Of a stretch of DNA of 64,000 bases, positions 1 to 64,000 are shown in pieces. The translations under genes and the position numbers were made by a program. Positions within the stretch are counted from its first letter, which is position 1, and each line of letters begins with the position of its first letter. The notes under the pieces are model-generated. The model did not search any database and was not told where the DNA came from. It saw only the letters and a program-made list of their open reading frames with translations. Origin of the DNA: Thermoanaerobaculum sp. GTDB taxonomy: Bacteria > Acidobacteriota > Thermoanaerobaculia > Multivoradales > UBA5704. Where the stretch lies: contig JAJKHS010000032.1 in the NCBI GenBank assembly GCA_021154885.1, forward strand, positions 46,833 to 110,832. The letters run 5' to 3'.

Positions 1-1
1 G

Positions 2-409
2 TCCGGCATGGCCATCGACCGCAAGCACCACCGGCTCCTCGTCGGCTGCTCCAACAAGCTGGCGGCCGTCGTGGACACCGAGAGCGGCAAGGTGGTCACC
101 ACGGTGCCCATCGGCGCCGGGGTCGACGCCAACGCCTTCGATCCCGGGACCGACCTCGGGTTCAGCTCGAACGGGGGCGGCGACGGCACGCTGACGGTCA
201 TCAAGGAGGAGACGCCGGACAAATTCACCGTCGCCGAGGACGTGCCCACCCGCCGCGGCGCGCGGACCATGGCCCTGGACGAGAAGACGCACAACGTCTA
301 CCTGGCCACCGCCAAGTTCGGCCCGCCGCCTGCTCCGACCGCGGAGCAGCCGCGCCCGCGGCCGACGATTCTGCCGGACTCGTTCGTGATTTTGGTGGTG
401 AGCCGGTAG
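2..409 (+). CDS. YncE-like beta-propeller repeat protein, C-terminal part (5' end lies outside the window)
   Basis: The frame is open to the window start. Blade-like segments (AAVVDTESGKVVTTVPIGAGVDANAFDP and THNVYLATAKF) are typical of YncE/lactonase-type propellers. Confidence 0.6.
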   Translation, partial: SGMAIDRKHHRLLVGCSNKLAAVVDTESGKVVTTVPIGAGVDANAFDPGTDLGFSSNGGGDGTLTVIKEETPDKFTVAEDVPTRRGARTMALDEKTHNVYLATAKFGPPPAPTAEQPRPRPTILPDSFVILVVSR

Positions 410-422
410 GTTCTGGGAAAGT

Positions 423-516
423 AGGGACTTCAGGGACAACAGGGACTTCAGGGACAGCAGGGACGAGGCAGTCTCAGTTTTCTGTCCCTGAAGTCCCTGT
501 TGTCCCTGTTGTCCCT
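423..516. repeat. Inverted array of 9-bp-period units forming a perfect 27-bp stem-loop between the upstream stop and deaD
   Basis: AGGGAC recurs at 423, 432, 441, 450 and 459. GTCCCT recurs at 484, 493, 502 and 511. 431-457 (cagggacaacagggacttcagggacag) is the exact reverse complement of 482-508, with a 24-nt loop. Confidence 0.9.
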
Positions 517-558
517 CCGCCGCGCAGGCTCCTTGGGGGAGAGTGGTATAAACCCCTC

Positions 559-2283
559 ATGGAAAGCTCGCCGCCACCGCCCTCCCTCGACTCCTTCCAG
601 GCCCTGGGCCTGAGCGAGCCGCTCCTGCAATCGATCGCCGAGGTCGGTTACGAGGCCCCGACTCCCATCCAGTCCGCCGCCATCCCGCCGCTGCTCGCCG
701 GGCGTGACCTGATCGGCCAGGCCCAGACCGGCACCGGCAAGACGGCGGCCTTCGGCCTGCCGCTGCTCCAGGCGATCGACCCGGCTCAGCGGTCGATCCA
801 GGCCCTGGTGCTCACCCCCACCCGCGAGCTCGCCATCCAGGTGGCGGAGGCGCTCCACACCTACGGCAAGAACCTGCAGGGGCTGGTGGTGCTGCCGGTC
901 TACGGCGGTCATTCGCTCGAAGACCAGCAGCGGCGGCTGCAGCGCGGCGTGCACGTCGTCGTCGGCACTCCGGGACGGATCATGGACCACCTCCGCCGCG
1001 GCACGCTGCGGCTCGACCGCCTGCGCATGGTGGTGCTGGACGAGGCGGACGAGATGCTGCGCATGGGGTTCATCGAGGACGTGGAGTGGATCCTCGCCCA
1101 GGCGCCCCCCTCGTCGGCGGGCCGCCAGACGGCGCTCTTCTCGGCCACCATGCCGCCCGAGATCCGGCGCGTGGCCCAGCGCCACCTGCAGGATCCGGCC
1201 ACCCTGGAGCTGGAGCACAAGGCCCTCACCCTGCCGGCCATCGAGCAGCGCTACCTGCTGGTGGCTCAGCCGCAGAAGCTGGAGGCCCTCACCCGGCTGC
1301 TGGAGATCGAGCCGACCGAGGCCGTGCTCGTCTTTACCCGCACCAAGACCGCGGCGGCGCAGGTCGCCGAGCGGCTGGAGGCGCGCGGCTACTCGGTGGC
1401 GGCGCTGCACGGCGACATGGGGCAGCCGCTGCGCGAACGGGTGATCGACCGGCTGCGCAGCGGCAGCGTCGAGATCGTGGTGGCGACCGACGTGGCGGCT
1501 CGCGGGCTCGACGTCGAGCGCATCAGCCACGTGGTGAACTACGACGTCCCCAACGACGTCGAGGCCTACGTCCACCGCATCGGCCGCACGGGCCGCGCCG
1601 GTCGCCCGGGGATCGCGGTGCTGTTCGTCACCCCGCGCGAGCGGCGCATGCTCCAGGACATCGAGCGCTTCACCGGCCAGCGGGTCCAGCCGATGAAGAT
1701 GCCCACCCCGGCCGACGTGGCGGCGCGGCGGTCGGAGCTGTTCAAGGAGAGCCTGCGCAAAGCCATCGGCGAGGGGGACCTGGAGCTCTATCTCGCCCTG
1801 GTGGAGGATCTGGTGGAGGAGGGGTTCGAGATCGCCGAGATCGCGGCGGCGGCGGCCTGGCTCGCCCGCCGCGAGCGGCCGCTGGTGGAGGTGGCCGTCG
1901 AGCCGGAGCCGCGGGAGCTGCCGGGGACCGGCGATGGCATGGTGCGCCTGTTCCTCAACGCCGGCCGGCAGGCCGGTGTGCGGCCGGCGGACGTGGTGGG
2001 CGCCATCGCCAACGAGGCCGGCGTCCCCGGCCGCGAGATCGGCGCCATCGATATCTACGACCGCTTCTCGCTCGTCGACGTGCCCGCCCGCTACCAGCGG
2101 CAGATCATCGAGAAGATGTCCGGCGCCACGCTGCGCGGCCGCTCGCTGGAGATCAAGATCGCCGGCCGGGACCAGGCCGCGCGGGAGCGTGAGCCGGAGC
2201 GGCCGCGGCGGACGCCGGCGCGGTCCGACCGGCCCGGCCGGCCCGGAGCACCCCGCGCTCCCTGGAAGAAACGGCCGCGGTAG
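559..2283 (+). CDS. deaD: DEAD-box ATP-dependent RNA helicase (DeaD/CsdA type with DbpA-like C-terminal RNA-binding domain)
   Basis: Motifs AQTGTGKTAAF, PTRELA, VLDEADEML, SAT and HRIGRTGRAG. The C-terminal segment (MVRLFLNAGRQAGVRPADVVGAI...) is DbpA-like, followed by an R-rich tail. Confidence 0.93.
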   Translation: MESSPPPPSLDSFQALGLSEPLLQSIAEVGYEAPTPIQSAAIPPLLAGRDLIGQAQTGTGKTAAFGLPLLQAIDPAQRSIQALVLTPTRELAIQVAEALHTYGKNLQGLVVLPVYGGHSLEDQQRRLQRGVHVVVGTPGRIMDHLRRGTLRLDRLRMVVLDEADEMLRMGFIEDVEWILAQAPPSSAGRQTALFSATMPPEIRRVAQRHLQDPATLELEHKALTLPAIEQRYLLVAQPQKLEALTRLLEIEPTEAVLVFTRTKTAAAQVAERLEARGYSVAALHGDMGQPLRERVIDRLRSGSVEIVVATDVAARGLDVERISHVVNYDVPNDVEAYVHRIGRTGRAGRPGIAVLFVTPRERRMLQDIERFTGQRVQPMKMPTPADVAARRSELFKESLRKAIGEGDLELYLALVEDLVEEGFEIAEIAAAAAWLARRERPLVEVAVEPEPRELPGTGDGMVRLFLNAGRQAGVRPADVVGAIANEAGVPGREIGAIDIYDRFSLVDVPARYQRQIIEKMSGATLRGRSLEIKIAGRDQAAREREPERPRRTPARSDRPGRPGAPRAPWKKRPR

Positions 2284-2292
2284 CGGGCGGCC

Positions 2293-3096
2293 ATGACGAT
2301 CCTCGAGACTCAGGGGTTGACCCGGCGCTTCGGCGACGTCACGGCGGTCGACGGCTTCACGATCGCGGTGGCGGAAGGGGAGGCGTTCGGCCTGCTGGGG
2401 CCCAACGGCGCTGGCAAGACGACGGTCATCCGTATGCTCACCACCCTGCTGCCGCCGACGTCGGGCAGTGCGCGCGTCGCCGGCTGCGATGTGCAGCGGC
2501 AGGCGATGGGCGTGCGCCGGGCCATCGGCTACGTGCCCCAGGCCCTCTCCGTCGACGGCGGACTCACCGCCTATGAAAACCTTTTGATCTTCGCCAAGCT
2601 GTACGACATCCCTCGCCGAGAGCGCGCCGGCCGCATCGAGTATGCCCTGGCGCTGGTGGGATTGACGGACGCCGCCGGCCGCATGGTGCGCGAGTTCTCC
2701 GGCGGCATGATCCGGCGGCTGGAAATCGCACAGTCCACCCTGCACCGGCCGCGGGTCCTGTTCCTCGACGAGCCGACGGTGGGCCTCGACCCCCTGGCCC
2801 GCGAGGCGGTGTGGGAGCACATCAAGAAGCTCCATACCGAGCTCGGCACGACCCTCTTCCTCACCACGCACTACATGGAGGAGGCGGACGACCTCTGCAA
2901 CCGGATCGCCATCCTGCATCGCGGCAAGCTGGCGACCGCCGGCACCCCGGCGGAGCTCAAGGCCTCGCTGGGGCGCCCGGGGGCGGAGGCGACGCTCAAC
3001 GACGTGTTCCTCCACTACGCCGGCGACACGCTGGAATCAGGAGGGAGCTATCGTGAGACTTCAAGAGGCCGCAGGACCGCCCGCCGCCTCGGCTAG
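2293..3096 (+). CDS. ABC transporter ATP-binding protein (DrrA/ABC-2 exporter type)
   Basis: Walker A GPNGAGKTT, signature FSGGMIRRLEIA and Walker B VLFLDEPTVGLD. It is followed by an overlapping ABC-2 permease gene. Confidence 0.9.
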   Translation: MTILETQGLTRRFGDVTAVDGFTIAVAEGEAFGLLGPNGAGKTTVIRMLTTLLPPTSGSARVAGCDVQRQAMGVRRAIGYVPQALSVDGGLTAYENLLIFAKLYDIPRRERAGRIEYALALVGLTDAAGRMVREFSGGMIRRLEIAQSTLHRPRVLFLDEPTVGLDPLAREAVWEHIKKLHTELGTTLFLTTHYMEEADDLCNRIAILHRGKLATAGTPAELKASLGRPGAEATLNDVFLHYAGDTLESGGSYRETSRGRRTARRLG

Positions 3097-3886
3097 ACCC
3101 GCGTCGCCGGCGGAATTCGCACGCAAGACGCTGGTCATCGCCGAGCTCGAGGTCCGCAAGCTGCGGCACGACTTCACGGAGGTGATCACCCGCGGCGTGC
3201 AGCCGGTGCTCTGGCTGCTGCTCTTCGGCCAGGTCTTTTCCCGCGCCCGGGCGATTCCCACCGGCGGCGTGCCCTATCTCGACTTCATGGCGCCGGGCAT
3301 CCTCGCCCAGAGCGTGCTCTTCGTGGCCATCTTCTACGGCATCAGCGTCATCTGGGAGCGCGACCTCGGATTGATCAACAAGTTCCTGGTGAGCCCCACG
3401 CCCCGCTCGGCCCTGGTGCTGGGCAAGGCGCTGTCGGCGGGTGTGCGCTCGCTGCCGCAGATCGTGGTGATCTTCGGCCTCTCCGCCCTTCTCGGCGTCA
3501 AGGTGCTGTGGAATCCCGTGACGCTGCTGGGCCTGATCCTGGCCGCCGTGCTCGGGGCGGCGCTGTTTTCCACTTTTTCCCTGATCATCGCCTGCCTGGT
3601 GAAGACCCGCGAGCGCTTCATGGGGATCGGTCAGGTGATGACGATGCCGCTGTTCTTCGCCAGCAACGCGATCTATCCCCTCTCCATGATGCCGCTCTGG
3701 CTGCAGTGGGTCTCCAGGGCGAACCCGCTGACCTACGAGGTGGACGCGCTGCGCACCCTGATGATCGCCGGCGCGCCGAGCCACTTCGGCCACCTCGGCC
3801 TGGCCGTGGACTTCGGCGTCCTGCTGGCCTGGTGCGTGGTGCTCGTCGCCGTGGGAGCGAAGCTCTACCCGCGGGTCGTCACGTGA
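3053..3886 (+). CDS. ABC-2 type transporter permease
   Basis: GTG start preceded by GGAGGGA. The protein has about six hydrophobic segments and overlaps the ATPase gene 3' end (operon). Confidence 0.85.
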   Translation: MRLQEAAGPPAASARPASPAEFARKTLVIAELEVRKLRHDFTEVITRGVQPVLWLLLFGQVFSRARAIPTGGVPYLDFMAPGILAQSVLFVAIFYGISVIWERDLGLINKFLVSPTPRSALVLGKALSAGVRSLPQIVVIFGLSALLGVKVLWNPVTLLGLILAAVLGAALFSTFSLIIACLVKTRERFMGIGQVMTMPLFFASNAIYPLSMMPLWLQWVSRANPLTYEVDALRTLMIAGAPSHFGHLGLAVDFGVLLAWCVVLVAVGAKLYPRVVT

Positions 3887-3893
3887 GCGGCGC

Positions 3894-5204
3894 CTACCCC
3901 TTCGGCGGCCGGATCAGGTCGCCGTACTTGAGCGGCTCTCCCTTCTCCCACGGCCGGTACTCGTTGCAGAAGTCGATGCGCTCGCCGAGCGGCGGGTGGT
4001 CGGAGCGCCAGAGCTTGTAGAGCAGGCCGGGACGGGGATTGCTCAGGTTCTGCTCCTGGAGCTTCACGAAGGCCGTGGCGCAATCGTGGTTGTCGCGCGT
4101 GATCTCCAGGCCGAAGCGGTCCGCCTCGTGCTCCGTGTGCCGGGTGAAGGCCAGGAGGGCGGGTGACAGCACGAAGGTGACCAGGCTGAAGAGCAGCGCG
4201 ATCAAGGGCAGGGAGGCGACGTCGGAGAGCTGGACGAAGCCGAACCGGTCGCGGTAGCGCGCGATCAGCCCTCCGGCCGTGCGGTGGATCACCCACAGGC
4301 CGAAGACGACGAGGAGAGAGGCCAGGGCGACGAGCTGGGGCACGTGTCCCAGCACGTAATGCCCCATCTCATGGCCCATGACGTACAGGACCTCGGGCTT
4401 GTCCAGCCGGTGCAGCGTGGTGTCCCAGAGGACGATCCGCTTGGTGCCGAAGACGCCGGTGACGTAGGCGTTGACGGTCTTGGTGTCGACGCTCTTGTCG
4501 ACCTCGTAGACGCGGCTCCCTTCGATCCCCGCGCGGTCGGCCAGGGCGAGGATCTGGCTCTCCAGCGCTTTGTCCTTCATCGGCCCGAACTTATTGAAGC
4601 GGGGCGCGATCCAGATCGGGGTGACGATCAGGACGACGACGATCAGCGGGATGGCCGCGAGACCCGTGTACAGCCACCAGCGCCGTGGGCTCCAGCGCAG
4701 CAGCAGGTAGGGGAGCCAGAGGGTGAGGGCGGCCGCAATGCAGCCGATGGCCAGCCCCGTGAAGGCGTCGCTCCACCACTTGCCCGCGGTCTGGTCGGAC
4801 AGGCCATAGGCGTGCTGGCGGACGAAGTCCTGGTACCAGGCCAGTGGCAGGTCGAGGACGAACGTCACCAGGGTGAAAAGGAGGCCGTAGACGACGAGGG
4901 TGAAGAACCAGTTGCGGCCGACCTTGCGGGCGGCGTCCCGCATCCGGGCCGAGAAGCCGGAGAACAGCAGCAGGGCCGGCACGGCGAACCCCCACAGTGT
5001 TTCGACCACCCAGAGCATGTTGCCGCTCCGGTAGTACTGCATCGCCTTGTCGCTGGGCTGCGGCACGGGCACGGGCTGCGACGGTCCGCTCGCCGCCGTG
5101 GCGGTGCTGCTCGCGGCAGCCGGAGCGGCCGGCTGGGCGACGAGCGCCGGAGCGGCCACGAGGGCGAGGATCAGCGACAGGACGGCGGGGATGGCATGGC
5201 GCAT
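3894..5204 (-). CDS. M48 family zinc metallopeptidase (Ste24/HtpX-like, membrane)
   Basis: HEMGHYVLGH (HExxH) motif, multiple TM segments, an N-terminal signal-like sequence, and an AGGAGA Shine-Dalgarno (SD, ribosome-binding) sequence before the ATG at 5204. Confidence 0.85.
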   Translation of the reverse strand: MRHAIPAVLSLILALVAAPALVAQPAAPAAASSTATAASGPSQPVPVPQPSDKAMQYYRSGNMLWVVETLWGFAVPALLLFSGFSARMRDAARKVGRNWFFTLVVYGLLFTLVTFVLDLPLAWYQDFVRQHAYGLSDQTAGKWWSDAFTGLAIGCIAAALTLWLPYLLLRWSPRRWWLYTGLAAIPLIVVVLIVTPIWIAPRFNKFGPMKDKALESQILALADRAGIEGSRVYEVDKSVDTKTVNAYVTGVFGTKRIVLWDTTLHRLDKPEVLYVMGHEMGHYVLGHVPQLVALASLLVVFGLWVIHRTAGGLIARYRDRFGFVQLSDVASLPLIALLFSLVTFVLSPALLAFTRHTEHEADRFGLEITRDNHDCATAFVKLQEQNLSNPRPGLLYKLWRSDHPPLGERIDFCNEYRPWEKGEPLKYGDLIRPPKG

Positions 5205-5277
5205 CGGTCTCTCCTGGGCAGTGCGTTGAGGCTCTGGCCAGAAGAGTACGCCGCAATGGCCCGAGAGTTCTACCGGG

Positions 5278-5499
5278 TCAGGTTTCGAAGACGAGCTCGG
5301 CCCGCTTCGAGCGCGCCTTGCGAGCGAGCAGATGGTCGAGGTGGAGGATCGTCTCCTCGTGGACGACCACCGCCCCGCAGTCCGGGCAGACGTCCGCCGG
5401 CACGTCGTGGACGACGAGCGTCCGCTGGCGGTGGATCACAGAGTGGCTGATCGCCCTGGGCTCGTGCTCGCCGGTGCATCCTGGGGTCTGGCATTTCAT
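5278..5499 (-). CDS. YgiT-type zinc-finger protein (MqsA N-terminal-like, no HTH)
   Basis: MKCQTPGC...CPDCG gives two CxxC pairs. ATG at 5499 is preceded by GGAGGAG. The longer track ORF (to 5568) lacks an SD. Confidence 0.6.
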   Translation of the reverse strand: MKCQTPGCTGEHEPRAISHSVIHRQRTLVVHDVPADVCPDCGAVVVHEETILHLDHLLARKARSKRAELVFET

Positions 5500-5659
5500 G
5501 TCGGCTCCTCCTCTTGTTCTCTCTTCTGGAAACCATCTGGCCGGGCCGCTCATTCCTGATGGACGCAAAGCGCGCGCCAGGGACTACACTAGGGGCAACT
5601 TTGCAGCCCACCTTACGTATTACAGAGATCGAACGTCCAACCTTTGGAGGCTTTCCTTC

Positions 5660-8600
5660 ATGCGTCCACTTGCTCTCGCCGTCCTGCTTTTCGCCCTGCT
5701 CGCCGCCGTACCGGCGGGGGCCGAGCCGCTGCTGCGGACCCCGGCCCTCAGCCGCACGCAGATCGCCTTCAGCTACGCCGGGGACATCTGGCTCGTGGGC
5801 CGCGAGGGGGGAGAGGCCCGCCGGCTGACCACCGGCGTCGGCGTCGAGACCGACCCCGCCTTCTCGCCTGACGGCCAGTGGCTCGCTTTCACCGGCCAGT
5901 ATGACGGCAACTGGGACATCTACCTCGTGCCGGTCGCCGGCGGCATTCCCCGCCGCCTGACCTGGCACCCCGGCATCGACCGCGTCGTGGGCTGGACGAC
6001 GGACGGCAAGCGGGTGGTCTTCCGCTCGGGCCGCGACAGCCCGTTCGCCAACCGGCTGTACACCGTCGCCGTCGAGGGCGGCGGCCTGCCCGCAGCCCTG
6101 CCGCTGCCCACGGCCGAGGAGGGCACCTTCTCTCCTGACGGTACCCGCCTGGCCTACGTGCCGCGCTGGAACCGCCGCAGCCCGCCGGGCGTCTACGTGG
6201 CCTGGAAGCGCTACCGTGGCGGCCTGACCTCGCCGATCTGGATCGCCCGGCTCGCCGACTCCGCCGTCGAGGAGATCCCGCGGCAGGGCTCCAGCGATTT
6301 CGATCCCATGTGGATCGGCGACCGCGTCTACTTCCTCTCCGACCGCAACGGCCCCGCTACCCTGTTCGTCTACGACACGGCGACGAAGAAGGTGACCCAG
6401 GCCCTGGAGAGCTCGGGGCCGGACGTCGCCTCCGCCTCGGCCGGCCCCGGCGCCATCGTCTACGACCAGCTCGGCAAGCTCCATCTCTACGACCTCGCCA
6501 CCGGCCGGTCGAGGACCGTGGACGTGCGGGTGAGCGGCGACCTGCCGGCCGTGCGCCCCCATTACGTCAAGGCCGCCGACCGCATCGACTCCGCCGGGCT
6601 GTCGCCCACGGGCATGCGGGCGGTGTTCGAGGCCCACGGCGAGATCCTCACCGTGCCGGCGGAGAAGGGGGACGTCCGCAACCTCACTCACACCCCCGGC
6701 GTCGCCGAGCGCTATCCCGCCTGGTCGCCCGACGGCCAGAAGATCGCCTTCTTCTCCGACGAGTCCGGGGAGTACGCCCTCCACGTCGCCGACCAGACGG
6801 GCGCAGGGCCGGTGAAGAAGATCGACCTCGGGAATCCGCCCTCCTTCTTCTACGATCCGAAGTGGTCGCCGGACGGCCAGAAGATCGCCTACAGCGACAA
6901 GCGCCTGAACCTCTGGTACGTCGACGTGGCCAAGGGCAGGCCCGTGCGGGTCGACAGCGATACCTACGACGCACCCACCCGCGGGCTCGATCCTTCCTGG
7001 TCCCCCGACAGCCGCTTCCTCGCCTACACCAAGGAGCTGCGCAATCACATGCAGGCCGTCTTCATCCATGCGCTGGAGACGGGCAGGTCCACCCAGGTGA
7101 CGGACGGCATGAGCGATGCGCGCTACGCGATCTTCGACAAGTCGGGCAAGTACCTCTACTTCGCGGCCTCGACCGACGTCGGCCCCACCACCGGCTGGCT
7201 CGACATGTCGAGCTTCCAGCGCCCCGTCACCCGCAGCGTCTACGTGGCGGTGCTGGACAGGAGCCTGCCCTCGCCGCTGGCGCCGCTGAGCGACGAGGAG
7301 AAGGACGCCGCGGCCAAGGAGGACAAGGAGAAGGACGGCAAAGACGCCAAGGACAAGGCGAAGGCGGTGCCGAAGGTGAAGGTCGACTTCGACGGCATCG
7401 GCCAGCGCATCCTCTCCCTGCCCGTGCCGGCCCGCAACTACACCGGCCTCAGCACCGGCAAGGAGGGGGTCGTCCTCCTCCTCGAGACCCCTCCCCAGGG
7501 CGGCGGCGCCAAGGGCAATATCGTCCACCGCTTCGCCCTCGACAAGCGCAAGACCGAGAAGCTCCTCGACGGCGTCCAGACGCTCGCCGTCTCGTACGAC
7601 GGCGAGAAGATGCTCGCCCGCGTGGGCGAAGCCTGGTCGATCGTCCCCACGGCTCCTTCGGCCGCGCCGCCCAAGCCCGGCGACGGCGCCCTGGCCCTCG
7701 ACGGCCTGGAGGTCCTGGTCGATCCTCCGGCCGAGTGGCGCCAGATGTACCGCGAAGTCTGGCGCATGGAGCGGGACTTCTTCTACGACCCCAGCCTGCA
7801 CGGGCTCGACCTCAAGGCGGCCATGGCGCGCTACCAGCCCTACGTTGACGGCATCGGCCACCGCAGCGACCTCAACGCCCTGTTCAACGAGATGCTCGGC
7901 GAGATCACCGTCGGTCACATGTACGTCGGCGGCGGCGACGCTCCCGAGGTGCCGAGGGTGAAGGTGGGCCTGCTGGGCGCCGACTACGAGGTGGCGGACG
8001 GCCGCTACCGCTTCGCCCGCATCTACAACGGCGAGAACTGGAACCCGGAGCTCCAGGCGCCCCTCACCCAGCCGGGCGTCAACGTCAAGCAGGGTGAGTA
8101 CCTGCTGTCGGTGGGCGGCCGCGAGCTCAAGGCCACGGACGAGCTCTACAGCTTCTTCGAGGCCACGGCCGGCAAGTCGGTGGTCCTCGAAGTGGGACCC
8201 CGCGCCGACGGCAAGGGCGCGCGCAAGGTGACCGTCGTCCCGGTCGAGAGCGAGAACCAGTTGCGGGGCCTGGCCTGGATGGAGGACAACCGCCGCAAGG
8301 TCGACGAGCTCTCCGGCGGCCGTCTGGCCTACGTCTACCTCCCCGACACGGGCGGCGCCGGCTACTCCAACTTCAACCGCTACTTCTTCGCCCAGCTCGG
8401 CCGCGAGGGCGCGGTGATCGACGAGCGCTTCAACGGCGGCGGCGCCGCCGCCGACTATATCGTGGACTACCTGCGCCGGCCGCTGCTCAACTACTTCACC
8501 TCGCGCGAGGGCGAGGACTTCACCACGCCGGTGGGCTCCATCTTCGGCCCCAAGGTGATGATCATCAACGAGAACGCCGGCTCGGGCGGCGACGCCCTCC

Positions 8601-8971
8601 CCTGGTACTTCCGCAAGCTGGAGATCGGCCCGCTGATCGGCGAGCGGACCTGGGGCGGCCTGGTGGGCATCTACGACTATCCGACCCTGATCGGCGGCGG
8701 CCGCGTCACCGCCCCGCGGGTGGCCTTCTACAATCCCAACGGCACCTGGGACGTGGAGAACCACGGCGTCGCGCCCGACGTCGAGGTCGAGCTCGACCCC
8801 AAGGCCTGGCGCCAGGGGCACGACCTGCAGCTCGAGAAAGCCGTGCAGACGGCGCTCGAGCTACTGGAAAAGAACCCGCTGCCGAAGGCGAAGCGGCCGG
8901 CGTATCCGAATTATCAGCAGAAAACGCAGAAGGCCGGGGAGCAGACCGGGCAGCAGGCGGGGCAGCCCTAG
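5660..8971 (+). CDS. Tricorn-protease-like S41 peptidase (TolB-type beta-propellers + PDZ + S41 domain), secreted
   Basis: The signal peptide MRPLALAVLLFALLAAVPAGA starts at ATG 5660. Repeated DPxxSPDGxxxAF propeller motifs are followed by a C-terminal S41-like region (NENAGSGGDALPWYF). Track ORF 4997-5659 upstream is a non-coding extension. Confidence 0.85.
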   Translation: MRPLALAVLLFALLAAVPAGAEPLLRTPALSRTQIAFSYAGDIWLVGREGGEARRLTTGVGVETDPAFSPDGQWLAFTGQYDGNWDIYLVPVAGGIPRRLTWHPGIDRVVGWTTDGKRVVFRSGRDSPFANRLYTVAVEGGGLPAALPLPTAEEGTFSPDGTRLAYVPRWNRRSPPGVYVAWKRYRGGLTSPIWIARLADSAVEEIPRQGSSDFDPMWIGDRVYFLSDRNGPATLFVYDTATKKVTQALESSGPDVASASAGPGAIVYDQLGKLHLYDLATGRSRTVDVRVSGDLPAVRPHYVKAADRIDSAGLSPTGMRAVFEAHGEILTVPAEKGDVRNLTHTPGVAERYPAWSPDGQKIAFFSDESGEYALHVADQTGAGPVKKIDLGNPPSFFYDPKWSPDGQKIAYSDKRLNLWYVDVAKGRPVRVDSDTYDAPTRGLDPSWSPDSRFLAYTKELRNHMQAVFIHALETGRSTQVTDGMSDARYAIFDKSGKYLYFAASTDVGPTTGWLDMSSFQRPVTRSVYVAVLDRSLPSPLAPLSDEEKDAAAKEDKEKDGKDAKDKAKAVPKVKVDFDGIGQRILSLPVPARNYTGLSTGKEGVVLLLETPPQGGGAKGNIVHRFALDKRKTEKLLDGVQTLAVSYDGEKMLARVGEAWSIVPTAPSAAPPKPGDGALALDGLEVLVDPPAEWRQMYREVWRMERDFFYDPSLHGLDLKAAMARYQPYVDGIGHRSDLNALFNEMLGEITVGHMYVGGGDAPEVPRVKVGLLGADYEVADGRYRFARIYNGENWNPELQAPLTQPGVNVKQGEYLLSVGGRELKATDELYSFFEATAGKSVVLEVGPRADGKGARKVTVVPVESENQLRGLAWMEDNRRKVDELSGGRLAYVYLPDTGGAGYSNFNRYFFAQLGREGAVIDERFNGGGAAADYIVDYLRRPLLNYFTSREGEDFTTPVGSIFGPKVMIINENAGSGGDALPWYFRKLEIGPLIGERTWGGLVGIYDYPTLIGGGRVTAPRVAFYNPNGTWDVENHGVAPDVEVELDPKAWRQGHDLQLEKAVQTALELLEKNPLPKAKRPAYPNYQQKTQKAGEQTGQQAGQP

Positions 8972-8992
8972 ACCGCGGCTGTAACAAATCCG

Positions 8993-9036
8993 GGCATCGG
9001 GACTCTCTCCTTGCGAAAGGAGAGTGTTCCGATGCC
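8993..9036 (+). promoter_or_regulatory. 20-bp stem-loop that base-pairs the SD and ATG of the following cytochrome gene
   Basis: 8993-9012 pairs with 9017-9036 (one mismatch, one GU, GCGA loop). The right arm contains AAGGAGAG (SD) and ATG 9032. Confidence 0.45.
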
Positions 9037-10354
9037 GATTCGAAGGTCGCTGTTGCTGCTTGTCCAAGCCGCGCTGCTCTGCTCCGCGGTCCTGCTCCTT
9101 GCTCTCACCGTGTCCGGCTCTTCCGTGCTGGCCCAGAAGGTGGAACGCGCCACCTCCCCCGTGGACACCATCGCGGCCCATGCCCGGTCGATGGTGAACG
9201 AGGGGCGCCAGACCTTCCGCTACGAAACCTTCGGCGACCAGGCCTTCTGGACGGGCACCCTGAAGATCCACCAGGCGCTGGCCACGGTGAGTCCCCGCAC
9301 CGCTCTGGCCGTGGGTCTCAAGGTGGACGCCGATGCCCTGCCGCAGTCCGTGCGGCACGCCATCCGGCGAGGCAAGGTCAACCTGGACGACCCCGCCGTC
9401 ACCGCCGAGCTGCTGAAGCTCGGCGCGGTCGTGGGCGTTCAGGGTTCCTTCGCGGCGGATGGCCGGCTCACCAGTGCGGCGATCACCTGCGCCCTCTGCC
9501 ACTCCACCGTCGACGACTCCGTGGCCCCCGGCATCGGCGGGCGGCTCGACGGCTGGGCCAACCGCGACCTGAACGTGGGCGCGATCGTCAATCTCGCTCC
9601 AGACCTCTCGGCAGTGGCCAGCCTTCTGGGGGTGGACGAGCCGACGGTGCGCACCGTCCTCCAGAGCTGGGGGCCGGGCCGCTTCGACGCCGAGCTGTTC
9701 CTGGACGGCAAGGCCTTCCGTCCGGACGGCAAGACGGCCGCCGTCCTCATTCCGCCGGCCTTCGGCCTCGCCGGGGTCAACCTCCACACCTACACCGGCT
9801 GGGGCTCCGTGACCTACTGGAACGCCTTCGTGGCGAATCTCGAAATGCACGGCCAGGGGAATTTTCACGACGCGCGGCTGAACGATGCCGCGAAGTTCCC
9901 GGTGGCGGCCCGGGCCGGCTTCGCCGACGTCAAGAGCGACGTCGACCTGGTCACCCCGAAGCTGGCGGCGCTCCAGCTCTATCAGCTCGCCATTCCGGCC
10001 CCTGAGCCGCCGAAGGGGAGCTTCGACACCGCCGCGGCGCAGCGCGGCAAGCTGGTCTTCAGCGTCGCGGGGTGCGCCAACTGCCACGTGCCGCCGCTCT
10101 ACACCGAGCCCGGCCACAACCTCCACACGCCTGAGGAGATCGGCATCGACGGCTTTCAGGCCGAGCGCTCGCCGGAGGGGGGCTACCGCACCACGCCTCT
10201 CAAAGGTCTCTGGTCCCACGCCAAGGGCGGCTACTACCACGACGGCCGCTTCGCCACCCTGGGCGACGTGGTGGATCACTACGACGGCACCTTCAGCCTC
10301 CACCTCTCGGCGAGCGACAAGGCCGATCTCGTCCAGTACCTGAAGTCGCTCTAG
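9032..10354 (+). CDS. Di-haem c-type cytochrome family protein (peroxidase/MauG-like size), secreted
   Basis: Two CXXCH motifs (CALCH, CANCH), a signal peptide, and an SD before ATG 9032. Confidence 0.75.
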   Translation: MPIRRSLLLLVQAALLCSAVLLLALTVSGSSVLAQKVERATSPVDTIAAHARSMVNEGRQTFRYETFGDQAFWTGTLKIHQALATVSPRTALAVGLKVDADALPQSVRHAIRRGKVNLDDPAVTAELLKLGAVVGVQGSFAADGRLTSAAITCALCHSTVDDSVAPGIGGRLDGWANRDLNVGAIVNLAPDLSAVASLLGVDEPTVRTVLQSWGPGRFDAELFLDGKAFRPDGKTAAVLIPPAFGLAGVNLHTYTGWGSVTYWNAFVANLEMHGQGNFHDARLNDAAKFPVAARAGFADVKSDVDLVTPKLAALQLYQLAIPAPEPPKGSFDTAAAQRGKLVFSVAGCANCHVPPLYTEPGHNLHTPEEIGIDGFQAERSPEGGYRTTPLKGLWSHAKGGYYHDGRFATLGDVVDHYDGTFSLHLSASDKADLVQYLKSL

Positions 10355-11991
10355 GCGGTGTGGGGCGCCGCCCGCTCCAGGATCGCCCCGAAGTCCGTTC
10401 CCGCCGGCAGCGTGCCGAATGCCCGGCCGCCGTCGCCGGCGAGGCGGCTGGCGACGAAGGCGTCGGCCACGCCCGGCGGGGAATGGCGGATGAGGAGCGA
10501 GGCCTGGAGGGCCAGCGCCAGCCGCTCCACCAGCCGGCGGGCGCGGACCTCGGCGTCCGCCGGATCGTCGAGCGACCGGCGCAGGTCCATGGCGAAAGTG
10601 TCCAGCCGGTGATCGGCGCCCCGGGCCTCACGGACCTCGGCGAAGAGGGCCGCGAGCGACTCGGGGGACCGCTGCAGCGCCCGCAGCACGTCCAGGCACT
10701 GGACGTTCCCCGACCCCTCCCAGATGCCGTTGAGCGGCGCCTCCCGGTACAGCCGGGCGAGCCCCCACTCCTCCACGTAGCCGTTGCCGCCCAGGCATTC
10801 CAGCGCCTCGGCGGCGTGGACGGGCGCCCGCTTGCAGACCCAGTACTTGAGCACCGCCGTGGCCAGCCGGCGGAACGGCGCGTCGCTGGCGTCATAGGCG
10901 CGGGCGAGGCGCATCATGGCCACCGTCGCCGCCTCCGACTCCAGGGCGAGGTCGGCCAGCACGTTGCGCATCAGCGGCTGGTCGATCAGCAGTCTGCCGA
11001 AGGCGCTCCGATTCCGAGCGTGATGGATCGCCCGCGCCGTGCCCCAGCGCATCCCCGCCGCCGCGCCGATGACGCAGTCGAGGCGCGTGTGGTTGACCAT
11101 CTCCAGGATCGTGGGCACGCCCCGCCCTTCCTCGCCCACCCGCCGGGCCCAGGCGGCGGCGAGCTCGATCTCGCTCGAAGCGTTGGAGCGGTTACCGAGC
11201 TTGTCCTTGAGCCGCTGAATGTGAAAGCGATTGCGCTCGCCGTCGGGCGTGATCCGGGGAAGGAGGAAGCAGGTGAGGCCGCCGGGCGCCTGCGCCAGCA
11301 CCAGGAAGGCGTCGCACATGGGCGCCGAGCAGAACCATTTGTGGCCCGTCAGCTCGTACTCCCCGCGATTGCCGGCGCCGAGCGGGCGCGCCTGCGTGGT
11401 ATTGGCCCGCACGTCCGAACCGCCCTGCTTCTCCGTCATCGCCATGCCGCAGAGCGCTCCGGCCTTCTCCCCGGCGGGGATCAGCCGCGGATCGTGGACG
11501 GTCGACGTGAGCCGCGGCTCCCACTCCGCCGCCAACTCGGGCTGATGACGCAGGGCGGGCACCGCCGAATAGGTCATGGAGAGAGGGCATCCCACCCCGG
11601 CCTCCACCTCGGCGAGGAGCATGAACATCGCCGCCCGGGCCACGTGCGCTCCCGGCCGCGGCTCCCGCCAGGGCAGCGCATGGAGCCCGTGCTCCACCCC
11701 CAGGGCCAGCAGCGAATGCCACGCGGGGTGATACTCCACCTCGTCGAGCCGCCAGCCCGCGCGGTCGAACGCCTTGAGCACCGGCGGATGCTCGTTGGCC
11801 TGGAACCCCCACGCGATCGTCTCCCGCCGGCCCGCAATCTCCCCGAACGCCCGCGCCCGCTCCTGCGCCCACTCCCCGCCCTCGCGCCGCAGCGCCTCGG
11901 CGAGGGCAGGGTCGGTCGTGAACAGGTTCACGTCCTCGAACGGCGGCGGCTGGTTGAAGACGGTGTGGGTGGAGCAGGGATCGGGGACCAT
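10351..11991 (-). CDS. aidB: AidB-like acyl-CoA dehydrogenase
   Basis: The N-terminus (THTVFNQPPPFEDVNLFTTDPAL) and the later FHPAWH segment match the AidB pattern as I recall it. I placed the start at ATG 11991; the track start 12015 is TTG inside a terminator hairpin. Confidence 0.8.
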   Translation of the reverse strand: MVPDPCSTHTVFNQPPPFEDVNLFTTDPALAEALRREGGEWAQERARAFGEIAGRRETIAWGFQANEHPPVLKAFDRAGWRLDEVEYHPAWHSLLALGVEHGLHALPWREPRPGAHVARAAMFMLLAEVEAGVGCPLSMTYSAVPALRHQPELAAEWEPRLTSTVHDPRLIPAGEKAGALCGMAMTEKQGGSDVRANTTQARPLGAGNRGEYELTGHKWFCSAPMCDAFLVLAQAPGGLTCFLLPRITPDGERNRFHIQRLKDKLGNRSNASSEIELAAAWARRVGEEGRGVPTILEMVNHTRLDCVIGAAAGMRWGTARAIHHARNRSAFGRLLIDQPLMRNVLADLALESEAATVAMMRLARAYDASDAPFRRLATAVLKYWVCKRAPVHAAEALECLGGNGYVEEWGLARLYREAPLNGIWEGSGNVQCLDVLRALQRSPESLAALFAEVREARGADHRLDTFAMDLRRSLDDPADAEVRARRLVERLALALQASLLIRHSPPGVADAFVASRLAGDGGRAFGTLPAGTDFGAILERAAPHTA

Positions 11992-12013
11992 GCCGGGAGG
12001 ATATCGCGGGGTC

Positions 12014-12046
12014 AAAAAAAGAAGGAGCGCGGTGCGCTCCTTTTTT
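12014..12046 (-). terminator. Rho-independent terminator downstream of uppP (A-run/T-run on both sides, potentially bidirectional)
   Basis: AAAAAAA-gAAGGAGCGC-ggt-GCGCTCCTT-TTTT. On the minus strand the stem is followed by a T-run. Confidence 0.6.
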
Positions 12047-12132
12047 GGGAGGGATGAGAGGAGGATTTGCCTCCCCGCACCGTGAACCCTAGCCTACTCA
12101 TGCGCACTTGTCAATATGAATTCTCCATCTTC

Positions 12133-12945
12133 TTAGCGGAAGACCAGGGCGGCCAGGATCACGGCCGCCAGCAGCACCCGGTAGACCACGAACACGGTCA
12201 GGCTCCGGCGGCGCAACCAGTTGAGGAGCCAGGCGATCACCCCGTATCCCACCACGGCGGAGACCACCACGCCGATGCCCATCATCGCGAGGTCGTGGGA
12301 GCTCACCGGCGAGTGCAGCAGGTCCTTCGCATCCTTGGCCGCCACCAGGACGCCGATGGGCACACTCAGGAGGAAGGTGAAGGTGGCGGCCGCCGGCCGG
12401 GTGAAGCCGAGGAGCAGGGCGGCGGTGATGGTGATGCCCGAGCGCGAGGTGCCGGGCACCAGCGCCAGGGCCTGCGCGATGCCGATGACGAGGGCATCCC
12501 GCCACCAGAGGTCGCTCAAGACCCGGGTCTTCCGGCCGACGCGGTCGGCCAGGAACAGGAGCAGGCCGTAGGAGAAGGTCGTGCCGGCGATGAGCAGGGG
12601 GTTCCGCGCCTGGTGCGCGATCAGGTGGTGGAAGGCGAGGCCGGCGAGACCGGCGGGGATGGTCCCCAGGACGAGGTTCAGGGCCATGGTGCGGGGGACG
12701 AACTCGCCGTCCCGCGAGCGGGGCGCGCCGGTGAAGACGCCCACGATCAGGTCCCAGAGGTCGCGGTGGAAATAGGCCACGATGGCGAGCAGCGTCCCCG
12801 TGTTGGTGGCGATGTCGAAGGTGAGCCCCTGGTCGGGCCAGCCCAGGAACCAGGGGACCAGGATCAGGTGGCCCGAGGAGCTGACGGGCAGGAACTCGGT
12901 GATGCCCTGCACGATCGACAGGACGACGGCCTGGATCGGCGTCAC
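12133..12945 (-). CDS. uppP: Undecaprenyl-diphosphate phosphatase
   Basis: The N-terminus (VVLSIVQGITEFLPVSSSGHLIL) is the BacA/UppP signature. Polytopic membrane protein. Confidence 0.92.
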   Translation of the reverse strand: MTPIQAVVLSIVQGITEFLPVSSSGHLILVPWFLGWPDQGLTFDIATNTGTLLAIVAYFHRDLWDLIVGVFTGAPRSRDGEFVPRTMALNLVLGTIPAGLAGLAFHHLIAHQARNPLLIAGTTFSYGLLLFLADRVGRKTRVLSDLWWRDALVIGIAQALALVPGTSRSGITITAALLLGFTRPAAATFTFLLSVPIGVLVAAKDAKDLLHSPVSSHDLAMMGIGVVVSAVVGYGVIAWLLNWLRRRSLTVFVVYRVLLAAVILAALVFR

Positions 12946-13090
12946 GGCGCGAAACCTCTGGACATGGAATGATCTCCTTGGATGACGGCCCGGCCGGCGG
13001 GCCGGGCGATTCTACGACGGACGCGGAGCCTGACACGTATACCGCTATACTTCACCGGCCGCGTCCGTACCCCGGGGCGGCCCAAATCCC

Positions 13091-14188
13091 ATGGATACCC
13101 TCCTCGTCACCGGCGGCGCCGGGTTCATCGGCTGCAATTTCTTGAGGCTCGTCCTCGCCGAGACCGAGGCCCGCGTCGTCGTCCTCGACAAGCTCACCTA
13201 CGCCGGCAGCCTGAAGAGCCTCGAGGGCCTGCCGGACGATCCTCGGAATCCCCGCCTGCGCTTCCTCCGCGGCGACATCGCGGAGCGGTCGACGGTGCAG
13301 CGGGTCTTCCTGGAGCACCGGCCGGGCGCCGTGGTCAACTTCGCCGCCGAGAGCCACGTCGACCGCTCGATCGACGACGCCTCCGACTTCGTCCGCACCA
13401 ACGTGGTGGGCGCCTTCGAGCTGCTGGAGGGGGCCCGCCTCCAACTCGCCGCGGCGCCGGCCGCCGAGCGCGAGCGCTTCCGTTTCCTGCACGTCTCTAC
13501 CGACGAGGTCTATGGCAGTCTGGGGCCCACCGGCGCCTTCTCGGAGTCGACCCCCTACGCCCCCAACTCCCCCTATGCCGCCTCGAAGGCGGGGGCGGAC
13601 CACCTGGTGCGCGCGTTCCACGAGACCTACGGCCTGCCGGCACTGCTCACCAACTGCTCGAACAACTACGGCCCCTTCCAGTTCCCCGAGAAGCTGATCC
13701 CGCTGATGATCCTGAATGCCCTCGAAGGCCGGCCGCTCCCCATCTATGGCGACGGCGGCAACGTCCGCGACTGGCTGTACGTGGAGGACCACTGCCGGGG
13801 GATCCTGGCCGTGCTGCGCCACGGCCGGCCGGGAGAGAAGTACAATCTCGGGGGCCGCAGCGAGCGCACCAACCTGCAGATCGTGGACACGCTCTGCGAC
13901 ATCCTGGAGCGCGAGCGGCCGGCGGCGGACAACCCGGCGCTGGCCGGCCGCGGCTACCGGGACCTCAAGACCTTCGTCGCCGACCGCCCCGGGCACGACC
14001 GCCGCTACGCCATCGACGATGCCAAGATCCGCGGCGAGCTCGGCTGGGAGCCGCGGCACGACTTCGCGGCCGGCCTGCGGGCAACGGTGCGCTGGTACCT
14101 CGCGAACCGCGCCTGGTGCGAGGCCGTGCAGGCGGGCCGGTACGGGCGTGAACGCCTAGGCCTGGGGATCAGCCTGGGGAGGAGCTGA
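13091..14188 (+). CDS. rfbB: dTDP-glucose 4,6-dehydratase
   Basis: TGGAGFIG Rossmann motif, the YAASKAGADH catalytic YxxxK, typical length, and an adjacent rfbC. Confidence 0.93.
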   Translation: MDTLLVTGGAGFIGCNFLRLVLAETEARVVVLDKLTYAGSLKSLEGLPDDPRNPRLRFLRGDIAERSTVQRVFLEHRPGAVVNFAAESHVDRSIDDASDFVRTNVVGAFELLEGARLQLAAAPAAERERFRFLHVSTDEVYGSLGPTGAFSESTPYAPNSPYAASKAGADHLVRAFHETYGLPALLTNCSNNYGPFQFPEKLIPLMILNALEGRPLPIYGDGGNVRDWLYVEDHCRGILAVLRHGRPGEKYNLGGRSERTNLQIVDTLCDILERERPAADNPALAGRGYRDLKTFVADRPGHDRRYAIDDAKIRGELGWEPRHDFAAGLRATVRWYLANRAWCEAVQAGRYGRERLGLGISLGRS

Positions 14189-14191
14189 CGC

Positions 14192-14755
14192 ATGGAATTC
14201 GTCCCTCTGGAGCTCGCAGGGATCGTCCTGGTCAAGCCCGACGTCCACGGCGACGCCCGCGGCTTCTTCCTCGAGACCTATCACGCGCGCAAGTACCGCG
14301 AGGGCGGCATCCCCGGCCCCTTCGTCCAGGACAACCACTCCTTCTCGGTGCAGGGCACGCTGCGCGGCCTCCACGCCCAGCTCCACCACCCCCAGGGCAA
14401 GCTGGTGCGGGCCATCGTCGGCGAGATCTACGATGTGGCCGTGGACGCCCGGCCCGACTCTCCCACCTGCGGCCGATGGGTGAGCGCCGTCCTCTCGTCG
14501 GAGAACCACCACCAGCTCTACGTCCCCCCGGGCTTCGTGCACGGCTTCGTCGTGCTGAGCGAGACGGCGCACGTGCAGTACAAGTGCACCGACTTCTACG
14601 ACAAGGAAGACGAGTTTGGCGTCCTCTGGAACGACCCCGACCTCGCCATCGACTGGCCGGTCCGGGAGCCTCTCCTCAACGCCCGGGACCGCGGCTTCCC
14701 CAGGTTGGCGGAGATCCTGCATCGCCTGCACGGACATGGGAAAAAAGACTCCTGA
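14192..14755 (+). CDS. rfbC: dTDP-4-dehydrorhamnose 3,5-epimerase
   Basis: The GDARGFFLETY and RGLHAQ segments are the RmlC cupin pattern. Confidence 0.92.
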   Translation: MEFVPLELAGIVLVKPDVHGDARGFFLETYHARKYREGGIPGPFVQDNHSFSVQGTLRGLHAQLHHPQGKLVRAIVGEIYDVAVDARPDSPTCGRWVSAVLSSENHHQLYVPPGFVHGFVVLSETAHVQYKCTDFYDKEDEFGVLWNDPDLAIDWPVREPLLNARDRGFPRLAEILHRLHGHGKKDS

Positions 14756-14801
14756 GGTCACGACTCGCCAGGGCTCCCTGTCCGCGGTGACGTCCCCCGC
14801 C

Positions 14802-16370
14802 ATGTACGAAGACCTCTTCACGCCGCGCGACCTGCAGCAGATGAGCGCCATGGGCCTGTCGCCGCGCGAAGCCGCCCGGCAGGTGGAGCTGTTCCGTAAC
14901 CCGCCGCCCTATACCCGCGTGCTGCGCCCCTGCCGGCCGGGCGACGGCATCCTGCCGCTCCCGGAATCGGTACACGCGGCGCTCCTCGCCCGCTATGACG
15001 CCGCCGCCCGGCGCGGGCGGATCGCCAAGCTCGTCCCCGCCTCCGGCGCCGCCACCCGCATGTTCCAGGGGCTGCTGTCGTTCCTGGCGGAGCATCCTGG
15101 CACGTCCGGCTCGCGCGAGCTGCCGGAGGAGGTCCGCACCTTCTTCGACAACCTGCCGCGCTTCCCCTTCTACGAGGAGCTGGCCGCGGCCCTGGGAGCC
15201 GACGGCATCGACCTCGACGACGCGGTGCGCCGGGGCGAGCACCGCCTGGTCCTCGGCTACCTGCTGGAGGACTTCGGGCTCGGGTTTGCCCGGCTGCCCA
15301 AGGCGCTGATCCCCTTCCACCGCTACCCCGAGGGGACGCGCACGGCGTTCGAGGAGCACCTGGTGGAGGCGGCGGACGTCGCCTGCGACGAGGACGGGCT
15401 CTGCCTCCTCCACTTCACCGTCTCACCCCATCATGAAGAGGAGTTCGAGCAGCTCCTCGCCCGGGTGCGGCCGGACCTCGAAGAGCGCTACGACTGCCGC
15501 TTCGAGGTCTCCTTCTCCTGCCAGCGGCCGGCGACCGACACCCTCGCCGTCGATCTCCAGAACCGCCCGTTCCGACTGGAGGACGGCTCCCTCCTCTTTC
15601 GTCCCGGCGGCCACGGCGCCCTGATCGAGAACCTGCACGACCTCGGCCGCGAGGGGTGGGACGTCGTGCTGCTCAAGAACGTCGACAACGTCGTGCCCGA
15701 CGCCAGGAAGCCCGTCGTCCATCACTGGAAGCGGCTGCTGGGGGGGTGCCTGCTGGAGGTGCGGGAGCGCATCTTCGGCCACCTGGACCGTCTGGAGGCG
15801 CTGGACGGCGTGCGGGGCGCCGCGGCGGAAGCCGTGCTGCGCGACGCCGGCGAGCTCCTCGCCCGCGAGCTCTGCCGCCCCCTGCCCCCGGGGTTCGAGA
15901 CCGCCTCGCCGCAGGAGCGGAAGAGCTTCCTCATGGAGTCGCTGGACCGGCCGTTGCGCGTCTGCGGCGTGGTGCGCAACCAGGGCGAGCCCGGAGGCGG
16001 CCCGTTCTGGGTGGAGTCCCCCTCCGGCGGCATCTCGCCGCAGATCGTCGAGGCCTCGCAGATCGATCCCGCGGCGCCGGACCAGCAGGCCGCCCTCGCG
16101 GCCTCCAGCCACTTCAACCCGGTGGACCTCGCCTGCGGCCTGCGCGACCGTCACGGCCGTCCCTACGACCTGCAGCGCGCCATCGATCCCGCCACCGTCT
16201 TCATCGCCGAGAAATCGCACGAGGGACGCCCCCTGAAGGCCCTGGAGCGGCCGGGCCTGTGGAACGGCGCCATGGCCGGCTGGAACACCGTATTCGTGGA
16301 GGTGCCCGACGCCACCTTCGCGCCTGTGAAGACGGTGCTGGACCTGCTGCGGCCCGAGCACCAGGCGTAG
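14802..16370 (+). CDS. DUF4301-family protein
   Basis: The N-terminal pattern (LFTPRDLQQMSAMGLSPREAARQVELFRNPPPY...GDGILPL) matches my recollection of DUF4301. The start is uncertain (ATG 14802 or 14736). Confidence 0.6.
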   Translation: MYEDLFTPRDLQQMSAMGLSPREAARQVELFRNPPPYTRVLRPCRPGDGILPLPESVHAALLARYDAAARRGRIAKLVPASGAATRMFQGLLSFLAEHPGTSGSRELPEEVRTFFDNLPRFPFYEELAAALGADGIDLDDAVRRGEHRLVLGYLLEDFGLGFARLPKALIPFHRYPEGTRTAFEEHLVEAADVACDEDGLCLLHFTVSPHHEEEFEQLLARVRPDLEERYDCRFEVSFSCQRPATDTLAVDLQNRPFRLEDGSLLFRPGGHGALIENLHDLGREGWDVVLLKNVDNVVPDARKPVVHHWKRLLGGCLLEVRERIFGHLDRLEALDGVRGAAAEAVLRDAGELLARELCRPLPPGFETASPQERKSFLMESLDRPLRVCGVVRNQGEPGGGPFWVESPSGGISPQIVEASQIDPAAPDQQAALAASSHFNPVDLACGLRDRHGRPYDLQRAIDPATVFIAEKSHEGRPLKALERPGLWNGAMAGWNTVFVEVPDATFAPVKTVLDLLRPEHQA

Positions 16371-16402
16371 CCCCCATACACGCTAAATTTGGCCTCGACG
16401 TT

Positions 16403-16520
16403 TAGAGTAGGGGCGGGTCTGGACGGCAGGTTGGGGGCTCGACCCGCCCTGGTGGGAGCGAGCTCGACGTTGCAGGGCGGGTCGAGCCCCCTCCCACCGT
16501 CCAGGCCCGCCCCTACTCTA
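16403..16520. repeat. 118-bp imperfect palindromic (REP/MITE-like) element between convergent genes
   Basis: The left arm (16403-16449) and right arm (16473-16520) are near-perfect reverse complements over ~47 bp. The right arm end overlaps the stop codon of the 16518..19718 gene. Confidence 0.8.
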
Positions 16521-19500
16521 AGCCCCCGGCGCCCCGGCGAGAGCCGCCGCCGCCCGTTGCGCGAGCCGCTTGTGCCCCTGCTTCTCGGCGGCCCGCCGGA
16601 CCTCTTCGAGCGTGGCGCGGCCGGCGGCCGTGCTCCCGGTCCCGAGCTCCAGGGAGCCGAGGGCGAGGCGGGCTTCGAGGCCGGCGGTGACGAATCCGAG
16701 CCGGTCCGCCTGGGCGACCGCGTCACGCAGCCGGTCGAGGGCCGCCGCCGGTGCCGTCGCGGCGCCGGCAGGGGCCACCACCGTGTTCACGAAGATCTGC
16801 AGCTCGGGGCTCTCGCTCGCCTGGGCCAGGGAGGTGGCGCGGCTGGCGGCCTCGCTCGCGGGCCCCGGCCGGCCCAGGGCCAGAAGGGCCTCGGCCAGCA
16901 GCGCCAGCGCCCGCGCCTGATCGCCGGGCAGCCCTCTCTGGCCGTACCATTGCGCCCCCTCGCCGGCGAGATGCTCGGCCTCCCCCGGCTGCCCGGCCAG
17001 CAGGGCGAGGCGCGCGAGGTCCAGGCGGATCTCGGCGGCGAGCAGCGCCGCCCCCCGCGCCTCGGCCAGCCGCAGCGCGTCAGCCAGGCGCTGGCGGCCG
17101 GTGGCCAGGTCGCCGGCCGCGATCTGGCTCCGTCCCTGCCGTTGCAGCGCCGAGGCGCTCACCAGGACCGCCTGGATCTGCCGGGCGAGCTCCCACTGGT
17201 CGGACGCGAACCGCTGGGCGCCCGCGAGGTCCCCCCGCTGATACGCCAGGTCAGACAGGGTGCCCAGCAGTTGCGAGGCCCCCAGCTTGTCGCCCACCCG
17301 CCGCTTCTCCTCCAGGGCGTGCGTGAGCCGGCGTTGGGCCAGCGGGAGATCGCCCTGCAGAATCAGCGTCTGCCCGAGCGCTCCCAGGTACGAGGCGGCC
17401 AGGAAGGGATCGCCGTAGGAGCGCGCCACCTGGAACGCCCCCTCCTGGCGCTGCCGCGCCTCGCGCAGGGAGCCGGCGGAGATCAGGATACGGGCGATCC
17501 CGTTCAGCGCCTGGGCCTCTTCCACCCGGTTGCCGGACTGGCGCGCCTGGCTCAGCACCTCGTCGTAGCGCTGCCGGGCCCCCGCCGCGTCGCCCAGGTC
17601 CCACTGGGCCTCGGCGGCCTTGAACAGGCTCCGGGTCTCATAGAGATGGTCCTCCAGCGCGACGAAACGGGTGTGGGCCTCCTCGGTCAGGGCCCGTGAG
17701 CGTTCGAGGTCCCCCAGGTTCCCGGCCACGAAGGCGAGACCCAGGGTCTGGGAGGCGATTAGCTCGCTCGAACCGGTCTGCCGCGCGATGGCGAGCGCCT
17801 CCTGGTAGTGCGCCTCGGCGCCAGCGAAATCGCTGGTGTCCTGCAGCACCGCCGCCATGCGGTTGAGAGTGCGCGCCACCGCCGCCTGGTTGCCCGCGGT
17901 GGCGAACAGGCCGCGGGCCTCCCGGAAGCGGGCGAGCGACTCCTTCGGCCGGCCCATGGTGTACAGGGCATCCCCTTGGAGCAGCAGGGCTTCGCCGATG
18001 ATCTGGCTCTGCGTCAGCCGCCGCCCCTTGCCGGCGGCGGCCGTGCCGGTGCGCAGCTCCTCGGCGGGATCGGCCATCCGGCGCGCGATCTGGGCGGCCA
18101 CGAGATCGATGCGCGGGTCGTCACGCAGCGGGGCCGGGAGTCCGCGCAGCGCTGCCACCGTGGCCAGGGCCTCGGCGCTGCGGCCGGCGGTCGAGAGGCT
18201 GTTGGCCAGTTGCAGGCCGTACTCGAGATTGTCGGGGAAGAAGGTCCACAGCGAGCGGTAGATCTCCGTCGCCTTGGCCCAGTCGCGGCTGGCCTCGCGG
18301 AACCGCGCCTCGATCGCCCGCTGCTGCTCGTTCGGCAGCGAGCCCGCGAGGCTCACCGCCTGCCGGGCCTCCTCCAGGCCCTGCGCGTCGTAGCCGAGCC
18401 CCGTCCAGGCGCGCGACAGGGCCGAGTGGATCACCGCCGAATCGGGGTCCGCCTTGACCGCCCGCTGCAGGCGGTCGCGCGCCCCCAGCGCGTCATAGGC
18501 GTGCAGCTTGTCGAGCCCCTCGGCGTAGAGCCGGGCCGCCTCCGAGCTCCCCGGCTGGAGCGCCTGGACGGCGCGGGCCTGCTCCGGCGAGGGATCGGCC
18601 CATCCGAGCTCATGCCGCATCTTCCCCCCCAGGAGCGAGACCAGCTCGAAAAGGTTGTCCTCGGTGCCGGCCACGGCCAGCGAGGCGGCGGTGTCGCCGC
18701 CCGGCGCCTTGAGCACCCGCAGGTCGATGCGGATCTTGCCGTCGCCCCGGGACCCCAGAGAAAGATAGGAGCCCACGGCCACCTGGTCGGCGCCCAGGCT
18801 GCCGTGGATCTGCGCCAGGTCGTCCTCGCTCAGGTCTTCGAGCGAATTCCCCGGGGACGTCTTCAGCGACTGCCGGACGCGCGCGACGTCCTCGCCCGAT
18901 ACCAGCCGCACCCGCGAGCCGGCGGAGAGCTCGGTGGTGAGCATCTCGGCCAGGGCGGTGGCCAGCCAGTCCTGATCGCGGTTGCCGGAGAGGTTGCGGA
19001 AGCCCATCACCGCCAGGGTCGGCCGTACGTTGACCGCGGCGGGCGTCCCGGGGGCCGGCCCCTCCGCTTTCGCTGGCGCCTGCTGCCGCTGGCTATAGAG
19101 GAGGTAGAGGCCGGCCATCGCCGCCGCCAGCAGCAGTCCCAGGAGGAGGCCGGCGAAGAGGAAGCGGCGCCGTCCGCGGGGGGCCAGGAAGGGCCGGGCG
19201 GGCGGCGGTTTCGACAGCACGAACGTGCCGGAGAGCGTCCCGTCCTCGTCCAGAGCTGGTCTCGCGGCGGCGGGCAACGGCCCGGGGGTGGCTGGCAGTG
19301 AGCTCGGCGGGGGAGTCGCAGGCGGCGTTGTCGGCGAGAAAATCCCGGCGATCTGAAACTCCCCCGTCGACTCCCGGGGGACCTCGACGACCTGGGCGAC
19401 GAAGCTGTACCCCCGCCCCGGCACGGTCACCACGTAGCGATGGTCGTTCGCCCGCTCTCCCAGAGCTTTGCGCAGGGAGGAGACGTTCTGGGTGAGGTTG

Positions 19501-19718
19501 GCCTCGGTGACATAGGTATCCGGCCAGACCTTCTGGATCAGGTCCTCCTTCTCCACCACCCCGCCGCGCCTCTCCAGCAGGACGAGGAGGATCGAGAACG
19601 CCTTCGGGGTGAGCGAGATCTGCTCGCTGCCCCGCAGCAGGCGACGCCGGACGGGGTCGACCCGGAAGCCGTCGAACTCGTACAGGGATTTCTCGGTCCG
19701 GGTCTCTACGGTGCTCAT
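16518..19718 (-). CDS. CadC/OmpR-type winged-helix transcriptional regulator with TM segment and long TPR sensor region
   Basis: The N-terminus ([36 protein letters not shown]...[23 protein letters not shown]) is a wHTH. One TM follows ([23 protein letters not shown]), then TPR-like helical repeats. Confidence 0.8.
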
Positions 19719-19866
19719 CGTCCTGAAGCTCGAAACTGGGTGTTACCGAAGCTCCTCAAGGAGACAACGGAAGACCGCATCGGATCTCCTCCGGGTGACT
19801 CCCTCCAGCCCCTCCCCCCTCAAGGTGCACGAAGTTAACGGATTGTACATCAGGACGGCTCAAAGC

Positions 19867-19927
19867 GACTTTGAGACGACTTTGATGTTTTTTGATGAAG
19901 CTTGAGCGAATCCATGAGGACTCTTGA
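19867..19927. promoter_or_regulatory. Helically phased TTGA direct repeats upstream of the CadC-like regulator gene
   Basis: GACTTTGA occurs at 19867 and 19878 (11-bp period). TTGA occurs at 19871, 19882, 19892, 19902 and 19924 (spacings 11, 10, 10, 22). The site is 150-210 bp upstream of start 19718. Confidence 0.25.
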
Positions 19928-20189
19928 GCGCTCCTGGCCCCATACTCCCTTCATCGCAGCACCCGAGGGGAGGAGAGGGACGGTACACCGGAGGGAGGGG
20001 CCGTCACTCAACTTTGGAGTCCTGCTCTGGAGTTCTATTTTTTTGATGGGGAGGAGAGGAGCTCTTAGTTTCTGATTCTTTGATTCAGTCCTGTATTAGG
20101 GGTGAGGCCCGGCGGAGCAATCCTGACCGGGCTCTTTCTTTTTGGGGCGGGTGCCTGTGCTGCCACCCTCCTGTACAGATCCTTGAACC

Positions 20190-23100
20190 CTACGCCGCCT
20201 CTTCCTCCTCCAGGGCCCGATCCTTCCGCGGCCACCAGCGCCCTACCAGCCCTCCCACCTTCTCCGTCCCGCGCAAATCGTCGAAGAGCGAGTAGAAGAC
20301 CGGTGTGGCCAGCAGGGTGAGGAGGAGCGAGAGGCTCTGGCCGCCGATGACCACCACGGCGATGGCCCGCCGCTCTTCGGAGCCCGGGCCGGTGCCGAGG
20401 GCCAGGGGGAGCATGCCCGCGACGAGCGCGAGGGTGGTCATCAGGATGGGCCGCAGACGGTCGCGGTTGCCCTGGATGATGGCGTCCAGCCGCTCCATGC
20501 CCTTGGCCCGCAGACCGTTCATGTGATCGATCTGCAGGATGGCGTTTTTCTTCACCACGCCGAACAGCACCAGCACGCCGAGCGCCGAGTAGAGGTTGAG
20601 CGTGTTGCCCGTTGCCCAGAGCGAGAGCAGGGCGAACGGCACGGCCAGCGGCAGCGAGAGCAGGATGGTCAGCGGATGGACCACGCTCTCGAACTGCGAG
20701 GCCAGGATCATGTACATGAAGATGATCGACAGCAGCAGCGCCCACACGAACTCGCCGTAGGTGCGCGCCAGCTCCTTGCCGCGGCCGGCGACCGCCGTGG
20801 TGTAGGTGGCGGGCAGGTTCATCTCCTTCACCGCCTGGCGCAGCGCCTCCAGCCGGTCCGCCAGCGCGAAGCCCGGTGCCACGCTCGCCCGCAGGCTCAC
20901 CTGCCGCTGGCGGTCCATGCGGTCGACACGGGAGGCCGTGATCTCCTCCTGCACTGTGACGAAGTTGCCGAGCTGGTAGAGCTTGCCGCCGCGGCCGGGG
21001 ACGTAGAGACCGAGGATCGACCGTGGATCGTTGCGCACGCCGTTGGTCAGCCGGAGCTGGACGTCGTAGTCATCGTTGATTCCGGGGTCATGAAAGCGGG
21101 AGACCTGGTCGTCGCCGCCCACCATCAGGCGCAGGGCGTCGGCGATGTTGGACATGTCGACCCCCAGGGTGGCGGCGCGGTCGCGGTCCACCACCACCCG
21201 CAGCTCGGGGCGGTTGAGCTTCAGCGTGGTGTCCGCGTCGACGATGCCGCCGATCTCCTTGGACCTCTCCCGCAGCCGCTCGGCATAGGTGGCGAGAGCC
21301 TGGAGGTCCGGCCCGCGCAGGACGAAGTCGATGTCCCAGTTGCCGCCGCCAATATTAAAGGACGTCACGTTGCGCACGCCGCAGCGCAGATCCTTGAACC
21401 GGCCCAGGCGCCGGCGGATCTCCGACATCACGTCGCTCTGGCTGTAGTTGTCGCGGAAGGCCGCCGCCGGATCGAGGTGCAGCAGACCCTTGAAGAAGCG
21501 GGGGATCGAAAACCGCCGCTCCTCCTGGGGCGCGAGGCGCACGAAGGCCGTCCCTTGATTGACGCCGCCCAGGAAGCCGCCGCCCGCCGTGGCGAGCACG
21601 CTGCGCACGCCGTGCGTCGTGCGAATCTCCTTCTCGACGGCCAGCATGGCCTCGTCGATGCCGGCCAGGCTGGTCCCCTCGGGGGCGTTGACGTTGACCT
21701 CGAACTCCGCCTCGTCCACGTCGCTGGGGATATATTCCACTTTGACCAGCTTGAAGATGGGGATGGAGGCGAGCATCACTCCGAAACAGATCAGGGCCGC
21801 CAGCCGCCGGTGCGCCATGGTGGCCCGCAGCAGCCGTTCGTAAAACCGATCGATCCGGGCGTAGAAGCCCTGGCGCGACCGGGCCGGCTCGTGGCCTGCA
21901 TTCGCGTGGCCACCGGCCGCGTCCCCGGCGCGCAGCATGCGGGCGCTCATCATCGGCGTCAGGGTGAAGGAGACGAGCAGCGAGACGAGCACCGCCGCCG
22001 CCGCCGTGAGGCCGAACTGATAGAGGAAGCGCCCGGAGATGCTCGACATGAAGGAGACGGGAACGAAGATGACCACCAGTGACAGCGTGGTGGCGAGCAC
22101 CGCGAGGCCGATCTCCTGCGTGGCCGCCTTCGCCGCCTCGAACGAATTCATCTTCTTCTCTTCAATGAAGCGGAAAATGTTTTCCAGCACGACGATGGCG
22201 TCGTCGATCACCACGCCCACCATCAGCACCAGGGCGAGCATGGTGACGCTGTTCAATGTGAAATTCAACGCCTTCATCATTCCGAAGGTGGCAATGGTGG
22301 AAGCCGGGATGGCCACCGCCGCGATCACCGTCGAGCGCCAGCTCCGCATGAAGGCGAGCACCACCAGCGAGGCCAGGATGGAGCCCAGGATCAGGTGCAG
22401 CTTGATCTCGTGCAGGGCGGCGTAGATGTAGCGCGACTGGTCGCGGACGACGTCGATCTTGAGGTCCGGAGGGAGCTGCGCCTGCACCCGCGCCAGCGCC
22501 TCCTTGACTCCCTCGATGACCTCGACGGTGTTGGCGCCGGACTGGCGCAGCACCTCCAGGGTGACGGTGGGCACGCCGTTGAGCCGGGCCAGCGAGCGCT
22601 GCTCCTTGGTGCCGTCCTCGGACTGGCCGAGGTCGCGCACCCGCACCGGCTGGCCGCGCAGGGTGGCCACCACCAGGTCGTTGAAATCCCGCGAGCTCTC
22701 GAACCGCCCCATGGTGCGCAGCGTCTGCTCCCGCCCGCCCGAGGTGACGTTGCCGCCCGGCGCCTCGGAGTTCTGGCGCACCAGCGCGTCGCGCACGGTG
22801 GCGATGGGGAGCCCAAAGGCCGTCAGCCGGTCGGGATCGATCCAGACGTTGATCGCCCGCTGGAGGCCGCCCACCAGGTTCACCTCGCCCACGCCTGTGG
22901 AGCGCTCGAGCTGGATCTTGACGATCTTGTCCGCGTACTCCGTCAGCTCGCGCAGCGGCCGGTTGCCCGAGAGCGCGATCGACATCACGGGCGAGGAGTC
23001 GTTGTTGAACTTGGCGATGACCGGCGGCAGGACGTCCTTGGGCAGGTTGCGGACGATCCCTGAGACGCGGTCGCGGACGTCCTGCGCCGCCGTGTCGATG

Positions 23101-23402
23101 TTGCGGTCGAGGTTGAAGGTGATGATGACGAACGAGGTGCCACCCGAGGAGACGGAGCGCAGCTCCTGGATCCCTTCGACGGTATTGACCGCCTCTTCGA
23201 TCGGCTGCGAGATCTCCGCCTCAGTCTCCTCCGTGGAGGAGCCGGGCAGGGTGGTGCGCACGGAGACGGTGGGCAGGTCCACTGACGGGAAGCGGTCGAC
23301 TCCCAGCCGGCCGTAGCTGGCGGCGCCGACCACCACCAGGGCGAGGATGATCATGGCCGCGAAGACGGGCCGGCGGATGCAGATCTCGGCGAGCTTTTGC
23401 AT
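20190..23402 (-). CDS. RND efflux transporter permease (AcrB/HAE family)
   Basis: 1070 aa. The N-terminus (ICIRRPVFAAMIILALVVVGAASYGRLGVDRFPSVDLPTV) is the canonical RND start, followed by 12-TM style hydrophobic blocks. Confidence 0.92.
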   Translation of the reverse strand: MQKLAEICIRRPVFAAMIILALVVVGAASYGRLGVDRFPSVDLPTVSVRTTLPGSSTEETEAEISQPIEEAVNTVEGIQELRSVSSGGTSFVIITFNLDRNIDTAAQDVRDRVSGIVRNLPKDVLPPVIAKFNNDSSPVMSIALSGNRPLRELTEYADKIVKIQLERSTGVGEVNLVGGLQRAINVWIDPDRLTAFGLPIATVRDALVRQNSEAPGGNVTSGGREQTLRTMGRFESSRDFNDLVVATLRGQPVRVRDLGQSEDGTKEQRSLARLNGVPTVTLEVLRQSGANTVEVIEGVKEALARVQAQLPPDLKIDVVRDQSRYIYAALHEIKLHLILGSILASLVVLAFMRSWRSTVIAAVAIPASTIATFGMMKALNFTLNSVTMLALVLMVGVVIDDAIVVLENIFRFIEEKKMNSFEAAKAATQEIGLAVLATTLSLVVIFVPVSFMSSISGRFLYQFGLTAAAAVLVSLLVSFTLTPMMSARMLRAGDAAGGHANAGHEPARSRQGFYARIDRFYERLLRATMAHRRLAALICFGVMLASIPIFKLVKVEYIPSDVDEAEFEVNVNAPEGTSLAGIDEAMLAVEKEIRTTHGVRSVLATAGGGFLGGVNQGTAFVRLAPQEERRFSIPRFFKGLLHLDPAAAFRDNYSQSDVMSEIRRRLGRFKDLRCGVRNVTSFNIGGGNWDIDFVLRGPDLQALATYAERLRERSKEIGGIVDADTTLKLNRPELRVVVDRDRAATLGVDMSNIADALRLMVGGDDQVSRFHDPGINDDYDVQLRLTNGVRNDPRSILGLYVPGRGGKLYQLGNFVTVQEEITASRVDRMDRQRQVSLRASVAPGFALADRLEALRQAVKEMNLPATYTTAVAGRGKELARTYGEFVWALLLSIIFMYMILASQFESVVHPLTILLSLPLAVPFALLSLWATGNTLNLYSALGVLVLFGVVKKNAILQIDHMNGLRAKGMERLDAIIQGNRDRLRPILMTTLALVAGMLPLALGTGPGSEERRAIAVVVIGGQSLSLLLTLLATPVFYSLFDDLRGTEKVGGLVGRWWPRKDRALEEEEAA

Positions 23403-23411
23403 TCTGATCCT

Positions 23412-24629
23412 CTAAAGAACCGCCTTCACGGTCTCGCCCGAGACGAGATTGCCTGGCTGCACCACCACGGAATCGCCGGGCTTGACGCCGTCCACGATCT
23501 CCACCCGGTCGCCGGCGTGGCGGCCGGTCTTGACCCGCTTCTCGACCGCCTTGCCGCCCTCGACGCCGATCACCTTGTCGATACCGGCGAAGGAGACGAT
23601 CGACGAGGCGGGGACCAGCACGGCCTGATCGGCGGCCTGGACGACGATCTCGGCGCGGGCGAAGGAGCCCGGCCGCAGCCGGCCGTCGGCGTTGGGCACC
23701 TCGGCCTCCACCATCAGGGTGCGGTTGTCCTCGCTGATCGACGGGCTGATGCGCGCCACCCGCCCCTCGTGCCGGCCGGGTTCGCCTTCGACCGTGAGGT
23801 CCACCCGCTGGCCCACCTTGACGCCGGCGGCCTCGCGCTCGGGCACGGCGAGGCGCAGCCGCAGGGGGTGGACCTGCACCAGCACGGCGATGGGCGTGCC
23901 GACCGCCACGTAGTCGCCGGCGTTGGCCAGCCGTTCGCGAATGGTGCCGTCGAACGGCGCGGTGAGCACCGAGTCGGCGAGCTGCTGCTGGGCGAGGCCG
24001 AGCTCGGACCGGCGCTGGCCGAGGATGGCCTGGCGGGTGCGGGCCTCCTCGACGGCCTCCTGATAGCGGCCGTCGGCCACGCCGAGGGAGGCCTCGGCAG
24101 CGTCGAGGTCGGAGCGGGGGATGAGCTGCTGCTCGAAGAGCCGCTGCATGCGGTCGCGGGTGGCCTGGGCCTGCTTGAGGGTGGCCGCGGCCTGGCGCAC
24201 GACGGCCGTCTGGTCGGGGGGAACGGCGGCGTCCGGCCCCTCGGGCGGCAGGCTGAGGCGGACCCGCGCCTGCACCAGGGCGGTCTGCGCCTGCTGCACC
24301 CGCAGCTCGAAATCGGTGGGCACCAGCCGGGCGATAGCCTGGCCGCGCCGCACCGGCGTGCCGATGTCCACGAAGATCTTCTCCAGGCGGCCGGCCACCT
24401 TGAGGCCGAGCGTCGCCTGCTGGTCCGCGGCCAGGGTACCGGACACGTCGACCGTGCGCGCCAGCCGCGCCTCTTCGGCCCTGGCGACGCGGACCTCGCG
24501 GGCCTCGCCGCCCGCTGCGGCGGCCTTCGCGCTCTTCCTCGCCGCCGCCGCGGGATCGCCGCCGCAGCCGGCCAGCAGGACGGACAGGGCGCTGGTGAGC
24601 GCCATCCAAATCAAGCACTTCCTCAACAT
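23412..24629 (-). CDS. RND efflux periplasmic adaptor (HlyD/MFP family), lipoprotein
   Basis: ATG 24629 gives MLRKCLIWMALTSALSVLLAGCGG (lipobox). Coiled-coil and beta-barrel MFP pattern. Sits 10 nt upstream of the RND gene. Confidence 0.88.
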   Translation of the reverse strand: MLRKCLIWMALTSALSVLLAGCGGDPAAAARKSAKAAAAGGEAREVRVARAEEARLARTVDVSGTLAADQQATLGLKVAGRLEKIFVDIGTPVRRGQAIARLVPTDFELRVQQAQTALVQARVRLSLPPEGPDAAVPPDQTAVVRQAAATLKQAQATRDRMQRLFEQQLIPRSDLDAAEASLGVADGRYQEAVEEARTRQAILGQRRSELGLAQQQLADSVLTAPFDGTIRERLANAGDYVAVGTPIAVLVQVHPLRLRLAVPEREAAGVKVGQRVDLTVEGEPGRHEGRVARISPSISEDNRTLMVEAEVPNADGRLRPGSFARAEIVVQAADQAVLVPASSIVSFAGIDKVIGVEGGKAVEKRVKTGRHAGDRVEIVDGVKPGDSVVVQPGNLVSGETVKAVL

Positions 24630-24722
24630 CGTCTCTCCCGGGGAGCCTCCGCGGAGGGCGGAGGCTGACAAACTACGGCTTCCAAGTTCAGAAGTTGCAG
24701 CCTACCCCCGGTATTCCCACCT

Positions 24723-26621
24723 TCAGGTCCGGTCCTTCAAATCGAGATTTCGCATCAGCCGGTGCAGATAGGTGGGATTCAGATCGAGCCGCTCGGCGGC
24801 GCGGGTGACGTTGCCCTCCGCCTGGGCGAGGGCGTCGAGGATCAGCCGCCTTTTGAAGGCGTTGACGCTCTCGTGGTAGTGGTCCACCGGACCGGCCGAG
24901 GCCACGGGGCCGGCTTCGAGCACGGTCTCCGGCAGGTCCTCCGGGCGGATCAGCTCACCTTCACCCAGCACCAGGGCGCGCTCGATGGCGTTGGCGAGCT
25001 CGCGGACGTTGCCTGGCCAGCCGTAGCGCTGCAGGCAGGCGCGGGCCTCCGGGGTGAACCCCGCGATGCGGCGGCCGAGACGCCGGCTGAAGAGGGCCGC
25101 GAAGTGGCTGGCGAGGAGGGAGACGTCCTCCCGCCGCTCGCGCAGAGGAGGCAGGGTCAGTGGGATCACGTTCAGGCGGTAGAAGAGGTCCTCGCGGAAA
25201 GTCCCCTCCCGCATCGCCTTCTCCAGGTCGCGGTTGGTAGCGGCCACCAGCCGCACGTCGGTCTTGAGGGGGCGGGTGCCACCCACGCGCTCGTACTCCC
25301 GCTCCTGGAGCACCCGCAGGAGCTTCGCCTGGATGGCGATCGGCAGCTCTCCCACCTCGTCGAGGAAGAGGGTGCCGCCTTCGGCCGCCTCGATCTTGCC
25401 GGTCTTCCTCTCCAGGGCGCCCGTGAACGCTCCCCTCTCGTGGCCGAAGAGCTCGCTTTCGAGCAGCGTCTCCGAGAGGGTCGCGCAGTTGACGGCCACG
25501 AAGGGCCGGCCCGAGCGCCGGCTGTTGCGGTGGAGAGATCGCGCCGCCACCTCCTTGCCGGTGCCGCTCTCGCCGAGCAGCAGGACGGTCGAGTCCGTGG
25601 GAGCGACGCGGGCGAGGACACGGCTGAGCTCCTTCATGCACGCGCTCTCCCCGATGATCTCCGAATCCAGGGCCTCCTCCATGCGCCGGTTCTCTTCGTG
25701 CAGCCAGGCGAGCAGCCGGGCATTGGAGAGAGCCGCCGAGGCGATGCCGGCGGCGGCGGTGAGGAGGTCCAGGTGCCGCTCGTCGAAGCGGGTGCCAGGG
25801 TCGCGAGTGTCGAGATAGAGAATGCCCAGCGGGCCGTCCGGCCCAGTCAACGGGGCGGCGAGCAGCGAGTGGAGCCGCGCCCCCGCGACGCTCTCGACGC
25901 CGCTCCACTCCCGATCCGTCTCCAGGGCGTCCTGGAACACGGCCATCCCCTCGGCCACGATCCGTTCCACCAGGTGGCGGGAGATGGTGAACGGCGCGGT
26001 CGAGCCGCCGCGCTCCAGGGCGAAGGAGGCCGCTGGCACCGGAGGGGCCCCTTCCAGCAGCAGGACCGCGGCGCGCTCGGCGGGGATGGTCTCCAGAGCC
26101 AGTTCGAGCAGCCGGCGGGCGATGGGCTCGACGGCATGGAGGGCATGGAGGTCGTTGCCGATGCGCAGCAGCGCCTGGAGGTCGCGAGCGGTCCGCGCCT
26201 CCTCGGGGAGGGCGGCCAGGATCGCCTCGCGCAGCAGGTACCAGGACTCCCCGCAGGCGCGGTGCACGGTGGTGGTGGCCGCGTCGTCGGTTCCGTCGTC
26301 GAGGAGGACGGCCTCGTTCGCGGTCTCCTCCGGCCGGCTCTCGAAAAGCAGAAGCGTATTGCCCAGCTTGATCCGGTCCCGGTGCTCCAGGTTCCGCTCG
26401 CGCACCGGCACGCCGTTGACGAAGGTGCCGCAGCGGCTGTCGAGGTCGCGCAGGTGGAAGCGCTCGCCGTCGGGCTCGACGACGCAGTGGTGCCGCGAGA
26501 CGGCGAGGTCGCGTAGGTGGACGGCGTTGCCGTGGTCGCGGCCGAGGGTCAGCCGCGCCGCCCCCAGGGGGAAGGTCTGACCGGCCAGCGGACCGGAGAC
26601 GGCGATCAGTCGCGGTTGCAC
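24723..26621 (-). CDS. Sigma54-dependent transcriptional activator with N-terminal FHA and GAF-like domains
   Basis: The FHA pattern is [25 protein letters not shown]...CGTFVNG. The AAA+ domain has GESGTGKE and [15 protein letters not shown]. The C-terminal Fis-type HTH is [24 protein letters not shown] start with an AAGGAGAG SD. Confidence 0.9.
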
Positions 26622-26642
26622 CCTGTGGCTCTCCTTTGGTTT

Positions 26643-26666
26643 GGATACAGTCTATCCGATCGGATA
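26643..26666. promoter_or_regulatory. Candidate activator-binding site (UAS): GGATA-N5-TATCC overlapping the perfect 14-bp palindrome TATCCGATCGGATA
   Basis: Palindrome at 26653-26666. It lies ~105 bp upstream of the candidate -24 element and ~30 bp upstream of the divergent activator gene. Confidence 0.3.
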
Positions 26667-26758
26667 CGCAAGCCGCAGCCCTGCGACTGCACCGCGGAAT
26701 CCCGGAAGGCCTTTAAATTCAAGCAGCTCGGGGTTTTATCCAGAGCGTGCCGGGACAT

Positions 26759-26773
26759 TGGCACCGGACTTGA
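26759..26773 (+). promoter_or_regulatory. Candidate sigma54 (-24/-12) promoter for the small ORF
   Basis: TGGCAC-cggac-TTGA has correct spacing and a perfect -24 TGGCAC. The -12 element reads TTGA rather than the consensus TTGC. It lies ~40 nt upstream of ATG 26816 and next to a sigma54 activator gene. Confidence 0.35.
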
Positions 26774-26815
26774 TATGCCAAGAGTCAGAGGGCAATAAAC
26801 AGAAAGGAAAATACG

Positions 26816-27034
26816 ATGTCTGCTCAGTCTAAAACATCGACCGTCTTCTTGGAGCCCGAGGTGAAGATAGACTTTTCGATCTCTCTTCGGAATGTCCTCG
26901 GAGACAAAGAGAAGAAGGAGTTCGACGAACCGGCGACTCCCAAGCTGGTGATCGACAGCAGCGGCCCGCCGCCGACTGGAGGCGGCAGCGGCGGTTCGCC
27001 GCCGACCCCGCCGCCATCCAAACCTCCTGGTTGA
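26816..27034 (+). CDS. Small hypothetical protein (72 aa) with Pro/Gly-rich C-terminus
   Basis: AAAGGA SD before the ATG. GC is lower than the surroundings. The C-terminus is SSGPPPTGGGSGGSPPTPPPSKPPG. I recognise no homology. Confidence 0.45.
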   Translation: MSAQSKTSTVFLEPEVKIDFSISLRNVLGDKEKKEFDEPATPKLVIDSSGPPPTGGGSGGSPPTPPPSKPPG

Positions 27035-27061
27035 GTGCCGGACGATGAGGGTTGACGTTGG

Positions 27062-27102
27062 GCCGGGGGTCACTTCGACGGGGTGGCCCCCGGCGTTTTC
27101 TT
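27062..27102 (+). terminator. Possible terminator hairpin after the small ORF (inside the 3' end of the convergent kinase gene)
   Basis: GCCGGGGG - 17 nt - CCCCCGGC followed by GTTTTCTT. Confidence 0.3.
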
Positions 27103-29736
27103 CATGAGACCCTGATACTCGGGATCGTCCTTTAGCTTGGCGAAGGCGGGAAGCTGGAACCAGCGGGGCTGAACACCTTGCGCCAGGGCTTTCTTAATGC
27201 TATTCAAGGCCATAGTTTTTTCGCCTACTACAGCGTAGACCAGGGCCGCCGCCTGAAGGACGTTACCGTCGTCCGGGCTCTTCTGGAGGGCGAGTTGGAT
27301 GTCCGCTTTGGCCTCCGCGACTTTCTCGAGGTGGGCGAGACACTGGGCTCGCGTTGCGTGGTCATATGGAGTGAGGCTGGCCCCGCTGAGATTGGATTCA
27401 AAGAGTAGACATGCATTGTTGTAGTGTTCCAGGGCGTTCTGCTCGTCGCCCCGGGCGAGCTCTGCGTCGGCGAGGCTGATGTTCACGGCTACATTGCCCG
27501 CATCGAGGTCAAGGGCATGCTGGAAAGCTTCGATAGCTTCACCATAATGCTTGAGGAGGACCCGCGCGTTTCCCAGGTTGGTGTAGTAGGGGCGCTGTCG
27601 GGACATTTTGATCAGTTGCTGATAGTAGACTTCGGCCAGGACGGGGCTGCCGTAGAGCAGTTCGATGTTCGCACGTTGCTCGAGCGCCCAGAGATTGTTC
27701 GGAGAGTCGGAAAGGATCTGCTCGAGCTGGCTCCGGGCGTCGGCGATGTTGCCGGTGCGGGCCTCGAGGTCGGCAAGAGAATAGAGGTTGTTCCAGGTGG
27801 GGAGCCGCTGGACGAGCTCGCGCAGTTCGGTCAGCGCTTCATCCTTTCGCCCTTCGCGCTCCGCGAGTTGGGAGTGCAGCAGAAGCAACTGTGGGTCTCC
27901 CGTCTTGAGCCGCTCAAGATTTTCGAGGGTAGCCTTCGCCTGGGGTATCTGGCCTCGGGCCATCTCCAGTTTGAACTGCATGAAGAGAGGCTGGGTCTCT
28001 CCGGGCGCCTGGGACTGAGCTTTCGAGATCAATTCTCCGGCCCGGTCGAGGTACAAAGTATCCCGAGTGGAATCGAACTGCGTTAGATACATGTCCGCGG
28101 CGAGAAGCTGTGCCTCCAGGAAGCGCGGGGACCTGGCGATTACGTCTTCGAGCTTCGGCAACAGATTCTGGATGGAGTCCGTGCGGAGTTTTCCCTGGAT
28201 CTCGATGAATGTGGCGTAATCCCAGTCGCTGGTTTGCAACCTGGGGAGGCTTGGCCGGGATCGGTATCCAGAATAACCTGCCTTAAGGCTTTGGGCTACC
28301 CCCTCTTCCAAGAGGTTGTGATCCTCTTTCTCCAGGGGGGCCTCGAAGGGATCACCGTTCCACAAGCTCTTGCTGGTAGAGCCCTCGACACGGTTCAGCA
28401 TGATCACGCACCTGTCGCCGGCATCGTCAACTGTCGGCACTAGAACCTCGTCCGCTGCGGCCGCCTTCGCTTTCGCCTTCAGAGAAGCCGGCGTCCCTAC
28501 GACTTCAGATGGATCGATCACCTCCATGCCTTCGAGCGCTCTCAAGGTCTTGAGTACAGTGCCCAGGACTCTTGAGGCTGCGAGGTAGAGCCGCTTGTCC
28601 TTTACCTCCGGCCGAAGCACCAAGACACGGCGGGGAGGCGGAGGTGCTGGAACAGGGCGGACGTAATAGTGGCGGACGGAGTAGATGGCGATTCCCAGGA
28701 TCAGCGCCCCCAAGCCGACGAGAGCGACCATCCGGAGCCGCTGGGACCCGGAAGCGGTCGACATCCCCGCCGTGGACTGCGGCGCCTGGGACGACCGCGG
28801 CAGCGGCTGGGACGGGGGCGGTGGAGTGGGGAAGTAGCCTGTCGGGAGATCGCTGAGCGTCTCCTCGGAGGTGGGGCTGGAGAGCGCGCCCTCGATGGCC
28901 TCCAACTCGCGCACGACCTCGTCCGCGCTCTGGGGGCGGTCGGCCGCGTCCTTTGCCAGCAGGCGCTCAACCAGGAGGCCGAGCCGGGGGGGCACGCCCG
29001 GACGGATCACGTCCACGCGTGGCGGGTGATGCTTCAGTACCTGGACGATGCTCTCCAGGCTGGTCGCTCCTCGGAACGGATACTCACCGGTCAGCACCTC
29101 GTAGAGCAGGACGCCGAGCGAGAAGAGGTCCGAGCGCCCGTCCACCTCGCCGCCTCTCGCCTGCTCGGGCGACATGGACCGGCAGGTGCCCACCACGCCC
29201 CCTCTCTCCGTCAACGACGGATCGCCCGCGGCGGATACGAACGGCTTGGCGAGGCCGAAGTCGAGGATCTTGGCATTCCCCGATGGCGTGAGGATGACGT
29301 TCTCGGTTTTGAGGTCGCGGTGGACGATCCCCGCCGCGTGGGCGGCGGCGAGGCCGGAGGCGATCTCCCGGGCGAGACGGGCGGCGTGCGCCGGCTCGAA
29401 GGGCCGGACCGTCAGCGCCTCGGCGAGCGTCTGGCCCGGCACGTACTCCATGACGATGCAGTCGCCGGCCGGGTCCTCTTTCAGATCGTAGATGTGCACG
29501 ATGGCCGGGTGGCTGAGCTTGGCGGCGGCCTGGGCTTCCCGCAGCAGGCGCTGGCGGAGAGTCGCGGTGAGGGCGCTGTCGTGGCGGATGCGCTTGACCG
29601 CCAGCTCGCGCTGCAGGCGCTCGTCCCAGGCGAGGAACACCTCGCCCATACCGCCCCGGCCGAGGGTCTTCAAGATCCGGTAGCCGCCGATCGAGTCTCC
29701 GCTCCCTGAGGGAGGCACGGGTTCCGACACGGACAT
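27070..29736 (-). CDS. Ser/Thr protein kinase with TM segment and C-terminal TPR repeats
   Basis: GRGGMGEVF, AVKRI, HRDLKTENVIL, DFGLAK and SPEQARG. TM is LVGLGALILGIAIYSV. TPR-like C-terminal half. ATG 29736 is preceded by GGAGGAG. Confidence 0.9.
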   Translation of the reverse strand: MSVSEPVPPSGSGDSIGGYRILKTLGRGGMGEVFLAWDERLQRELAVKRIRHDSALTATLRQRLLREAQAAAKLSHPAIVHIYDLKEDPAGDCIVMEYVPGQTLAEALTVRPFEPAHAARLAREIASGLAAAHAAGIVHRDLKTENVILTPSGNAKILDFGLAKPFVSAAGDPSLTERGGVVGTCRSMSPEQARGGEVDGRSDLFSLGVLLYEVLTGEYPFRGATSLESIVQVLKHHPPRVDVIRPGVPPRLGLLVERLLAKDAADRPQSADEVVRELEAIEGALSSPTSEETLSDLPTGYFPTPPPPSQPLPRSSQAPQSTAGMSTASGSQRLRMVALVGLGALILGIAIYSVRHYYVRPVPAPPPPRRVLVLRPEVKDKRLYLAASRVLGTVLKTLRALEGMEVIDPSEVVGTPASLKAKAKAAAADEVLVPTVDDAGDRCVIMLNRVEGSTSKSLWNGDPFEAPLEKEDHNLLEEGVAQSLKAGYSGYRSRPSLPRLQTSDWDYATFIEIQGKLRTDSIQNLLPKLEDVIARSPRFLEAQLLAADMYLTQFDSTRDTLYLDRAGELISKAQSQAPGETQPLFMQFKLEMARGQIPQAKATLENLERLKTGDPQLLLLHSQLAEREGRKDEALTELRELVQRLPTWNNLYSLADLEARTGNIADARSQLEQILSDSPNNLWALEQRANIELLYGSPVLAEVYYQQLIKMSRQRPYYTNLGNARVLLKHYGEAIEAFQHALDLDAGNVAVNISLADAELARGDEQNALEHYNNACLLFESNLSGASLTPYDHATRAQCLAHLEKVAEAKADIQLALQKSPDDGNVLQAAALVYAVVGEKTMALNSIKKALAQGVQPRWFQLPAFAKLKDDPEYQGLMKKTPGATPSK

Positions 29737-29784
29737 CACATCTCCTCCGCGCAATCGCTGATTAGGGAAGCCTTTCCTATTCTA

Positions 29785-30192
29785 CTACTCAAAAAGAGGG
29801 TTCGCGCCAGAGGAGGACCCTCCGGCGGTATCCTCCATGTCCCTGAAGTCCCTGCTTTGGCCTTCGCGCAGGCTCCTACGGCGCCAGCGAGTAAGGACGC
29901 AGGGCCTCCGCCGCCCGCGCCTGCTCTTCCGGCGTCGGCGGGGCTTCATCACCACGCCCAGCTTCGGCATGGACTCCTGGGACCCGTCCCGCTTCCCGTA
30001 CCATTTTTTGAGAGCAACCTCGTGATCGACCTCCTGCTGGGTCTGGAGCTGCTGGGCCGCCTGCCACTCCCGCTGATCGCGCTCGTAGTCCTTGGCGGGG
30101 AGGACGGGCGCCGGGCGACTCCACTCGCGGGCGGCGGCCCGGGCCTCGTCGAGGCGCGAGCCGTACTTGTGCCGGGCGAACTGGGTGTCCAT
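29785..30192 (-). CDS. Hypothetical protein (135 aa), immediately upstream of the kinase gene
   Basis: From ATG 30192 (MDTQFARHKYGSRLDEARAAAREW...) the frame shows high third-position GC and a plausible composition for ~85 aa, followed by an Arg-rich tail. No recognisable domain. Confidence 0.4.
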   Translation of the reverse strand: MDTQFARHKYGSRLDEARAAAREWSRPAPVLPAKDYERDQREWQAAQQLQTQQEVDHEVALKKWYGKRDGSQESMPKLGVVMKPRRRRKSRRGRRRPCVLTRWRRRSLREGQSRDFRDMEDTAGGSSSGANPLFE

Positions 30193-30429
30193 CGCGCTGA
30201 CGGTGAGCAGGGACGTCAACTTCTCCTCGTCATTCCGATTCACCGCCGGCAAGATCACCGACGAAGCCCTCGCCACCCTCGGCACCTCGACCGTGCAGTT
30301 CGACCACGACCTCTGGCAGTGGGGAGTCACCGAGGCGCCGGAGGTGTGGAAGGTCGAGCTGGTGCGGTATGACGGGGAGGAGTGACGAGCCCCCGGCCGG
30401 GCGGCCGGGGGCTGAGTGGGCGCGACTCC

Positions 30430-33400
30430 TCAGGCCGTGCGCCGTCGCCGCAGGAGGAGCAGGGCGGCGCCGGTGAGGGCCAGGAAGAGGATGGCGAGGC
30501 CGAAGTCGCTCAGGGTCGGGACTTCGGCGATCGGCACGACGATGTCGACCGAGGTCGGGTCGCCGGCCGCCGGGGTGGCGGGATCGTCCGTGACGCCGGC
30601 GGTGTCATTGGTACCGTCACCATTGGAATCGAAGGAGAACGATCCCTGGTTGGAGATCGTCTGGCCGGCGGTGCCCGCGTTCACGGTGGCGGTGATGGTG
30701 ATCGTCACCGAGCTGTTGGCGGGGATCGCTCCGTTCCAGGTCACCGTGTTGGTGCCGATGGTGGCGACGGCGGTGCCGGAGGTCGCGGTGGCGGTCGCCA
30801 GCGTCAGGCCCGCGGGCAGGACGTCGGTGAATTCGTTGCCCGGATTGTCCGCCTGGGCCACGCCGCCGCTGTTGGTGAGGACCACGGTGTAGGTGAGGGT
30901 GGAGCCTTCCTGGGGCGACCCGCTCACCGTCTTGGTGGCGGTGATGAAAGGCGCGGCCGCGACCGCGAACGCGGTCGGGTCGCCGGCCGTCCCGGTGCCG
31001 GGGTCGTCCGTCTGGGCGCTCGACTCGTTGCTGCCGTTGAGGTCGGCGTCGAAGGCGATCGTCCCCTGGTTGGAGATCGTCGTTCCACCGGTGCCGGGCT
31101 TGATGGTGGCGGTGATGGTGATCGCCACCGTGCCGCCGACGGGCGGGATGGCGCCATTCCAGGTCACCGTGTTGGCGCCGACCGTGGCGACGGCGGTGCC
31201 GGAGGTGGCGGTGGCGCTGACCAGGGCGAGGCTCGCGGGCAGGACGTCGGTGAATTCGTTGCCCGGGTTATCGGCCTGAGCGCCGGTGCCGTTGTTGGTG
31301 AGGGTCACCGTGTAGGTCACGGTGCCGCCCACGTTGAACGTGCCGGCCACGGTCTTGGTACCGGTCACATTTGCGGCCGGCGCAAAGGCGGAACAGGTGA
31401 AGGCCGTCGGCGTCACGATGATCGACCAGGCATTGAGCGTGCCTGCGAAGCTGCGGAAGTTGTCGGCCACCAGTGCCTTCCAGTCGCCCTGCGTGCTCAA
31501 GCCCGCCATCCGTCCGAGCTGACCGTTTGGATCGGGGAAAATGCTGGGGTCTCCGAACAGATTCCAGATGAAGGAATTGAAGGCCGGTGACCAGTCGCCG
31601 GTGTATGGCGCGTCGGAGTCGGCTGAGAGGTTGAGGTCGTTGGCCGAGTTGTCGTCGATCAACGTGTTGATGAAGTTCTGGCCGAAGAACTCGCCGATCA
31701 GGATTCCACGCAGCCAGATGAGATCGCTGCCGTAGCCGTTGGGGGCGCGCAGCAGGACGGTGAGGTCGTCCGTGGCCGGGTGCTGGACGTTGTCCACCCG
31801 GAACTGGAGGCTGGAGATCTCGAAGTCGTCGGTGATGCTTTGCGTGTCGGCGATGCCGCGCGGATCTCCGTCCGGAATGGCCAGGGCGGGATTGAGCGTC
31901 CGGGTGTAGGTGACCGGCGCGCCGGTGCCCGAGGGGGTGCCGACGCGGACCGTGAAGCTCACGGTGGCAGTGCCGAGCGTGCTGGTGATCTTCAGGCTGA
32001 AGTGGATCGCCTGGCCGCACAGGACACTGGGCGCGGCCGTGAAGACGAAGGGGGTGCCGGTGGCGACGTTCTTGGCCGGGATTGGCCCGTAGGCCGAGGT
32101 GCCGGTGAGGATGGTGACGCCAGGTGTCGAGGAGGTCAGGGTCGCCGTGGTCCCCGCCGGCACGTTGAAGGCCGTATTGCGCCACGGGTTGAGCAATTCG
32201 ACGGCGAGCTTGATCGGCTCGCCGGGGTCGATGGCGCCGTTGTTGTTGCCCAGGGAGTCGTCCACCGTGAAGGTCGACAGGTCCAGATTGGGCGTGGCAA
32301 ATGAGGTGCCGACGCTCATGTGGCCGAAGTTGGCGAAGCCGACCTGGCCGAGCGGGGCGACGGCGCCGTAGCCCAGGCCGCGGTCGGCGAAGCCCTGCCA
32401 GATCGACTTCTCGTTGGCGCAGGCGTTGGTGATGCAGTCGGCCTGGATGAGCGCGTCGCGGGCGTCGGTGAAGCTGGGATCGAGGGGCGTCAGCTTCAGG
32501 GCGTCGGTGACGATCTGCAGCATGGTGGCGTTGCCGGTCGGAACGTCGCCGTTGGCGCCGGCAGGATCGGCGATCACCCGGCTGCGCACCTCCCAGAGCG
32601 TCAGGGCCCAGATCTCGCCGATGTTGTGGACCTCCAGGCCGCCGTTGAATTCGAAGCCCAGGGGACTGATGGGGATGCCGCCCGAGTCGTTGGCCGTGAC
32701 GTCGTCCACGTCCGCCCAGGTGAGCGGGTTGACCGTGTTGTCCGTCGTGTAGGGGAACCGGCGGATGCCGTAGAGATAGTTGTCGGTGAGGCCGCCGAGC
32801 TGGTAGGTGGCATAGGCCCCTGCCGCGTACTTGGCGTTCGGGTCATCCACGTTGTTGCCGTGGAGCAGCGACAGGGCGTAGAAGTCGCTCCAGCCCTCGC
32901 CCATCCCTTCGCCCGGGCTCCAGATGAGGCCGCCGGCGTCGCCGACCAGCCGGTTGGAGAGGCCATGGGTCAGCTCGTGGAGCACGATCGTGGCATCGAG
33001 AGAGCCGTCGCGCTCCGGGGAGGGGAAATCGAAGAGGAACATCTGCATGCGGCCGGACGACCCGTCCGGAGGTGTGGAGAAGTTGGAGTTGTCGGTGCCC
33101 GAGCCGTCCTGCGCCTCGGCCAGCACCGGATCCCCGCCCGCTCCCATGCCGCTGAAGTTGGTGGCCTGGAAGTTCCCCGCCGCCTCGTCGAAGCCGAGGT
33201 TGAAGAGCTGGTCGTGGTACCAGTTGGTGAGATAGAAGAGATGGGTCACGATGCCGCGCTGATAGGGTGCGAGCGTGGGGTCGTCGCCGGCGTCCGGGTT
33301 GCCGCCCACGGGGGGCGGGTTGTAGGTGTAGTCGCGCGGCGCGGCGCCGAGGAAGTCGCGATTGTTCGTGTTGGCGTCCGGGTTGCCCACCGGCCGGCCG

Positions 33401-34626
33401 TTGTTGTCCAGGGCGCCGGTGTCCGGAGCGTCGTCGTCGTCGGTATCCAGATAGGCGTCGACGTTGTTGCCCGTCGTCGTCGTACCGCCGTCGGGGATCC
33501 AGCCGTCGGGGCTGGCGGTTGAGTCCTGCGCCGTGGACATGTTGACGATCGTGCGGGCGATCTCCGGGAACTGGGTGCCGGAGCCGGGGGTGACGTCGGT
33601 CGGGTTGTGAGGCGCCGGGCTCTCGGCCGGGGTTTTTCCATCGCCAAGCACGTAGACGCTGAACCGCGCCTCCTGAGTCGAGGCGTGGGCGCGGATGTCC
33701 TTGCGCCAGAGCAGGGCGCCGCTGACGGCGTCGACGATCGTGTACCAGTCCGCATCGCCCTTGGTGAAGGTGATCTGCCGCCAGGCGGGAACGAGCACGC
33801 CGGGCGCGGCCGGGAAGTAGACGACGTCGCTCGCCACCGCGCCGGCGATCCGCGGATCGTTGGCCAGGACGCGGGTCTGGGTGCCGTTGGCGTTGGTCGC
33901 TTGCACGGCCATGCGGGTGACGTCGAGGCTCAAGCCCACGGATTTCATCGCCGCCACCAGCGCCTGCGGAGCGGAGACGGCGGGCGGCAGGGGGACCGAG
34001 GGCGCGGCGGCGGCCGGCATCAGCAGGCCGAGGGAGCGCCAGACGCGGCCGTCGCGGTCGAGGATGAAGCGGGTCTCGCTCTGGAAGAGAGAGCGGCCGT
34101 TGAGCTGCTGCTCGACGCGCACCATGCGCAGGCCGCTGCGCTTGCTCACGCTCTCGCCCAGGAGGTGGAGGGCGTCGATCTCGGCGCTCGTCAGGCCGTA
34201 GAGGGCGCTGTTGGCCTTGAGGTAGTCGCGCACGACGTCGATTCCAGGCCTCCCGGGCGCCGCGGCGGAGAGCGCTCCGCGATTTCCGGAGACGATCTCC
34301 GGCGCCGCGGTGACCGGCGAGAAGCGGGCCGTGGCGCCGGGGGCCGTGGTCTGCAGGCGTTTCAGGGCTTCCTGCATCGACTTGATCTGGTCCTTGACCT
34401 GCGCCGCGCTCGGCAGCGGCTTGAGCGGCACCGTGGGAAGCCCGGCCACGACCGCGGACAGGGCGTGCGCACTGCCGTTCACCCGGACGTCGAAGTTGCC
34501 GGCGAGCTGCGGCTTGGCTGTGGGCGAGCTGGCTGCCCAGCCCGGCAGGGCGGACAGCGTCAGAAGTAAGATTCCCGCCAGCGCGGGCACGAAGCGACAC
34601 CTTCTCACAGACGACGACCAGGGCAT
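30430..34626 (-). CDS. Secreted M36 (fungalysin-type) metalloprotease with proprotein-convertase P-domain, DUF11-type repeats and IPTL-CTERM sorting tail
   Basis: The signal peptide starts at ATG 34626 (an SD lies upstream). HELTHGLSNRL plus GEGWSDF are fungalysin motifs. A P-domain-like block is present (ALAIPDGDPRGIADTQSITDDFEISSLQFRV...). There are two DUF11-like repeats (GTVTYTVTLTNNGTGAQADNPGNEFTDVLP). The C-terminus is VPTLSDFGLAILFLALTGAALLLLRRRR. Confidence 0.85.
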   Translation of the reverse strand: MPWSSSVRRCRFVPALAGILLLTLSALPGWAASSPTAKPQLAGNFDVRVNGSAHALSAVVAGLPTVPLKPLPSAAQVKDQIKSMQEALKRLQTTAPGATARFSPVTAAPEIVSGNRGALSAAAPGRPGIDVVRDYLKANSALYGLTSAEIDALHLLGESVSKRSGLRMVRVEQQLNGRSLFQSETRFILDRDGRVWRSLGLLMPAAAAPSVPLPPAVSAPQALVAAMKSVGLSLDVTRMAVQATNANGTQTRVLANDPRIAGAVASDVVYFPAAPGVLVPAWRQITFTKGDADWYTIVDAVSGALLWRKDIRAHASTQEARFSVYVLGDGKTPAESPAPHNPTDVTPGSGTQFPEIARTIVNMSTAQDSTASPDGWIPDGGTTTTGNNVDAYLDTDDDDAPDTGALDNNGRPVGNPDANTNNRDFLGAAPRDYTYNPPPVGGNPDAGDDPTLAPYQRGIVTHLFYLTNWYHDQLFNLGFDEAAGNFQATNFSGMGAGGDPVLAEAQDGSGTDNSNFSTPPDGSSGRMQMFLFDFPSPERDGSLDATIVLHELTHGLSNRLVGDAGGLIWSPGEGMGEGWSDFYALSLLHGNNVDDPNAKYAAGAYATYQLGGLTDNYLYGIRRFPYTTDNTVNPLTWADVDDVTANDSGGIPISPLGFEFNGGLEVHNIGEIWALTLWEVRSRVIADPAGANGDVPTGNATMLQIVTDALKLTPLDPSFTDARDALIQADCITNACANEKSIWQGFADRGLGYGAVAPLGQVGFANFGHMSVGTSFATPNLDLSTFTVDDSLGNNNGAIDPGEPIKLAVELLNPWRNTAFNVPAGTTATLTSSTPGVTILTGTSAYGPIPAKNVATGTPFVFTAAPSVLCGQAIHFSLKITSTLGTATVSFTVRVGTPSGTGAPVTYTRTLNPALAIPDGDPRGIADTQSITDDFEISSLQFRVDNVQHPATDDLTVLLRAPNGYGSDLIWLRGILIGEFFGQNFINTLIDDNSANDLNLSADSDAPYTGDWSPAFNSFIWNLFGDPSIFPDPNGQLGRMAGLSTQGDWKALVADNFRSFAGTLNAWSIIVTPTAFTCSAFAPAANVTGTKTVAGTFNVGGTVTYTVTLTNNGTGAQADNPGNEFTDVLPASLALVSATATSGTAVATVGANTVTWNGAIPPVGGTVAITITATIKPGTGGTTISNQGTIAFDADLNGSNESSAQTDDPGTGTAGDPTAFAVAAAPFITATKTVSGSPQEGSTLTYTVVLTNSGGVAQADNPGNEFTDVLPAGLTLATATATSGTAVATIGTNTVTWNGAIPANSSVTITITATVNAGTAGQTISNQGSFSFDSNGDGTNDTAGVTDDPATPAAGDPTSVDIVVPIAEVPTLSDFGLAILFLALTGAALLLLRRRRTA

Positions 34627-34810
34627 GCGAGCTCCCCTTTCCGAGTTTGACGAAAAAGACAGAAAGACGGCGCAGTCTAGCAGGACGAGGGGGAGGCTGT
34701 GAAGGGTGGAGGACGGACTCCAAGGAGGCCCGCATCCCGGCGGATCGTTGCACTTTGCCAAATTCTGCGATATAGATTGACCAGACGTAGTTTTGCTTTC
34801 AGGTATAAAA

Positions 34811-35758
34811 ATGCGCAAGAGTGCTCTTCTCTTCTTCGTGCTCGCTGTATGCTCCCCTCTCGGGGCGGTCGCCGAGGCGGCCCTTGCGGACCGTGCCTTG
34901 TCACTCGTCCGTGACCTGCGTGCCTCCGGGATGGGAGTCGACCAGGAAGGGAACCTCTGGGCCTGGCAGAACCGGTCGGGCCGGATCGACCTGTACTCGC
35001 CGGAAGGCGAGGTGATCGCGACGGCGAGCCTCAAGGACGCCGTGAGTGTGGCCGTGGATGGGCGCTGGGGCGTTGCCGGGATCGTCGGCCAGGGCAAGGA
35101 GCTTCGCCTCGTCCCGTTCGGACCCGGCTCTCCCATCTCCATCCCGCTCCCCGACGAGGTCCGAGGAGTCGCCTGGATCGATGCCGAGACCATCGCCGTC
35201 GCTCCTACCCTTGCCAACCACCGGGCTCAGATCTGGAAGGTTCGCGAGAAGACCCTACTCAAGAAGCTGGGTACCGAGGATGTGATCGAGCCCAAGATTG
35301 GCACCACTGTGCTGCGGGCTGTCGACCTTCAATATGACCCGGGGCGCAAGTTGCTCTATACCCTGGATGGCTTCCGCGGCGACCTGCAGGTGTTTGCGCT
35401 CGACGGCCGCCTCGTCCGGCATGAGGCGTTTCCGCAGGTGGAGCGGCGGGAGCTGGAAGCTTGGCTCGCCCAGACGGACCGGGAGATGCGCGAGCGCCAC
35501 GAGGTGTTCATTCCTGGGATCAGTTGGTTCTATCTAGCTGTGGACACCTCCGGCGCGGCTTGGTCGGTCCAGGCCTGTGATCACTCGCGGACCCACGCAA
35601 CGCTCCTCCAGATCCCACTGCTGGGCAAAAGCCGATCGACGACTTTCGAAGTGGCCTGCTGTGCGCTTCCCCTGGTGATCTGGAAGGGGTGGCTGATCAC
35701 ATATACAGATACCGCGGCTCCTCGCGAGATCTGTAACCTCGTCAGGAGAATGCCATGA
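34811..35758 (+). CDS. Hypothetical secreted protein (beta-propeller-like?)
   Basis: Signal peptide MRKSALLFFVLAVCSPLGAVAEA. Lower-GC gene. Its stop overlaps the next ATG (ATGA). Confidence 0.6.
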   Translation: MRKSALLFFVLAVCSPLGAVAEAALADRALSLVRDLRASGMGVDQEGNLWAWQNRSGRIDLYSPEGEVIATASLKDAVSVAVDGRWGVAGIVGQGKELRLVPFGPGSPISIPLPDEVRGVAWIDAETIAVAPTLANHRAQIWKVREKTLLKKLGTEDVIEPKIGTTVLRAVDLQYDPGRKLLYTLDGFRGDLQVFALDGRLVRHEAFPQVERRELEAWLAQTDREMRERHEVFIPGISWFYLAVDTSGAAWSVQACDHSRTHATLLQIPLLGKSRSTTFEVACCALPLVIWKGWLITYTDTAAPREICNLVRRMP

Positions 35759-36003
35759 ACCGCAACGTTCGACGTTGTCTGTTCCTGGTCGTCCTGCTGG
35801 TGCTTCCCTTGATGGAACGAACTTCCTCGGCCCAATTCACCCCGCCGCCGAATCCTGGAGGGGGAGCCGGAGGAGGCTGTAGCTACTGTAGCCAGGATAA
35901 CTGCGGCTGTGCTTCCTCTGCAATCTGCACCCTCAACTTCAGTTGCGCTTGCAGCTCGATCTCGTGCTCCCGATCCTGTTATTACACGGAATGCCACGTT
36001 TAG
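35755..36003 (+). CDS. Small secreted Cys/Ser-rich peptide (82 aa; ~41-aa core with 10 Cys)
   Basis: ATGA overlap with the upstream gene. Sec-type leader MNRNVRRCLFLVVLLVLPLMERTSSAQ, then a PPPNPGGGAGGG linker, then CSYCSQDNCGCASSAICTLNFSCACSSISCSRSCYYTECHV. Confidence 0.55.
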   Translation: MNRNVRRCLFLVVLLVLPLMERTSSAQFTPPPNPGGGAGGGCSYCSQDNCGCASSAICTLNFSCACSSISCSRSCYYTECHV

Positions 36004-36015
36004 TCGCCCTCGCCT

Positions 36016-38166
36016 ATGATCTCTCTCATTGCATGGTTGCTCCTCCGCGTTGCCACAGAGCTCTCCGCACCCCCGGTGAGGAGCGCTTGGCTCGAGGTCA
36101 CCCCTTTGGCCTCGCAGGACGAGCCGGCGACGGTTGAGCTGAAGGCGCCGGTCGTACCGATGCGGATTCCAGCCCTGAAGGCCGGGTTGGCGCTGGTGTG
36201 CTCCGGCGGTGAAGAGGTCGCCGTAAGCTGTGCGCAGCAGTACCTGAAGGCCGGCGCCGCCGTGGAGCCGGTGCTCCAGCGGGGGGTGAGGGTGACCGCC
36301 CGAGTGCGCGCCGGCAAGGACGCCGTCGTGGGTGCGCGCCTGGCCCTCGTCCCCAAGGAGCTGCGGTCGCGGCGCTTCGTCACCCTGCCGCTCGGCCGTG
36401 ACAAGGGGACCGGCCGGATGATCCGCGAGGTGGTGACGGATGCGGCCGGCCGGGTGAAGACGCCACAGCTCGCGCCCGGCGAGTACCTCCTCCAGGTGAG
36501 CGCTCCGGGCGGACAGATCCTGCACCAGGAAGTCAGCGTGCCGAGCCCCGAAAGCCTCCTGCCCAAGAGGCCCCAGGCAGCCGGTGCTCAGGCGGTGCTG
36601 GACCTCGGCGAGATCGTCCTCGACCAGGGTGTCGCCATCGCCGTCTTCGTGACGGGACCCGGCGGGGAGCCGGTCCCCGGCGCCAGGGTCGGAGGCCATC
36701 AGGGAGACCGCCCGGAAACGAATCGCTTCTTTGAAACCACGGCCGACGGTGAGGGCAAGGCGGAGATCTCCGGTCTCTCGCCCACGGTTCCGGTGAACGT
36801 CGTCTGCCTGGCTCCGGGGTTCCTGAGATTCCAACAGCATTTCGACGTTCCCCCGCCGGCCGTGGGGTGCTCGCTGCAGCCCCTGGCCCGCATCGAAGGG
36901 GTCGTCCTCGGGAGCGACCGGCGGCCTGTGGCGGGCGCCACGGTCTCCAGCCGGGCCATCGAGCGGCCGGCGACCACCGATTCCGACGGCCGCTTTCTGT
37001 TCGTCGACCTGGCCGCCGGAACCTACGCGCTGACGGCGGTCGCCCGCCGCTACGGTCCGGAGCGGGTCTCCGTGACCGTGGCGGCTGGAGAGCGGCGCGA
37101 GCTGCCTCCGATCGAGCTGAGCCTGGGCCGGAAGCTCCGGGGGCTGGTGAAGGACGGCGGCAGCGGCGAACCCGTGGCCGGAGCCCGGATCGTCTCGGTC
37201 GATCCCCTGGGTGCCGTGGACGAGGTGAGCGGGGGCGACGGGGAGGTCACCTTCGCCGCCGGCGAGGATCCGCTCCACCTGCGCGCCTCCGCCGAGGGCT
37301 ATCCGGATGCGGAGATGGAAATCGACCCCGGCAAGCTGGACGCCAGGACGCTGGACGGGGACAAGTCGGTGACGATCGAGCTCCGGCAGGGCGGGCGGCT
37401 GCGCATCGCCGTGTGGGATGAGGAAGCCGACCAGCCCTGCGCGGGTTGCGCCGTCAACGTCCAGGGTTTTCGTGCGGGCCGGTCCACACGGGTGGTCACG
37501 GACGGCGGGGGAGAGTGCCTCACCGAGCCGCTGGCGCCAGGGCCCTACGCAGTTTCTTCGGTGAACGAGAGGAGCCTCGGCGGGGTGGTCCAGGTCAGCA
37601 GCGGCGGCGAGACCCGGCAGGTGGAGGTGGTCGCGGGAGCGGTGACGCCGGTCCAGTTGGGAGAGAAGTCCCGCGTGGTCCAGGTGCGATTCCGCCCGCC
37701 CGTCCCGGAAGGCTGGAAGCTGTCCGCGGACTCGCCCTCCGGAAGCCGCAACGCCGAGCCGCTCGGCGACGGCTCGTTCGCGGTGCGCAGGCGGCCCGGC
37801 AGCGCCGTGGTCCTCCAGCTTTTTGGCGGCGCCAACGTCACCGTCCGGCAGTCCGTGCTGCCGGCGGACGACGACCGGCCGCTGATCGAGCTGCCCCTCC
37901 CCTCCGGTGCAATTCACGGCACCCTCGTCGCGGGAAAGCCGGCGGCCGGCGGCCGGGTTCTCACCATTGCCTCCGCCGGCGACGGCACGGTCCAGGCCTC
38001 GGCCTTGATCGCCGGCGAGGGAGGCTTCGCCGTTCCGTTCCTGCCCGCGGGTCTCTACACACTGCTGGTGGACGGCCGGCCCATCCGCTCCTTCACCCTC
38101 GCCCCTGATCAGGAGGAGGATCTCGGGAGCATCTCCCTCAAGGCTCCGGTTAAGATGCAGCCATGA
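36016..38166 (+). CDS. Multi-domain CarboxypepD_reg-like (Ig-like beta-sandwich repeat) protein
   Basis: At least five repeats of the pattern G.V.D..G.PV.GA.V......TD..G.F.F..L..G.Y.L, for example IEGVVLGSDRRPVAGATVSS...TDSDGRFLFVDLAAGTYALTAV. The gene starts 12 nt after the peptide gene. Confidence 0.7.
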   Translation: MISLIAWLLLRVATELSAPPVRSAWLEVTPLASQDEPATVELKAPVVPMRIPALKAGLALVCSGGEEVAVSCAQQYLKAGAAVEPVLQRGVRVTARVRAGKDAVVGARLALVPKELRSRRFVTLPLGRDKGTGRMIREVVTDAAGRVKTPQLAPGEYLLQVSAPGGQILHQEVSVPSPESLLPKRPQAAGAQAVLDLGEIVLDQGVAIAVFVTGPGGEPVPGARVGGHQGDRPETNRFFETTADGEGKAEISGLSPTVPVNVVCLAPGFLRFQQHFDVPPPAVGCSLQPLARIEGVVLGSDRRPVAGATVSSRAIERPATTDSDGRFLFVDLAAGTYALTAVARRYGPERVSVTVAAGERRELPPIELSLGRKLRGLVKDGGSGEPVAGARIVSVDPLGAVDEVSGGDGEVTFAAGEDPLHLRASAEGYPDAEMEIDPGKLDARTLDGDKSVTIELRQGGRLRIAVWDEEADQPCAGCAVNVQGFRAGRSTRVVTDGGGECLTEPLAPGPYAVSSVNERSLGGVVQVSSGGETRQVEVVAGAVTPVQLGEKSRVVQVRFRPPVPEGWKLSADSPSGSRNAEPLGDGSFAVRRRPGSAVVLQLFGGANVTVRQSVLPADDDRPLIELPLPSGAIHGTLVAGKPAAGGRVLTIASAGDGTVQASALIAGEGGFAVPFLPAGLYTLLVDGRPIRSFTLAPDQEEDLGSISLKAPVKMQP

Positions 38167-38849
38167 ACCTCCAGGAGACGCTCGACACCCTGAAGTCGCT
38201 CGGCAAGGAGCAGACGCGGAAGACCTACCGCCGCCATGGCGCGGGCGAGGACGTCTATGGCGTCAGCTCGGCCGATCTCAAGAGCCTCCAGAAGAAGATC
38301 AAGAAGGACCATGAGCTAGCCCGCTCGCTGTGGTCCACGGGCAACCATGAGGCCCGCATCCTGGCGACGATGGTCGCCGATCCGAAGAAGCTGGACGGCG
38401 CGACCCTCGACGCCTGGGCGGCCGATCTCGACAACTACATCGAGACCGGCTACCTGGCGGGCCTGGCGGCGCAGAGCCCGGCGGCCCGCGAGGTGATGGA
38501 GCGTTGGATCGATATCCGTGGGGATGACGGCGAGTGGCTCGCCTCCGCCGGCTGGACCGTCCTCTCCCACCTCGCCGCGAACGGCGGGCTGACCGATGCC
38601 GAGTCCGAGGGATACCTCGCCCGCATCGAGCGCGACCTCCACGGCAGCCAGAACCGGGTGCGCCACCAGATGAACGGCGCCCTCATCGCCATCGGCGGCA
38701 GCAAGCCGGCGCTTCAGGAGAAGGCCCTCGCCGCCGCCCGCCGCATCGGCAAGGTCGAGGTGGACCACGGCGAGACCGGCTGCAAGACGCCGGACGCCGT
38801 GGACTACATCAGGAAGATGGCCGAGCGGCGCGCCGCCAAGGCGGGGTGA
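38163..38849 (+). CDS. DNA alkylation repair enzyme family protein (AlkD-like HEAT repeats)
   Basis: LKSLGKEQTRKTYRRHGAGEDVYGVSSADLKSLQKKI...LWSTGNHEARILA matches the DNA_alkylation family pattern. ATGA overlap with the upstream gene. Confidence 0.8.
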   Translation: MNLQETLDTLKSLGKEQTRKTYRRHGAGEDVYGVSSADLKSLQKKIKKDHELARSLWSTGNHEARILATMVADPKKLDGATLDAWAADLDNYIETGYLAGLAAQSPAAREVMERWIDIRGDDGEWLASAGWTVLSHLAANGGLTDAESEGYLARIERDLHGSQNRVRHQMNGALIAIGGSKPALQEKALAAARRIGKVEVDHGETGCKTPDAVDYIRKMAERRAAKAG

Positions 38850-38979
38850 GGGGGGCGCGCTTCCCCATAAGCTCTGGCTTTGCTTCAGCGCCAGGCCAGC
38901 AGCCTCCTCCAGGCCTGATTCGACAAGGCGCAGACCCTGGGCGGCGACTGCAAACTCCTCCGCAGTCCCTGCTGCCGCG

Positions 38980-39190
38980 GCAGCAGTCATCGCTGTCCCG
39001 GCAGCAGTCGTCGCTGGCTCGGCAGCAGTCGTCGCTGGCTCGGCAGCAATCATCGCTGCCGTGGCAGCAGCCATTGCTTGCTTGGCAAGCAGTCATTGCT
39101 GCCAAGGCAGCAGTCATCGCTGGCTCGGCAGCAGTCATCGCTGGCTTGGCAGCAGTCGTCGCTGGCTTGGCAGCAGTCGTCGCTGGCTTG
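38980..39190. repeat. Tandem array of ten 21-bp units (consensus GCAGCAGTCGTCGCTGGCTYG), one unit being 22 bp
   Basis: Units begin at 38980, 39001, 39022, 39043, 39064, 39085 (22 bp), 39107, 39128, 39149 and 39170. The central units are diverged. Confidence 0.9.
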
Positions 39191-39240
39191 GCAAGGCCCA
39201 GACCAGACCCGACCGCAGGCATCGAGGTCAAAGTTTGCGT

Positions 39241-39627
39241 CTATGGCGCGCTTTCCCTCACGATCCCAGCCCGCGCCTGAGCGCCTGGAGCCCCCGCAGC
39301 ACGACGAAGCTCTCCCGCAGGAACCCCAGCAGCAGCATGGCCCCGAAGAGCGCCACCCCCTCCCGGCCGCGCATCACCACCGCGTGAGCCAAGAAGCCCA
39401 GGAAGAAGACGAGCGTCAGCAGCTCGATGGCCAAGTGCACGGTCTAGAGCTCCCGCGCCGGCCGGCGGAAGAAGGCGACGGCTAAAGAGCGCGGCCAGGG
39501 GGGTCTTGGCCTCCCAGAGAAGGGTGCGGTAGACACCGGCCTCGATGAGGAGGCCGAGAGCCAGCATCAGGGCCAGGAGGAGGAGGGGGAGGAGGCGGAA
39601 GGCGCGGGAGGATCGCAGGGTGGGCAT
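39241..39627 (-). CDS. Possible small membrane protein; only the first ~50 codons look coding (possible frameshift or short gene)
   Basis: ATG 39627 lies 9 nt after the CHAT gene stop. The product starts MPTLRSSRAFRLLPLLLLALMLALGLLIEAGVY (TM). Third-position GC drops after about codon 50 and the signal moves to another frame. Confidence 0.3.
   Translation of the reverse strand: MPTLRSSRAFRLLPLLLLALMLALGLLIEAGVYRTLLWEAKTPLAALFSRRLLPPAGAGALDRALGHRAADARLLPGLLGSRGGDARPGGGGALRGHAAAGVPAGELRRAAGAPGAQARAGIVRESAP
39258..39440 (-). CDS. Possible small membrane protein (60 aa)
   Basis: GTG start. Two hydrophobic segments (LAIELLTLVFFLGFLAHAVV and ALFGAMLLLGFL). High third-position GC in this frame. 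Confidence 0.35.
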   Translation of the reverse strand: MHLAIELLTLVFFLGFLAHAVVMRGREGVALFGAMLLLGFLRESFVVLRGLQALRRGLGS

Positions 39628-39636
39628 CGCAGCGAC

Positions 39637-41793
39637 TCAGTCTACCCGGGTGGCCAGCGGATCGCCGTAGAAACAGTAGGCCGCGTAGGTGTCCTCGCCG
39701 CCATCGGGGGCGTAGGACTTGGCCCGCAGATCGCGCAGGATGGCGGCGAAAGGCGTCGCCGGTTCGGCCTTGACCCGGCGATAGAACTCCACGGCGATCT
39801 CGTGGGCGATCGTGTCCTTGACGCTCCAGAGCGGGGCGATGACGGCGCTGGCACCGAGGGCCATGAGTTCCTCGGCAAAGCCGCCGGTACCCACCAGCGC
39901 GGGCTCCTGCCGGCCGACTTCGCAGGCGTTGAGGAAGACCAGGGGCCTGGAGGTCGCGAAGCCCTTCTCGATGCCCGGCATGGCGGCGAGCGCGCTGGAG
40001 TAGAGCTCCTGCTTCTGATCCATGACGAGCACCTGGCTGCCGCCGTCGCCGCTCTTGCCGTGGCAGACGAAGTGGAGGAGAGCCCGGCCTTGCTGCTGGA
40101 AAGCTTGGTCCAGTGCCCTGGCGGAGGCAGGATCGATTCGCATTCCATGGAAACCCTCCACGACCACCTTGGCCTCATTCTCGGCGGCTCCGAGCCTGGA
40201 GTCACGCGGAGCTACTACATAGGCGTCGCGCAGCGGGATTTTTTGTGGCGGATGGATGTCGTCGTCGGAGGTCCAGCGGCTCAGCAGGAACTCGATGCCC
40301 AGCGGCTCGCGTTTCTGGAGCTTGCCGCCAGGAGGCCGTCGGTTTGGCACCATCAGCTCCCAGGGAATATTGGGCTCTTGGGTGATAATGGAGATCGTCT
40401 TCGGCGGCTTGCCGGAATCGATCAACTCCCAGAAAACTTTCTGGAAGAGGGTTGGCGCGGCCTTGAAAAGTTTCAGCCCGGCGCCACGCAGGGCCGTCGT
40501 GCGGTCCCAGTCACTCGCTCCCTTGGCGGTGAACTGGACCATCTGCTGGCGTACCAGGTCCCGGGCCAGGCTGCTCAGCCGCCACTTTTCGATGACGCCG
40601 TCCTGGTAGGAAGGGAGTAGGGACGTCTGGATCTTGCATTGGAAATTGCGTTCGTCGGTGGCCGATGCGACGATCTGGACATTGAGGTCTGCCGGCTGGG
40701 CTGAAGCCTCGACTCGCACGATCGGGCGGCTTGCCGGCGTCTCTTCCTGAGCTTCCGTGGTCAGAGGAACGGCGCGGCTCACCTTGCCGCAGGCTCGTCC
40801 GTTGTAGGCGAAGAGGGCCGAGAATGTCGCGGTCCCGGTTCCTCCGCCCTTCTTGCGGACGACCGTGAACACGGCCGATTCCGAGCGCTCCTGGTCGCGA
40901 AGGATGGTCAGCTCCTGGATAACGGGTCCCTCAACTTCAAAGGGTTTCTCGACCACCAGCCAGACGTTCAAGTCGAACTGCGTCTGATCAGGAGAGACCT
41001 CCAGGACCACGTCCTCTCCCTCTTCCCCTCTGCGCAGCGCCCCGATGTCGGTGTATACAGAGACCTGGATCTGAGCGTCTGCCGCGGGCGGCGGGGGATC
41101 GAGATCCATGTGTGGCGTGCGCCGGAGGATCTCAGAGGCCATATGATCGGAGGTCGCCCGAGTTGGTTCCAAATGGGGCTCAGGATCCGGAGGGGCCAGG
41201 CTCATCGCATTGCGCGAGTCAGAAGTCCTGACGACGTTCTCGGCAGCCAAGCCCTTGGTTCCCTGTACCACGTCGAACTCCACGCGGTCACCCTCGGCGA
41301 GCGACTTGAAGCCGTTGCCCCGAATGGCCGAATGATGAACAAAGCAGTCCTTCTGCCCGTCCTCCGGGGTGATGAAACCGAAACCTTTACTGTCGTTGAA
41401 CCACTTCACTCTTCCGCGGCGCGGATGGGCCTCGTGGTCGCTGAGCGGTTCCTCGTAGGGAGGCCGTGCGCTGTCTATTCGCGCACGGTCGCCGTCAGGA
41501 CTGGGAAAATGTTCCCTCGGCTCAATTGGATGCTCTCTCTTGTCTGTTCGCTGGCGACCCGGGTCGGGAGTGGGCATTGAGTTGTCGACCGCCTTGGCGC
41601 TGTCAGTCTCCCTTCTGACCTTCGGAATCAGCTCCATCAGCTTCAGGAGATACCGTTCGGCGTTGGCACGGCGCCGGCCATTGAGAGCCACAACCTGCAG
41701 GAATAGGGTGCGGGCCGTGGCGAAGTCGCCGGTCTCGTAGGCGCGCTGGGCGGCCTGGAAGAGGCTCTCCTCGCGATCAGGCGATCCGCTCAC
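39637..41793 (-). CDS. CHAT-domain (caspase-like) protease fused to a cold-shock domain
   Basis: The cold-shock domain (CSD) covers residues ~127-189 ([31 protein letters not shown]..., nt 41227-41415). The CHAT dyad is His578 in [10 protein letters not shown] (nt 40060-40062) and Cys624 in VFLNACEVG (nt 39922-39924). IPWELM motif present. GTG start with an AAGGAG SD, overlapping the upstream gene by 17 nt. Confidence 0.85.
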
Positions 41794-43204
41794 GCTGATG
41801 CTCCTTGCCGTTCTCGTCGATGTAGCGCACGGCGATCTCGGGGCCGTCGAAGTCCAGCACCGCGAAGCCGAAGAGGGCCCAGCGCTCCAGACCCTTGTCG
41901 ATGAAGTCGCGGTACTCGTAGAAGGCCGGTGCCGGGTAGGGGTCGTTCTCGGCGTGGGTCATGTAGACGGGCACGCCGCCATGGCCGAGGCAGCGGGCGT
42001 CGATTCCCTGGTAGGGATCGTAGAAGACGCAGCGGTGCTCGTGGCCCCAGAGCCAGCTCTTCACCCGCCCGGTGGCGAGGACGGGCTTGATCTTTTCGCT
42101 CAGGACGTCGTTCCCGCTCTCGTAGGCGCTGAAGATCTGGTGGTGGGAGAGAAGCATCCCCTTGCCGGAGGAGTCGGTGAGCGTCCGCTGCGCCCATTGG
42201 GCCTGATGGCCTTGCAAGCCGCCGTCCTCCCAAGCGGTGTCCAGCGCGAGCAGCGTCCAGTGATCGTTGCGCAGGCTGAAGTAGCTCTTCCCCTCCTGGC
42301 GCTTGAACCGCGGGTCCTGGAGGACGTAGCCGTAGAAGGCATGGCCGCCGGAGTACATGTCGTGATTGCCGTTGAGGTTCCAGGAGGTGATCCGGTCCTC
42401 CTCGCCCAAGCGGACAGGCCAGTATTGGAGGAAGCGATTACGATACTCATACTCCCAGCCTGAGTAGTAGACGTCGCCGAGGTGAACGACGTGCTGCTCG
42501 CGCTGGTGTGCAATCCCCTCGTCCAGCACCTTGCGCATCTCGTTCGCGACTTTCTGAGCGCGGGGAAGGCCCGAGCCCCAGTCGCCCACCACCACGAGAC
42601 GCGCGCGGTCGCCGATCTGCACCGCCGTGGCGGCCTCGTCCGGGAAGGGAAAGCGGCCCCGGAGCTTGCGCACCCCCTCGGCGACGAGCGAGCTGACCCA
42701 GCGGATATCGAAGATCGAGAACTTGTCGAAGATCCGCCGGCCGTCGAGGTCACGCGATGGCGGAGGGGCGTCCGCCAGCGAGACGTCCGTCACCGCGACA
42801 TCGTCCTGGAAGGAGCGGCGGTCGTCGGGAAGGTCGGACTGCGCCAGCTTTTCCTTCTCCGTCAGGACGTGCTCCAGGGCGGACTGGAGGTTGCTGAGGA
42901 CGGCGTCGCGGCTGAAGAAAGAGAAGTCGTCGATCGGCGCCGGCTCCTCGCCCCGGCGTTCGGGCGGCGGCGGCTCGAACCCCTTCTGGCCGCTGGAGGC
43001 CAGCGTCTCCTGCTGGAGGGCCTCGTCGATCGCCGCCAGCGCCAGGGCGGCGTCCTGCGGCTCGATCTCAGGTCCCTCGGTCGCCGTCGCCATAGTGCGG
43101 CGTTCGGGCGTAGCGGCCTCCTGCAGCTCCCGCCGCACCTCTTCCAACTGATCGAGCACGAACTGGCGGTTCAGCACCTGGGCAATCAAGGGTTCTCCTC
43201 GCAC
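41777..43204 (-). CDS. Cytoplasmic metallophosphoesterase with purple-acid-phosphatase-type motif set and ~200-aa acidic N-terminal extension
   Basis: Motifs GDWG, GDVYY, GNHD, LLSHH and GHEH in canonical order. No signal peptide. The start is uncertain (GTG 43204 or ATG 43093). Confidence 0.8.
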
Positions 43205-43384
43205 TTTGCGGAGCAGCTCTTCAAGTATAGGACACGGCCCGGGATGGACTGGGGGGAGTCAGGGAGGCTCCTGCCCCCCGATTCCGGTGACGCACCGCCG
43301 CCCCGCAGGGACGAGCGCCCGTTTCTTCGGGATGGTTCTCTTTCCCTCCTAGACTGCATCCAAGGTTCTAAGGAGGAGAAGACC

Positions 43385-45178
43385 ATGAGACCCAAGAAAC
43401 TCGGGGAATTCGTCATGCTGCTGACACTGCTGACCGCCGTGGCCGGAGCGCAGCAGGTGACGCTGCCCCTGACCCAGTACGAGGACCTGCGCACCCGCGC
43501 CAATCCGGCGGCCGAGGCGCTGGCGCCGCCCCCCGCCCCCTTCGCCCTGGAGCTGGCCGACTTCGACGTCACCGCCGGCCCGGTGAGCGCCCGGGTGGCC
43601 CAGACCCTGCGCCTGACGCTCTATGACGACAAGTGGCAGACGGTGCCGCTGGGCGATCCGGGCTCGTTCATCCACGCCGATCTCGCCGGCGTCGAGGGAC
43701 GGGTGGACGCCTCGGACAAGGGCTGGGCCCTCCACGTCCGCGGCCGCGGACGGCACGAGGTGCGGCTCGAGTCCGCCGTGCCCGTGACCCGCGACGAGAC
43801 GGCCACCCGCCCGACGTGGCGCTTCGGCCTGAAGCTGCCGCCGGCCGCCGTGGTCCGCGGGCGGATCGCGGTGGCGACGACGACGGCGGTAGAGGAGGTC
43901 GAGATCGACGGCGCCGGCCAGATGAGCCCTCAGGAGGGCAAGGCCGCGGGCAGGCCGTGGAGCTTCGTGGCGGTCCCCGGCGGCGAGGCGCACTGGACGC
44001 TCTCCGGCCGGGCCACCCTGCCGGCCCGGGCCCAGCTCCCGTTGCGCTGGGAGGCCACGTCCGCCACGGCGACGGCTCTCACCCGCACCCGCCTGCGAGT
44101 GTTCGGCTGGATCGAGGCGCGGGTAGCCCAGGGGCGCCTCGCGGAACTGCGGGTGCCCATCCCCGACGGGCTGGAGGTCGCCTCGGTGCAGGGGGGCGCC
44201 GGCTGGAAGATGGACGGCAGGACGCTGGTGGTCACGCCGCTGGCGCCCGTCGAGGACGCCTTCGCCGTCGAGCTGGAGCTGACGGGCGAACCGCGGGACG
44301 CCTTCGCGACTCCCCTGCTCCTGCCCCAGGGGAGCGCCCGCACGACGCTCCTCGCCAAGGCCGTGCTCAAGGGCGGCGACGGCCAGCTCAGCCTGGCCGA
44401 TCCGGGCTCCTTGCGAACCGCGGGCGATGCCGACGCGGCCCGGCTCCCCGCGTCGCTGCGCTCGGCCGAGGGCAAGCTCTACGTCGTGACCGATGCGGCC
44501 CGGCCGCCACGCTGGGCCGCGGAGTGGGCGGAGCGCACCGAGGTGCTGGCCTCCGAGATCGACCGCCTGCTGGTGGACGTGGCGGTGGGCGAGGCCGGCC
44601 GCGCCTCGTACCAGCTCTGGGCGGAGGTGCGCAACCGCGGCGCCCAGCAGCTCACCTTCGTCCTGCCCGCCGGCTTCGAGCTCGCCTCCGCCCGCGACGA
44701 CGGCGCGCCCGTCACCCCCGGCACGGCGGCCGGCGGCGGGCTCTCCGTCCCCCTCCTCACCCAGGAGGCGACGCAGGTGGTCCACCTGAGCGGCCTCCTC
44801 CCCCTCGCCCTGCCCCGCGACGACGGCAGGCTGGAGGTGCCGCTGCCGGCCCTCTCGGCGCCGGCGGCGCGGATCGAGGTGCGGGTGGTCCTGCCCGGCG
44901 GCCGCTCCTACAAGCTGGCCGACGCCGCCCGCAACGGAACCATCTCCGCGCCGCCGGGGACGGCCCCCCGCAAACCCGCCGCCGGCATGGCCCGGCAGGT
45001 GGACGCGCAGGTCAACTCCGCCCTGCGCTCCTCGCCGGCACCGGCCGCCGTTACCGCCTTCTTCGCCATCCCCCCAGGCTTCACCGAGATCCGCGCCGCC
45101 TGGAGCGCCCTCTCGGCCACCCCCGCACCTCTGGCCTTGCGCGCCGAGGTGGAGAAGGAGAGACCGCAATGGTTCTGA
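43385..45178 (+). CDS. Hypothetical secreted protein (597 aa), paralogue of the next gene
   Basis: AAGGAGGAG SD. Signal peptide MRPKKLGEFVMLLTLLTAVAGAQ. The N-terminal motif VTLPLTQYEDL is shared with the downstream protein (VLLPLKDYLAL). Confidence 0.7.
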   Translation: MRPKKLGEFVMLLTLLTAVAGAQQVTLPLTQYEDLRTRANPAAEALAPPPAPFALELADFDVTAGPVSARVAQTLRLTLYDDKWQTVPLGDPGSFIHADLAGVEGRVDASDKGWALHVRGRGRHEVRLESAVPVTRDETATRPTWRFGLKLPPAAVVRGRIAVATTTAVEEVEIDGAGQMSPQEGKAAGRPWSFVAVPGGEAHWTLSGRATLPARAQLPLRWEATSATATALTRTRLRVFGWIEARVAQGRLAELRVPIPDGLEVASVQGGAGWKMDGRTLVVTPLAPVEDAFAVELELTGEPRDAFATPLLLPQGSARTTLLAKAVLKGGDGQLSLADPGSLRTAGDADAARLPASLRSAEGKLYVVTDAARPPRWAAEWAERTEVLASEIDRLLVDVAVGEAGRASYQLWAEVRNRGAQQLTFVLPAGFELASARDDGAPVTPGTAAGGGLSVPLLTQEATQVVHLSGLLPLALPRDDGRLEVPLPALSAPAARIEVRVVLPGGRSYKLADAARNGTISAPPGTAPRKPAAGMARQVDAQVNSALRSSPAPAAVTAFFAIPPGFTEIRAAWSALSATPAPLALRAEVEKERPQWF

Positions 45179-47493
45179 AGACGAGAATCCTCGCCCTGAC
45201 GCTGACCTTGTCGATATCCACCGGAACCCCGGGGCTGCGGGCCGCGGACGCCCCGCGGCCGGGGGAGGTGCTGCTCCCCCTGAAGGATTACCTCGCGCTC
45301 GTCGAGACCGTCGAGCGGCTCGACCGCGAGCGGGCCCAGCGGCAGGCCCGCCGCGAGAAGCCGCTCGCCGAGGTGGTCTCCCAGCGTCTGCGCATCGTCC
45401 TGGGAGAGGAGACGGCGGACGTGACCTCCGAATTCGAAGTCCTCGTCCAGGGCGAGCCCAAGGAGCCGGTATCCCTCCCCCTCGCCTGCGTCCCCCTGGA
45501 GGTGGAGGCGAAGGCCCTGGGCATCACCCCGCCAGGGACCGGTCCGGCCGCCGCCGTCACCGCCAGCGCCAGGAGCGGCGAGCTGTGGCTCGTGGCTCCG
45601 GGGCCGGGGCGCTACGCCGTCAAGGTCACCGGGCCGCTGCTCGTGGGCAAAGGGGTGAGCCGCCTCACGCTGCCCGCGGCCGTGGCTCCCGTGACGGTGA
45701 CGGAGATCGACCTGCCGGCCGATCGCGCCTTCGACGCGCCCGGCGCGGTGATCGTCGACGACCGGGTGGAGGGCGGCCGGCGGAAGATCCAGCTCACCAC
45801 GCGCCGCGGCGAGGCGCAGACGGTGGAGGTGCGGCGCAAAGTGGATGGCAGCGAGGCCGAGAAGCTGCTGGCGCAGAGCGTCGTCCTCACCCTGGTGCAG
45901 CTCCTGCCCGACGGTCCCCGGCGCCACGACGTGGTGCTCTACGAGGTCTCCCGCGGCGGCCTGGGGAGCTTCACCGTGGACCTGCCGCCCGGGCTCGCGG
46001 TGGAGCAGGCCGGCACGGACGAGGGGGACGTCATCCCCGTGGTGGAGTCCCGCCGGCTGACGGTGAACCGGCACAACCAGCTCCGCGGCACCGGGTATCT
46101 GGTCCTCACCTCGACGCCGGCCCCCGGCGCCGAGGTCCCCCTGGAGCCGATCGTCCCAGTCATCCCGGTCATCCCAGTCATCCCAGCCATCCCAGCCAGG
46201 CCGGCGACCGACGTGCGGGCCCGCTACCTCGCCCTCGCCTCGGCGGTGGCGGCCGATGCGCGCCCGCTGCCCCAGGCGAGCTGGACGCGGGTGGACCTCG
46301 ACGACCTGCCCCCGGCCCTGCGCGAGGCCCTGAGCGCCATCGACCTTACGGCGGCGTGGCGGCTCACCGGCGGGACGTCTGCGGGGGCGGGGGAAAAGAT
46401 GGCCGTGGCGCTGCTGCCGGTCGCGCCGTCGCTGCCGCTGCTGGTCAAGCGGCGGGAGACCACGACGCTGCTGACTGTGGACGGCACCCTGCTGCATCGC
46501 GACCGGCTGATCCTGCGGCCGCCCGGGGGCTTGAGCGCGGCCCTCGACGTCGTGTTGCCGGCCACGGCCAAACTGTGGTCCGTCAAGGTGGACGAGGTAC
46601 CGGTGCGTCCCCTGGACCGGAAGAACGGCACGCTCTCCATCCCCCTGGGCTTCGAGACCGGCCGGGAGCCGGTGGTCGAGATCGTCTCCGTGCTGGAGAA
46701 GGCCATCCCCGCCGGCCGCTCGGAGCTCGCCCTCACCCTGCCGCAGATCGCCGTCCCCGTGCAGGCCCACGAGTGGCGGGTGCTGCTGCCGGACGGTCCC
46801 CGATATCGTTTCCGCTCGGGGGAGCTGCGGCCGACACCGGTACGCAATCCCTGGGCGGTTCTGCAGCCGACACCCGGGGTGCTCACCGATCGCATCGCTA
46901 CGGGCAGCAGCGCCACGGCGGCGGGAGGTACGGCGGCCATCGCCGGCAAGGTCATGGACGACAAGGGAGCGGCCCTGCCGGGAGTAACCGTCACGCTCTC
47001 CGCTCAATGGGTCGTGGCCACGGATGCTCTGGGCCGTTTCGCCTTCCGGGGGCTGCCCGCCGGCACCTACAGCCTCAAGGCGGAGCTGGAGGGTTTCTCC
47101 ACCATCGAGTACCCCAACCTCCGGCTCGCCACCGGGCAGACCGCCGTGCCGGAGATCCGGCTGTCGGCCGCGGTGGAGGACGTCATTACCGTGACCGCCG
47201 AGACTCCCCTGCTCGATCAGAGCCGGATCAGCACCGGTACGAACGTCGCCCCCAGCGAGCTGGAGCGGATTCCGACGTCTCACCGTGAGAAGAAGAAGGA
47301 CGAGGTGGATCTGGAGGCGCGGCGGGCGAAGGCCCTCTTCGCCCAGGAGGCGCAGGGGCTCCAGCAGGGCCTGGTCGGCGGCGTCAAGCCGCTGCCCATC
47401 GCCATCCCCGAATCGGGGAAGGTGCTGTTCCTCACCGGCGTGCTGCCGCCGGCGAAGGTGGGAGTGGAGCTGGAGGTGAAGGGGAAGCGGTAA
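45169..47493 (+). CDS. Hypothetical secreted protein (774 aa) with C-terminal CarboxypepD_reg domain and TonB-receptor-plug-like segment
   Basis: 10-nt overlap with the upstream gene, AAGGAGAG SD, signal peptide. The C-terminal segment IAGKVMDDKGAALPGVTVTL...GRFAFRGLPAGTYSLKAELEGF...ITVTAETPLLD resembles the N-terminus of acidobacterial TonB-dependent receptors. Confidence 0.7.
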   Translation: MVLKTRILALTLTLSISTGTPGLRAADAPRPGEVLLPLKDYLALVETVERLDRERAQRQARREKPLAEVVSQRLRIVLGEETADVTSEFEVLVQGEPKEPVSLPLACVPLEVEAKALGITPPGTGPAAAVTASARSGELWLVAPGPGRYAVKVTGPLLVGKGVSRLTLPAAVAPVTVTEIDLPADRAFDAPGAVIVDDRVEGGRRKIQLTTRRGEAQTVEVRRKVDGSEAEKLLAQSVVLTLVQLLPDGPRRHDVVLYEVSRGGLGSFTVDLPPGLAVEQAGTDEGDVIPVVESRRLTVNRHNQLRGTGYLVLTSTPAPGAEVPLEPIVPVIPVIPVIPAIPARPATDVRARYLALASAVAADARPLPQASWTRVDLDDLPPALREALSAIDLTAAWRLTGGTSAGAGEKMAVALLPVAPSLPLLVKRRETTTLLTVDGTLLHRDRLILRPPGGLSAALDVVLPATAKLWSVKVDEVPVRPLDRKNGTLSIPLGFETGREPVVEIVSVLEKAIPAGRSELALTLPQIAVPVQAHEWRVLLPDGPRYRFRSGELRPTPVRNPWAVLQPTPGVLTDRIATGSSATAAGGTAAIAGKVMDDKGAALPGVTVTLSAQWVVATDALGRFAFRGLPAGTYSLKAELEGFSTIEYPNLRLATGQTAVPEIRLSAAVEDVITVTAETPLLDQSRISTGTNVAPSELERIPTSHREKKKDEVDLEARRAKALFAQEAQGLQQGLVGGVKPLPIAIPESGKVLFLTGVLPPAKVGVELEVKGKR
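46150..46194 (+). repeat. Five tandem 9-bp units (GTCATCCCA-like) inside the 45169..47493 CDS, encoding (V/A)IP repeats
   Basis: atcgtccca gtcatcccg gtcatccca gtcatccca gccatccca encodes IVPVIPVIPVIPAIP. Confidence 0.85.
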
Positions 47494-47505
47494 GCGCTCT
47501 GAGAT

Positions 47506-48558
47506 TCAGCGGGAGGAGCTGGCCGTCGGCGTGGACTGTCCCGGCACGGCGTGAGCTCCCGCGGGCGTCGGAGATCCGTCCTGGTTCAACAGGAACCAGC
47601 CGGTGGCCAGCACGAAGACCATCAGCAGGAGGGTGGCCGCCAGCAGCAGCAGGGCACGACGATGATCCCTCTCGCCGGCGTCGGACTGAGGCCGGGCCGG
47701 CGCTGCGGCGACCGGCCGGGGGGCGCCGGGGAAGACCTCCAACCGTCCTTCTTCCGCGGGGAGCGGCGGGCTCGTCCGCGGCCGGACCCCGGAGCTGCCA
47801 TCCGTGCGGACCGCCTCGCGCAGGGCCTCCGCCATCTCCGCGGCGCTGGCGTAACGGGCGCTGGGCTCCTGGCTGGTGGCGCGGGCCAGGACCCGGAAGA
47901 GCGGATCCCGCACCCCCAGGCCTCCCTGGCTGCGCAGCGAGCCGGCGAAGGTCAGGCGCCGCAGCAGCGAGCCCACGGCATAGAGGTCGCTCTGCACCGT
48001 GTAGAGCTCCCCCGCGAGCTGCTCGGGGGGCAGGGTGAGCAGCGGATCGAAGACGAGCTGCGTCAAGCCGAAGCCGGTGAGCACCAGGTGACCCTCCGGC
48101 GCGAGAACGACCTCGTCCTCGGCGATGTGCCGGTGCAGGATCCCCTCGGCATGGGCCTCGGCCAGGATCTCCAGGAGCTGGCCCCCCCAGTCGATCAGCG
48201 TCGCCCGGTCCGGCCGCTCGCCCTGGGCGAGCAGGTCGTGCAAGGAACGCCCCTCGGTCTCGGCGAAAGCCACCAGCAGCGAGCCGTCGTACTCGGCGAC
48301 CTCCAGCAGGGCGGGCAGACCGCGATGGTAGATCCGTCCCAGGGCCTCGGTCTCGGCGAGCAGGATTTCCCACGAGGCAGCCTCCTGCCAGGAGCCTGGC
48401 CGGGAGGCCGGAATCACCTTCAGGATCGACGTCCGGTCGCTGCGGGTGTCCGCCGCGAGATAGGCCATCCCGAACGGAGCCGGCCCCAGATCCTCCAGGA
48501 CCTGATAGGGACCGATCTCCCGCACTCCTCGGATGACTGGTGTAGATAGCATGCCCAT
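47506..48558 (-). CDS. Membrane-anchored degenerate Ser/Thr kinase-like protein (probable pseudokinase)
   Basis: Kinase fold pattern (YQVLEDLGPAPFGMAYLA, ILKVI) with HRHIAEDE in place of HRDxxxxN and GFG in place of DFG. C-terminal TM LLLLAATLLLMVFVLATGWFLL. ATG 48558 has a GGAG SD. Confidence 0.6.
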   Translation of the reverse strand: MGMLSTPVIRGVREIGPYQVLEDLGPAPFGMAYLAADTRSDRTSILKVIPASRPGSWQEAASWEILLAETEALGRIYHRGLPALLEVAEYDGSLLVAFAETEGRSLHDLLAQGERPDRATLIDWGGQLLEILAEAHAEGILHRHIAEDEVVLAPEGHLVLTGFGLTQLVFDPLLTLPPEQLAGELYTVQSDLYAVGSLLRRLTFAGSLRSQGGLGVRDPLFRVLARATSQEPSARYASAAEMAEALREAVRTDGSSGVRPRTSPPLPAEEGRLEVFPGAPRPVAAAPARPQSDAGERDHRRALLLLAATLLLMVFVLATGWFLLNQDGSPTPAGAHAVPGQSTPTASSSR

Positions 48559-48814
48559 GGCTCGCTCCATGCGGCTTCGGACCGACCGCCAAACTTCTGG
48601 GGGACCCGAAGCTGCAAGCTCCATGCAAGGCCGGCGGCGGCGGGACGGCTCCGATCGCGCAGACGATCTCGCGAGCCATCGAGCCGATGTCTTTCGGCTA
48701 CTACTGAAAGTGCGGGGGGTGGGAGGAAGAGGGACAAGTGGCCGGAGCGTCGTTCGCGATCCGCTTCCCGATCCGCAGGGTGGCGTCGATCGGGAGGTCG
48801 CCGTGCCGGCGGAG

Positions 48815-48882
48815 CCCTCATCACCCCGGCCCTCTTCTCCCAGCCTCCCCCCCGTCCGCCGGGAGAAGAGGGAGTGGTTAGT
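48815..48882 (+). repeat. Solo copy of the 68-bp repeat unit (CCCTCATCACCCCGGCCCTCTTCTCCCAGCCTCCCCCCCGTCCGCCGGGAGAAGAGGGAGTGGTTAGT)
   Basis: Near-identical to 51655-51722 and 54561-54627, and in inverted orientation to 55188-55254. It contains an internal 12-bp inverted repeat, CCCTCTTCTCCC/GGGAGAAGAGGG. Confidence 0.85.
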
Positions 48883-49175
48883 TTTGAAGAAGCTCCGGCA
48901 GGGGGGGCCGGTTCGAGACTATTAGGCGCATCCGGCGAAGCGTCGTTGCCGCGAGCCCGCAGGGCGGCAGACTCCTAGCCCAGGGCGCGAGCCCATACCA
49001 TTCCAAACATCTCCTCTCTGGGGTCGCGACGCTGGAGGTAGGGGAGGACCGGAGCGAAATCGCCGCGCCGGAGACGCCCCGCCGTCCCCGTGGCCTGCCG
49101 AGGGTCTCGTATCGGGTCTGGAGCGTCTCTACGGAACGGTCTCGCGATGGCCAAGGATGGCGATTACGGGGGAGA

Positions 49176-49382
49176 GGATTGTTTTGAACGTTTCGAGCAT
49201 CGCCAAGATTTGCCTGCAATGTTCCGGGAGCTCAGCCCCGAAGGGGATTGTTTTTGAAACGCTTCGAGCATCGCCGAGATTCGCCTGCAATGTCCGGGAG
49301 CCAGGCCCGAAGGGGCGAAAGCATGTAGCCAGGGGCGTCAGCCCCAGGTAGGTCGCCGAAAAGAAACCTTAGCCCCGAAGGG
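49176..49382. repeat. Three tandem 69-bp units on the CRISPR flank (two similar, the third diverged), each ending in GCCCCGAAGG or GGCCCGAAGG
   Basis: Units are 49176-49244, 49245-49313 and 49314-49382. Units 1 and 2 align along their full length with few differences. Confidence 0.7.
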
Positions 49383-49430
49383 GCGGCAGCAGCGTTTGCC
49401 GAGCCGGTCTGCTGCCGCCCCTTCGGGGCT
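49371..49430. terminator. Perfect 22-bp inverted repeat (16-nt loop) 11 nt from the first CRISPR repeat
   Basis: 49371-49392 (agccccgaaggggcggcagcag) is the exact reverse complement of 49409-49430. This position would terminate a minus-strand pre-crRNA. There is no clear U-run. Confidence 0.45.
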
Positions 49431-49441
49431 GTGGGTGATGT

Positions 49442-50014
49442 GTCCCAATCCCACCGTACTGCTCAGGGCAATTCCGAGACAGGGAGCTCGTCCAGCTCTT
49501 TGGCCTGCGAACCCCAGTCGCAATCCCACCGTACTGCTCAGGGCAATTCCGAGCGCAACGCCGGCATGCATGTCGTCCAGAGCACCGACCCGAGTCGCAA
49601 TCCCACCGTACTGCTCAGGGCAATTCCGAGTTGTTTCCAATGAACTGACAGAGTTGATGGATGCGGTAGTCGCAATCCCACCGTACTGCTCAGGGCAATT
49701 CCGAGCAACGACAGGAGCAACCACGTGAAAATGCACAAGCCGAATCTGTCGCAATCCCACCGTACTGCTCAGGGCAATTCCGAGTCAAAGCGATTTCAAC
49801 AGCACTGTCGGAGATCTCGCCGACTTGTCGCAATCCCACCGTACTGCTCAGGGCAATTCCGAGGTTCACCAAGGCCGGCCAGACCGTCAAGCTGTTTGTC
49901 GAGTCGCAATCCCACCGTACTGCTCAGGGCAATTCCGAGGAACTGTACGGATGCCATTCTTTCGCCTGTCCCGGGAAGTCGCAATCCCACCGTACTGCTC
50001 AGGGCAATTCCGAG
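49442..50014 (-). CRISPR. CRISPR array: 8 x 37-bp repeats, 7 spacers (38-42 bp); no cas genes in this window
   Basis: The plus-strand repeat is GTCGCAATCCCACCGTACTGCTCAGGGCAATTCCGAG, at 49442 (one mismatch), 49517, 49594, 49669, 49748, 49827, 49903 and 49978. Spacers are unique and of lower GC. Minus-strand orientation is inferred from three things: the degenerate repeat at the left end, the lower-GC non-coding flank on the right, and the minus-strand repeat ending in ATTGCGAC (similar to the ATTGAAAC handle). Confidence 0.93.
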
Positions 50015-50350
50015 GTACCCCTTTCCAAGAGTCTGAATCTACGTGGGTTAGGGTGCCTGTTTTTCCAACCTCCTCGGAACGACGACGTTTTTCCTCTCCG
50101 GTGCTTCGTCCCAGCCTGTTCCAAGAACAGGTAACCCTTTGAAGCGGTTCGGGTTAGCATCCGATTTCCAACCGATGTGCCAAAATGGCGAATCGGCGCT
50201 GGCATGATTCTTGTCAGGCGAGGCGCTTCAGTTGTCAAGGAACGAGACCTCTTATCCTTTCTCCTATCTTAAGAGACTCTGGTCGGCAAGGCAAGCGGGC
50301 CGGTCATCAGGGCTGAGTCCGGGCTTTTCTTCAGCCTATGGGGGCCGGGG
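50015..50350 (-). promoter_or_regulatory. Putative CRISPR leader (non-coding, relatively AT-rich)
   Basis: ~335 bp without a convincing ORF, with markedly lower GC than the neighbours, adjacent to the non-degenerate end of the array. Confidence 0.35.
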
Positions 50351-50455
50351 GTGAGCTTCGAAGGGCAGACCGGCCCACTTGAGCACGGCCTTTCGAGGCC
50401 CTCGTTGCGATATTCTTTGCCTTCAGTAATCCCTCAATCAAGGGGCACCATCCCC

Positions 50456-51721
50456 ATGAACCTCCTCACCCTCCTCCTTCTCCTCCCCACCCCCGACCTC
50501 CTCGTCCCCCCCTCCTGGATCGCGGAGCATCGCGCCATCCCGGTGGACGTGCGGCCGGCGGCGGCGTTCGCGGCGGGACATCTGCCGGGGGCGGTGCGGG
50601 TGGCGGTGGCGCCGGAGTGCGTGGCGGCGGGGGTGGGGTGTGTGCAGAGGGAGCTTGGGAAGGCTGGGCTTGGAGGGGAGGAGGCGGTGGTGGTGGTCGG
50701 GGAGGACGGCGCGGCGGTGGGGGAGGCGTTCTGGCTGCTGGAGTGGGCGGGATTGAAACAGGTGAAGGTGCTCGACGGTGTGGTCGATGCGAAGGGACCC
50801 GAGGAGGGACTGGGGAGGCGGGAGGCGCGAGCGTTTACGGCGCGGGCGTCGGAATCGGCCGCGGCGGACGTGGCCTGGGTCCGGGCCCGAGTGGGAACGA
50901 AGGGGGTGGAGTTTCTGGACCTGAGGGACGAGGGGATCTGGATGGAGAAGGACTACGAGGCGCCGGCGCGGTTCGCGGCCGGGCATCTCCCCCACGCGTT
51001 GCCGTTTGATTTCCGGCGGTGGGTTCCCCGGGACGGCCGGTGGCCGGAGGCTGGCAGGGTGTGGGAGACGCTCAAGCGGCTGGGACCGCGCGAGGTGACG
51101 AAGGTCGATGCCAAGGCTGAATTCGTGCTCTACGGGGACGGGCCGGCGGATCTGCAGCCGGGGCTCGGGTATCTGCTGCTGCGGCGCGCGGGAATCCCCG
51201 TGCGGGTCTTCCCCGGCGGTTTCCAGGAATGGTCCAAGGACCCGGCGAACCCGGTGGTGCGCATCGTGGGCGCGCCGGAGGTCGACCGGCTCTTGGAGGT
51301 GGAGAACCCCGGGCTGAAGGGGGACGAGGTGGCGCGCTCGGTGGTGGTGCTCGACCTGCGGGAGGCGCGGGACTTCAAGCTCGGGCACATCCCGGGGGCG
51401 TACAACTTTCCGGCCTATACGGAGGGGAGGTCGATCGAGAAGGTAATGGAGGAGAGATGGCCGCAGGCCAGGGCCACGCGGGCGCCGGTGGTCCTCTATT
51501 GCTATGGCCGGCCGTGCATCCGCAGCCGCGACGCCGCGGCCCGGCTGGCGCGGGCGGGGTTCACGAATCTGCTGTGGCTGCGGGAGGGGATGGAGGCCTG
51601 GAGGGAGGCGGGGTTGCCGGTGGCGGGGGGACCCCGGAACGCCCCCGCCCCAGACCCTCATCACCCCGGCCCTCTTCTCCCAGCCTCCCCCCCGTCCGCC
51701 GGGAGAAGAGGGAGGGGTTAG
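50456..51721 (+). CDS. Multi-rhodanese-domain sulfurtransferase-like protein
   Basis: Three rhodanese-like segments (AAGHLPGAVRV, FAAGHLPHALPFD, FKLGHIPGAYNFP ... LYCYGRPCIRS...GFTNLLWLREGMEAWREAGLPV). The last ~25 codons run into the repeat element. Confidence 0.75.
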   Translation: MNLLTLLLLLPTPDLLVPPSWIAEHRAIPVDVRPAAAFAAGHLPGAVRVAVAPECVAAGVGCVQRELGKAGLGGEEAVVVVGEDGAAVGEAFWLLEWAGLKQVKVLDGVVDAKGPEEGLGRREARAFTARASESAAADVAWVRARVGTKGVEFLDLRDEGIWMEKDYEAPARFAAGHLPHALPFDFRRWVPRDGRWPEAGRVWETLKRLGPREVTKVDAKAEFVLYGDGPADLQPGLGYLLLRRAGIPVRVFPGGFQEWSKDPANPVVRIVGAPEVDRLLEVENPGLKGDEVARSVVVLDLREARDFKLGHIPGAYNFPAYTEGRSIEKVMEERWPQARATRAPVVLYCYGRPCIRSRDAAARLARAGFTNLLWLREGMEAWREAGLPVAGGPRNAPAPDPHHPGPLLPASPPSAGRRGRG

Positions 51722-51833
51722 TCGAGTTAGTCTGAAGAAGAAGAGGCTTTTCTTGCTTTTTCAGGACTAACCTCTCCCCTCTCTCCCGGCCGGCGGGGGG
51801 GAGGCTGGGAGAGAGGGGCCGGGGGAGTGAGGG
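51655..51833. repeat. MITE-like element: two inverted copies of the 68-bp repeat family abutting a short palindromic core
   Basis: 51655-51722 (plus copy) and 51766-51833 (inverted, ~80% similar). The inner parts resemble the inner TIR sequence of the DUF559 element (ttagtctgaa...). It sits between convergent genes. Confidence 0.7.
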
Positions 51834-51857
51834 CCCGCCCCGGAGGGGCGGCTCTTC

Positions 51858-52352
51858 CTACTTCGCCGGCTCGAACTTCAGGCTCACGCCGTTCATGCAG
51901 TAGCGCAGGCCGGTGGGCTTGGGGCCGTCCGGGAAGACGTGGCCGAGGTGGCCGCCGCAGCGGGCGCAGCGGACTTCGGTACGGTCCATGAAGAAGCTGC
52001 GGTCGGACTTGGTGGTGACGTGGCTCGGATCGATCGGCGCCCAGAAGCTCGGCCAGCCGGTGCCGGAGTCGAACTTGGTGTCGGAGGAGAAGAGTGTCAG
52101 GCCGCAGGCGGCGCAGACGTAGACGCCCTTCTCGTGGTTGTGGTTGAGCGGGCTGGTGAAGGCGCGCTCGGTCCCCTCTTTGCGCAGCACGTTGAACTGC
52201 TCGGGGGTCAGGATCTTTTTCCACTCTTCGTCGGTCTTGACGACTTTTTCGATCACTTCGCTCGTTCCTTTCGCGGCCTTCGCCGGGGCGGCGGCCAGGG
52301 CGATGCCGGCCGCGACCAGCGCGAGGGCGATGACGGAGATGGCAAGCTTCAT
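51858..52352 (-). CDS. msrB: Peptide-methionine (R)-S-oxide reductase MsrB, with signal peptide
   Basis: [11 protein letters not shown]...[13 protein letters not shown]...[12 protein letters not shown] 52352 has an AAGGAAAGGGA SD. The longer track ORF upstream is spurious. Confidence 0.9.
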
Positions 52353-52411
52353 CGGGTTTTCCCTTTCCTTTGGGCGGCCGGACGGTCCGGCCTTCCATGC
52401 GTGAAAACAGG

Positions 52412-54448
52412 TCAGACGTCGATCCCGTTCCCGCGCAGGAAGACCAGGAGCTCCTCCTCGTTCAGGGTGCGGATCCCCAGCTTCCGCGCGTCGTCCGCCT
52501 TGGAGCCGGCGTCTTCGCCGACCACCACGACGGTGGTGGACTTGCTCACGGAGCCGGTGGCGCGAGCGCCCAGGGATTCGACCTTCTCCTGGGCGTCGCG
52601 GCGGGTGAGGTGGGTCAGGCCGCCGGTGAAGACCCACTTCTGGCCCGCAAGTGGAAGTACGGATGCCGCCGGCCTGGCGGACGGCTCCGTCTCGATCAGA
52701 TCGACTTTCTTCAGCAGTGCGTCCAGCACCTCGGCGTTGTGGGGCTCGCGGAAGAAGGCGGTGATCTGCTCGGCCATGCGGGGGCCGACGCCGGAGACCT
52801 CCTGGAGCCTCGCCTCGTCCGCCTCCCGCAGGTTGGCGAAGGTGCCGAAGTGCCGGGCGAGGTCGCGGGCCACGGCCACTCCCACCTCGGGGATGCCCAG
52901 CCCGTAGAGGAAGCGGGCGAGCTCCACGTGCGCCGCCTTCTTCAGGGCGTTGACCAGGTTGGTGGCCGATTTCTGGGCGAACCCCTCCAGCTCCATGAGC
53001 CGCTCGGCCTGGAGGTCGAAGAGGTCCGGGAGCTGGCGGACGAGCCCTTCGGCCACGAAGAGCTTGGAGGTCTCGTCGCCCAGCCCCTCGATGTCCAGGG
53101 CGTCGCGGGAGGCGAAGTGGACGATGCGGCCGGCGAGCTGGGCCGGGCATTCGAAGCTGTTGGGGCAGACCGTGAAGGGGCCGCGCTCGAGGAGCGGCGT
53201 GCCACAGGAGGGGCAGGTGGCGGGCATGCGCCACTCGGGGGCGCGCTCGCGGTCGGGTTCGTCAATCCTTTCGATCACCTGGGGGATGACGTCCCCGGCC
53301 CGCTGGACGCGGACGCGGTCGCCCTCGCGCACGTCCTTCCTCGCCACCTCTTCGCGGTTGTGCAGTGTGGCGCGGGCGACGGTGACGCCGCCGAGCTCGA
53401 CCGGCAGCAGGATGGCGACCGGCGTCACCACCCCGGTCCGCCCCACCGAGGGGAGGATCGAGAGGATGCGGGTGATCTCTTTGCGGGGCGGGAACTTGTA
53501 GGCGAAGGCCCAGCGCGGATGGCGGGAGGTCCAGCCCACGGTCTCGCGGGCCGCGAGGTCGTTGAGCTTGATGACGATGCCGTCGATCTCGTAGCCGAGG
53601 TCGTCCCGCTGCGCCTCGGTCTGGGCGTGGTAGGCGAGGACGTCGTCGAGGGTCGTGCCCTTGCGGATGCGCTCGTTGACCTTGAGCCCCCAGGCGCGCA
53701 GCGACGCCAGGACCTCCCACTGGGAGTCGATCCCGGTGACCCCCTCGGAGGCCAGGATGTCGTAGACGTAGAGGTGGAGGGGGCGGGCGGCGGTCATCTG
53801 GGGATCGAGCTGGCGCACGGAGCCGGCGGCGGCGTTCCTGGGGTTGGCGAACGGCTCCTTGCCTTCGGCGATCAGCCGCTCGTTGAGCTTGTCGAAGGTC
53901 TGGGCGAGCATGATGATCTCGCCGCGCACGGCGAGGAATCTGGGGATCGGGTGCCGCCCTTCGCGCAGGCGGAGGGGGACGCTGGTGATGGTGCGGACGT
54001 TGGCCGTGATCCCCTCGCCCTTGCGGCCGTCGCCGCGGGTAGAGGCCTGGAGCAGGGCGCCGTCCTGGTAGACGAGCTCGACGGAGAGGCCGTCGAGCTT
54101 GGGCTCGAGCACGTACTCGACGGGGACATCGGGTCCCAGGCCCTTGCGCAGCCGTTCGTCGAAGCGGCGGAGGGTGGCCTCGTCCTGGTCGGACTCCAGG
54201 GACAGCATGGGAGCGGCGTGCTCGACGGTGGGGAAGCTGTCGACGGGCGTGCCGGCCACGCGCTGGGTAGGGGAGTCCGGGCTGACGAGGTCCGGGAACT
54301 GCTCCTCCAGGGCCACGAGCTCGCGATAGAGCTTGTCGTACTCCGCGTCGGAGACGGCGGGCCGGTCCTCGACGTAGTAGAGGTAGTCGTGATGGCGGAT
54401 CTCGGTCTGCAGCGTGGCGATCCGCGCTTCGGCTTGTTGGCGATTCAT
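52412..54448 (-). CDS. ligA: NAD-dependent DNA ligase
   Basis: Adenylation motif [11 protein letters not shown], Zn-finger CPSCGTPL...CPNSFECP, HhH and C-terminal BRCT regions. Start [26 protein letters not shown]. Confidence 0.95.
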
Positions 54449-54551
54449 CCCTGGGGTCCCCTCGTTGCCTCTGGCGAAACGGGGGAACTTTATCATCGCG
54501 GACCGTCTGACGCCGATGCGGAGGCTGTACTCGGATCGTGGCGGGCAGTGC

Positions 54552-55263
54552 CGGCGGGGCCCTCATCACCCCGGCCCTCTTCTCCCAGCCTCCCCCCCGT
54601 CCGCCGGGAGAAGAGGGAGTGGTTAGTCTGAAACAAGCAGAAGCAAGAACCCCCTGGGACCGCCGGCGTCCCGCCGGCCACTTACTCCGTTTTTCTTGAA
54701 AACGTCAAGGGCTTCGACGGTAGTAAAGGTCACGGATGGTTTCTAGGACGGATTCCAGGTGCTCGTGGATCTCGCGGTTGGTGGCACGGAGGACTCGGTA
54801 GCCAAGGACCTGGAGATTGGCATCGCGGTTGACGTCGTGGGAGATCTGAGATTTCTCTTCATGGATGGAGCCGTCCAGCTCCAGGATCAGTCTCAACTCG
54901 TGGCAGTAGAAGTCGGCTACATAGGGACCGATCGGCACTTGGCGGCGAAACTTGAGGCCGAGGAGCCTCCGGTCCCGCAGATGCTCCCAGAGAGACTCCT
55001 CACTGGGAGTCGTCATCCGCCGTAGCCGCCGCGCACGAACCTGGGCACCCCTGTTGGGAATACGCATCCAAAGAGAATATCCCAAAGCGGAATTTTTTTG
55101 CTTTGGGAAAGAGCTTTAAGAAAAAACGGAGTAAGTGGCCGGCGGGACGCCGGCGGTCCCAGGGGTTCTTGCTTCTGCTTGTTTCAGACTAACCACTCCC
55201 TCTTCTCCCGGCGGGTGGGGGGGAGGCCGGGAGAAGAGGGCCGGGGTGATGAGGGCCCCGCGG
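54552..55263. mobile_element. Candidate TIR-bounded cassette: ~148-bp near-perfect terminal inverted repeats flanking a DUF559 endonuclease gene
   Basis: 54552-54700 is the reverse complement of 55116-55263 with only a few mismatches or indels. The outer ~70 bp of each arm is the repeat-family unit also found at 48815 and 51655. No target-site duplication is evident. Confidence 0.5.
54705..55085 (-). CDS. DUF559 (Vsr/restriction-endonuclease-like) domain protein
   Basis: EESLWEHLRDRRLLGLKFRRQVPIGPYVADFYCHELRLILELDGSIH...VLGYRVLRATNREI is the classic DUF559 pattern. Lower GC than the flanks. Confidence 0.85.
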   Translation of the reverse strand: MGYSLWMRIPNRGAQVRARRLRRMTTPSEESLWEHLRDRRLLGLKFRRQVPIGPYVADFYCHELRLILELDGSIHEEKSQISHDVNRDANLQVLGYRVLRATNREIHEHLESVLETIRDLYYRRSP

Positions 55264-55338
55264 CGGGGGCCCCCGCCGGACCAACGCTCGCCGCCCCGCG
55301 GGCACGAGGACGCTCCAGTCCCCTGCTATCTTCTCCCC

Positions 55339-56265
55339 ATGACGCTCTGGACGCGCGGCGGGCTGACGTGGCGGGCTTTGGGGTGGCGGTTGTGGCGGCA
55401 GGTCTATGAGGACGAGCTGCTGGCGCGGTGCGCGGAGCTGGCGTATTTTTTCCTCTTCGCGATCTTTCCCCTGCTGCTGTTCCTCACCACGCTGCTGGGC
55501 TATGCCGGCGCCCACACGGGATTGCGGGCGGACCTTTTCCGTCTCATCGCCCGCTTCTCGCCGAGCCGGGACGTGACGCATCTGCTGCGCGGCACACTGG
55601 AGGAGATCACCCAGGGGCGCAACAGCGCCAAGCTCTCGCTGTCGCTCGCCGCGGCGCTGTGGGTGGCCTCGAACGGCATGCTGGCCGTCTCGCGCACGCT
55701 CAATCACGCCTATGGCCTGAAGGAGACCCGGCGCTGGTGGTGGCGGCGGATCGTGGCCCTCGCCCTCACGCTCGGCTTCTCGCTGCTGGTCATCGCCGCC
55801 CTGACGCTCATCTTCTCCGGCGGCAGCGTGGGCGAGTCGCTCGCGGACCGGCTGGGGTTCGGCCTCGCCTTCAGCGTGATCTGGCACGTCTTCGTGCGCT
55901 GGCCGCTGATCCTGGTCTTCCTGGTGATCTCGTTCGAGATGGTCTACAACTTCGCCCCCAACCTGGGGAAGCGGCCGAGCCGTTCCTGGGTCACCCCGGG
56001 GGGTGTCGCCGGCGTCGGGCTCTGGCTCGTGGCCTGTTTCGGCCTGCGGCTCTACCTCGCCTATTTCCGCTCCTACACCACGGCCTACGGCTCGCTGGGG
56101 GCGGTCATCCTGCTGCTGGTGTGGTTCTACCTGACGGCTTTCGCCCTGCTCATGGGGGGCGAGGTCAACTCCGAGATCGGCCGGCTGGTCTCCAGCGAGT
56201 GGCCGCGGAAGACGGCGAAGAAGGCCCAACCGCGGCGGCGGCTGGCTCCCTACCGCCGGCGCTGA
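55339..56265 (+). CDS. YihY/BrkB (virulence factor BrkB / RNase BN-like) family membrane protein
   Basis: CAELAYFFLFAIFPLLLFL... and GSLGAVILLLVWFYLTAFALLMGGEVNSE are the YihY pattern. The track ORF start (55135) lies inside the repeat, so I chose ATG 55339. Confidence 0.85.
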   Translation: MTLWTRGGLTWRALGWRLWRQVYEDELLARCAELAYFFLFAIFPLLLFLTTLLGYAGAHTGLRADLFRLIARFSPSRDVTHLLRGTLEEITQGRNSAKLSLSLAAALWVASNGMLAVSRTLNHAYGLKETRRWWWRRIVALALTLGFSLLVIAALTLIFSGGSVGESLADRLGFGLAFSVIWHVFVRWPLILVFLVISFEMVYNFAPNLGKRPSRSWVTPGGVAGVGLWLVACFGLRLYLAYFRSYTTAYGSLGAVILLLVWFYLTAFALLMGGEVNSEIGRLVSSEWPRKTAKKAQPRRRLAPYRRR

Positions 56266-56333
56266 GGTCTTGTCCCGTCGCGGGAGGGGCGCGCACCATC
56301 GGAGCCGCCCCGCTCGCGGGCGGCTCCCCTCCC

Positions 56334-56591
56334 TCAGTCCCGCCCCCAGCGCCGCAGCAGCTCCGGCAGGAACGCCACGGTCGCGCCGTAGGAGACCGCC
56401 ATGGCCGCCGCCAGCAGCAGGCCGAGGCTGGCGTTGGGCTTGAGGACCGAAGGGGCTGGCCGTGCATGCGGGCGCCGCCCTCCAGGAAGAGCAGGGGGCC
56501 TAGAGCCGGCGGCGGCGATGGCCGTGCCCAGGAGGAGCAGGACAAGAACGAGCTTCGGCCGCCGGAGCGCGGTGTGGGCGAGGGATAGCAT
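56334..56591 (-). CDS. Possible small membrane protein (85 aa) downstream of the toxin gene
   Basis: Two hydrophobic segments. Moderate coding signal only. Confidence 0.3.
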   Translation of the reverse strand: MLSLAHTALRRPKLVLVLLLLGTAIAAAGSRPPALPGGRRPHARPAPSVLKPNASLGLLLAAAMAVSYGATVAFLPELLRRWGRD

Positions 56592-56654
56592 GGCAAAACC
56601 AGAAAGAGACGGTGCCTTCGGCCGGAACGGGCCCGGTTTCAGTTTGGCTGAACC

Positions 56655-58427
56655 TTACTTTTTCGTCTTCGTATTCTTCTTTGTTTTCCTAGATCTAGAT
56701 CGAGAATCAGGCTTGGACTTAAATCTCAATATGGATTTGGACTTAGATCTAGATCTGCCCCTAGATTCGGACTCAGATTCGGACTCAGATCCGGAATCAG
56801 ATAATTTTCTTTTGTTCCTCTTTTTGGCCGAAGACCGGTTTTTGGCTTTGCCGACCGGTTTGCCCTTACCCTTGGACGCTGGCTGCGATTTATCGGCAGC
56901 GGCCGCAGCGGTTAAAATTTTTGCCAGCTCATCGAGGCCTACACCGGGGAATCTCTTCTTCACCAGTGACACGACATCGGCTTCCGATGGGTTTTGAGTG
57001 GGCGTGCGCTGTTTGGCTAAAAATTCCCGCTTGGGACCTTGCGCGAGGGATATCTCTTCACCAGTCTTGGCAGCGCCTTTCACCGTGAAGCTGAATGGCT
57101 TTGCGACGGTGAGGGGCTCGTTTACCAGGTCCTCTTCTTCGACGAAGTTCTCACCGAGCGTTCGTATGCCCGCCGGCTTCTTGGCCTCCGGGAACTTGCC
57201 TTTCGACAGGACCTTTGCCGTCATCTCCCAGGTACTGGGTATCCGCCTTGGAATCTCGACTTCTTTGTCAAGAACGTCCTTTTCTAGGCCTGCAGGATCG
57301 ACAACTTTTTTGTCGATTAGGTCCTCTATGTTCACCTTGTATGAGTCCTTGGGGTAGCCGACCTTGACTATGACCTCGATCTTCGCGTCGGCCTCCGCCA
57401 ATTTCTTCACCTCCTCCTCTGCGACACTGGAGTAGGCAGGAGTATTCAAGGCCTCGATCTGAGGCGCGAGATTCCATAGCTCGAAGGAGTTGTCTTTTCC
57501 CCCGACCAGTTGATCGGCCACCAAGTGACCGGCGTTGTACTCTCCCACCGGATCGTAACCTTCCAGGATCACATGCTCCGCCCGCGCCATGGAGGTCACC
57601 AGGGACAGATTGGCACTCTTTTTCCGTTCATCGTCCCGGAGGGTGTCCTTGCTCACCTCAGCTTTCACCGTGTGCGGCCGGGCCAAAGGGCCGAGCTGTT
57701 GGGTGCCAGGCAATTCGAGATCTTTTAGTTTCAGTTTCGTTGCCCCGGCTATGGCTCCGGCTGGCGTCTTCTCGTTCGTGGACCCCTGGTCCTCGAGGCT
57801 CATCTGCATGAGGTTCGAGGGCGGTGAATACGTGTTCTGCTCGCCGGAGTGCGGCCACAGGGGAGGGAGCGCGATTTCGCTCCGCTGCCGGCTGCCGCGG
57901 TCCGCTCGGTCGGCGGCGCTTCCGATTTCGGCCGCTTCTCGCTCCAAGCCGCGATCGTCATTCAGGGCCACGTTTTCTATCTGCCCGGTCGGCTTCACCC
58001 TGCCCTGCCGCTGCTGCACCGCGTGCCAGGCCTCGTGGGGCAACTGCTCGTCCTCTCCCGGCGCGAGGTGGATGGCATTTCCCCGCAGGAACGCCAAGGC
58101 GCGGTACTGCGCCGGCTCCGGCGAGTTGTGATAGACCCGCAGTCCCCCCAGATTCACCCCGGAGGCCCATTCGAGATGGGCGCGCAGGGGACCCGGCAGA
58201 CCGCCGGCCGGTTCGCCGCCAGCGGGGTAAACCGGGGGCAGGGGGCTCGGCGCCTGCTCCAGGGCTCGCTTCATCTGGGCGGTCGAGCATGTCGGGTCCC
58301 GGCGCGCGGGATCGCGACTCGGCCCATTGCGGCCCTCGTGCGGCGAGACGCCAAATTGCGCCGTCGCCGACGAGCTCTCCCGTACCGCCAAGCTCTGCCG
58401 TCTTGAAATCGGACTATAGATTCGCAC
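56655..58427 (-). CDS. Polymorphic-toxin-like protein: N-terminal DUF4157 domain + EssD/YeeF-type (Endonuclease_NS_2-like) nuclease + basic low-complexity tail
   Basis: The DUF4157 pattern is GVNLGGLRVYHNS...ALAFLRGNAIHLAPGE...LPHEAWHAVQQ. The nuclease motif is NAGHLVADQLVGGKDNSFELWNLAPQIEALN. The tail is KGKGKPVGKAKNRSSAKKRNKRKLSDSGSESESESESRGRSRSKSK. GTG start with a GGAGG SD. The 3' half has low GC. Confidence 0.7.
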   Translation of the reverse strand: MRIYSPISRRQSLAVRESSSATAQFGVSPHEGRNGPSRDPARRDPTCSTAQMKRALEQAPSPLPPVYPAGGEPAGGLPGPLRAHLEWASGVNLGGLRVYHNSPEPAQYRALAFLRGNAIHLAPGEDEQLPHEAWHAVQQRQGRVKPTGQIENVALNDDRGLEREAAEIGSAADRADRGSRQRSEIALPPLWPHSGEQNTYSPPSNLMQMSLEDQGSTNEKTPAGAIAGATKLKLKDLELPGTQQLGPLARPHTVKAEVSKDTLRDDERKKSANLSLVTSMARAEHVILEGYDPVGEYNAGHLVADQLVGGKDNSFELWNLAPQIEALNTPAYSSVAEEEVKKLAEADAKIEVIVKVGYPKDSYKVNIEDLIDKKVVDPAGLEKDVLDKEVEIPRRIPSTWEMTAKVLSKGKFPEAKKPAGIRTLGENFVEEEDLVNEPLTVAKPFSFTVKGAAKTGEEISLAQGPKREFLAKQRTPTQNPSEADVVSLVKKRFPGVGLDELAKILTAAAAADKSQPASKGKGKPVGKAKNRSSAKKRNKRKLSDSGSESESESESRGRSRSKSKSILRFKSKPDSRSRSRKTKKNTKTKK

Positions 58428-58670
58428 TGCGCCCTCCTCGCCAGCGTGCCTCGTCTTCAGAGTTTCAGATCTTTATACCACTGTTTCAGAGATTTCCAAC
58501 CTTCGGCAGTGGGAGGAAAGGAGGCGCCAGGCTCTTACCTTCACGCTCAACTGAGCGGTTGGGCCTTCACGGCCCGATCCCCCTCTCTCCCTGGGGAGAG
58601 AGGGGGAGCCTTTCATGGGTTCGGTACGGTTGCGGCACCGGCGGGCGTGCCTGGGAGGAGCGCGCCGGGA

Positions 58671-59819
58671 TCAGCCCTGCTCGGTCTCGGTCTCGGTGGG
58701 CGAGGGGACCGGATTCGGGTGGGGCTTGGGATAGACCTGCTGGGCTCCGCAGTCCGAGCAGCAGCAGCCACAGTCGGGGCACGCTCCCCGTTCCGCGGTG
58801 ACGGTACCCACCACGTTCAGGCCGACGGGGTTCTGCGTCTCGGGCAGCCAAATGATGTTCTTGACCACGAAGCTCAGGCAGTTGAGGCCCGGCAGGAAGA
58901 GGCTCTGGTTGGTGATCGAAACGGGAGTCGGATTGTTGAAACCGGCGGCTGTGGAGACCTGGGTGTTGTTGAGCCAGATCGTCGCGCTGTCGTCGACCAG
59001 GACGCTGAGCTGGAGCCGCGCGTTCTCGAAGCCGGAGCACAGGGAGAAGCAGCGCTGGAAGGTAAAGAATCCCGGCCCGGTGGGTGGGTTGAGGTTTTGG
59101 GTGACACTGCGGACGCTGATCCATTGCGCTCCCGGCTGGGAACCCCAGACGGCGCTCTTGTCCACCGTCTCGATGACGTTGGCCGGACGGGGAGTCTGGA
59201 TGGGCAGCGGCTGGTTCAAATAGTTCACGGCGGACGTCAAGGTCCATTCGGTCGCGCCGGTGCTGAGGTCGAGCTTCAGGTCGTCGCGGCACGCCTCGAT
59301 CAGACGGCGGCAGACCCTTTCCGTGTGGAAGGCGACGACGTTGCCCACCGGCGTACCGTGCGTCGCCGGCGCGCCGACCGTGTAGACGGCGACGACGTCG
59401 AGCTCACAGGGGCTCTCGATCACGACGTAGCCCTTGACGAACCGGGTCGCCGCGACGCCGAGGGCTTTGGCGATATTGGGTGAGTCGATCTCGACCGCCT
59501 GGTCCGGCCGCAGGGTCAGGCTGAAGAAACGCGTGATCACTCCTGGCACCAGGGGATTGGCGACGGCGACCTTCCAGCGGAACGTGACCGTCTTGCAGGT
59601 GGCGGGGTTGTGGACGTTGATCGCGGTGTAATACCGGCCGGGCGCCACGATCTCCTGGCCGTCATCCGGCTGGGGGATGCCGGAAACCACCTTGGCGGCA
59701 TACTGAAACTCTTTACAGGGCCTGCCGTGATCGACGAGCTGCGGCAGGACCGGTGGCTGCTGCGGGCCTTGCGCTTCCGCGGGTGGGTTGGACGCGGAGC
59801 TTTTTTTGTGTTGAGCCAT
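58671..59819 (-). CDS. Hypothetical protein (two beta-rich domains, Cys-rich C-terminus)
   Basis: Good coding signal. FQYAAKVVSG...PGRYYTAINVHNP...FRWKVAVA resembles an uncharacterised family I cannot name. The C-terminus contains CPDCGCCCSDCG. The start is 59819 (GGAG upstream) or 59834. Confidence 0.6.
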   Translation of the reverse strand: MAQHKKSSASNPPAEAQGPQQPPVLPQLVDHGRPCKEFQYAAKVVSGIPQPDDGQEIVAPGRYYTAINVHNPATCKTVTFRWKVAVANPLVPGVITRFFSLTLRPDQAVEIDSPNIAKALGVAATRFVKGYVVIESPCELDVVAVYTVGAPATHGTPVGNVVAFHTERVCRRLIEACRDDLKLDLSTGATEWTLTSAVNYLNQPLPIQTPRPANVIETVDKSAVWGSQPGAQWISVRSVTQNLNPPTGPGFFTFQRCFSLCSGFENARLQLSVLVDDSATIWLNNTQVSTAAGFNNPTPVSITNQSLFLPGLNCLSFVVKNIIWLPETQNPVGLNVVGTVTAERGACPDCGCCCSDCGAQQVYPKPHPNPVPSPTETETEQG

Positions 59820-59849
59820 GAGCGTAATCTCCATTCGTAGTCTGTTGTC

Positions 59850-60476
59850 TTAATTGGTCAGGCAGCAACCGCTCAGTTGCAGCGTGGCCGACTGCACCAT
59901 GGTGTCGTCCTCCACGTCGAAGCTCAGGCGGCTGTTCGCGTTGATGTTGGCCAGGGCGGTGCCGGTCAGGTTCCAGGTCTTTGAGGCCGTTTGTCCTGTG
60001 TTAAATGGAAAGTTCACAGGAGGATGGATGTATATCCTTTCGCTGTAAGGTTGCACTACGGCTCCCAGGTGCATCACCACGATATCGTCGTTGCCGGCGT
60101 CAGAGCCGTTGACCGAGCCGCCCTGGTTGGCCTTCATCTTGACGGTGAGCACGGCCCTGGTGATCTGGCAGCAACGATGCTCGTTTTTCCATTGAAAGGT
60201 GTGCAGGTAATGTTTGTCCGTACCCGGATAGTTGAGCGCCGTCTGGTAGTTGCTGAGTTGGCCCGCGGCGAAGTCGCCGGTGAACACGTTGGGCGTGTTT
60301 GCATTGAGAGTCAGATTGAGCGGCGCCGGGCAGGCGTTGACGGGCAGCGCGACGGCCTCCGCCTCTGCCGCGACAGGTCTCTGCTGCGCCTGAGCGAAAA
60401 CGGGGCTCGCTGCGAGCAGGATCGCCGCGGCGAGCAGCGGAGCGAAAACGTTGCGCAAAACATTTCTGGTTTCCAT
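59850..60476 (-). CDS. Hypothetical secreted protein (208 aa)
   Basis: AGGAG SD. Signal peptide LLAAAILLAASPVFAQA. Low-GC gene. Ends in SGCCLTN. Sits 15-30 nt upstream of the next gene. Confidence 0.6.
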   Translation of the reverse strand: METRNVLRNVFAPLLAAAILLAASPVFAQAQQRPVAAEAEAVALPVNACPAPLNLTLNANTPNVFTGDFAAGQLSNYQTALNYPGTDKHYLHTFQWKNEHRCCQITRAVLTVKMKANQGGSVNGSDAGNDDIVVMHLGAVVQPYSERIYIHPPVNFPFNTGQTASKTWNLTGTALANINANSRLSFDVEDDTMVQSATLQLSGCCLTN

Positions 60477-60718
60477 AGCAGACTCCTGGTTCAGTCGAAC
60501 ATTTATATTCGTGGCCTTCGTTTTCGAGCCCGTGATCCAGGCTCGATCGAAGACTGTCGCCAGGAGGTCCGCTATCTCACGCGAAGTGAGGCGGCCGCGT
60601 AGGATGCGAAAGGTTTTCGCGCTTCAGGCGGGGGGTGGGACGCGGAAGGTGACGCGGAAAGTGAACCGGCCGGCGGCGGTGGGCTTGCCGCCGGGCGTGC
60701 GTGGCCTCGTGGCCTCTC

Positions 60719-63079
60719 TTATGGACGGGGCGCTGAGCGCCGCCGCCGGACCAGCGGCAGCAGCGCCGCCAGCCCCACCAGGGTGAGCAGGGAGCTCGAG
60801 ACCAGTGCGATCCCCACCAGCAGACCCAGCCGCTCGTTCGCCGGCACCTGGGAGACGGCGAGCAGGGCGAAGCCCAGGGCGATGGCGCCGGAGTCGATGG
60901 CAATGGCCGGGCCGGTCTCCTCCAGGGCCTTGAGGTCCGGCCGGGGATGGCCGGCGGCCTCGGCGACCCCGTAGCGCTCCACGTAGTGGATGGCATAGTC
61001 GACGCCGATCCCCAGGGTGATGGCGCAGAACATGGAGGTGGCGACGCCGAGGGGGACGTTCAGCCAGCCCATGAGCCCGAAGACCCAGAGCACGGCGACG
61101 CAGGCGGGCACCACGGCCCACAGGCCGGTGACGGCGGAGCGGTAGAGCAGGGCGATCACCGCCCAGCAGCCCACCAGGGCCAGGAGCAGCGAGTAGACCT
61201 GGGTGCGGACGATCGCCGGGATCATGGCCTGGCTGACGGCGACGTCGCCCGCGAAGCCGACGCGCATCCCCAGCGGCGCGAGATGGGCCCGCTCATAGCC
61301 GCGGATGGCGGCCATCAGCCGGGCGATCCCCCGGTAGTCCGCCTCTTTGAGGTAGATGGAGATGATAGTGCGGGAGAGGCCGTCGTCGATCACCTGCCGG
61401 CGGCGCAGCGGCCCGCGGGCGTCGTCGAAGAGCTGGATCAGGTGCTCGATACCGGCAGGTTTCGGAGGGAGCCGCCGGTACTCTTCGCGCCGCGCCTGCC
61501 AGAGGTAGGAGACGGTCACCAGGTGGCTGTAGGGGCCGAGGACGCCGCCGACTTTCGGCTGGGCGCGCAGGAAGTCCTCGAAGCGGCCGAGGGCCTGCAG
61601 GGTCGCCGTGTCGAGCAGGGGGCCTTTGCGCTCGTCTCCCTCGGGGATGCGTCCTGATGGTGGACGGACGGCGACGTGGGCGAGGAGGACGTGAGTGCCG
61701 AGGAGCTTGGCGTTGACCTCGTCGTTGGCCTTGCGGAACGGGCTGTTGGCGGCGAAGCCGTCGATCCAACTGTCCTGCACCCGCAGGCGGGCGAGGCCGC
61801 AGCCGAGGAGGAGGGTCGCGATGCCGAGCACGGCCAGGGTGGCGCGGCGGCGGGAGAGGAGAGGGGAGAGGAGGCGCACCAGCACGTGGCCGTCGAGGAT
61901 GGAGGAGCCGCGGCGCTCGAGGCGCTCGCCGGGGATGAGGGCGAGCGTCGCCGGCGCCACGGTGAAGGTCCAGAACAGGCAGAAGATCACGGCGAGGCTG
62001 GAGAAGAGGCTGAAGGACTGCACCGGGATGATGGTCGAGGGGGAGAAGGAGAAGAAGCCGGCGACGGTGGTGAGCGAGACGAGGACGATGGGCCGCGACA
62101 TCTCGGCCACGGCCTGCCGCAGGGCCGGCATGTGATCGGCCTTCGCCTCCGGGTGCTGCGCCAGGATCTGCTGATAGTGCCACAGCAGGTGGAGCTCGTC
62201 GGCGAGGAAGGCGGTGATGAGGACGACCGGCAGCACCGCCGTGGTCAGGTAGACGGGCACGCCGAGCCAGCCCATGAGGCCGAAGGTCCAGATCAGCGAG
62301 GCGCCCATCTTCGGCAGCACCACGGGGAGCGACCAGAGCCGGCGGCAGCCCCACCAGCAGGCGAGGGCGATGACGATCAGGGCCAGCGGCACGAGCAGCG
62401 TCAGATCCTGGAGGATGTGGGTGCCGAGCAGCGATTCGGCGACCGGCGCGCCGGCCACGACGATGCGGTCGGTGGCCGAGGCGAAGGGCTTCGCCGTCTT
62501 CAGGATGGCGCGGTAGAGGGCGGTACGGTCGGCGTTGGCGTCCTTGTCCGACGAGTTGGGCGCGCCGAGCAGGATGGACGCCGCCCGGCCGTCCGCCGAT
62601 ACCAGGGTGCCCTTGAGGATGGAGGCCGCGGCGACGTCGCCGCGCAGGGTCTCCATGAGCAGCGGCGTGTCGGGCAGCGGGTCGAGGAACGGCCGGAAGT
62701 TGAGGGTCCCCGGGTAGACGCGGTCGCGGTGCTCGGTGGCGAGGCTCATCACCTCGTCGGGGCCGACGCCCGGCAGGCGGGCGAGGGCGGCCGAGAGGTC
62801 GCGTACCCGGCGCAGGGTGTCGAGGTTGTAGATCCCCTCCGGCCGCGAGGTCTCGACGAGGACGACGATGGGATCGCGCAGGTGGAAGTGATCGCGCACC
62901 TCGGCGTCGAAGAGGATCTCCGGGTCGTCGACCGGCATCAGGGCGTGGCCGTCGGTGCGCAGTTGCAGGCGCAGCAGGCCGGGAGCCATCGCCAGGGTGA
63001 CGAAGGTCATGGCGGCGATGGCGCGGCGGGGCCGGGCCATGGACGCCTCGGCGAGGCGATTGAGCCAGGAGTCGATCAT
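60719..63079 (-). CDS. MMPL/RND-superfamily exporter (HpnN-like lipid exporter type)
   Basis: 786 aa with two 6-TM bundles separated by soluble loops. The N-terminus (RPRRAIAAMTFVTLAMAPGLLRLQLRTDGHALMP) is typical of this family. Confidence 0.85.
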   Translation of the reverse strand: MIDSWLNRLAEASMARPRRAIAAMTFVTLAMAPGLLRLQLRTDGHALMPVDDPEILFDAEVRDHFHLRDPIVVLVETSRPEGIYNLDTLRRVRDLSAALARLPGVGPDEVMSLATEHRDRVYPGTLNFRPFLDPLPDTPLLMETLRGDVAAASILKGTLVSADGRAASILLGAPNSSDKDANADRTALYRAILKTAKPFASATDRIVVAGAPVAESLLGTHILQDLTLLVPLALIVIALACWWGCRRLWSLPVVLPKMGASLIWTFGLMGWLGVPVYLTTAVLPVVLITAFLADELHLLWHYQQILAQHPEAKADHMPALRQAVAEMSRPIVLVSLTTVAGFFSFSPSTIIPVQSFSLFSSLAVIFCLFWTFTVAPATLALIPGERLERRGSSILDGHVLVRLLSPLLSRRRATLAVLGIATLLLGCGLARLRVQDSWIDGFAANSPFRKANDEVNAKLLGTHVLLAHVAVRPPSGRIPEGDERKGPLLDTATLQALGRFEDFLRAQPKVGGVLGPYSHLVTVSYLWQARREEYRRLPPKPAGIEHLIQLFDDARGPLRRRQVIDDGLSRTIISIYLKEADYRGIARLMAAIRGYERAHLAPLGMRVGFAGDVAVSQAMIPAIVRTQVYSLLLALVGCWAVIALLYRSAVTGLWAVVPACVAVLWVFGLMGWLNVPLGVATSMFCAITLGIGVDYAIHYVERYGVAEAAGHPRPDLKALEETGPAIAIDSGAIALGFALLAVSQVPANERLGLLVGIALVSSSLLTLVGLAALLPLVRRRRSAPRP

Positions 63080-63082
63080 GGG

Positions 63083-63511
63083 TCAGGCGTACGGCTTCAA
63101 CGCTTCCCGCAACGCGACCGGGATGGCGGTGGGGACCGTCCTCTCCCCCTCGCGCCGCATGCAGGCCACCACCTGCTCGCCGCGCGCCGCCAGTTCCTCG
63201 CCGTCCGCCCCCCCGGCGGTCAATCGCCAGTACTCGAAGAGCAGGGTGATGCGGTTCTGCACCACGCCGCCCAGGCGCATGCGCACGGACACCTGATCGA
63301 AGGCGAACAGCTCGGTGAGATAGTCGCACGAACAGCGGACGGTGGCGAGGGCGAGGTCGCGGGAGAGCTCGTCCAGGACCTCCGGCGCGTTGTCGCGCAG
63401 GAACATCTCGCGACAGCGCCCCTGCCAGCGCAGGGGGTTGACGTAGTAGACGTTGCCCACGAGGTTGGTATCCTCGAAGCCCACCACGTGGCGGTACTCG
63501 TAGAACTTCAA
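63083..63511 (-). CDS. Hotdog-fold acyl-CoA/ACP thioesterase (4HBT/YbgC-like)
   Basis: YEYRHVVGFEDTNLVGNVYYVN is the 4HBT N-terminal pattern. TTG start, overlapping the upstream gene stop. Confidence 0.75.
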   Translation of the reverse strand: MKFYEYRHVVGFEDTNLVGNVYYVNPLRWQGRCREMFLRDNAPEVLDELSRDLALATVRCSCDYLTELFAFDQVSVRMRLGGVVQNRITLLFEYWRLTAGGADGEELAARGEQVVACMRREGERTVPTAIPVALREALKPYA

Positions 63512-63999
63512 GCGGGGGTCTCTGCGGGGTCGCCGGAATCGTCACGATCGACGAGCACCGCCAGGGCGGCCGCCCCGGCCAGCTCGCGCACCGGCGCCAG
63601 CAGGCTGCCGATGCGCAGGGCGCCGGAGCGCAGGACGAGCCAGCCGTCGCCGGCGCCATGGCTTTCCAGCGTCAACGGCGCGCCGTGGGGGACGCCGGCC
63701 TTGGCCAGGCTCTCGGCCGCCGCCCAGACACGGGTGGCCGCGGCGTCCCGGCTCTCTCCCCGCTCGCGGGCGATGAGCTCGGCGAGGCGGAAGCGGTCCG
63801 GGCCCAGCAGGCCGCGCCAGACCTCCTCCGGCCGCGCGGCCACCGGCTCCAGGTCGCAGCCCACGCGGCCATTCCGGATCACGGCAAGCACGAGGGGAGC
63901 GGCGTGCGAGACGGAGACCTGGCCGGCGTCCGTCTCGGGCTTGCCGTCGGGGCGATGCCCCGCTTCGCCGGCGCCCATCAGGCTGAAGACCGTGCCGTG
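63508..63999 (-). CDS. 4'-phosphopantetheinyl transferase superfamily protein, C-terminal part (N-terminus outside the window)
   Basis: DGKPETDAGQVSVSHAAPLVLAV...CDLEPV and WAAAESLAKA resemble the Sfp-type second half. The frame stays open to the window end. Confidence 0.55.
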   Translation of the reverse strand, partial: HGTVFSLMGAGEAGHRPDGKPETDAGQVSVSHAAPLVLAVIRNGRVGCDLEPVAARPEEVWRGLLGPDRFRLAELIARERGESRDAAATRVWAAAESLAKAGVPHGAPLTLESHGAGDGWLVLRSGALRIGSLLAPVRELAGAAALAVLVDRDDSGDPAETPA

Positions 64000-64000
64000 G

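Follow-up and report, generated by a model that had tools for sequence, protein, structure and literature searches.

The window, i.e. the complete 64,000-nucleotide stretch of DNA that was analyzed, contains two overlapping minus-strand genes, which encode a metallophosphoesterase (MPE) and a CHAT protease carrying a cold-shock domain (CSD):

41777..43189, minus strand: MPE gene, 470 amino acids; TTG start likely, with the ORF open to a GTG at 43204
42605..43189, minus strand: MPE N-terminal extension, residues 1-195; predicted ordered fold, largely helical, with conserved and acidic sequence
41780..42604, minus strand: MPE catalytic domain, residues 196-470; motifs GDWG, GDVYY, GNHD, LSHH and GHEH
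39637..41793, minus strand: CSD-CHAT protease gene, 718 amino acids; GTG start, AAGGAG upstream
41587..41781, minus strand: N-terminal three-helix module of the CHAT protein, residues 5-69; AF2 pLDDT ~96
41227..41424, minus strand: CSD, residues 124-189, in the variable linker of the CHAT protein, flanked by disordered stretches (70-122 and 192-217)
40417..41133, minus strand: N-terminal part of the CHAT core, residues 221-459; β-sandwich, small β unit and helical bundle
39640..40398, minus strand: caspase-fold CHAT protease domain, residues 466-718; H578 at 40060-40062, C624 at 39922-39924

The 17-nt overlap between the two genes (CHAT GTG at 41793, MPE stop at 41777-41779) agrees with the original prediction; the MPE reading frame given there, 41777-43204, is real, but its likely start is moved to the TTG at 43189, which lies behind a GAGGAG Shine-Dalgarno sequence and yields a 470-residue protein beginning MIAQVLN, as in homologues. 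The GC content of the locus is, as had been noted, below that of its flanks (0.62-0.64 versus 0.68-0.77), mainly because GC3 of the CHAT gene is 0.77, compared with 0.86-0.94 in neighboring genes; that of the MPE gene, 0.89, is host-typical. The proposed location in an accessory stretch is correct in part, in that the slot occupied by the pair varies in close relatives, including ones 84% identical at the DNA level, and a CRISPR-like array (49436-50014, with no cas genes beside it) lies 6 kb away, but the flanks are syntenic chromosomal genes kept in several Thermoanaerobaculia.

Judged by its sequence, the MPE is a cytoplasmic purple acid phosphatase (PAP)-like enzyme. A Pfam Metallophos match (residues 202-392 of the 41777-43204 ORF, E 8e-10) is accompanied by the full PAP motif set (5/5), as predicted, and no signal peptide was seen. 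The metal ligands are conserved: among homologues D203, D239, Y242, N275, H276, H383 and H385 are invariant and H350 is at least 90% conserved. Human PAP is matched by sequence in the PDB (1war, E 1e-8), and the best Foldseek matches are mammalian PAP/TRAP (E 3e-15, TM 0.66-0.71). Homologues number more than 3,200 at ~99% coverage, some of which are annotated by JGI as CpdA-type cAMP phosphodiesterases.

The 718-residue protein contains both of the domains that had been assigned to it, with Pfam matches to CSD (residues 126-189, E 8e-29) and CHAT (residues 532-687, E 1e-15). The H578/C624 dyad is invariant in 53 CHAT homologues, and Foldseek matches are to Csx29/TPR-CHAT (3e-11), DdvA, separase and SAVED-CHAT. 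The CHAT core begins at LRRTPHMD in all homologues and has 2,089 cluster representatives (50% identity, E ≤ 1e-30); its N-terminal part (residues 221-459) is conserved family-wide, with AF2 pLDDT of 85-97, and has no Pfam match. The three-helix module is common to 41 of the 195 family members examined. In other members with the CHAT core, the fusion partner at the N terminus is a kinase, another CHAT, HEAT repeats or DUF7379, the last sometimes together with TCAD7, whose Pfam name refers to ternary complexes; a recognizable sensor domain is absent from most family members. In PADLOC v2, which had been expected to hold no model of the pair, the MPE has no match and the CHAT protein domain-level matches only (CSD_V and SAVED_CHAT).

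The CSD matches CspE/CspC by sequence in the PDB (E 6e-25) and is 66-68% identical to CspE and CspC chains by Foldseek, with RNP1 intact as KGFGFI and RNP2 as CFVHH. Since just two of the 195 family members (P0001 and P0002) have a CSD, it is not core to the family, and its proposed role as the nucleic acid sensor of the system is not supported; such sensing at most describes the CSD-bearing sublineage.

Small membrane ORFs downstream of the protease gene

The original prediction included two short transmembrane (TM) ORFs in a three- or four-gene operon, as CHAT substrates or gasdermin-like membrane effectors. The relevant features, with the adjoining repeat, are:

39444..39627, minus strand: ORF-A, outside the module; frameshifted remnant of a gene for a 48-58-residue TM protein
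39258..39440, minus strand: ORF-B, outside the module; 60 residues, truncated 5' fragment of a multi-TM protein gene
38940..39235, no strand assigned: 21-bp tandem repeat array, in place of the missing part of ORF-B; without coding character

The predicted arrangement is present, i.e. same strand, a 9-nt gap between the CHAT stop and an ATG at 39627, and a 60-residue ORF at 39258-39440, and GC3 is coding-like in both ORFs (0.82 and 0.95). However, ORF-A, which reads 128 residues as it stands and is 88% identical to P0197, has a GC3 coding signal that passes from one frame to another near 39505, i.e. it is frameshifted relative to its intact homologues (L094:6821-6997 and L093:6851-6997), and ORF-B corresponds to the first ~50 residues of a family of ~190-205-residue proteins (61-75% identity to the N termini of P0198-P0209, which have 190-205 residues). 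The array (repeat family D1; TRF period 21, 10.6 copies; GC3 0.64-0.72 in candidate frames) has no counterpart in locus L092. No related MPE-CHAT locus contains the small ORFs; this includes L008 (a 69%-identical CSD-CHAT locus), L092 (84% identical) and the syntenic L005, where the next gene follows directly on the CHAT stop. The intact ORF-A/ORF-B cassettes in L093 and L094 have no MPE or CHAT gene in their vicinity, and neither ORF has a match in Pfam, NCBIfam or PADLOC. On comparison with these homologues, the small ORFs are a decayed remnant of an unrelated membrane-gene cassette; they were rejected as part of the module on account of their absence from related loci, the frameshift, the truncation and the separate intact cassette, and a function as CHAT substrates or membrane effectors is highly improbable.

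Conservation and genomic setting of the MPE-CHAT pair

The MPE-CHAT pair is a conserved unit, with the two genes adjacent on one strand, as anticipated, in Acidobacteriota, Actinomycetota and Pseudomonadota, and probably in Planctomycetota. In the contigs looked up, which come from Thermoanaerobaculia, Edaphobacter aggregans, Bradyrhizobium and Solirubrobacteraceae, the MPE gene precedes the CHAT gene on one strand, except in the two closest CHAT relatives, where the MPE is missing beside CHAT in the same chromosomal slot. Among 80 species-level genomes, a CHAT core of the type in the window is directly downstream of the MPE in 29, with another type of adjacent CHAT in ~6 more. The 17-nt overlap recurs in relatives L005, L008 and L011, overlaps of 4 and 1 nt are present in others, and at least three cluster representatives (P0044, P0266 and P0287) are natural fusions, e.g. 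in P0044 an MPE region (1-472, 57% identity) with the whole extension is joined to a CHAT core (44%). Pairwise distances of the two proteins co-vary (r = 0.91, reached in 0 of 2000 permutations, uncorrected for shared ancestry).

It is very unlikely that the locus is in decay and has lost its function. The low GC3 of the CHAT gene, the pseudogene remnants and tandem repeat array that adjoin it, and the close relatives without an MPE are of the kind expected from decay, but both ORFs are intact and full-length compared with homologues, all catalytic and other invariant residues are kept, and the start-stop overlap and Shine-Dalgarno sites are intact.

The survey of neighborhoods gave a mixed outcome relative to the original prediction, in that homologues of the CSD-CHAT protein do pair with an MPE, but accompanying small TM ORFs and recurring known defense genes were absent. 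Around 35 pair loci, the 135 neighbors represent 129 Pfam families; additional CHAT/caspase genes and response regulators are the most frequent, and no known defense gene recurs. This result, the presence of the pair on only one of 2.9 million viral contigs, and its location in Thermoanaerobaculia between syntenic chromosomal genes, which also fits a housekeeping role, argue against an immune function. They are likewise consistent with a non-immune regulated proteolysis/phosphatase unit for stress physiology, e.g. one in which a dedicated protease brings a phosphatase to maturity or degrades it and, in this lineage, the CSD couples the unit to RNA stress or cold; the mostly metabolic or regulatory neighbors, the similarity of the CSD to housekeeping CspE and CspC and the host-typical GC3 of the MPE gene point in the same direction. 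We nevertheless regard such a stress role as unlikely, because the pair is scattered over at least three phyla with ~50% identity between the Acidobacteriota and Bradyrhizobium proteins, suggesting horizontal spread, and its presence varies at one slot among 84%-identical relatives, in one of which a PIN toxin-antitoxin-like pair fills the slot. Moreover, extra CHAT/caspase genes, nSTAND NTPases and an SLFN/AlbA_2 gene adjoin some copies, and the CHAT core is in some cases fused to TCAD7.

The MPE extension and its Arg-Arg motifs

The ~195-residue extension of the MPE is acidic, as predicted (net charge -15), but its predicted disorder was not borne out. The AF2 model of the MPE has a mean pLDDT of 92 (pTM 0.92), with most of the extension >85, helices at 3-32, 44-63, 96-112 and 162-177, and only four short low-confidence loops; in an alignment of 113 MPE homologues the extension is nearly gapless and strongly conserved. 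Three Arg-Arg (RR) motifs lie in low-pLDDT loops:

42950..42961, minus strand: RR site 1, E77-R78-R79-G80; candidate CHAT cleavage or docking motif
42812..42826, minus strand: RR site 2, D122-D123-R124-R125-S126; MPE family consensus DDRRG
42728..42742, minus strand: RR site 3, G150-R151-R152-I153-F154; RR in a low-confidence loop

The pLDDT is 72 for the block containing site 1 (71-80), 56 for that of site 2 (121-130) and 73 for that of site 3 (151-160). Among the 113 homologues, R78 is present in all, R79 in 106 and G80 in 81; R124 in 109 and R125 in 100, with position 126 being Gly in 63, Ser in 23 and Ala in 11; and R151 and R152 each in 113. The motifs are confined almost wholly to CHAT-linked MPEs. 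Site-3 RR is present at 29 loci with a CHAT neighbor and 1 without, and absent at 6 with and 38 without (Fisher p ~1e-13, uncorrected for phylogeny); MPEs with two or more RR motifs have a CHAT neighbor in 25 of 25 cases, and in CHAT-less paralogues site 1 is missing and the RR-bearing loops are deleted.

The explanation that we favor, with about an even chance of being right, is that the pair is an immunity-type protease-effector module, in which CHAT cuts the MPE extension, as suggested in the original prediction, and thereby activates a latent phosphoesterase. The caspase-fold CHAT protein would be co-translated with the PAP-like MPE and the two would act together physically, the MPE being made in a latent form with its conserved 195-residue extension packed against the catalytic domain. 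On activation, CHAT would use His578/Cys624 to cut the extension at one or more RR motifs in the flexible loops, candidate sites (arrow, cut) being ERR↓G at 78-80, DDRR↓G/S at 124-126 and GRR at 151-152. In this genome and one relative, the CspE-like CSD that interrupts the variable linker plausibly anchors the protease to single-stranded RNA or DNA or places it under the control of such nucleic acids. Cleavage would free, rather than abolish, phosphoesterase activity, possibly toward nucleotides, nucleic acid ends or phosphoproteins, most probably as part of a conflict or abortive-infection response.

Consistent with this proposal are the same-strand adjacency, translational coupling, fusions and co-variation of the pair, and the ordered, conserved extension with RR motifs in low-pLDDT loops, almost exclusively in CHAT-linked MPEs. 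The kinase, DUF7379, second-CHAT and HEAT fusions of the CHAT core form a swap-in pattern typical of conflict systems, and the two closest relatives with CHAT and without MPE are consistent with a dispensable effector, not an essential protease inhibitor. Activation by proteolysis also has precedents in the caspase-hydrolase modules and in TRAP, both discussed below. Against a module of this type, most CHAT family members have no recognizable sensor domain, and, with respect to cleavage, the invariant arginines could bind substrate phosphates or form a CHAT-docking surface.

Regulation could conceivably run in the opposite direction, with the RR loops filling the CHAT cleft as a securin-like pseudosubstrate, or with CHAT under the control of a nucleotide or phospho signal that the MPE hydrolyzes. 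CHAT would then be the executioner, and its targets would be other proteins of the cell or of phage. The structural likeness of the CHAT core to separase, which is held by a pseudosubstrate, the stable complex implied by natural fusions, the RR-CHAT co-occurrence, which fits docking as well as cleavage, and the CpdA-type labels of some MPE homologues are all compatible with control by the MPE, as is the finding that effector-less caspase-like proteases can protect alone (PMC12642450). We consider it improbable, however, as loss of the MPE from the closest relatives is awkward for a role in which the MPE has to restrain a dangerous protease, the invariance of the PAP metal ligands (H350 at least 90%) implies that catalysis matters, not docking alone, and the occurrence elsewhere of a kinase or DUF7379 at the N-terminal partner position looks like effector swapping.

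Relationship to known systems

In structure, the CHAT core comes closest to the Csx29 TPR-CHAT protein of type III-E Craspase (7zoq and 7y9x; E ~3e-11), which, with Cas7-11, cleaves Csx30, and which also has an N-terminal helical module before the protease; its nucleic acid-gated proteolysis resembles the role originally suggested for the CSD. By contrast with Craspase, cas7-11, csx30 and csx31 genes are absent here and the candidate substrate is an enzyme, not a sigma factor regulator. SAVED-CHAT with PCaspase (type III-B CRISPR/CBASS) shares the CHAT fold (8tl0; PADLOC SAVED_CHAT, domain-level, 1e-7) and the logic of a protease activating a downstream enzyme, but only the protease domain is matched, the pair lacks a SAVED domain, and neither a cyclase nor Cas10 is encoded nearby. 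Separase is an Arg-directed protease controlled by a pseudosubstrate partner and shares the caspase fold with CHAT (5fby, 5mz6 and 9hm7); it is, however, eukaryotic, with no homology beyond the protease domain, so that the relationship with separase-securin is an analogy only.

The CSD matches those of defense proteins (PADLOC CSD_V, 1e-11; the NCBIfam retron Se72 effector, retron_eff_Se72, 2.6e-11; cf. CoCoNuT, PMC11090510), but these scores are below the curated cut-off and far weaker than those to CspE/CspC (5e-31), and the adjoining genes include neither a reverse transcriptase nor McrBC. For the MPE catalytic domain, TRAP/ACP5 (2bq8, 1war and 1ute) is the best match in sequence and structure, with all five motifs in common, the Tyr ligand (GDxxY) among them, albeit at 19-21% identity. 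TRAP is described in PMC7081696 as a low-activity form that is activated by cysteine protease cleavage; its inhibitory element is an internal loop rather than an N-terminal domain, and it lacks the 195-residue extension of the bacterial, cytoplasmic MPE.

The original description of the system as undescribed is too strong, as a "protease-associated MPE" is named as a predicted, uncharacterized class (2025 preprint PMC12642450; PMC12799240), for which PMC12642450 cites Krishnan et al. 2020; this class may be the PAP-like family described here. In the modules of that study, a caspase-like protease activates an adjacent α/β-hydrolase zymogen through cleavage at two conserved R↓G sites (PMC12642450). 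In the present pair cleavage is a prediction, most copies lack a STAND, Hachiman or ABC sensor, and the copy in the window has a CSD in its place. Shared features are the protease gene beside or fused with that of the hydrolase, co-variation of the two proteins, a modular position for the partner, and, in the MPE loops, conserved Arg-Gly/Ser motifs comparable with the two R↓G sites of LcHydrolase.

The phosphoesterase and its adjoining protease

The partnership between a purple-acid-phosphatase (PAP)-like metallophosphoesterase (MPE) and a caspase-fold protease of the CHAT type, the window copy of which carries a cold-shock domain (CSD), is close to certain. The two genes are arranged as follows:

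41777-43204, minus strand: MPE ORF, with a Pfam Metallophos match at residues 202-392
39637-41793, minus strand: CSD-CHAT ORF of 718 aa, with Pfam matches to CSD (residues 126-189, E 8e-29) and CHAT (residues 532-687, E 1e-15)

The likely MPE start is TTG 43189, which has a GAGGAG Shine-Dalgarno sequence five bases before it and gives a 470-aa protein beginning MIAQVLN, matching its homologues; the GC3 of the gene is 0.89. The protease starts at a GTG with AAGGAG upstream and overlaps the MPE stop by 17 nt, an overlap that was part of the original prediction and is borne out by the start and stop coordinates.

The PAP motif set (GDXG / GDXXY / GNH(D/E) / VXXH / GHXH) is complete in MPE, as GDWG, GDVYY, GNHD, LSHH and GHEH. 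In the PAP subgroup these five motifs carry seven metal ligands; in MPE each ligand is either invariant or conserved in at least 90% of the 113 aligned sequences. Judged from sequence, Y242 would be the Tyr ligand of the PAP Fe(III)-tyrosinate, both the chromophore and an acid phosphomonoesterase activity being putative. An AlphaFold2 model built with 113 homologues (mean pLDDT 92, pTM 0.92) gives Foldseek matches of which the top eight are all mammalian PAPs (best E 3e-15, target TM 0.66-0.71), and the nearest solved relatives of the catalytic domain are the mammalian enzymes TRAP/ACP5 (E 1e-8 by sequence search). The acidic N-terminal extension (195 residues, net charge -15) had been proposed to be probably disordered. 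It is, however, predicted to form helices at residues 3-32, 44-63, 96-112 and 162-177, with only four low-confidence loops (31-40, 71-80, 121-130 and 151-160), and is nearly gap-free, with invariant positions, across the 113 homologues; the disordered reading is therefore unsupported.

The AlphaFold2 model of the CHAT protein (mean pLDDT 81) is divided as follows:

Residues 5-69: three-helix N-terminal module
Residues 70-122 and 192-217: disordered linkers flanking the CSD
Residues 124-189: CSD
Residues 221-343: beta-sandwich opening the conserved core, followed by a small beta unit and a helical bundle
Residues 466-718: caspase-fold domain completing the conserved core

The proposed catalytic dyad, H578 (in HFVCHG) and C624 (in LNACEVG), proved to be invariant in 53 homologues, and the two residues come after predicted strands 572-581 and 618-624, i.e. 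in the caspase-fold layout. Foldseek matches include Csx29/TPR-CHAT, the anti-sigma factor DdvA, separase and SAVED-CHAT.

CspA-family cold-shock domains are five-stranded OB folds of ~65 aa with RNP1 and RNP2 motifs. The window CSD covers positions 2-65 of the 66 in the Pfam model, is 66-68% identical to CspE and CspC, superposes on Csp structures with TM 0.8-0.84 (Foldseek), and has an intact RNP1 (KGFGFI) together with CFVHH as RNP2. It is nevertheless present in only 2/195 CHAT-core family members examined, i.e. the window protein and P0002, which is 69% identical to it and likewise lies downstream of an MPE gene with a 17-nt overlap. Pfam recognises no domain in the low-complexity linkers of the other members, nor any sensor domain N-terminally in the longer homologues, and in the CHAT protein of L092, a locus with 84% DNA identity, ~33 residues lead from the helical module to the core, without a CSD. 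The CSD is a lineage-specific insertion. By binding single-stranded nucleic acid it may tether the protease or gate it, but it cannot be the general trigger of the CHAT family. A second, independent CSD-MPE link was observed in P0067 (399 aa), where a CSD is fused directly to a metallophosphoesterase (Pfam CSD, Metallophos and Metallophos_2).

Searching with a profile of the CHAT alignment at E<=1e-30 recovers 2,089 representatives of clusters at 50% identity. Longer members carry further domains N-terminal to the core: Metallophos or, as in P0212, P0239, P0242, P0284 and P0297, HEAT repeats, a Ser/Thr kinase, another CHAT, or DUF7379, which may be accompanied by TCAD7 (a ternary-complex-associated domain in Pfam). 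The DUF7379 region contains GFSRGG, reminiscent of the GXSXG nucleophile elbow; a PDB sequence search with this region of P0284 gave compositional noise only. These architectures suggest a family of protease-plus-variable-partner proteins; a protease core that stays the same while its partner changes is the pattern of conflict systems.

Recurrence of the pair and the Arg-Arg loops of the extension

MPE is followed by CHAT on one strand in all homologue contigs looked up, except those of the two closest CHAT relatives. Six loci, looked up independently, carry the pair, with boundaries that are overlaps of 17, 17, 17, 1 or 4 nt, or a 36-nt gap:

L005, L008 and L011: Thermoanaerobaculia
L006: Solirubrobacteraceae
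L009: Edaphobacter aggregans
L010: Bradyrhizobium sp.

When one genome was scanned for each species, an MPE relative turned up in at least 551 genomes, of which the best 80 were examined; 29 of these have a window-type CHAT core immediately downstream of MPE, ~6 more have a CHAT gene of other orientation or architecture, 7 contigs end too early, and 38 loci are without CHAT. The CHAT-less MPEs are more distant paralogues, 37-41% identical and mainly from Solirubrobacterales, and adjoin metabolic genes, e.g. for acyl-CoA dehydrogenase, GMC oxidoreductase and methyltransferases.

The two proteins also occur as one. P0044, a natural fusion of 1,093 aa present on 13 contigs, is 57% identical to MPE over residues 1-472, including the whole extension, and continues through a low-complexity linker into residues 568-1090, 44% identical to the CHAT core; P0266 and P0287 are further fusions. 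Such natural fusions argue for a physical complex. The long ORFs of L037 and L054, which had the appearance of fusions, are alternative-frame artefacts by a frame-aware check. Pairwise distances of MPE and CHAT are correlated across 32 loci (r = 0.91, reached by 0/2000 permutations), a correlation that could reflect either co-transfer or a common species history.

The extension carries three Arg-Arg (RR) motifs, each of which falls in a low-pLDDT loop of the AlphaFold2 model:

Site 1, E77-R78-R79-G80: R78 in 113/113, R79 in 106/113 and G80 in 81/113 homologues
Site 2, D122-D123-R124-R125-(G/S/A)126
Site 3, G150-R151-R152-(L/V/I)-F: R151 and R152 each in 113/113 homologues

All three are kept in the P0044 fusion. 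The CHAT-less paralogues retain an N-terminal extension, but their RR loops are deleted or changed. Each of the 25 MPEs in the 80-genome set that carry two or more RR motifs lies next to a CHAT gene, and for site 3 the association with a CHAT neighbour has a Fisher p of ~1e-13, not corrected for phylogeny.

Table. RR site 3 and the presence of a CHAT neighbour in the 80-genome set (number of MPEs)
Site 3 present: CHAT neighbour, 29; no CHAT, 1
Site 3 absent: CHAT neighbour, 6; no CHAT, 38

A further set of loci was observed in which some full-length MPEs are without sites 1 and 2 and are followed by a different CHAT architecture:

L049:8325-15397: CHAT placed N-terminally by Pfam in a protein of 700-770 aa; same-strand downstream ORF of 1,517-1,631 aa, truncated where the locus ends
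L050:8065-15112: the same CHAT arrangement; downstream ORF in the same size range
L070:8406-15405: downstream ORF in the same size range, cut by the locus end
L040: alternative CHAT architecture

In a related system, a caspase-like protease has been described that cuts the alpha/beta-hydrolase encoded next to it at a pair of conserved R|G sites, giving toxic fragments (PMC12642450, 2025 preprint). Conserved exposed Arg-Gly/Ser motifs are common to that hydrolase and the MPE extension, the latter being a putative cleavage substrate. It is proposed that CHAT would cut the extension at the RR loops and that this cleavage would switch on a latent PAP-like phosphoesterase, probably in a setting of conflict or abortive infection; this reading of the pair as a protease-effector module is the best supported, and we hold it at roughly even confidence, everything in it beyond the partnership, from cleavage and its direction to trigger, substrate and biological role, being inferred. 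The invariant arginines of the RR loops could instead be substrate-binding or docking residues. If the protease-effector reading is correct, the CSD would, in the window lineage, add a nucleic-acid input to CHAT. The more specific proposal that CSD-CHAT is a self-contained pathway, in which phage- or stress-derived ssRNA or ssDNA bound by the CSD would license CHAT to cut the RR loops, so that the released phosphoesterase arrests the infected cell, appears rather unlikely. Were it true, no metallophosphoesterase activated by a protease would have been characterised before it, and it would be the first case of a CSD directly controlling a caspase-like protease without CRISPR.

Genomic setting and the downstream membrane ORFs

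The lower GC of the locus relative to its flanks, part of the original prediction, is confirmed, and arises chiefly because the GC3 of CHAT is 0.77, whereas the genes around it have values of 0.86-0.94. Both flanks are chromosomal and keep their synteny in Thermoanaerobaculia, with large CarboxypepD_reg-type genes upstream and a DNA_alkylation gene downstream. The slot between them varies among close relatives:

L005: MPE and CHAT
Window and L008: MPE and CSD-CHAT
L092: CHAT alone
P0004 contig: a PIN toxin-antitoxin-like pair and CHAT, without MPE

It is conceivable, if rather doubtful, that MPE acts as a securin-like or signal-degrading regulator of CHAT; the loss of MPE with retention of CHAT in relatives is, however, what would be expected if MPE were an effector that can be dispensed with and not an inhibitor that CHAT requires.

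The four nearest neighbours across 35 loci span 129 Pfam families, of which the commonest are an additional CHAT (5), Peptidase_C14 (5) and response regulators (5), and neither a recurrent partner gene nor a known defence system was found near the pair in these loci by Pfam and PADLOC. Some copies adjoin nSTAND NTPases and others a second CHAT, an SLFN/AlbA_2 gene and a C13 peptidase; among 2.9 million viral contigs the pair was found on a single one. There is a lesser chance, akin to that of the regulator reading, that the pair is a non-immune unit of proteolysis and phosphatase activity, in which case it would still be a widespread and unstudied protease-phosphatase regulatory pair in soil bacteria. 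In E. aggregans (L009:11384-16831) three same-strand genes follow the pair with overlapping or near-abutting boundaries, two of them carrying ATPase_2 and nSTAND1/nSTAND2 NTPase domains; this locus is possibly a sensor-linked version of the MPE-CHAT module. A promoter and terminator consensus scan of window positions 38.7-43.7 kb yielded nothing useful.

A CRISPR-like array lies 6 kb from the pair:

49436-50014: 8 copies of a ~37-nt repeat (GTCGCAATCCCACCGTACTGCTCAGGGCAATTCCGAG), with 75-79-nt spacing

No cas genes were found beside it, the scanned ORFs being kinase-like (47506-48624) and a rhodanese (50351-51721), beyond which lies LigA. Immediately upstream of the array are an Rfam Acido-Lenti-1 sRNA match (49303-49348, minus strand; 37.8 bits, just above the gathering score) and, beside that, two direct repeats of 46 nt (at 49182-49227 and 49253-49298). 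The toxin gene mentioned in the original prediction is probably that at 56655-58427 (minus strand), which encodes a 590-aa protein with a weak eCIS_core match and a DNA/RNA non-specific endonuclease domain (GC3 0.70).

Two small TM ORFs downstream of CHAT, ORF-A (39444-39627) and ORF-B (39258-39440), both on the minus strand, had been placed in the same operon. The 9-nt gap from the CHAT stop to the first ATG and the 60-aa length of ORF-B are as described, but membership of the operon did not survive comparison: tblastn against all related MPE-CHAT loci gave no small-ORF homologue at E<0.05, the CHAT stop abuts the DNA_alkylation gene in syntenic L005, and a counterpart of window positions 38857-39650 was not found in L092. 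ORF-B corresponds to the first ~50 residues of a family of 190-205-aa multi-TM proteins (61-75% identity), and ORF-A matches a 48-58-aa TM protein, the window copy being frameshifted near 39505. An intact small TM gene and a ~190-aa gene, 3 nt apart exactly as in the window, are present at L093:6851-7573 and L094:6821-7594, with no MPE or CHAT nearby. The missing 3' part of ORF-B is replaced by an array without coding character, which separates the ORF-B fragment from the DNA_alkylation gene and has no counterpart in L092:

38940-39235: 21-bp tandem repeat, ~10.6 copies, with a higher-order 106/127-bp periodicity

ORF-A and ORF-B (39258-39627) are thus a decayed remnant of an unrelated cassette, outside the MPE-CHAT module, and the full model originally proposed, TM peptides included, is extremely improbable. 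That the locus as a whole is decaying is only slightly less so. The two-gene cassette is itself conserved and unannotated, its 190-205-aa multi-TM protein having no Pfam family, and occurs in Thermoanaerobaculia and other genomes.

Relation to known protease-effector systems

The gene set had been put forward as an undescribed system. No system-level PADLOC match was obtained. When the four ORFs were scanned with PADLOC and NCBIfam, only CSD and CHAT drew matches, at domain level, and neither MPE nor the small ORFs drew any; MPE is not covered by a PADLOC v2 model, and a full-text literature search found no published description of the pair. No named system matches, but the claim of novelty requires qualification, as a protease-associated MPE class has been noted computationally: an MPE-like enzyme, uncharacterised, is among ten known or predicted protease-associated effector families (PMC12642450), and may or may not be the present PAP-like family. 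The new elements here are the CSD insertion and the anatomy of the RR loops.

Known CHAT systems differ from the pair. Type III-E Craspase is associated with Cas7-11 (gRAMP) and Csx30/Csx31, none of which accompanies the window CHAT; no Cas-family Pfam match was found among 10 flanking ORFs scanned, nor were cas genes seen at related MPE-CHAT loci. SAVED-CHAT proteins have an N-terminal SAVED sensor, whereas the window CHAT is without a SAVED Pfam match and its PADLOC SAVED_CHAT match is confined to residues 552-674. Bacterial gasdermin-protease systems have an adjacent gene for a pore-forming gasdermin substrate, which is absent here, the downstream TM ORFs having no family match in Pfam, PADLOC or NCBIfam.

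The closest likeness is to the protease-effector zymogen modules of PMC12642450, in which, as with MPE-CHAT, the protease is adjacent to or fused with its effector across lineages. Those modules show protease-effector co-evolution, and so does MPE-CHAT by its distance correlation, with shared ancestry not controlled. They are further defined by site-specific cleavage that unleashes the effector, for which the RR motifs of CHAT-linked MPEs are candidate sites, and by an anti-phage or cell-death phenotype. They are also linked to infection sensors (STAND, Hachiman, ABC3C and others); most MPE-CHAT copies are without a recognisable sensor, in E. aggregans nSTAND genes come after the pair, and the window copy has its CSD.

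Human TRAP, the closest solved structure to MPE, is switched on by cysteine-protease cleavage (PMC7081696), and by analogy MPE may be protease-activated; if so, this would be a notable parallel in the regulation of PAP-type enzymes. Protease-activated latent effectors are an emerging common design in bacterial immunity, paralleling the caspase and zymogen cascades of animals. An MPE class previously counted, but never studied, now has a testable anatomy: a defined family with no fewer than 2,000 clusters of the CHAT core, catalytic residues, natural fusions and three motifs at which cleavage may occur. The rare CSD insertion offers a simple way into how such proteases are triggered.

What the first reader, a model, noticed from the sequence alone, without database searches (positions are those of the whole stretch)
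39637..41793. Unusual domain fusion: cold-shock domain embedded upstream of a CHAT caspase-like protease
The sequence shows a canonical CSD (KGFGFI RNP1-like and CFVHH RNP2-like motifs, residues ~127-189) flanked by low-complexity linkers. Next come a beta-rich middle region, the IPWELM motif and a CHAT domain with an intact His578/Cys624 dyad. The first ~55 residues look like a TPR-like helical hairpin. CHAT proteins are usually fused to TPR, WD40 or NTPase sensor modules. A small OB-fold RNA/ssDNA binder as the apparent sensor is something I have not seen described, and it suggests nucleic-acid-gated proteolysis independent of CRISPR effectors.
Basis: partly seen in the sequence, partly recalled or inferred. 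Interest (0 to 1): 0.7.

Follow-up and report, generated by a model that had tools for sequence, protein, structure and literature searches.

The report
Cold-shock domain inserted in CHAT protease
A caspase-like (CHAT) protease gene, normally paired with a phosphatase gene in a widespread but unstudied two-gene module, has picked up a complete RNA-binding cold-shock domain in its flexible arm in one small soil-bacterial lineage. The fusion is real and rare, but the domain is a late add-on, not the family's built-in sensor.

Summary
ORF 39637-41793(-) encodes 718 aa with a canonical CspA-type CSD (res 126-189, Pfam E 8e-29) and a CHAT domain. His578 is invariant and Cys624 at least 90% conserved across 150 relatives, and Cys624 aligns to the catalytic Cys907 of DdvA.

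The interpretation needs revising:
- Residues ~220-718 (beta-sandwich, helical region, CHAT) form a large uncharacterised family, with 414 clusters at E<=1e-30.
- In 28 of 43 genome loci across several phyla, a purple-acid-phosphatase-type metallophosphoesterase (MPE) gene lies directly upstream. Here it is 41777-43204(-), overlapping the CHAT gene by 17 nt. Sometimes the MPE is fused to the core.
- The region N-terminal to the core is variable. It is usually a TPR-like helical hairpin plus a disordered linker, but can be MPE, protein kinase, alpha/beta-hydrolase or TPR.
- The CSD sits inside that linker in only two proteins: this one and a syntenic orthologue at 69% identity. It is under purifying selection while the linkers have diverged.
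- A distant branch independently carries an RRM plus an RGG linker at the same position.

Best reading: the CSD is an accessory single-stranded nucleic-acid tether or input on an MPE-CHAT module. It could instead be a releasable cargo. Function is untested.

The parts
39637..41793 (-). CSD-CHAT protease gene, 718 aa, GTG start
   Evidence: ORF list; Pfam CSD + CHAT; start position agrees with homologues beginning VNGSPDREE / MSGS...
41593..41781 (-). N-terminal helical hairpin/three-helix module (res 5-67), TPR-like; conserved in most non-fused family members
   Evidence: AF2 helices 5-20, 24-37, 42-67 at pLDDT ~95; weak TPR_2 hit E 8e-4, below cut-off; aligned across family; 57% id, dN/dS 0.35 vs orthologue
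41428..41592 (-). Disordered low-complexity linker 1 (res 68-122)
   Evidence: pLDDT ~30; 42% identity with indels to orthologue; length-variable in family alignment
41227..41418 (-). Cold-shock domain (res 126-189) with RNP1 KGFGFI and RNP2 CFVHH. It is a lineage-specific insertion.
   Evidence: Pfam E 8.4e-29; NCBIfam Csp models; Foldseek CspA/CspE TM 0.8-0.86; translation; 78% id, dN 0.115 vs orthologue; up to 90% identical to CSDs in soil metagenome contigs that carry no CHAT core
41140..41226 (-). Disordered linker 2 (res 190-218)
   Evidence: pLDDT 32-43; 26% identity with indels to orthologue
40759..41139 (-). Start of the conserved family core: RRTPHMD motif and beta-sandwich (res 219-345). 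It aligns with the DUF7363-containing region of the sister-branch protein P0072.
   Evidence: Near-invariant R225, P227, H228, E257; strands 221-343; hhalign to P0072 prob 99.6% from this motif onward; no direct Pfam DUF7363 hit
40399..40758 (-). Middle beta/helical region (res 346-465) of the core
   Evidence: AF2; conserved W404, F421, G439, W455
39640..40398 (-). CHAT (clan CD caspase-fold) protease domain (res 466-718). Includes IPWELM (40351-40368), His578 (40060-40062) and Cys624 (39922-39924).
   Evidence: Pfam CHAT; Foldseek Csx29/DdvA/separase; invariance; Cys aligned to DdvA C907; codons checked
41777..43204 (-). Upstream partner gene: 475-aa metallophosphoesterase of purple-acid-phosphatase type, with a ~200-aa N-terminal extension. 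Its stop overlaps the CHAT gene start by 17 nt.
   Evidence: Pfam Metallophos 202-392; phmmer to human/pig/rat PAP, E 1e-8; Foldseek PAP E 1.5e-14, TM-target 0.63-0.69; GDWG, GDVYY, GNHD, SHH, GHEH motifs conserved in 27-31 homologues; upstream of the CHAT core in 28 of 43 loci

Best explanation
The finding is one gene of a two-gene, probably translationally coupled operon, oriented MPE then CHAT. This operon type is widespread in soil and freshwater bacteria and has not been characterised.

The constant parts are:
(a) a cytoplasmic purple-acid-phosphatase-type metallophosphoesterase;
(b) a protease core made of a beta-sandwich that starts with an RRTPHMD motif, a helical region, and a CHAT caspase-fold domain with a His/Cys dyad.

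The part N-terminal to the core is a modular arm. It is usually a small TPR-like helical module on a long disordered linker. In other members it is replaced by a fused MPE, Ser/Thr kinase, alpha/beta-hydrolase or TPR array.

In one Thermoanaerobaculia sub-lineage, a complete CspA-type cold-shock domain became embedded in that linker and has been kept under purifying selection. It is up to 90% identical to CSDs on soil contigs that carry no CHAT core.

Inferred mechanism, not shown: the CSD acts as a single-stranded RNA/DNA tether on the flexible arm. It concentrates or orients the protease, and through it the phosphatase, on single-stranded nucleic acid. That adds a nucleic-acid-dependent input or site of action to a module whose primary control lies elsewhere, probably in the beta-sandwich/helical core and in phospho-signalling with the MPE or kinase partners.

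Shown: domain identities, catalytic residues, operon conservation, rarity and selection on the CSD, and a convergent RRM insertion. Inferred: complex formation between MPE and CHAT, RNA binding by this particular CSD, any effect on proteolysis, the substrates, and the biological role (conflict/defence versus stress signalling).
For: - Domain calls and dyad.
- The core family is large. 414 clusters at 50% identity score E<=1e-30, and the best 150 all match only residues ~200-716.
- An MPE lies immediately upstream on the same strand in 28 of 43 full-length genome loci from Acidobacteriota, Actinomycetota, Alpha- and Gammaproteobacteria, Verrucomicrobiota and Gemmatimonadota. No other neighbouring gene family is conserved.
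- An MPE-core fusion exists, P0044. Starting instead from MPE homologues in Edaphobacter and Bradyrhizobium also leads to a CHAT gene directly downstream.
- The 17-nt stop/start overlap recurs in L071 and L074.
- The MPE is PAP-type with all metal-ligand motifs.
- Alternative N-termini: Pkinase, DUF7379 hydrolase, TPR, HEAT, TCAD7, a second CHAT.
- The CSD is present only in P0001 and P0002. P0002's locus is syntenic: MPE at 83.5% identity, the CSD-CHAT gene, then DNA_alkylation. A more distant syntenic relative, L074, lacks the CSD.
- Selection: the CSD is 78% identical with dN 0.115, against 26-42% identity with indels in the linkers.
- Convergence: P0072 and five related clusters carry RRM_1 followed by an RGG-rich linker immediately before the homologous core start. 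hhalign gives 99.6% probability over 496 columns.
- Some family members sit in defence/mobile islands, next to Peptidase_C14+TIR, HipA, AbiEi, a transposase, nSTAND NTPases or a Schlafen-like gene.
Against: - No experiment exists, and no co-folding or contact evidence shows that the CSD touches the core or that MPE and CHAT bind each other.
- CSDs bind single-stranded nucleic acid with low specificity and RNA is always present in a cell, so a simple on/off sensor role is hard to picture.
- The closest core relative, L001/P0003 at 84% identity, has neither a CSD nor an adjacent MPE. The CSD is therefore dispensable and has been either lost or recombined away.
- In this lineage the operon sits among ordinary chromosomal genes in conserved synteny, not in a defence island.
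- The PADLOC models give no hit for the MPE and only a weak SAVED_CHAT hit for the protease.
Confidence: 0.5

Rival explanations
1. One reading: the CSD is the sensor. Binding of foreign or abnormal single-stranded RNA/DNA to the CSD allosterically switches on the CHAT protease. This would be nucleic-acid-gated proteolysis without CRISPR.
For: - The CSD is intact and under purifying selection.
- An RRM+RGG module was independently inserted at the same place in a distant branch.
- There is precedent that CHAT proteases can be RNA-gated through a partner. Craspase/Csx29 is the top structural match, and PMC11506125 describes the allosteric alignment of its dyad.
Against: - Hundreds of family members have the complete core and no nucleic-acid-binding domain, so the family's activation mechanism cannot depend on it.
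- The CSD is separated from the core by disordered linkers of pLDDT about 30 on both sides.
- From established knowledge of CspA-family proteins, CSDs bind abundant cellular RNA non-specifically.
- The nearest relative has lost the CSD or never had it.
Confidence: 0.2
2. Cargo model: the N-terminal arm is a payload. On activation the CHAT protease cuts its own flexible linker, in cis or in trans, and releases the N-terminal module. Here that would be a free cold-shock protein acting as an RNA chaperone, antiterminator or toxic nucleic-acid binder. In other members it would be a kinase, hydrolase, MPE or sigma factor.
For: - The CSD is flanked on both sides by fast-evolving disordered linkers, like a bead on a string.
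- The same position in relatives carries self-sufficient enzymes or regulators: MPE, Pkinase, DUF7379, ECF sigma, acyl-CoA synthase, DnaK-like, T6SS sheath-like and TIR.
- DdvA, a structural match, is proposed to self-cleave its linker to free an ECF sigma factor (PMC11506125).
- CSDs are listed among predicted effector domains of conflict systems (PMC7159879), and retron Se72's effector is a CSD protein (NF038236).
Against: - No conserved cleavage motif is visible in the linkers, which are 26-42% identical with indels.
- The DdvA self-cleavage is itself unproven.
- In the commonest architecture the arm is only a ~60-aa helical hairpin with no obvious stand-alone activity.
Confidence: 0.2
3. 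The CSD serves the phosphatase, not the protease. In an MPE-CHAT complex it would deliver RNA or ssDNA ends, or nucleotides, to the metallophosphoesterase.
For: - The MPE gene is tightly coupled to the CHAT gene.
- An unrelated MPE+CSD fusion exists, P0067.
- Calcineurin-superfamily effectors in conflict systems are predicted to be nucleotide phosphodiesterases (PMC7159879).
Against: - This MPE is of the purple-acid-phosphatase type, with the GDxxY tyrosine ligand. From established knowledge, enzymes of that type are phosphomonoesterases and phosphoprotein phosphatases.
- The alternative fusion partners are protein kinases and, in the sister branch, FHA domains. That points to protein phospho-signalling rather than nucleic-acid chemistry.
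Confidence: 0.07
4. Neutral accident: a csp gene fragment landed in a tolerant disordered linker and has no function in this protein.
For: The linker tolerates large insertions and deletions. Only two clusters carry the CSD. The nearest relative lacks it.
Against: - The CSD is kept intact at 78% amino-acid identity with dN 0.115, while the adjacent linkers have diverged to 26-42% identity with indels over the same interval.
- The RNP motifs are intact in both copies.
- The RRM insertion elsewhere is convergent.
Confidence: 0.03

Closest known systems
Csx29 / TPR-CHAT of type III-E CRISPR (Craspase)
   Same: It is the best structural match to the C-terminal half (Foldseek E 3.6e-11 to 7e-10). 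Both are CHAT caspase-fold proteases with a His/Cys dyad and a helical N-terminal region. In Craspase the activity is coupled to RNA recognition.
   Different: There is no Cas7-11/gRAMP, CRISPR array or Csx30/31 nearby. Structure-aligned sequence identity is only 10-12%. This protein has a beta-sandwich in place of the TPR array. Any RNA contact would be direct, through a fused CSD, rather than through a crRNA-guided partner. The conserved partner is a phosphatase.
DdvA, the CHAT-containing anti-sigma factor of Myxococcus xanthus (PDB 8ROT; PMC11506125)
   Same: It is the only PDB sequence hit with the family profile (E 1.2e-4), aligned across the catalytic Cys motif. Foldseek gives E 2e-9. 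A CHAT module is attached through a flexible linker to an N-terminal regulatory module, and self-cleavage of that linker has been proposed. The sister branch of this family includes ECF-sigma fusions.
   Different: DdvA is a transmembrane protein with a periplasmic TPR-CHAT and a zinc-binding anti-sigma domain. This protein has no predicted membrane segment (by inspection of the sequence), no anti-sigma domain and no sigma partner.
Separase
   Same: CHAT/caspase fold match (E 2e-8). From established knowledge, and as summarised, separase is regulated by phosphorylation and by substrate phosphorylation. That parallels the phosphatase, kinase and FHA associations of this family.
   Different: Separase is eukaryotic, has a giant helical N-terminus, is inhibited by securin and has no nucleic-acid-binding domain.
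SAVED-CHAT (type III CRISPR / CBASS-associated protease)
   Same: Weak PADLOC hit to SAVED_CHAT over the CHAT region only (E 1.2e-7, residues 552-674).
   Different: There is no SAVED domain, and no cyclase or Cas10 in the neighbourhood.
CspA-family cold-shock proteins and the retron Se72 (type V) CSD effector
   Same: The CSD segment scores E 1e-25 to 5e-31 against CspE/CspC/CspA models and is 56-67% identical to solved Csp structures. CSDs up to 90% identical sit on soil metagenome contigs that carry no CHAT core. Weak hits to the retron CSD models PDLC02916 and NF038236.
   Different: Here the CSD is embedded in a 718-aa protease, not a ~70-aa free protein. All Csp and retron model scores are below the equivalog cut-offs. 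There is no reverse transcriptase or msr/msd nearby.

Membership tests
CHAT domain proteases (Pfam PF12770, clan CD) | Significant match to the CHAT profile | tested here: met
   E 1.1e-15, 58.3 bits vs cut-off 24
CHAT domain proteases (Pfam PF12770, clan CD) | Caspase-type His/Cys catalytic dyad present and conserved | tested here: met
   H578 is invariant and C624 at least 90% conserved in 150 sequences. C624 aligns to DdvA catalytic C907.
CHAT domain proteases (Pfam PF12770, clan CD) | Caspase/separase-like fold | tested here: met
   Foldseek to Csx29, DdvA, separase and Dronc, E 4e-11 to 9e-5, on a predicted model (pLDDT 78)
CHAT domain proteases (Pfam PF12770, clan CD) | Proteolytic activity | not testable with these tools
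   Needs an enzyme assay
Cold-shock domain (PF00313) | Profile match with RNP1 and RNP2 motifs and a five-stranded OB fold | tested here: met
   E 8.4e-29; KGFGFI and CFVHH; strands 125-133, 138-143, 150-153, 170-178, 181-189; TM-target 0.8-0.86 to CspA/CspE
Cold-shock domain (PF00313) | Binds single-stranded nucleic acid | not testable with these tools
   Needs EMSA or fluorescence titration
Type III-E Craspase (Csx29) | Encoded with Cas7-11/gRAMP, a CRISPR array and Csx30/Csx31 | tested here: not met
   Neighbours are an MPE, DNA_alkylation, CarboxypepD_reg proteins, an M36 protease and a kinase. Only one Rfam hit in the window, an sRNA.
SAVED-CHAT | N-terminal SAVED cyclic-oligonucleotide sensor domain | tested here: not met
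   The PADLOC hit covers only profile positions 129-247, the CHAT part. No SAVED hit in Pfam.
Retron type V / Se72 CSD effector | Score above the equivalog cut-off, and an adjacent reverse transcriptase plus ncRNA | tested here: not met
   NF038236 scores 43.3 bits vs cut-off 82. No RT among the neighbours.
Purple acid phosphatase-type metallophosphoesterase (the partner gene) | Five motifs GDxG, GDxxY, GNH(D/E), xxxH, GHxH, plus the PAP fold | tested here: met
   GDWG 207-210, GDVYY 243-247, GNHD 279-282, SHH 353-355, GHEH 387-390 are conserved. phmmer E 1e-8 and Foldseek E 1.5e-14 to mammalian PAPs. Motif definitions come from established knowledge of PAPs.
MPE-CHAT two-gene module (defined here, not a published family) | PAP-type MPE gene immediately upstream on the same strand of a gene encoding the RRTPHMD beta-sandwich plus CHAT core | tested here: met
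   Window genes 41777-43204 and 39637-41793 overlap by 17 nt. The same arrangement occurs in 28 of 43 genome loci and in L071-L078.
Known anti-phage defence systems (PADLOC-DB v2.0.0) | Both genes match models of a catalogued system | tested here: not met
   MPE: no hit. CHAT protein: only weak single-domain hits to CSD_V and SAVED_CHAT.

The most novel reading that the evidence does not exclude
The variable N-terminal modules of this CHAT-core superfamily are integrated baits, as in plant NLR-ID receptors. They include cold-shock domain, RRM, ECF sigma factor, DnaK-like, T6SS sheath-like, kinases and phosphatase. On this reading they are copies of host proteins that phages or other invaders bind or modify, and the beta-sandwich/CHAT core fires when the bait is engaged. 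The CSD-CHAT protein would then guard the cell's cold-shock/RNA-chaperone machinery, and the MPE-CHAT pair would be a new, widespread protease-based immune module.
Probability: 0.1. Interest if true: 0.85.

Novelty: new variant of a known kind. Interest (0 to 1): 0.55.

Why it matters
Prokaryotic CHAT and caspase-like proteases have recently proved to be signal-gated executioners in immunity, in Craspase, SAVED-CHAT, TIR-caspase Thoeris and the gasdermin-activating proteases. In each case the useful step was working out what switches them on.

This locus points to a large family that has not been examined: at least 414 clusters at 50% identity for the core, and thousands of hits for the partner phosphatase. 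The protease in this family is hard-wired to a purple-acid-phosphatase-type enzyme, or alternatively to Ser/Thr kinases.

It also offers two independent natural experiments, CSD here and RRM+RGG elsewhere, in which a single-stranded-RNA-binding domain was grafted onto the same spot. If RNA binding modulates or localises proteolysis, this would be a compact protease with a direct RNA input and no CRISPR partner. That would interest both bacterial cell biologists and tool builders. If instead the arm is a cleavable cargo, the family is a general protease-released effector platform.

In either case the two-gene module is small enough to clone and test.

Tried and rejected
1. Looking for more CSD-CHAT genes.
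- A metagenome scan with CSD plus beta-sandwich as the query returned 80 loci. All contain only a CSD match, up to 90% identical, and none contains the core. The exact-peptide patterns used would miss diverged copies, so this is weak negative evidence.
- The exhaustive representative search and the word-indexed search found only P0001 and P0002.

2. Known defence systems. PADLOC gave no system-level match. PHROGs gave only generic cold-shock and metallophosphoesterase hits.

3. Homotypic adaptor idea, that the N-terminal hairpin resembles part of the MPE. hhalign of the MPE alignment against the CHAT alignment gave 2% probability, so this was rejected.

4. A direct Pfam DUF7363 assignment for the beta-sandwich found no hit even at E<=10. 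Homology to the DUF7363-CHAT branch rests on hhalign alone.

5. A third conserved gene. All-against-all clustering of ORFs from 43 loci found only the core, the MPE and antisense shadow ORFs.

6. Literature searches for CSD+CHAT, CHAT+metallophosphoesterase and DUF7363/7379/7362 found nothing relevant.

7. A simple single-gain history for the CSD does not fit. The neighbour-joining tree of the core puts CSD-less P0003 next to the window protein, inside the CSD pair, while P0003's linker resembles the CSD-less P0007 type. Loss, recombination or tree error cannot be told apart.

8. CSD docking on the active site cannot be judged. Only two sequences cover the CSD, and no inter-domain error map or coordinates were available.
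Full report
**1. The observation**

The minus-strand ORF 39637-41793 (GTG start, 718 aa) exists as described.
- Pfam places a cold-shock domain at residues 126-189 (E 8.4e-29) and a CHAT domain at 532-687 (E 1.1e-15), both far above their curated cut-offs.
- NCBIfam CspE/CspC/CspA models match residues 126-188 at E 1e-25 to 5e-31.
- Translation of 41227-41418(-) shows KGFGFI and CFVHH. His578, Cys624 and IPWELM map to 40060-40062, 39922-39924 and 40351-40368.
- In 150 family members His578 is invariant and Cys624 is at least 90% conserved. A family profile aligns the NAC motif to the catalytic Cys907 of DdvA (residue identity from PMC11506125).

An AlphaFold2 model (pLDDT 78) gives these segments:
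- an N-terminal helical module, residues 5-67, pLDDT about 95;
- disordered linkers at 66-122 and 191-218;
- a five-stranded CSD;
- a beta-rich region at 221-405 and helices at 410-459;
- a caspase-like alpha/beta domain at 466-717.

Foldseek matches the C-terminal half to Csx29/TPR-CHAT, DdvA and separase, and the CSD to CspA/CspE.

**2. What the gene belongs to**

Homology searches show that the conserved unit is residues ~220-718, not the whole protein.
- The word-indexed search found about 55 relatives of this part, mostly from Thermoanaerobaculia MAGs. Only the window protein and P0002 (69% identity) carry a CSD.
- The exhaustive search of 1.84 billion cluster representatives found 414 clusters at E<=1e-30. 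The best 150 (E<1e-90) all align only from about residue 200 onward, and none has a CSD.
- A 24-sequence alignment shows a conserved N-terminal helical hairpin, a linker of very variable length and sequence, and then a sharply conserved core that begins at the motif RRTPHMD. The CSD is an insertion inside the linker.

**3. The conserved partner**

The gene immediately upstream (41777-43204, minus strand, 475 aa) overlaps the CHAT gene start by 17 nt and is a metallophosphoesterase. It is of the purple-acid-phosphatase type.
- phmmer hits human, pig and rat PAP at E about 1e-8.
- A confident model (pLDDT 82.6, pTM 0.85) matches PAP structures at E 1.5e-14 with TM-target 0.63-0.69.
- The five PAP metal-ligand motifs, GDWG, GDVYY, GNHD, SHH and GHEH, are conserved in homologues.

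A scan of one genome per species returned 70 loci, 43 of them with a full-length core. In 28 of those 43, an MPE homologue (39-81% identity) lies directly upstream on the same strand. These come from Acidobacteriota, Actinomycetota, Alpha- and Gammaproteobacteria, Verrucomicrobiota and Gemmatimonadota. Clustering of all neighbouring ORFs found no third conserved gene.

Other evidence for the pairing:
- P0044 is a direct MPE-core fusion that lacks the helical hairpin.
- The MPE family itself is large, with 3218 hits at E<=1e-5. Two cultured-organism examples, Edaphobacter aggregans and Bradyrhizobium sp. LB13.1, both have a CHAT gene directly downstream.

Where the MPE neighbour is missing, the core often carries a different N-terminal domain. 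These include Ser/Thr protein kinase (L010, L017), the DUF7379 alpha/beta-hydrolase (L011, L016) and TPR (L018), plus HEAT, TCAD7, a zinc ribbon or a second CHAT domain in other members.

**4. History of the CSD**

P0002 lies on an independent metagenome contig (L071). It has the same arrangement: MPE at 83.5% identity with the same 17-nt overlap, then the CSD-CHAT gene, then a convergent DNA_alkylation gene. L074 is a more distant syntenic relative (61% identity) with the same flanking genes and no CSD. The CSD was therefore acquired within a vertically inherited chromosomal locus.

Between the window and L071:
- the CSD is 78% identical, with dN 0.115 and dN/dS 0.35;
- linker 1 is 42% identical and linker 2 is 26% identical, both with indels;
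- the core has dN/dS 0.13-0.19;
- synonymous divergence is lower in the CSD (0.33) than elsewhere (0.71-0.86). This is unexplained.

The CSD is up to 90% identical to CSDs on soil metagenome contigs that carry no CHAT core, so it derives from an ordinary csp gene.

One complication remains. L001/P0003 is the closest core relative (84%) but has neither a CSD nor an upstream MPE, and its linker resembles that of the CSD-less P0007. Loss or recombination has occurred.

**5. A convergent case**

P0072 (1129 aa) is a distant member of the same core family. hhalign gives 99.6% probability over 496 columns, running from IRRHTDVSF, the counterpart of LRRTPHMDL, to the C-terminus.

Its domain order is Pkinase, then RRM_1, then a Gly/Arg-rich linker, then the core. 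Five further clusters in that branch also have RRM_1. Two unrelated single-stranded-RNA-binding folds have therefore been inserted at the same position, just before the core. That argues that nucleic-acid binding at this point is useful to the module.

The same search showed that this sister branch carries a very wide range of N-terminal fusions: kinases, ECF sigma factors, acyl-CoA synthase, T6SS sheath-like proteins, FHA+GAF, DnaK-like, TIR, nSTAND and WD40/TPR.

**6. Mechanism**

Nothing here has been tested experimentally. What the data support is a two-component MPE-CHAT module with a modular N-terminal arm.

The recurrent association with a PAP-type phosphatase, protein kinases and FHA domains suggests control by protein phosphorylation, as is known for separase (summarises this).

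My preferred reading is that the CSD is an accessory tether or input. It would bring the protease, and its partner, to single-stranded nucleic acid.

It cannot be the family's sensor, because nearly all members lack it. It cannot be shown to dock on the active site, because it is flanked by disordered segments in the model.

A serious rival is that the arm is cargo released by self-cleavage of the linker. That fits the bead-on-a-string layout, the self-sufficient nature of the alternative N-terminal domains, the DdvA proposal, and the listing of CSDs among predicted conflict-system effectors (PMC7159879) and as the retron Se72 effector. Weaker rivals are that the CSD serves the phosphatase, or that it is neutral.

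**7. Biological role**

Some members sit in clear defence or mobile islands. Examples are a transposase with Peptidase_C14+TIR, HipA and AbiEi, nSTAND NTPases, and a Schlafen-like gene with a second CHAT gene. The phyletic spread is patchy.

In this lineage, however, the operon is embedded among ordinary genes in stable synteny. No PADLOC system matches. A conflict/defence role is plausible but unproven, and a stress-signalling role is not excluded.

**8. Comparison and novelty**

The protein is a bona fide CHAT protease and contains a bona fide CSD. It is not a Craspase, SAVED-CHAT, DdvA-type anti-sigma factor or retron effector, because the defining partners or domains of each were looked for and not found (see the membership table).

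No paper in the searchable library describes CSD+CHAT or MPE+CHAT.

I classify it as a new variant of a known kind. It is a rare CSD-bearing member of a large, uncharacterised MPE-associated CHAT protease family.

Interest is moderate to high for researchers working on bacterial caspase-like proteases. The conserved MPE-CHAT module and the convergent RNA-binding insertions contribute more to that interest than this single fusion does.

Noticed in passing
window 38971-39193: A 21-nt tandem repeat with 10.6 copies at 85% match lies in the gap between the DNA_alkylation gene and the 3' end of the CHAT gene. ORFs across it have no Pfam hit. In the orthologous locus L071 this gap holds two small genes, one of them YiaAB-like.
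   Followed up: partly
window 49303-49348 (-): Acido-Lenti-1 sRNA (RF01687), 37.8 bits against a gathering score of 37. This fits an Acidobacteriota origin, as do the closest protein relatives from Thermoanaerobaculia MAGs.
   Followed up: no
window 41227-41418 vs L071 1200-1403: Synonymous divergence in the CSD segment (dS 0.33) is about half that in the rest of the gene (0.71-0.86). Possible causes are gene conversion from a resident csp gene, a later shared transfer, or codon or RNA-level constraint. It was not resolved.
   Followed up: partly
L001 2362-4272 (Thermoanaerobaculia MAG JBAPYB010000160.1): This is the closest core relative (84% identity) but lacks both the CSD and the upstream MPE; a BNR/Sortilin gene sits upstream instead. 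Its linker resembles the CSD-less P0007 type. That implies loss or recombination.
   Followed up: partly
proteins P0339-P0456 (sister branch, DUF7363-CHAT): The homologous beta-sandwich+CHAT module is fused to an unusually wide set of N-terminal domains: Pkinase, ECF sigma-70, AMP-binding acyl-CoA synthase, T6SS TssB/TssC/TssK-like, FHA+GAF, HSP70/DnaK, TIR_2, nSTAND, WD40/TPR and RRM_1.
   Followed up: partly
protein P0067 (399 aa, JGI): An unrelated membrane-type metallophosphoesterase carries a C-terminal CSD. This is an independent CSD-phosphoesterase fusion.
   Followed up: no
L075 12089-13473 and L076 4075-5459: A Peptidase_C14 (caspase) gene plus a ThsB-like TIR gene pair sits directly next to an MPE-CHAT pair, in an island that also has HipA, AbiEi, ParB-like and transposase genes.
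   Followed up: no
window 30430-34620 (-) and 36016-38166, 45175-47493 (+): There is a large secreted M36 fungalysin-type metalloprotease with DUF11 repeats, and several CarboxypepD_reg-domain proteins flank the operon. The flanking CarboxypepD_reg genes are syntenic with L074.
   Followed up: no
window 41777-43204 (-), residues 1-200 of the MPE: The phosphatase has a ~200-aa N-terminal extension with no Pfam match. It contains strongly conserved patches, for example GQ at 72-73, R83-R84, DDFSFFSRD at 92-100 and R156-R157. Its role is unknown. It might be a pro-region or an interaction surface.
   Followed up: partly

Follow-up and report, generated by a model that had tools for sequence, protein, structure and literature searches.

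A dispersed CRISPR array of Thermoanaerobaculum sp., distant from cas genes and most likely used in trans by a type III-B (Cmr) system

The array and its chromosomal site

The window, that is, the whole 64-kb stretch of DNA that was analysed (G000:C32:46833-110832), carries a CRISPR array at positions 96,274-96,846 of the 199,634-nt contig C32. Eight direct repeats of 37 nt recur in it with a period of 75-79 nt and enclose seven spacers, all of them unique, with lengths of 38, 39, 42, 42, 38, 40 and 38 nt. The array and its surroundings comprise the following features, in the coordinates of the window:

39637-41793, minus strand: CHAT protease with an embedded cold-shock domain (Pfam CSD and CHAT)
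47506-48624: kinase-fold protein (Pfam)
49176..49441, no strand assigned: trailer flank, tandem 69-71-nt units with GCCCCGAAGGGGC hairpins
49303-49348, minus strand: Acido-Lenti-1 element (RF01687) within the tandem units at 49176-49315, Rfam score 37.8 bits (gathering score, 37)
49442..50014, probably minus strand: CRISPR array, eight 37-nt repeats and seven spacers of 38-42 nt
49442-49478, probably minus strand: trailer-end (oldest) repeat, degenerate at one base, …GGGATTGGGAC in the crRNA sense
50015..50324, probably minus strand: leader, about 310 nt homologous to the cas6-proximal leader on contig C113
50351-51721: rhodanese protein (Pfam)

On the plus strand, the repeat reads GTCGCAATCCCACCGTACTGCTCAGGGCAATTCCGAG and is identical in seven of the eight copies. 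The leftmost copy reads GTCCCAAT and differs from the other seven by the G-to-C change that the first-pass annotation had ascribed to it. In the crRNA sense, on the minus strand, the repeat is CTCGGAATTGCCCTGAGCAGTACGGTGGGATTGCGAC, with ATTGCGAC as its 3′ end. The locus thus combines identical direct repeats in the 23-50-nt range with unique spacers of similar length, and a conserved leader at one end with a degenerate repeat at the other, as is expected of a CRISPR array. The exact sevenfold recurrence of a 37-mer cannot be a matter of chance, and the reversed repeat, used as a control pattern for the whole assembly, gave 0 matches; the array described in the first-pass annotation is therefore real. 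The lower GC content of its spacers had also been read correctly (a mean of 0.55 vs. 0.68 for the genome). The self-complementarity proposed for the repeat termini held only in part: paired termini do exist, but the fold energy was no better than that of shuffled sequence on either strand, so that no structure is claimed for the repeat. In the Rfam scan, the repeat matched no CRISPR-DR family.

The kinase-fold and rhodanese proteins that had been named as neighbours of the array were both recognised by Pfam. Synteny with three related genomes (G006, G063 and G064) covers the ligA region and the rhodanese gene, the right-hand neighbour of the leader. It ends at the leader, and the orthologous site in G006 and G063 has no array. 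On the other side of the array, the trailer is made of the tandem hairpin units listed above, and a related GCCCCGAAGGGGC-hairpin sequence follows the arrays on contigs C81 and C113, which makes it look like a REP-like dispersed element. The trailer units are a repeated element of this kind and lie outside the CRISPR mechanism. Taken together, the synteny break at the leader and the REP-like units in the trailer indicate that array and leader came to lie here through a rearrangement within this lineage.

Another repeated element was noticed nearby. A sequence of 60-80 nt at the 3′ end of the rhodanese ORF (51640-51721) is also found at 48802-48874, 54558-54619 and 55196-55257 of the window, and it recurs with 92-100% identity at dozens of sites in the genome and in most genomes of the genus. 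Its frequent position at contig ends makes it a probable MITE or REP family by which assemblies become fragmented.

The CHAT protein lies 7.6 kb from the array and, as the first-pass annotation had stated, has no Cas7-11 near it. CHAT proteases partner with type III systems elsewhere, and one could suppose that the array works with this local, non-canonical partner, or that it has a regulatory, non-immune role. We consider either idea highly improbable. Proximity to the CSD-CHAT gene is the sole point in favour of a local partner, and it is outweighed by the lack of a SAVED domain or any other cOA sensor in the protein, by the absence of a Cas7-11 neighbour, by the wholly different neighbours of the sister arrays described below, and by the position of the array at a synteny break where relatives have none. 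The CSD-CHAT operon did not co-occur with the repeat family in any of the 15 related loci examined, and on these grounds, together with the missing SAVED domain, the CSD-CHAT protein, which shows no link to the array, was rejected as its partner. The CHAT proteins that are linked to CRISPR in this genome are SAVED-CHAT fusions encoded on other contigs. As to a regulatory role, no spacer matches the host genome.

No cas gene had been seen in the window, and the same is true of the whole of contig C32, where neither HMM searches for Cas1, Cas2, RAMP proteins and Cas6 nor tblastn with the cas proteins of the lineage gave a match. The first-pass annotation had allowed for a cas operon immediately beyond the window; there is none anywhere on C32, so that the distance to the closest cas gene exceeds 96 kb, unless that gene is on another contig.

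Sister arrays and type III-B genes on other contigs

The whole assembly (G000; 8.2 Mb, 161 contigs, 96.6% complete) was searched for the repeat pattern allowing one mismatch, and for cas operons, and yielded four more arrays, a Cas6 and two cmr clusters, all on other contigs. The repeat family amounts to 50 repeats with at most one mismatch in five arrays:

C32 (window): 8 repeats
C81: 10 repeats
C113: 7 repeats
C116: 12 repeats
C129: 13 repeats

The five arrays hold 45 spacers, all unique, with a GC content of 0.54 over the family. None of the 45 matched the host genome outside the arrays, and a search of the same spacers, N-linked and in distant mode, against a phage database gave no match; the central 22-mers of four spacers from the window had 0 matches in IMG/VR. 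A k-mer screen brought up other candidate arrays in the genome, which were rejected as CRISPRs because they are plain tandem repeats of 21, 62 or 83 nt.

When the flanks of the five arrays were aligned, one side proved conserved over about 200-310 nt, which in the window is the right side of the array. The leader core, at about 50034-50215, is common to all five arrays with 80-92% identity, and leaders in other species are 77-90% identical to it. The opposite flank is unconserved, and it is there that degenerate repeats occur in C32 and C129. A one-sided conserved leader with degenerate repeats opposite fixes the orientation, thus indicating that the window array is probably transcribed on the minus strand, in line with the first-pass reading of a repeat that ends in ATTGCGAC. 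Private repeat variants suggest, furthermore, that the arrays grew where they are, each through the copying of its first repeat: a T-to-C variant is present in all 10 repeats of C81, and a variant private to C113 is confined to its two leader-proximal repeats.

The cas6 and cmr genes located in the genome are the following:

C113, 4127-5227: Cas6 (PF10040, E=3e-15), directly followed by the leader and the C113 array
C139, 8028-14616: cmr cluster in the order Cmr2-Cmr3-Cmr1-Cmr4-Cmr5-Cmr6 (NCBIfam)
C47, 3446-8378: cmr cluster in the order Cmr1-Cmr2-Cmr3-Cmr4 (NCBIfam)
C47, 8383-9848: cmr5 and cmr6, placed via gene order, a RAMP match and a weak tblastn resemblance to their counterparts on C139

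The Cas6 is the single one detected in the genome and adjoins an array of identical repeats; it was found with PF10040, and the profile PF01881 gave no match in the genome. RAMP proteins cluster on C139 and C47. The two Cmr modules (C47:917-11071 and C139:5819-14616) are divergent, with about 30% identity, and they, like the Cas6, consist of intact open frames. Both Cmr2 proteins, as read from their sequences, keep the GGDD motif and have no N-terminal HD domain. The genome thus encodes Cas10/Cmr2 together with Cmr1, 3, 4, 5 and 6, as required of a type III-B system.

Proteins with a SAVED domain lie beside both modules. According to Pfam, the protein encoded upstream of the C47 cmr cluster has CHAT and SAVED domains, and a 408-aa protein encoded downstream of it has a SAVED domain; its N-terminus looks TIR-like but went undetected as such by Pfam. 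A second CHAT-SAVED homologue is encoded on C139, divergently upstream of cmr2. On the same contig, about 630 nt past cmr6, a lone decayed repeat with six mismatches was found in sense orientation (C139:15247-15283).

An inverted motif, TCTACACACATCCTC…GAGGATGTGTGTA, is present in several copies in the 600 nt that separate cmr6 from the lone repeat (G000:C139:14700-15100); it may serve to bind a regulator or be what is left of a leader.

In the first-pass annotation, the window array was called an orphan. According to Bernheim et al. (2020, NAR, PMC7145637), an orphan array is one with no cas in the genome, while a distant one is separated from cas by over 20 kb and has its cognate cas elsewhere in the genome. 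Given the cognate Cas6 and the two Cmr clusters, the label is wrong at the level of the genome, and the array is to be called distant. A 64-kb window is unable to separate the two classes; the whole genome settles the question.

Related loci, adaptation genes and the type I-C locus

The same repeat family was found in nine other genomes of the genus (7 of 36 congeners initially, and 2 of a further 4). A scan based on Cas6 assigned the lineage to MAGs of Thermoanaerobaculia (Acidobacteriota). Four loci show how its arrays are placed with respect to cas genes:

L028: cas6-array-cas1 remnant-cas2-array-CHAT-cmr2, with a Cas6 91% identical to that of G000
L029 (= G002:C221): cas6-array(21)-cas1-cas2-array(28)-CHAT
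L033: array-cas1-cas2-array-cas6
L023 (= G012:C45): arrays flanking cmr2-3-1-4-5-6 on both sides, one directly after cmr6

The 330-aa protein between the two arrays of G002 is a Cas1 (PF01867, E=3e-90). Arrays thus abut cmr genes in L023 and L028, and G000 keeps the lone decayed repeat only, which occupies the same position as the L023 array that follows cmr6. The first-pass annotation had been right that the repeat looks type III-like. In congeneric Thermoanaerobaculia, the repeat is part of contiguous loci of the form cas6-array-cas1-cas2-array-SAVED-CHAT-cmr.

A locus of another build was met in a more distant Acidobacteriota MAG (L034, CAWCIU010000010.1, 10001-20926). A frameshifted cas6 is followed there by three cas6 fragments in alternation with six short arrays, and a CHAT gene lies downstream. 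It looks as if units of cas6, leader and array had been duplicated in tandem several times.

In G000, the adaptation genes of the family have decayed. The HMM search of the six-frame genome revealed one Cas1 and one full Cas2 in the assembly, both on contig C1, and tblastn with the G002 Cas1 retrieved from G000 the same type I-C Cas1 alone, at 35% identity. By HMM and tblastn, the dedicated cas1 of the 37-nt-repeat family is absent from the G000 assembly; at a completeness of 96.6%, this could be an assembly gap. Of cas2, short pieces remain on C120 and, on C81 and C116, upstream of the leader. In the alignment, all leaders have as their conserved 5′ edge (…TTCCTTGACAACT…) the 3′ end of the ancestral cas2, stop codon included. 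A single deletion of cas2 common to C81 and C116 would place the gain of spacers after the loss of cas2, but the deletion boundaries in the two arrays are not clearly the same. Since cas1 is absent and cas2 is fragmented, the arrays are probably a fixed memory now and do not grow.

The fragment on C120 (G000:C120:5205-5267, minus strand) is an isolated N-terminal piece of cas2, about 21-26 codons long; neither a leader nor an array adjoins it. It, too, speaks for a break-up of the adaptation module.

The Cas1 and Cas2 on C1 belong to a type I-C-like locus (G000:C1:53999-71648, cas3…cas7-cas1-cas2) with an array of about 137 repeats; the genes upstream of cas1-cas2 look, by their sequences, like I-C cas7, cas8c and cas3. 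Its repeat, GTCGCCCCCCGCGCGGGGGCGTGGATTGAAAC, is a 32-nt GC-rich hairpin repeat, canonical for I-C, and its spacers have a GC content of 0.62 vs. 0.54 in the III-B-type arrays. The window array itself was rejected as type I-C (32-nt hairpin repeat GTCGC…ATTGAAAC, spacers of about 34-35 nt, position beside cas3-cas5-cas8c-cas7-cas4-cas1-cas2), from which it differs in repeat sequence, repeat length and spacer length. One may still ask whether this resident system serves the array, by processing, interference or spacer acquisition, as no Cas1 and no full-length Cas2 are found in the assembly apart from its own, and both repeats have termini of the GTCGC…ATTG(A/C)(A/G)AC-like form. Such service is very unlikely. 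The I-C repeat as a whole is unrelated, the leaders have no similarity, and Cas5d processing in type I-C systems requires their own hairpin. Spacer acquisition by the I-C integrase is contradicted by the spacer lengths, which were as follows (mean length):

G000, 37-nt repeat family: 40.8 ± 2.5 nt (n=45)
L029, dedicated Cas1-Cas2 kept: 39.4 ± 2.5 nt (n=47)
L033, dedicated Cas1-Cas2 kept: 39.2 ± 2.6 nt (n=25)
G000, I-C array: 34.7 ± 1.4 nt (n=136)

The spacers of the family in G000 resemble those of L029 and L033, in contrast to those of the I-C array, which indicates that they were made by a dedicated integrase and not by the I-C one. This integrase was either lost later or is encoded in the part of the genome that is missing from the assembly.

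The same decay invites the suspicion that the window array is a silent relic, that is, a dispersed copy, untranscribed or unused, which has been decaying after the loss of the adaptation module. With eight repeats, the array is short, and all cas genes are a long way off; the assembly lacks the dedicated cas1 and has cas2 in fragments; the sigma-70 promoter scan of the leader found no consensus match; and two relatives lack an array at the orthologous site. We nevertheless regard a relic as unlikely. Seven of the eight repeats are identical to the cas6-adjacent repeats, the leader is conserved within the genome and across species to a degree far above the neutral intergenic expectation, and the Cas6 and both Cmr clusters are intact. 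The first-pass annotation had offered, besides a relic and non-canonical partners, that the array is serviced in trans by a distant cas locus, and it is this option that the results favour.

Proposed mode of action and relation to known systems

All this makes it very probable that the window array is one of five dispersed arrays of a type III-B (Cmr) system in the genome of an uncultured member of Thermoanaerobaculia, distant from its cas genes and used in trans; as the 161-contig assembly is probably a MAG, the linkage of the contigs with cas6, cmr and the array rests on binning. From what was observed of the array anatomy, of the co-occurrence in the genome, of synteny in relatives and of spacer lengths, we infer the following course of events. 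The array would be transcribed from its conserved leader on the minus strand of the window, and the single Cas6 (C113) would cut the pre-crRNA within each repeat, leaving the expected 8-nt 5′ tag AUUGCGAC. The crRNAs would then load into one or both of the Cmr1-6 complexes (C139 and C47). Upon binding of a complementary foreign RNA, the Cas10/Cmr2 cyclase would become active, and the cyclic oligoadenylate formed would switch on the neighbouring SAVED-CHAT proteases and the SAVED-domain protein. The spacers themselves would have come from the dedicated Cas1-Cas2, which in relatives still lies between the arrays.

A more far-reaching reading, to which we give little credence, is that the lineage broke its ancestral cas6-array-cas1-cas2-array-SAVED-CHAT-cmr super-locus into modules of leader and array scattered over the chromosome, which move as units, acquire spacers without the cognate Cas1-Cas2, or both. 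On this reading, the modules would sit at synteny breaks beside REP-like (Acido-Lenti-1) elements, some of them with cas2 fragments. They might move by recombination mediated by the repeated elements, and the arrays might still acquire spacers via the I-C integrase or an unassembled copy of Cas1-Cas2. If true, module mobility or borrowed acquisition would be a natural example of array dispersal and of the sharing of an adaptation module in type III systems.

As we see it, the window array is nothing out of the ordinary, a distant array that belongs to a type III-B system of a known kind, and the fragmentation of the locus with the decay of its adaptation genes is a mildly interesting side story. 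The main import of the work is a correct annotation, with little beyond. It adds an example from Thermoanaerobaculia (Acidobacteriota) of a type III-B system that has effectors of the SAVED-CHAT type and several dispersed arrays and whose adaptation module is decaying; surveys of type III signalling effectors and of array dispersal could make use of it.

Thermus thermophilus and Pyrococcus furiosus are type III hosts with multiple arrays that share Cas6-processed crRNAs, and so is Marinomonas mediterranea (PMC5576922). Just as in these hosts, the arrays described here are dispersed and belong to one repeat and leader family, with Cmr/Csm encoded elsewhere, and an 8-nt 5′ tag is expected from the 3′ end of the repeat. 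The tag predicted here is AUUGCGAC and not AUUGAAAG or AUUGAAAC.

Distant arrays make up about 23% of all CRISPRs and have on average 13 repeats, compared with 24 in arrays within loci (PMC7145637). The window array resembles them in lying more than 20 kb from a cas cluster, in having a repeat that matches a system elsewhere in the genome and in being shorter than cas-adjacent arrays. In essentials it agrees with them; what is particular to it is that its cognate system is split over several contigs (cas6 with an array, and two cmr clusters) and that the adaptation genes are degraded.

The closest characterised effector arrangement is that of the Haliangium ochraceum type III-B system with SAVED-CHAT and partners of the PCaspase type (Steens et al., bioRxiv 10.1101/2023.06.23.546230). 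Both systems have a Cmr1-6 operon with an adjacent SAVED-CHAT fusion and a Cmr2 with GGDD. What differs from Haliangium ochraceum is that the genome studied here encodes a pair of divergent Cmr modules, with a CHAT-SAVED protein for each and a separate SAVED protein besides.
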